From Vitrella brassicaformis CCMP3155 (Eukaryota > Protista > Chromerida): 6,194 nucleotides of DNA. The stretch spans positions 1 to 6,194 of the forward strand of contig CDMY01001016.1 of the NCBI GenBank assembly GCA_001179505.1, written 5' to 3'. A program made the position numbers and the translations under genes. The notes beneath the pieces are model-generated. The model saw only the letters and a program-made list of their open reading frames with translations, made no database searches and was not told where the DNA came from. Below are positions 1 through 6,194 of the stretch, piece by piece; position 1 is the stretch's first letter; the number at the start of each line of letters is the position of its first letter.

Positions 1-140
1 AAAAGCACCTCGTCTGTTTCTTTCTCGATGATCTCGCTGACCGCCAACACCTCATGCTGAGCGCTCGACAGCAACGACAAGCAAAAGAGAGGGGGAGTTA
101 GAGCGGAGACCGAGTTACACGTGCGAGATCTACGAGACAT
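1..140 (-). CDS. Probable 5' end of a divergently transcribed gene running off the window: exon 140-121, intron 120-64, exon 63-<1; MSRRSRTAQHEVLAVSEIIEKETDEVL...
   Basis: ATG at 140 (-). A 20-nt exon is followed by a 57-nt GT..AG intron with a CTAAC branch-like site and a pyrimidine tract. Splicing restores a frame with coding-like codons (GAG GTG TTG GCG GTC AGC GAG ATC ATC GAG). The acceptor is GAG rather than YAG, and the product is not recognised. Confidence 0.4.
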   Translation of the reverse strand, partial: MSRRSRTCNSVSALTPPLFCLSLLSSAQHEVLAVSEIIEKETDEVL

Positions 141-241
141 GACTTGTGATGCGCGTGTTCGTCACATTCCTACTCGCTACCCCGAGCTACTGCTGATACT
201 CCAACTGTTGGTTTCGCCAGTTGGTGACGGAGGAGGGGTGC

Positions 242-950
242 ATGGGCAAAGCTTCGGCTGAAAGGAAGAAGGAGAAACGTCGAGCGGCGAAGCAGGGGCC
301 ATCGGCGCTCAGCAGACTACTCAGCGGGCTCACTGAGGCCTTCAAAAGTATACAAACGGAACATCACGGGATGGAGGAGCTCTCTGCAATGCCTGCTGTC
401 TGCCTTGCTGACAGATCCGTGTGTGCGATACCCCTGCTATCTGGTTCTACTCGCTCTGTGGCTAGTTGGCGTCCGCTCCATCGGCGCACCGTAAGCCACG
501 TGGCGCGTGTGAGAGGGAATTGCGTGGTGTGTGTGTGTGTGTGCAGGTTTCTGATCCTGTCCATCATAGCGGGTATGTTTATCAACTTGGGCAGTCGGCA
601 GGGGTATCTATCAGCCTACTCCATCTTCAACCCAAACCAACGGAGCCTTCTCGGCGATCTGAGGGCAGAGCAACTCGAGGCCGAGCTGCGCAAAGGTCAA
701 AAGGAGCAACACACTTACAAGCAATGGACGGACGTCTACTGATCATTGCATCTCTGCAGGTCAGGGAGCGTCTATCGAGGCGGCCGACGACAGCAACCTG
801 ATTGACTTGCCGCAGCAGCATGTGGCATGTGGGGAGCTTCCAGCCCGCATGAGCAAGGCCGCAAACAAGCCGTGTCCTTGCGGCTCTGGCAAGAAATATA
901 AGCGGTGCTGCGCGGTGAATGGGAGAAACGAAGGCGATGAATGGGACTGA
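242..950 (+). CDS. SAYSD1: SAYSvFN-domain (SAYSD1-like) membrane protein with a C-terminal SEC-C motif; exons 242-347, 415-490, 547-695, 760-950; 173 aa
   Basis: Three GT-AG introns (348-414, 67 nt; 491-546, 56 nt; 696-759, 64 nt) are phase-consistent. Spliced protein: MGKASAERKKEKRRAAKQGPSALSRLLSGLTEAFKNPCVRYPCYLVLLALWLVGVRSIGAPFLILSIIAGMFINLGSRQGYLSAYSIFNPNQRSLLGDLRAEQLEAELRKGQGASIEAADDSNLIDLPQQHVACGELPARMSKAANKPCPCGSGKKYKRCCAVNGRNEGDEWD*. A hydrophobic hairpin followed by NLG..SAYSIFNP..L.G.L.AEQLE.EL matches the SAYSvFN family signature (PF10260) as I recall it. Confidence 0.9.
527..544 (+). repeat. (GT)n microsatellite at the 3' end of SAYSD1 intron 2
   Basis: gtgtgtgtgtgtgtgtg directly before the CAG acceptor at 544-546. 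Confidence 0.85.
864..911 (+). other. SEC-C (SecA C-terminal type) Cys4 metal-binding motif NKPCPCGSGKKYKRCC, in exon 4 of the SAYSD1-like gene
   Basis: Direct translation: AAC AAG CCG TGT CCT TGC GGC TCT GGC AAG AAA TAT AAG CGG TGC TGC. Near-perfect match to the SEC-C consensus N.PCPCGSGKKYK.C(C/H) (PF02810). Confidence 0.93.
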
Positions 951-1373
951 CCATTCATTGGCCTGCCGATTGGCCCTACGGCCCCTGACGGTGTGTGTAG
1001 AGGGACGGGGCTGTGGGGTGGGATGATGTGAGACGACCTGGGCTGTTTGACTACGTGGGGGAATGTACAGATGACAACTCTCGCACTGTCGAACTTCGGG
1101 CATCTCAATTCGCTGGACATTGTGTGGTATCTGGATGCGTACGTACATGCGTACGCGTATCCATCCATCGCATGCGTGCAGACACACATACCTGACGTGC
1201 CTGACGATCGAAGGATGTGGATGAGGCAGTCAGTCAGCCAGCTGGGGGATCGATGGGATATCAGTCAGTCAGTCATCCACTCACTCACCCACTCATCGTC
1301 CTTGGGCAGCAGATACTCATTCGTCGAACCGACAAACACATCACCTCACCACCACAACTCCCGTCAATTATGT

Positions 1374-1412
1374 CCTGTCTGTCTATCTGTCTGTCTGTCT
1401 GTGTGTCTGTGT
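1374..1412. repeat. (CTGT)n/(GT)n simple repeat between the convergent genes
   Basis: ctgtctgtctatctgtctgtctgtctgtgtgtctgtgtgtg. Confidence 0.8.
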
Positions 1413-1452
1413 GTGCATGTATGTCTCAGCGTCGCCTTCGCCTGCCAGCATC

Positions 1453-4400
1453 TCAGATGGGTGCTTCCTTGCTCTTGTTCTTCTTCTTCACGACACTCTT
1501 GAAAGCGCCTGTGATCGATGCTGTCCGCGATTTCTTCTTCCCGCTCTCTTGGCCAGACCCTGGCAGCTCCGCCACTGTGTCCCCTTGTTCCTGCTCCTCT
1601 CCCTCCTCCTCCTCCTCCTCCTTCTTCTTCTTCCTCTTTTTCTCCTTTTTCTCCTCGTCCTTGCGGAGTTTTGCGTCTGCTTTCTCTTGTTTTTCGGTCC
1701 ATTTTTTTTGCTCTTTGTACTTCTTCTCGGTCAGATCGGTAAAGAGAGCTACCGATGCGCTGCACCCAGGCATAGATGTCCATATCAACACCACACATAG
1801 AGTCATGCATACCATGCGCACCATGACACCTGACTGAATGTCCATGCAGGCAGGCCTACCCTCTCTCTTTGAGGAGGTTGCTGAGTTTCTCAAAAAACCC
1901 TTTGAGGAGATGTGTCTTGAACACGTTGATGAGTGGCTTGAGGTACTTCCACTCCGCTCCACTGACACTCCGCCTGTCACTCAGTCGACCGACCGACAGA
2001 CAGACACACAGACGGAGATGCGGCTCATGATTAGAGGCCATGCATATCTTACCAGTCGAGATGAGATTTTTCTTTCTCTGACAAGCTGCCCAAAGTGATC
2101 TCGAAGTTCCTGGCCTCTGTGTTGGTCGGGTGCAGCACAGCTGCGCCCGAACAGACAGAGAGAAAAAGGCAGGGAGGGGGAGACCAGGATACATAAAAAT
2201 GGTGTATCCCTCTCCCTCTCCCTCTCCCTCTCTGCGCTTGTACTGTGTTGCGATGCATACCGTAATCATGGAGGATGACTTTGAACAACTGATCTGCCTC
2301 CTGTTTCATGCAGAATTACGTTTGTTCCATGAATGTTGTGTCTATGTGTGATCTTACCTCGAGAAGCTCTCTGGTAGAGAGTGCGAGTTGCTCGGGGATT
2401 TCTGTTGCATGAGGGCCCCATGCCACACCCTTGCTGCCTTTGGTATACATGTCGAGACGGTACAGTGGGGTCTCGTCGACGGTGAAGGCATGTCTATGTT
2501 TCTTCGAAACGTCTAGGGTCATCTTGTCCCTCACCTCGAAGATGTTGAACTGCATCCTATCCCATTCATCAGCCCACTGACAGACAGACAGACAGACAGA
2601 CCCTGCCGGATTGGACTGCAGAGTGGGGTGGCTGGCAGGCTGGCTTACCCTGTGTAGCTGATCATTCAGCGCTTGCCTCAAAACAACAGGGTGCCATTCC
2701 TCTTCCTTCAAATAGATCGAGGCATGGCATGCACGGCGGACAGACAGACAGACAGACAGACAGACGTGGGTGTGCGACAAAGACTGGCTGAGCAAAGACT
2801 GACTGGACACCAGTATTTGCTTATCTATCTTCCTAAGTAGAGCGGATTTAGCCTCTTTCCAATCCATCGGAAGTCTCGAAAGCGCCTCGTCAGTGTAGGC
2901 GTTGATCGACTGCCATGCTTTGGGCGAGAACAAGCCAGCCGGCTGAACATTCAGGAAGGGACCGGTGGCCGTAAAGACGTACAGGTGTGAATAGGTGTCT
3001 CGTTCAAATTGCCTGCCTCGTTGCCTAGCTCTTTGTTGTCGGCCGACAGGGAAGTGAACAGAAGTGCGTGAAGGACACACGGATCTGAACGAACGAAAGA
3101 GAAGCATCTCGCTTCAGACGAGGACAGACAGATGGACAGGCGCAGCACCTGTTGGCGACTTTGGTTTGACCTGCAGACAGACAGACAGACAGACAGGTAA
3201 GCAGGCATTGACCATTCGACAAGTCAGTGTTGCAGTGGATTGACTGACGTGCGTGTCTTACCTCCAGCTGCTGAAACTCCGTGGAGTGGTCCATCAAGGC
3301 GAAGAGCAGCATGATCAAGGACTTGAGACGAGCTGCAGACAACAGCAGCAGCAGCAACAAAAATGACCGGAGAGAGCCAAGAGACACAAGTTACCAAAAG
3401 CCCCGTATGCTTCGAGGGCCACGAGGGGCCGTTGCCAGGAGTAATTGAGGTGGATCTGCGTTCATGACAGCCAGATGCAAGCTCGTGTTGTGATGTGATG
3501 TGACCTTTGACAAGTCTTTCCACTCCTTGTCCCAAATTTGGAAAGACTTTCCGTAGTAGTCCAGCTTGCGGCGTACAAAGCCTGCAGATCGACGGCTTGC
3601 CGCTCTCTGTGTCCGTCAGACGCCGATGTGTGTGTGCATATGTGTGCTGACCAGCCACCCGACGGCCAACACCTTTACTCATGGGGTTTGATCCCGCCTC
3701 TCTGTATGTGTGTGCCATGTACCTACACATCACAGCCCAGCATTAGTTCGTTCGACCATACCGACGCGCCACAGCCGGCCCTACACTTCGAAGTACTCTG
3801 AAGAAACAGGGGACATACAGAAGTGTAGGGTCTCACATACACACGCGCGTACCTCCCATTATGTCGATCTGCAACAGACAAAGAGGCATGTCCTGTCGTG
3901 TCTGCCTCTTTGCTTTGATGTGACGCGTGGCCAACCAGTCTGTTGTTGAGTCTCCTGATGTTGGTCTCCTCCTTGGCCTCCTCTCCGATCTCTGCGGCTG
4001 TCACATGGTAGGCCGAAATCTTGCCCTCCTTGATGACCTGTGTCGCAAACTCGTGCTGTCGCAAGTCCTTGAAGGCCTCTCGCTCCAGCGCTATTTTGTG
4101 CTTGGTCTCGATCCTGTTCTTCGCCCACTTGACGAACCTATGAGAGAGTCACCAACCCCACAGACAGACACAGAGACTTGTGCTTGGTCCGCGAACCTTT
4201 TCTTCTCACCTCTCGCGCAGTGTTGCGAAGCTGTCGTGGAAGTATTTTCGGACGCTCTTTTTCCATGGAGGGTCGCTATCGACAGACGTCGGAGAAATAA
4301 CGCCATCCGCAAGCTCCTGTAGCCCAGTGATGAGTGTGCAGCCGATGGATGGGCAAGCACACAAGTGAATGCGCCGCCCATGTAGGTGGATACCTGTCCG

Positions 4401-5538
4401 TATTCAGCAAGCACGTCGACCAGCTGAAGAGAGAGATCCCGCCGCTGTGTCGCGAACTTTGCGTCTGGGACGGCCCAATATTCAATCTGTCAAAGGATGC
4501 GTATACGTATATGCAATATGGAGAGATGGGGAGAATGAGAGACGTGGATCGACCTCATAGACGGTGTCCAGCCATGCCGCTTCCTCCAAGTATTCGCTCA
4601 ACGTGCTGATGTATCTGTCCACCGCCTCGCGGTCAGAGTGGTCTGTGGATGCCGAGTGAAAGAGGCAGTGAATGCAGAATCCAGTCGTTGCTTCACGTAT
4701 GTCTCACCGCCCCAACCGCGGAGCCCGGGTTTGTCGATCGCCTCGGCAAAAATATCCCCCGGCTTCTGCCCCGTTTCCTCTTCCGTAGGGACTTCAAGGA
4801 CACTTTCAAGGACGTTGTCGATTCTCTTGCGCAGCGCCTTGAGGAATTTTGATGGCGGGGCCTTCTGAGGACTTTCCTGGCCGCCCGGGACCCACTCTGG
4901 GATGGAGAGCTCGCCGAAGAGGTAGTCGACCCAGCTGGCCGCCTTAGATCCCCAGCCTTTGGCTTCTCCTTCAGACTCAGCCTGGGCTTCCTTTTCGGCC
5001 TTCTCTTTCCCCGTCTGAAGCCCCTCCTGAAAATACTGATCTAGCGTGTAGTTGACCGCCTTCTTGCCCCAGCTCTTGCCAGTCTCCCACGCCTTCCAGC
5101 CGAGGGCTTTGCCAAGGTCCTTCCCCTTCTCATACACCTGGGCGGATAGGCAGCGTCATATGCGGTGAGATCATGTGTGTGTCGATGGATAAATCGACAT
5201 CCCGACACTCACCTCACGGCCAAGAGCCTGCACGCATACGAGAAATGTACAGACACTGCATACGAGAAATGTGTAGACCTGCTCACCCGTACAGCGCTAT
5301 CGATATATTCGGGAACGACCGCCATTGCAGAATCCGTTTGATTCTCCTTTTTTGGCATCCCCTCTTTTGGCTTCATGCCTTCGGCAACCCATCCTATCTC
5401 GGCCTTCCTGGACTGCCTCTTACTTGTCTGTGTCTGCTGCTTCGGCTCGGGTGTAGGACTGTCCCTATTTGCGATGAGGGATTCGGCAGAGAGCGGCAGC
5501 TGAGAAAGCAACACCAAGACGGCGAAGAAGGGAAACAT
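1453..5538 (-). CDS. Multi-exon gene (about 22 exons, about 847 aa): uncharacterised protein with predicted signal peptide and K/E-rich basic C-terminus
   Basis: Phase-consistent exon chain (-): 5538-5287, 5227-5213, 5137-4708, 4642-4554, 4486-4394, 4316-4210, 4137-3936, 3868-3853, 3797-3785, 3722-3652, 3581-3505, 3455-3395, 3332-3262, 3170-3149, 3084-3017, 2942-2811, 2705-2649, 2576-2358, 2300-2261, 2140-2053, 1973-1860, 1759-1453. Total 2544 nt with no internal stop; introns 49-120 nt. It begins MFPFFAVLVLLSQLPLSAES and ends ...KKKNKSKEAPI*. Junctions at 3679/3652, 3170-2943 and 2705 and the exact start are uncertain. No family recognised. Confidence 0.8.
1570..1720 (-). repeat. Low-complexity coding stretch (GAG/AAG repeats) giving poly-Lys/poly-Glu in the last exon of gene 2
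   Basis: (CTC)n and (TTC)n runs on the + strand; translation DEEKKEKKRKKKKEEEEEEGEEQEQ. Confidence 0.85.
2208..2233. repeat. (CCCTCT)4 intronic hexamer repeat
   Basis: ccctctccctctccctctccctct inside intron 2260-2141. Confidence 0.85.
2579..2601. repeat. (GACA)n intronic repeat next to the acceptor at 2577
   Basis: Read directly; forms a (TGTC)n tract before the CAG on the coding strand. Confidence 0.85.
2739..2765. repeat. (GACA)n intronic repeat
   Basis: Read directly, inside intron 2810-2706. Confidence 0.85.
3174..3196. repeat. (CAGA)n intronic repeat next to the acceptor at 3171
   Basis: Read directly; (CTGT)n tract before the microexon 3170-3149. Confidence 0.85.
5234..5281. repeat. 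24-nt-period tandem duplication inside intron 5286-5228
   Basis: gcatacgagaaatgt is identical at 5234-5248 and 5258-5272, followed by acagac/gtagac. Confidence 0.85.
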
Positions 5539-5626
5539 GGCGGTATCGTTGCCGCAGACGAGGGTCGGTGGATGTGCGATGAGGGAACCGGGAGAGAGCG
5601 GCAGCTGAGAAAGCAACACCAAGACG
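5470..5626. repeat. 52-bp direct repeat pair (5470-5521 and 5575-5626), 49/52 identical, 105-nt offset
   Basis: tgcgatgagggattcggcagagagcggcagctgagaaagcaacaccaagacg versus tgcgatgagggaaccgggagagagcggcagctgagaaagcaacaccaagacg. Confidence 0.95.
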
Positions 5627-6194
5627 AGAGACGAGGCCCCCACGCCCCCATTCCCCATCGCATGCAACCGTACACCTCCTTTGTAAATCCCTGGAGCCTG
5701 GGAAGGGCGCTGCAAAGCGAAAGAAGAAGGAGCGCATAGAGGGCTTAGTGGAAAGAGACAGGGGCGGCCGGAGAGGGGAGAGAAGGGCAGGGTGTTGGCG
5801 TCTGACACCACCCGTAGTAGCCCTAGTAAGAGCAGCGATGTGTCAGATGGGGGGGAAACTGTCATTAACCGTAACACTCGTCTGTGTGTCCGTGATACTC
5901 ATACAAATACAGTCCCATCAGCACGCAGAGTCAAACAGGCTCAAGGGGAGGAGGGATCAATCCCCGCCCCATCAGCACACCCCAGTCCCGCAAACCCTCC
6001 CCTCCCTCCCCCACGCAGACAGAAGCTAGTCGCACGCGCGAGGGCGATAGACAAGCGAGAGCGAATCCATCCAGACACATGACTGAACCCCCGACCCTTC
6101 CACCCCTCCTTCTCCAACAGCGCATGAGCCATGTGGGCGATGAACACGTTGGCATCGTGTCCCCACACACCGTCACACGTCACCACCAGAGGGC

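What the first reader, a model, noticed from the sequence alone, without database searches (positions are those of the whole stretch)
547..950. Hidden exon fuses an ER translocon quality-control factor (SAYSD1) to a bacterial SecA-type SEC-C metal-binding motif
Seen in sequence: the ORF track ends the protein at 742. A 64-nt intron (696-759, CTGAT branch-like site, TCTCTGCAG acceptor) instead joins the SAYSvFN domain in frame to exon 760-950, which encodes a roughly 35-aa linker and then NKPCPCGSGKKYKRCC. Established: mammalian SAYSD1 is a Sec61-associated sensor of UFMylated, translocation-stalled ribosomes and has no such motif. SEC-C (PF02810) is the Zn/Fe-binding tail of bacterial SecA, binds SecB, has been implicated in ribosome binding, and also occurs in YecA/YchJ. 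Inference: a module from the bacterial translocase sits on a eukaryotic translocon-surveillance protein, probably on the cytosolic face. It could supply a ribosome- or chaperone-docking or metal/redox-sensing arm, and so point to a variant ER ribosome-rescue pathway in this lineage. I cannot tell whether this domain architecture is already catalogued.
Basis: partly seen in the sequence, partly recalled or inferred. Interest (0 to 1): 0.8.

Follow-up and report, generated by a model that had tools for sequence, protein, structure and literature searches.

The report
SAYSvFN membrane protein with SEC-C tail
The hidden exon is real: this alga's small SAYSD1-family membrane protein ends in a SecA-like metal-binding knuckle, but the same design occurs throughout the SAR protists and is already in databases, though nobody has studied it.

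Summary
Observation confirmed. The + strand carries a four-exon gene (242-347, 415-490, 547-695, 760-950) for a 173-aa protein. Transcript-type contigs that match the window exactly have the 696-759 intron removed at 695/760, and DNA-type contigs keep it. Exon 3 is a SAYSvFN domain (PF10260, 55 bits). Exon 4 is an acidic linker plus a SEC-C motif (PF02810, 35 bits; CxCx8CC with the conserved Ser and Tyr).

Interpretation partly supported. The fusion is not special to this lineage. In an exhaustive profile search, 116 of the best 152 cluster representatives have the same architecture. Named members cover alveolates, Rhizaria and a stramenopile: Chromera, Platyproteum, Piridium, Cardiosporidium, Perkinsus, Alexandrium, Ichthyophthirius, Bigelowiella, Lapot and Blastocystis. 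Public databases already list both domains on them. No paper in the library discusses them.

The role as a sensor of UFMylated ribosomes is doubtful here. A published survey reports UFMylation lost in Perkinsus and in Vitrella, and the scan's unverified notes name Vitrella as the source genome. Some relatives without a knuckle carry a linear basic motif at the same place.

Most likely reading: a membrane hairpin protein whose cytosolic tail presents a basic, metal-held docking module on an acidic tether, probably for the ribosome and independent of UFM1. The function is inferred, not shown.

The parts
158..241 (+). 5' untranslated region present in transcript contigs (the first 38 nt of the transcript are not in the window)
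   Evidence: L001 39-228 = window 158-347. X1/X2 contigs start at 178.
242..347 (+). Exon 1 coding part: start ATG, basic N-terminus (net +7 in the first 25 residues) and a probable amphipathic helix
   Evidence: The Chromera homologue has a similar basic N-terminus, and helix 15-35 in its AlphaFold model.
348..414 (+). Intron 1, 67 nt, GT..AG
   Evidence: Joint 347/415 in X1 and X2, absent in DNA runs. Removed in L001.
415..490 (+). Exon 2: first hydrophobic helix of the membrane hairpin (about 432-476)
   Evidence: Hydropathy of residues 41-58. Aligns without a gap to P0002 and P0008.
491..546 (+). Intron 2, 56 nt, GT..AG, ends in a (GT)n run; retained in the JGI contig
   Evidence: X1/X2 record 1: record positions 171-248 = window 415-492 and 252-393 = window 552-693, which fits only if 491-546 is removed. 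L001 keeps it, giving an in-frame stop.
547..695 (+). Exon 3: second hairpin helix and the SAYSvFN-containing domain (SAYSIFN heptad at 611-631)
   Evidence: PF10260, E 5e-15, 55.5 bits.
696..759 (+). Intron 3, 64 nt, GT..AG; holds the stop (740-742) that ends the unspliced ORF
   Evidence: Joint 693/758 (cut +2 = 695/760) in X1 and X2, none in DNA runs X3/X4. Removed in L001.
760..863 (+). Exon 4, first part: acidic flexible linker with the NLIDLP stretch shared with Chromera, Platyproteum and Piridium
   Evidence: Alignments. pLDDT below 50 in the homologue model at 121-127.
864..911 (+). SEC-C / SecA-like metal-binding motif NKPCPCGSGKKYKRCC (CxCx8CC, conserved Ser and Tyr)
   Evidence: PF02810, E 1e-8, 35.3 bits. 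Sequence matches to solved YchJ 9l6b and SecA 1ozb, 1sx0, 1tm6.
912..950 (+). C-terminal tail AVNGRNEGDEWD and stop codon (948-950); acidic-aromatic end
   Evidence: Such an end occurs in 51 of 108 family members, against 8% of other 12-residue windows.
951..1226 (+). 3' untranslated region (minimum extent)
   Evidence: X1 record 1 runs to 1226.

Best explanation
Window 242-950 (+) is an expressed four-exon gene for a 173-aa protein of the SAYSvFN (SAYSD1-like) family.

Shown:
- The protein has a basic N-terminus, a short helix, a two-helix membrane hairpin and the SAYSvFN-containing domain.
- A roughly 35-residue acidic linker follows, then a SEC-C metal-binding knuckle and a short acidic-aromatic end.
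- It is one member of an old family with this whole architecture that spans the SAR protists.

Inferred working:
- By homology with SAYSD1, the hairpin sits in the ER membrane with both ends in the cytosol.
- The C-terminal part repeats the design of the SecA C-terminal tail (flexible linker plus metal-binding domain). It presents a small, very basic, Zn/Fe-held knuckle on a tether.
- The knuckle docks the protein on a partner with an acidic or RNA surface. The most likely partner is the ribosome near the tunnel exit at the translocon.
- Docking does not need UFM1. Lineages reported to lack UFM1 keep the protein, and some relatives replace the knuckle by a linear basic motif at the same position.

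Gene structure, domains, expression and distribution are shown. Localisation, topology, metal binding and the ribosome as partner are inferred.
For: - Gene model and splicing.
- Domains.
- Architecture conserved from end to end in Platyproteum, Chromera and others.
- Distribution: 116 of the best 152 representatives carry a SAYSvFN-like heptad followed by CxCx8C[CH]. Pfam on 45 of them gives 45 SAYSvFN and 41 SEC-C.
- Named members in all three SAR branches.
- SAYSD1 has a kinked membrane domain with both termini cytosolic and binds ribosome, UFM1 and Sec61: PMC10010011.
- AlphaFold model of the Chromera homologue: helix 15-35, hairpin 38-59/61-77, knuckle at pLDDT about 88. The knuckle superposes on the SecA C-terminus 1ozb_I at 0.7 A over 19 columns.
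- In bacteria the SecA metal-binding domain binds ribosomes and crosslinks to uL23, and it is kept in species without SecB: PMC6620043; 10.1101/613315.
- UFMylation is reported lost in Perkinsus and Vitrella: PMC10183829.
- Thirteen SAYSvFN relatives without a knuckle carry RKKGKKARRxYEERL at the same place.
Against: - No experiment on any member of this family was found.
- ER location and topology rest on homology with a distant animal protein.
- The Foldseek match has E 1.4, because the domain is tiny.
- The basic N-terminus is not conserved across the family (net charge -5 to +10). The Phe of the SAYSD1 N17 ribosome-binding motif is not evident.
- SEC-C motifs also act in SecB binding, iron binding and redox-switched DNA binding, so the ribosome is only one candidate partner.
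- The organism name, and therefore the loss of UFM1 in this genome, was not verified by me.
- The transcript evidence is contigs, possibly from one project.
Confidence: 0.55

Rival explanations
1. The SEC-C knuckle is mainly a metal or redox sensor, not a docking piece. Iron or zinc occupancy, or oxidation of its cysteines, would switch the protein between an autoinhibited and an active state or drive dimerisation. The SecA tail autoinhibits SecA in this way, and the C-terminal cysteines of YchJ form a ROS-dependent disulfide.
For: SecA-like metal-binding domains bind iron preferentially through the conserved Ser, and a sensing role has been proposed for them (10.1101/613315). The YchJ C-terminal SEC-C cysteines act as a reversible redox fastener (PMC13377102). 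The SecA tail autoinhibits the enzyme (PMC6620043). The window motif keeps all four Cys, the Ser and the Tyr.
Against: Thirteen relatives carry a cysteine-free linear basic motif at the same place. That points to charge rather than metal chemistry as the conserved property. No partner domain that could be autoinhibited is evident in a 173-aa protein.
Confidence: 0.2
2. The family acts in membrane traffic or selective removal of ER content rather than at the ribosome. The basic module and the acidic-aromatic C-terminus would be short motifs for coat, tether or autophagy machinery.
For: SAYSD1 loss traps stalled clients in the ER, and the pathway needs TRAPP and Golgi export. An acidic-aromatic C-terminal end is enriched in the family: 47% against 8% of other windows, and Trp in the last 8 residues in 30% against 12% expected. 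The Perkinsus chesapeaki gene model carries a COPI_assoc domain in front of the SAYSvFN and SEC-C parts.
Against: The family members are related, so the enrichment is not an independent count. The Perkinsus model is partial and may merge two genes. No known motif was matched by a tool; resemblance to Trp-acidic or ATG8/UFM1-binding motifs is from memory only.
Confidence: 0.15
3. The fusion is an artefact or a minor isoform. The main product would stop at 742 with intron 3 retained, or exon 4 would be a separate small gene.
For: The unspliced ORF 221-742 exists. An ATG at 849 could start a 33-residue peptide. Contigs drop rare variants, and one assembly (L001) retains intron 2.
Against: All three transcript-type contigs have 696-759 removed, and the depth in X1/X2 leaves no room for a retaining contig. 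The linker encoded before the ATG at 849 is conserved (NLIDLP). More than 100 cluster representatives encode both domains in one chain, including proteins annotated in the Ichthyophthirius and Blastocystis genome records.
Confidence: 0.03

Closest known systems
Mammalian SAYSD1 (SAYSvFN domain-containing protein 1; Wang et al., Cell Rep 2023, PMC10010011)
   Same: SAYSvFN domain above the Pfam cut-off. A two-helix or kinked hydrophobic hairpin lies directly before it, a helix precedes the hairpin, and the protein is small.
   Different: Human SAYSD1 ends with the SAYSvFN-containing domain (138-183). The window protein goes on for 63 residues: linker, SEC-C knuckle and acidic tail. SAYSD1 binds the ribosome through an N-terminal Phe-plus-basic helix and binds UFM1 through the middle helix. 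Neither feature could be shown here, and UFM1 is reported absent from Vitrella and Perkinsus.
C-terminal tail of bacterial SecA (flexible linker domain plus metal-binding domain; PDB 1ozb, 1sx0/1sx1, 1tm6)
   Same: A flexible linker followed by a CxCx8C[CH] knuckle with the conserved Ser and aromatic residue. The motif matches the solved SecA peptides by sequence, and the predicted fold of the homologue's knuckle superposes on 1ozb_I.
   Different: No SecA ATPase domains. The flank is SKxANKP instead of VGRNDP. There are 12 further residues after the motif (family median 19, against 4 in the bacterial-type hits). No SecB exists in eukaryotes. It sits on a membrane hairpin protein.
YchJ and YecA (bacterial proteins with SecA-like metal-binding domains)
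   Same: Small proteins with a C-terminal SEC-C motif. The best PDB sequence match of exon 4 is the YchJ C-terminal peptide 9l6b_C.
   Different: YchJ has a UPF0225/NTF2-like core and acts as a redox-switched DNA-binding factor. YecA has UPF0149. Neither has a membrane hairpin or a SAYSvFN domain.
Catalogued SAR homologues, e.g. Chromera velia Cvel_31375 (UniProt A0A0G4HTK5), Ichthyophthirius multifiliis XP_004039785.1 ('SEC-C motif family protein, putative'), Blastocystis KAK8803781.1, Bigelowiella natans JGI 88251
   Same: Same full architecture: hairpin, SAYSvFN, acidic linker, SKxAN-CxCGSGKKxKKCC, then a tail. The window protein is 47% identical to the Chromera protein over 136 residues.
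   Different: None of substance. The window gene is the orthologue in another chrompodellid-type alga. None of these proteins has been studied.
SAYSvFN proteins without a knuckle that carry RKKGKKARRxYEERL (P0114, P0122, P0150 and others; probably diatoms and others)
   Same: Same order of parts: SAYSvFN, acidic linker, strongly basic module, acidic-aromatic end.
   Different: The basic module is linear and cysteine-free instead of a metal-held knuckle.

Membership tests
SAYSvFN domain family (PF10260; SAYSD1-like) | Match to the Pfam model above its gathering score | tested here: met
   Exon 3: 55.5 bits against a cut-off of 25, E 5e-15, profile positions 21-70. Positions 1-20 lie in exon 2, which aligns to homologues whose match starts at profile position 7.
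SAYSvFN domain family (PF10260; SAYSD1-like) | SAYSvFN heptad directly after a two-helix hydrophobic hairpin | tested here: met
   SAYSIFN at 611-631. Hydrophobic stretches at residues 41-58 and 55-77. Hairpin helices 38-59 and 61-77 at pLDDT above 90 in the Chromera homologue model.
SAYSvFN domain family (PF10260; SAYSD1-like) | N-terminal ribosome-binding helix (conserved Phe followed by four basic residues) as in SAYSD1 N17 | tested here: inconclusive
   The window has ERKKEKRRAAK (net +7 in 25 residues) but no evident Phe. N-terminal charge across the family ranges from -5 to +10. No animal sequence was aligned.
SAYSvFN domain family (PF10260; SAYSD1-like) | UFM1-binding middle helix and dependence on ribosome UFMylation | not testable with these tools
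   A helix precedes the hairpin in the homologue model. Binding cannot be computed. A published survey reports UFMylation lost in Vitrella and Perkinsus.
SAYSvFN domain family (PF10260; SAYSD1-like) | ER location, Sec61 association, both termini cytosolic | not testable with these tools
   Inferred from SAYSD1, the absence of an N-terminal hydrophobic signal, the basic N-terminus and the reduced-Cys knuckle.
SEC-C / SecA-like metal-binding domain (PF02810) | Match to the Pfam model above its gathering score | tested here: met
   35.3 bits against a cut-off of 20.4, E 1e-8, profile positions 2-18 of 19.
SEC-C / SecA-like metal-binding domain (PF02810) | Ligand pattern CxCx8C[CH] with the conserved Ser and aromatic residue | tested here: met
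   CPCGSGKKYKRCC: four Cys, Ser at +4, Tyr at +8. The pattern is as described in 10.1101/613315.
SEC-C / SecA-like metal-binding domain (PF02810) | Knuckle fold as in the solved SecA and YchJ peptides | tested here: inconclusive
   Sequence matches to 9l6b_C (E 5.5e-6), 1ozb_I, 1sx0 and 1tm6. The homologue model superposes on 1ozb_I at rmsd 0.7 A over 19 columns, but Foldseek E is 1.4. The window's own protein was not folded.
SEC-C / SecA-like metal-binding domain (PF02810) | Binds Zn or Fe | not testable with these tools
   Needs purified protein.
SecA translocase ATPase | DEAD motor, preprotein-binding and helical scaffold/wing domains | tested here: not met
   Pfam finds only SAYSvFN and SEC-C in the window pieces and in 45 relatives. 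The protein has 173 residues.

The most novel reading that the evidence does not exclude
In SAR protists the tethered basic module (the SEC-C knuckle, or its linear substitute) is the means by which a SAYSD1-type factor recognises ribosomes stuck on the ER translocon without any UFM1 mark. If so, this family would answer the open question of how UFM1-less eukaryotes such as Vitrella and Perkinsus clear clogged translocons. It would also show that the SecA-like metal-binding domain is a ribosome-docking module shared between bacteria and eukaryotes.
Probability: 0.15. Interest if true: 0.7.

Novelty: new member of a known kind. Interest (0 to 1): 0.4.

Why it matters
The finding corrects a gene model: the real protein is 173 aa with a SEC-C tail, not an ORF ending at 742. 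It also shows that the SAYSD1 family, described in the literature only for animals, has a SAR-wide form with a SecA-type metal-binding knuckle.

This is a natural 'Rosetta stone' fusion of two modules that are each linked to ribosome-coupled protein translocation. The form persists in lineages reported to have lost UFM1. It therefore offers a concrete, testable candidate for UFM1-independent handling of ER-bound ribosomes, a question raised explicitly in PMC10183829. The architecture itself is already in databases, so the news lies in the comparative reading, not in the discovery of the fusion.

Tried and rejected
- Independent small gene in exon 4, or an intron-retaining main isoform: rejected (see the third rival).
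- Chimeric transcript assembly as the source of the junction: rejected. The joint has GT..AG ends, occurs in two runs and one separate assembly, is absent from DNA contigs, and gives a protein collinear with homologues.
- Recent transfer of the knuckle from a bacterial SecA: not supported. The flank and the extra tail are family-specific and shared across SAR. A tree of a 17-residue motif was judged meaningless and not built.
- Last word-index search with a 20-member alignment: swamped by bacterial YchJ proteins. It added only Eimeria tenella.
- Paper searches for protist SAYSvFN or SEC-C work: nothing. All 13 papers that hold 'SAYSvFN' concern animals.
- Foldseek of the whole homologue model against the PDB: no significant match beyond the knuckle.
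- Rfam and tRNA scans of the window: empty.
- The search of earlier findings near the window and for UFM1 words: nothing.
- The complete spliced protein has no reference. I used it only inside scripts. Server-side searches used exon pieces, P0001 or homologues, so the window's own full-length protein was neither scanned against Pfam as one chain nor folded.
- I did not verify the organism name or search this genome for UFM1-pathway genes.
Full report
**1. What is in the sequence**

The + strand of window 242-950 holds a four-exon gene: exons 242-347, 415-490, 547-695 and 760-950. The introns are 348-414 (67 nt), 491-546 (56 nt) and 696-759 (64 nt), all GT..AG. Joined, the exons give a 522-nt reading frame for 173 residues.

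**2. Domains**

- Exon 3 matches Pfam SAYSvFN PF10260 (E 5e-15, 55.5 bits, cut-off 25).
- Exon 4 matches SEC-C PF02810 (E 1e-8, 35.3 bits, cut-off 20.4).
- The motif has the ligand spacing CxCx8CC and the conserved Ser and Tyr described for SecA-like metal-binding domains (10.1101/613315).
- By sequence it matches the solved YchJ C-terminal peptide 9l6b_C (E 5.5e-6) and the SecA peptides 1ozb_I, 1sx0 and 1tm6.

**3. Is the junction used?**

Three transcript-type contigs say yes.

- A 2024-nt JGI contig (L001, sample 3300017148) is 100% identical to the window. It lacks 348-414 and 696-759 but keeps 491-546.
- Logan contigs of runs X1 and X2 show the joints 347/415 and 693/758. The second reads GT..AG when the cut is moved +2, which is 695/760.
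- Their record numbering (171-248 = 415-492; 252-393 = 552-693) also fits only if 491-546 is removed. The tool did not list that joint because it masks the (GT)n run at 519-551.
- In X1 and X2 the depth in the bins that contain introns 2 and 3 is exactly what the spliced contig alone gives, so no retaining contig is present there.
- The DNA-type runs X3 and X4 have no such joints, and their contigs cross 178/260-1370 unbroken.

Caveats: the tool only guesses that X1 and X2 are RNA. They and L001 may come from the same cultures. Contigs cannot give isoform ratios.

Homology gives independent support. The spliced protein aligns with the Chromera homologue over residues 33-164 (47% identity) and with five other relatives across both junctions.

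**4. The protein**

Reading from the N-terminus:
- a basic N-terminus (net +7 in the first 25 residues);
- a probable helix;
- two hydrophobic stretches (residues 41-58 and 55-77) separated by RSIGAP;
- SAYSIFN and the LLGDLRAEQLEAELRK segment;
- a 34-residue acidic linker with NLIDLP;
- SKAANKP-CPCGSGKKYKRCC;
- the end AVNGRNEGDEWD.

An AlphaFold model of the full-length Chromera homologue (45-sequence alignment, mean pLDDT 73.7) shows helix 15-35, a hairpin 38-59/61-77 at pLDDT above 90, a less confident SAYSvFN region, a disordered linker, and a knuckle at pLDDT about 88. The best Foldseek PDB match for that knuckle is the SecA C-terminus bound to SecB (1ozb_I, rmsd 0.7 A over 19 columns). 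Its E-value is only 1.4 because the domain is tiny.

**5. Distribution**

- The word-index search found the window's own transcript product (P0001, both Pfam domains precomputed) and a Platyproteum vivax transcript protein with the same architecture. A second search added a third lineage.
- A profile of these three, run against 1.84 billion representatives, gave 1042 hits at E <= 1e-3.
- Of the best 152 hits, 116 carry a SAYSvFN-like heptad followed by CxCx8C[CH].
- Pfam on 45 of them found SAYSvFN in 45 and SEC-C in 41.
- Named members with both Pfam domains at or above the SEC-C cut-off are Platyproteum vivax, Cardiosporidium cionae, Piridium sociabile, Chromera velia (UniProt A0A0G4HTK5), Perkinsus chesapeaki KAF4649420.1, Ichthyophthirius multifiliis XP_004039785.1 (named 'SEC-C motif family protein, putative'), Lapot gusevi, Bigelowiella natans and Blastocystis sp. 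KAK8803781.1 (Platyproteum, Chromera).
- Alexandrium monilatum and Eimeria tenella fall just below the SEC-C cut-off.
- Cryptosporidium ubiquitum has a variant knuckle with an insertion.
- The ESM Atlas holds two clusters (67 and 121 members) with both families, commonest in Apicomplexa and Ciliophora.

The fusion therefore spans Alveolata, Rhizaria and at least one stramenopile, and is already catalogued. It is not a peculiarity of this lineage.

**6. How the knuckle differs from bacterial SEC-C**

- In the family the flank is [KR]-x-A-N-[KQR]-P, against V-G-R-N-D-P in the SEC-C-only (mostly YchJ-type) hits.
- The family has a median of 19 residues after the CC, against 4.
- The end of the protein is often acidic and aromatic (WEKEWT, DDFD, EDDW; GDEWD in the window). 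This holds for 51 of 108 members, against 8% of other 12-residue windows and 16% of linker windows. Trp occurs in the last eight residues in 30%, against 12% expected. The members are related, so these counts are not independent.
- These family-wide traits speak for one old acquisition followed by vertical descent, not a recent capture from SecA.

**7. A comparison that bears on mechanism**

Among the best hits that lack a knuckle, 13 carry a cysteine-free basic motif, RKKGKKARRxYEERL. It sits at the position where the SAR proteins carry SKxANKP-CxCGSGKKYKKCC. It too follows an acidic linker and precedes an acidic-aromatic end. An Atlas lead places this form mainly in diatoms (score 0.90, a lead only). 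The conserved feature thus seems to be a strongly basic module on an acidic tether, and the metal knuckle is one way of building it.

**8. What is known about the parts**

- SAYSD1 (PMC10010011) is an ER membrane protein with a kinked membrane domain and both termini in the cytosol.
- Its N-terminal 17 residues bind the ribosome, and a middle helix binds UFM1. The SAYSvFN-containing domain (138-183) is its C-terminus and is needed for function. The protein associates with Sec61 and with stalled clients.
- The authors call it conserved in metazoans and missing from fungi.
- The SecA tail is a flexible linker plus a metal-binding domain. That domain binds SecB and ribosomes, and the tail crosslinks to uL23. 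It is kept in many species without SecB and modulates SecA by autoinhibition (PMC6620043).
- It binds iron in vivo through the conserved Ser (10.1101/613315).
- In YchJ the C-terminal SEC-C cysteines form a ROS-dependent disulfide that strengthens binding of a basic cluster to DNA (PMC13377102).

**9. UFM1**

A phylogenomic survey reports loss of UFMylation in Plasmodium, Gregarina, Perkinsus and Vitrella brassicaformis, and repeated loss in diatoms. [quoted passage not shown]

Perkinsus chesapeaki has the fusion. Earlier notes of this scan name the source genome as Vitrella brassicaformis. I did not verify that. What I saw fits it:
- the closest relatives are chrompodellids and squirmids;
- identity to the Chromera protein is only 47%;
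- exact transcript contigs come from two differently labelled cultures of one project.

The survey also aligns C53 from the ciliate Tetrahymena thermophila, alongside UFM1-encoding and UFM1-lacking species. I did not establish whether ciliates keep UFM1, so I can only say that a ciliate (Ichthyophthirius) also has the fusion. The fusion is thus present in at least one lineage reported to lack UFM1. That argues against an obligatory role as a reader of UFMylated ribosomes.

**10. Best explanation and rivals**

- *Best explanation (overall 0.55).* This is a real, expressed member of a SAR-wide family of SAYSvFN hairpin membrane proteins. The cytosolic C-terminus copies the linker-plus-knuckle design of the SecA tail and serves as a tethered basic docking module. 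The most likely partner is the ribosome at the translocon, and UFM1 is not needed. The gene, domains and distribution are near 0.95. The ribosome-docking function is about 0.35.
- *Rival 1 (0.2).* The knuckle is chiefly a metal or redox switch.
- *Rival 2 (0.15).* The family works in ER export or selective removal through short motifs.
- *Rival 3 (0.03).* The fusion is an artefact or a minor isoform.

**11. Novelty**

The architecture is in public databases. Ichthyophthirius multifiliis XP_004039785.1 is already named a SEC-C motif family protein, and UniProt entries are named SAYSvFN domain-containing protein. The exact C-terminal product of this gene is in JGI/IMG with both Pfam domains.

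No paper in the searchable library discusses it. Only 13 papers hold the word SAYSvFN, and all concern animals. I therefore rate the window gene a new member of a known, uncharacterised kind.

The comparative points appear to be unpublished and give moderate interest:
- the SAR-wide spread;
- the family-specific flank;
- the linear basic substitute;
- persistence where UFM1 is reported lost.

**12. Limits**

- The full spliced protein has no reference, so I used it only in scripts. Pfam and structure work used exon pieces, P0001 and homologues.
- The organism's identity and the absence of UFM1 in it were not tested here.

Noticed in passing
P0104, P0114, P0122, P0127, P0128, P0131, P0133, P0136, P0139, P0144, P0149, P0150, P0151 (hits): SAYSvFN proteins without a Cys knuckle carry a conserved linear basic motif, RKKGKKARRxYEERL, at the position of the SEC-C motif. 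It follows an acidic linker and precedes an acidic-aromatic end. An Atlas lead points to diatoms.
   Followed up: partly
window 933-947 (GDEWD) and the C-termini of family members: The acidic-aromatic C-terminal end (WEKEWT, DDFD, EDDW and the like) is enriched: 51 of 108 members against 8% of other windows, and Trp in the last 8 residues in 30% against 12% expected. It may be a short binding motif. No known motif was tested.
   Followed up: partly
window 95-210: High-copy repeat. Word depth in DNA runs X3/X4 is 400-1000 here, against 13-21 in the gene, and contigs break. The first 38 nt of the transcript contig (L001 1-38) are not in the window before 158, but they appear as loose ends of DNA contigs at 138/157. 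The assembly may be collapsed or variant just upstream of the gene.
   Followed up: partly
window 491-546 / L001 306-361: Intron 2 is retained in the JGI assembly of the transcript. This gives a stop after IGAP and made the gene caller split the product into 61-aa and 120-aa ORFs. The intron is removed in the Logan contigs of X1 and X2.
   Followed up: yes
window 1427-2726 (- strand): Convergent neighbour gene with at least five introns that read CT..AC on the + strand (joints 1759/1860, 1972/2052, 2140/2261, 2299/2357, 2568/2649). Its stop is at 1453-1455. The K/E-rich product of 273+ residues has no Pfam match. The JGI contig bridges both genes through their 3' ends.
   Followed up: partly
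window 1375-1414, 2579-2601, 2739-2765, 3174-3196: Short (CTGT)n / (GACA)n / (CAGA)n microsatellites recur in the non-coding parts.
   Followed up: no
P0018 (Perkinsus chesapeaki KAF4649420.1): This partial gene model has a COPI_assoc domain (PF08507, 43.6 bits) in front of the SAYSvFN and SEC-C parts. It is either two merged neighbouring genes or a further fusion.
   Followed up: no
window 4598-5137 (- strand): A 179-residue ORF rich in K, E, G and W has no Pfam match. I did not examine it further.
   Followed up: no
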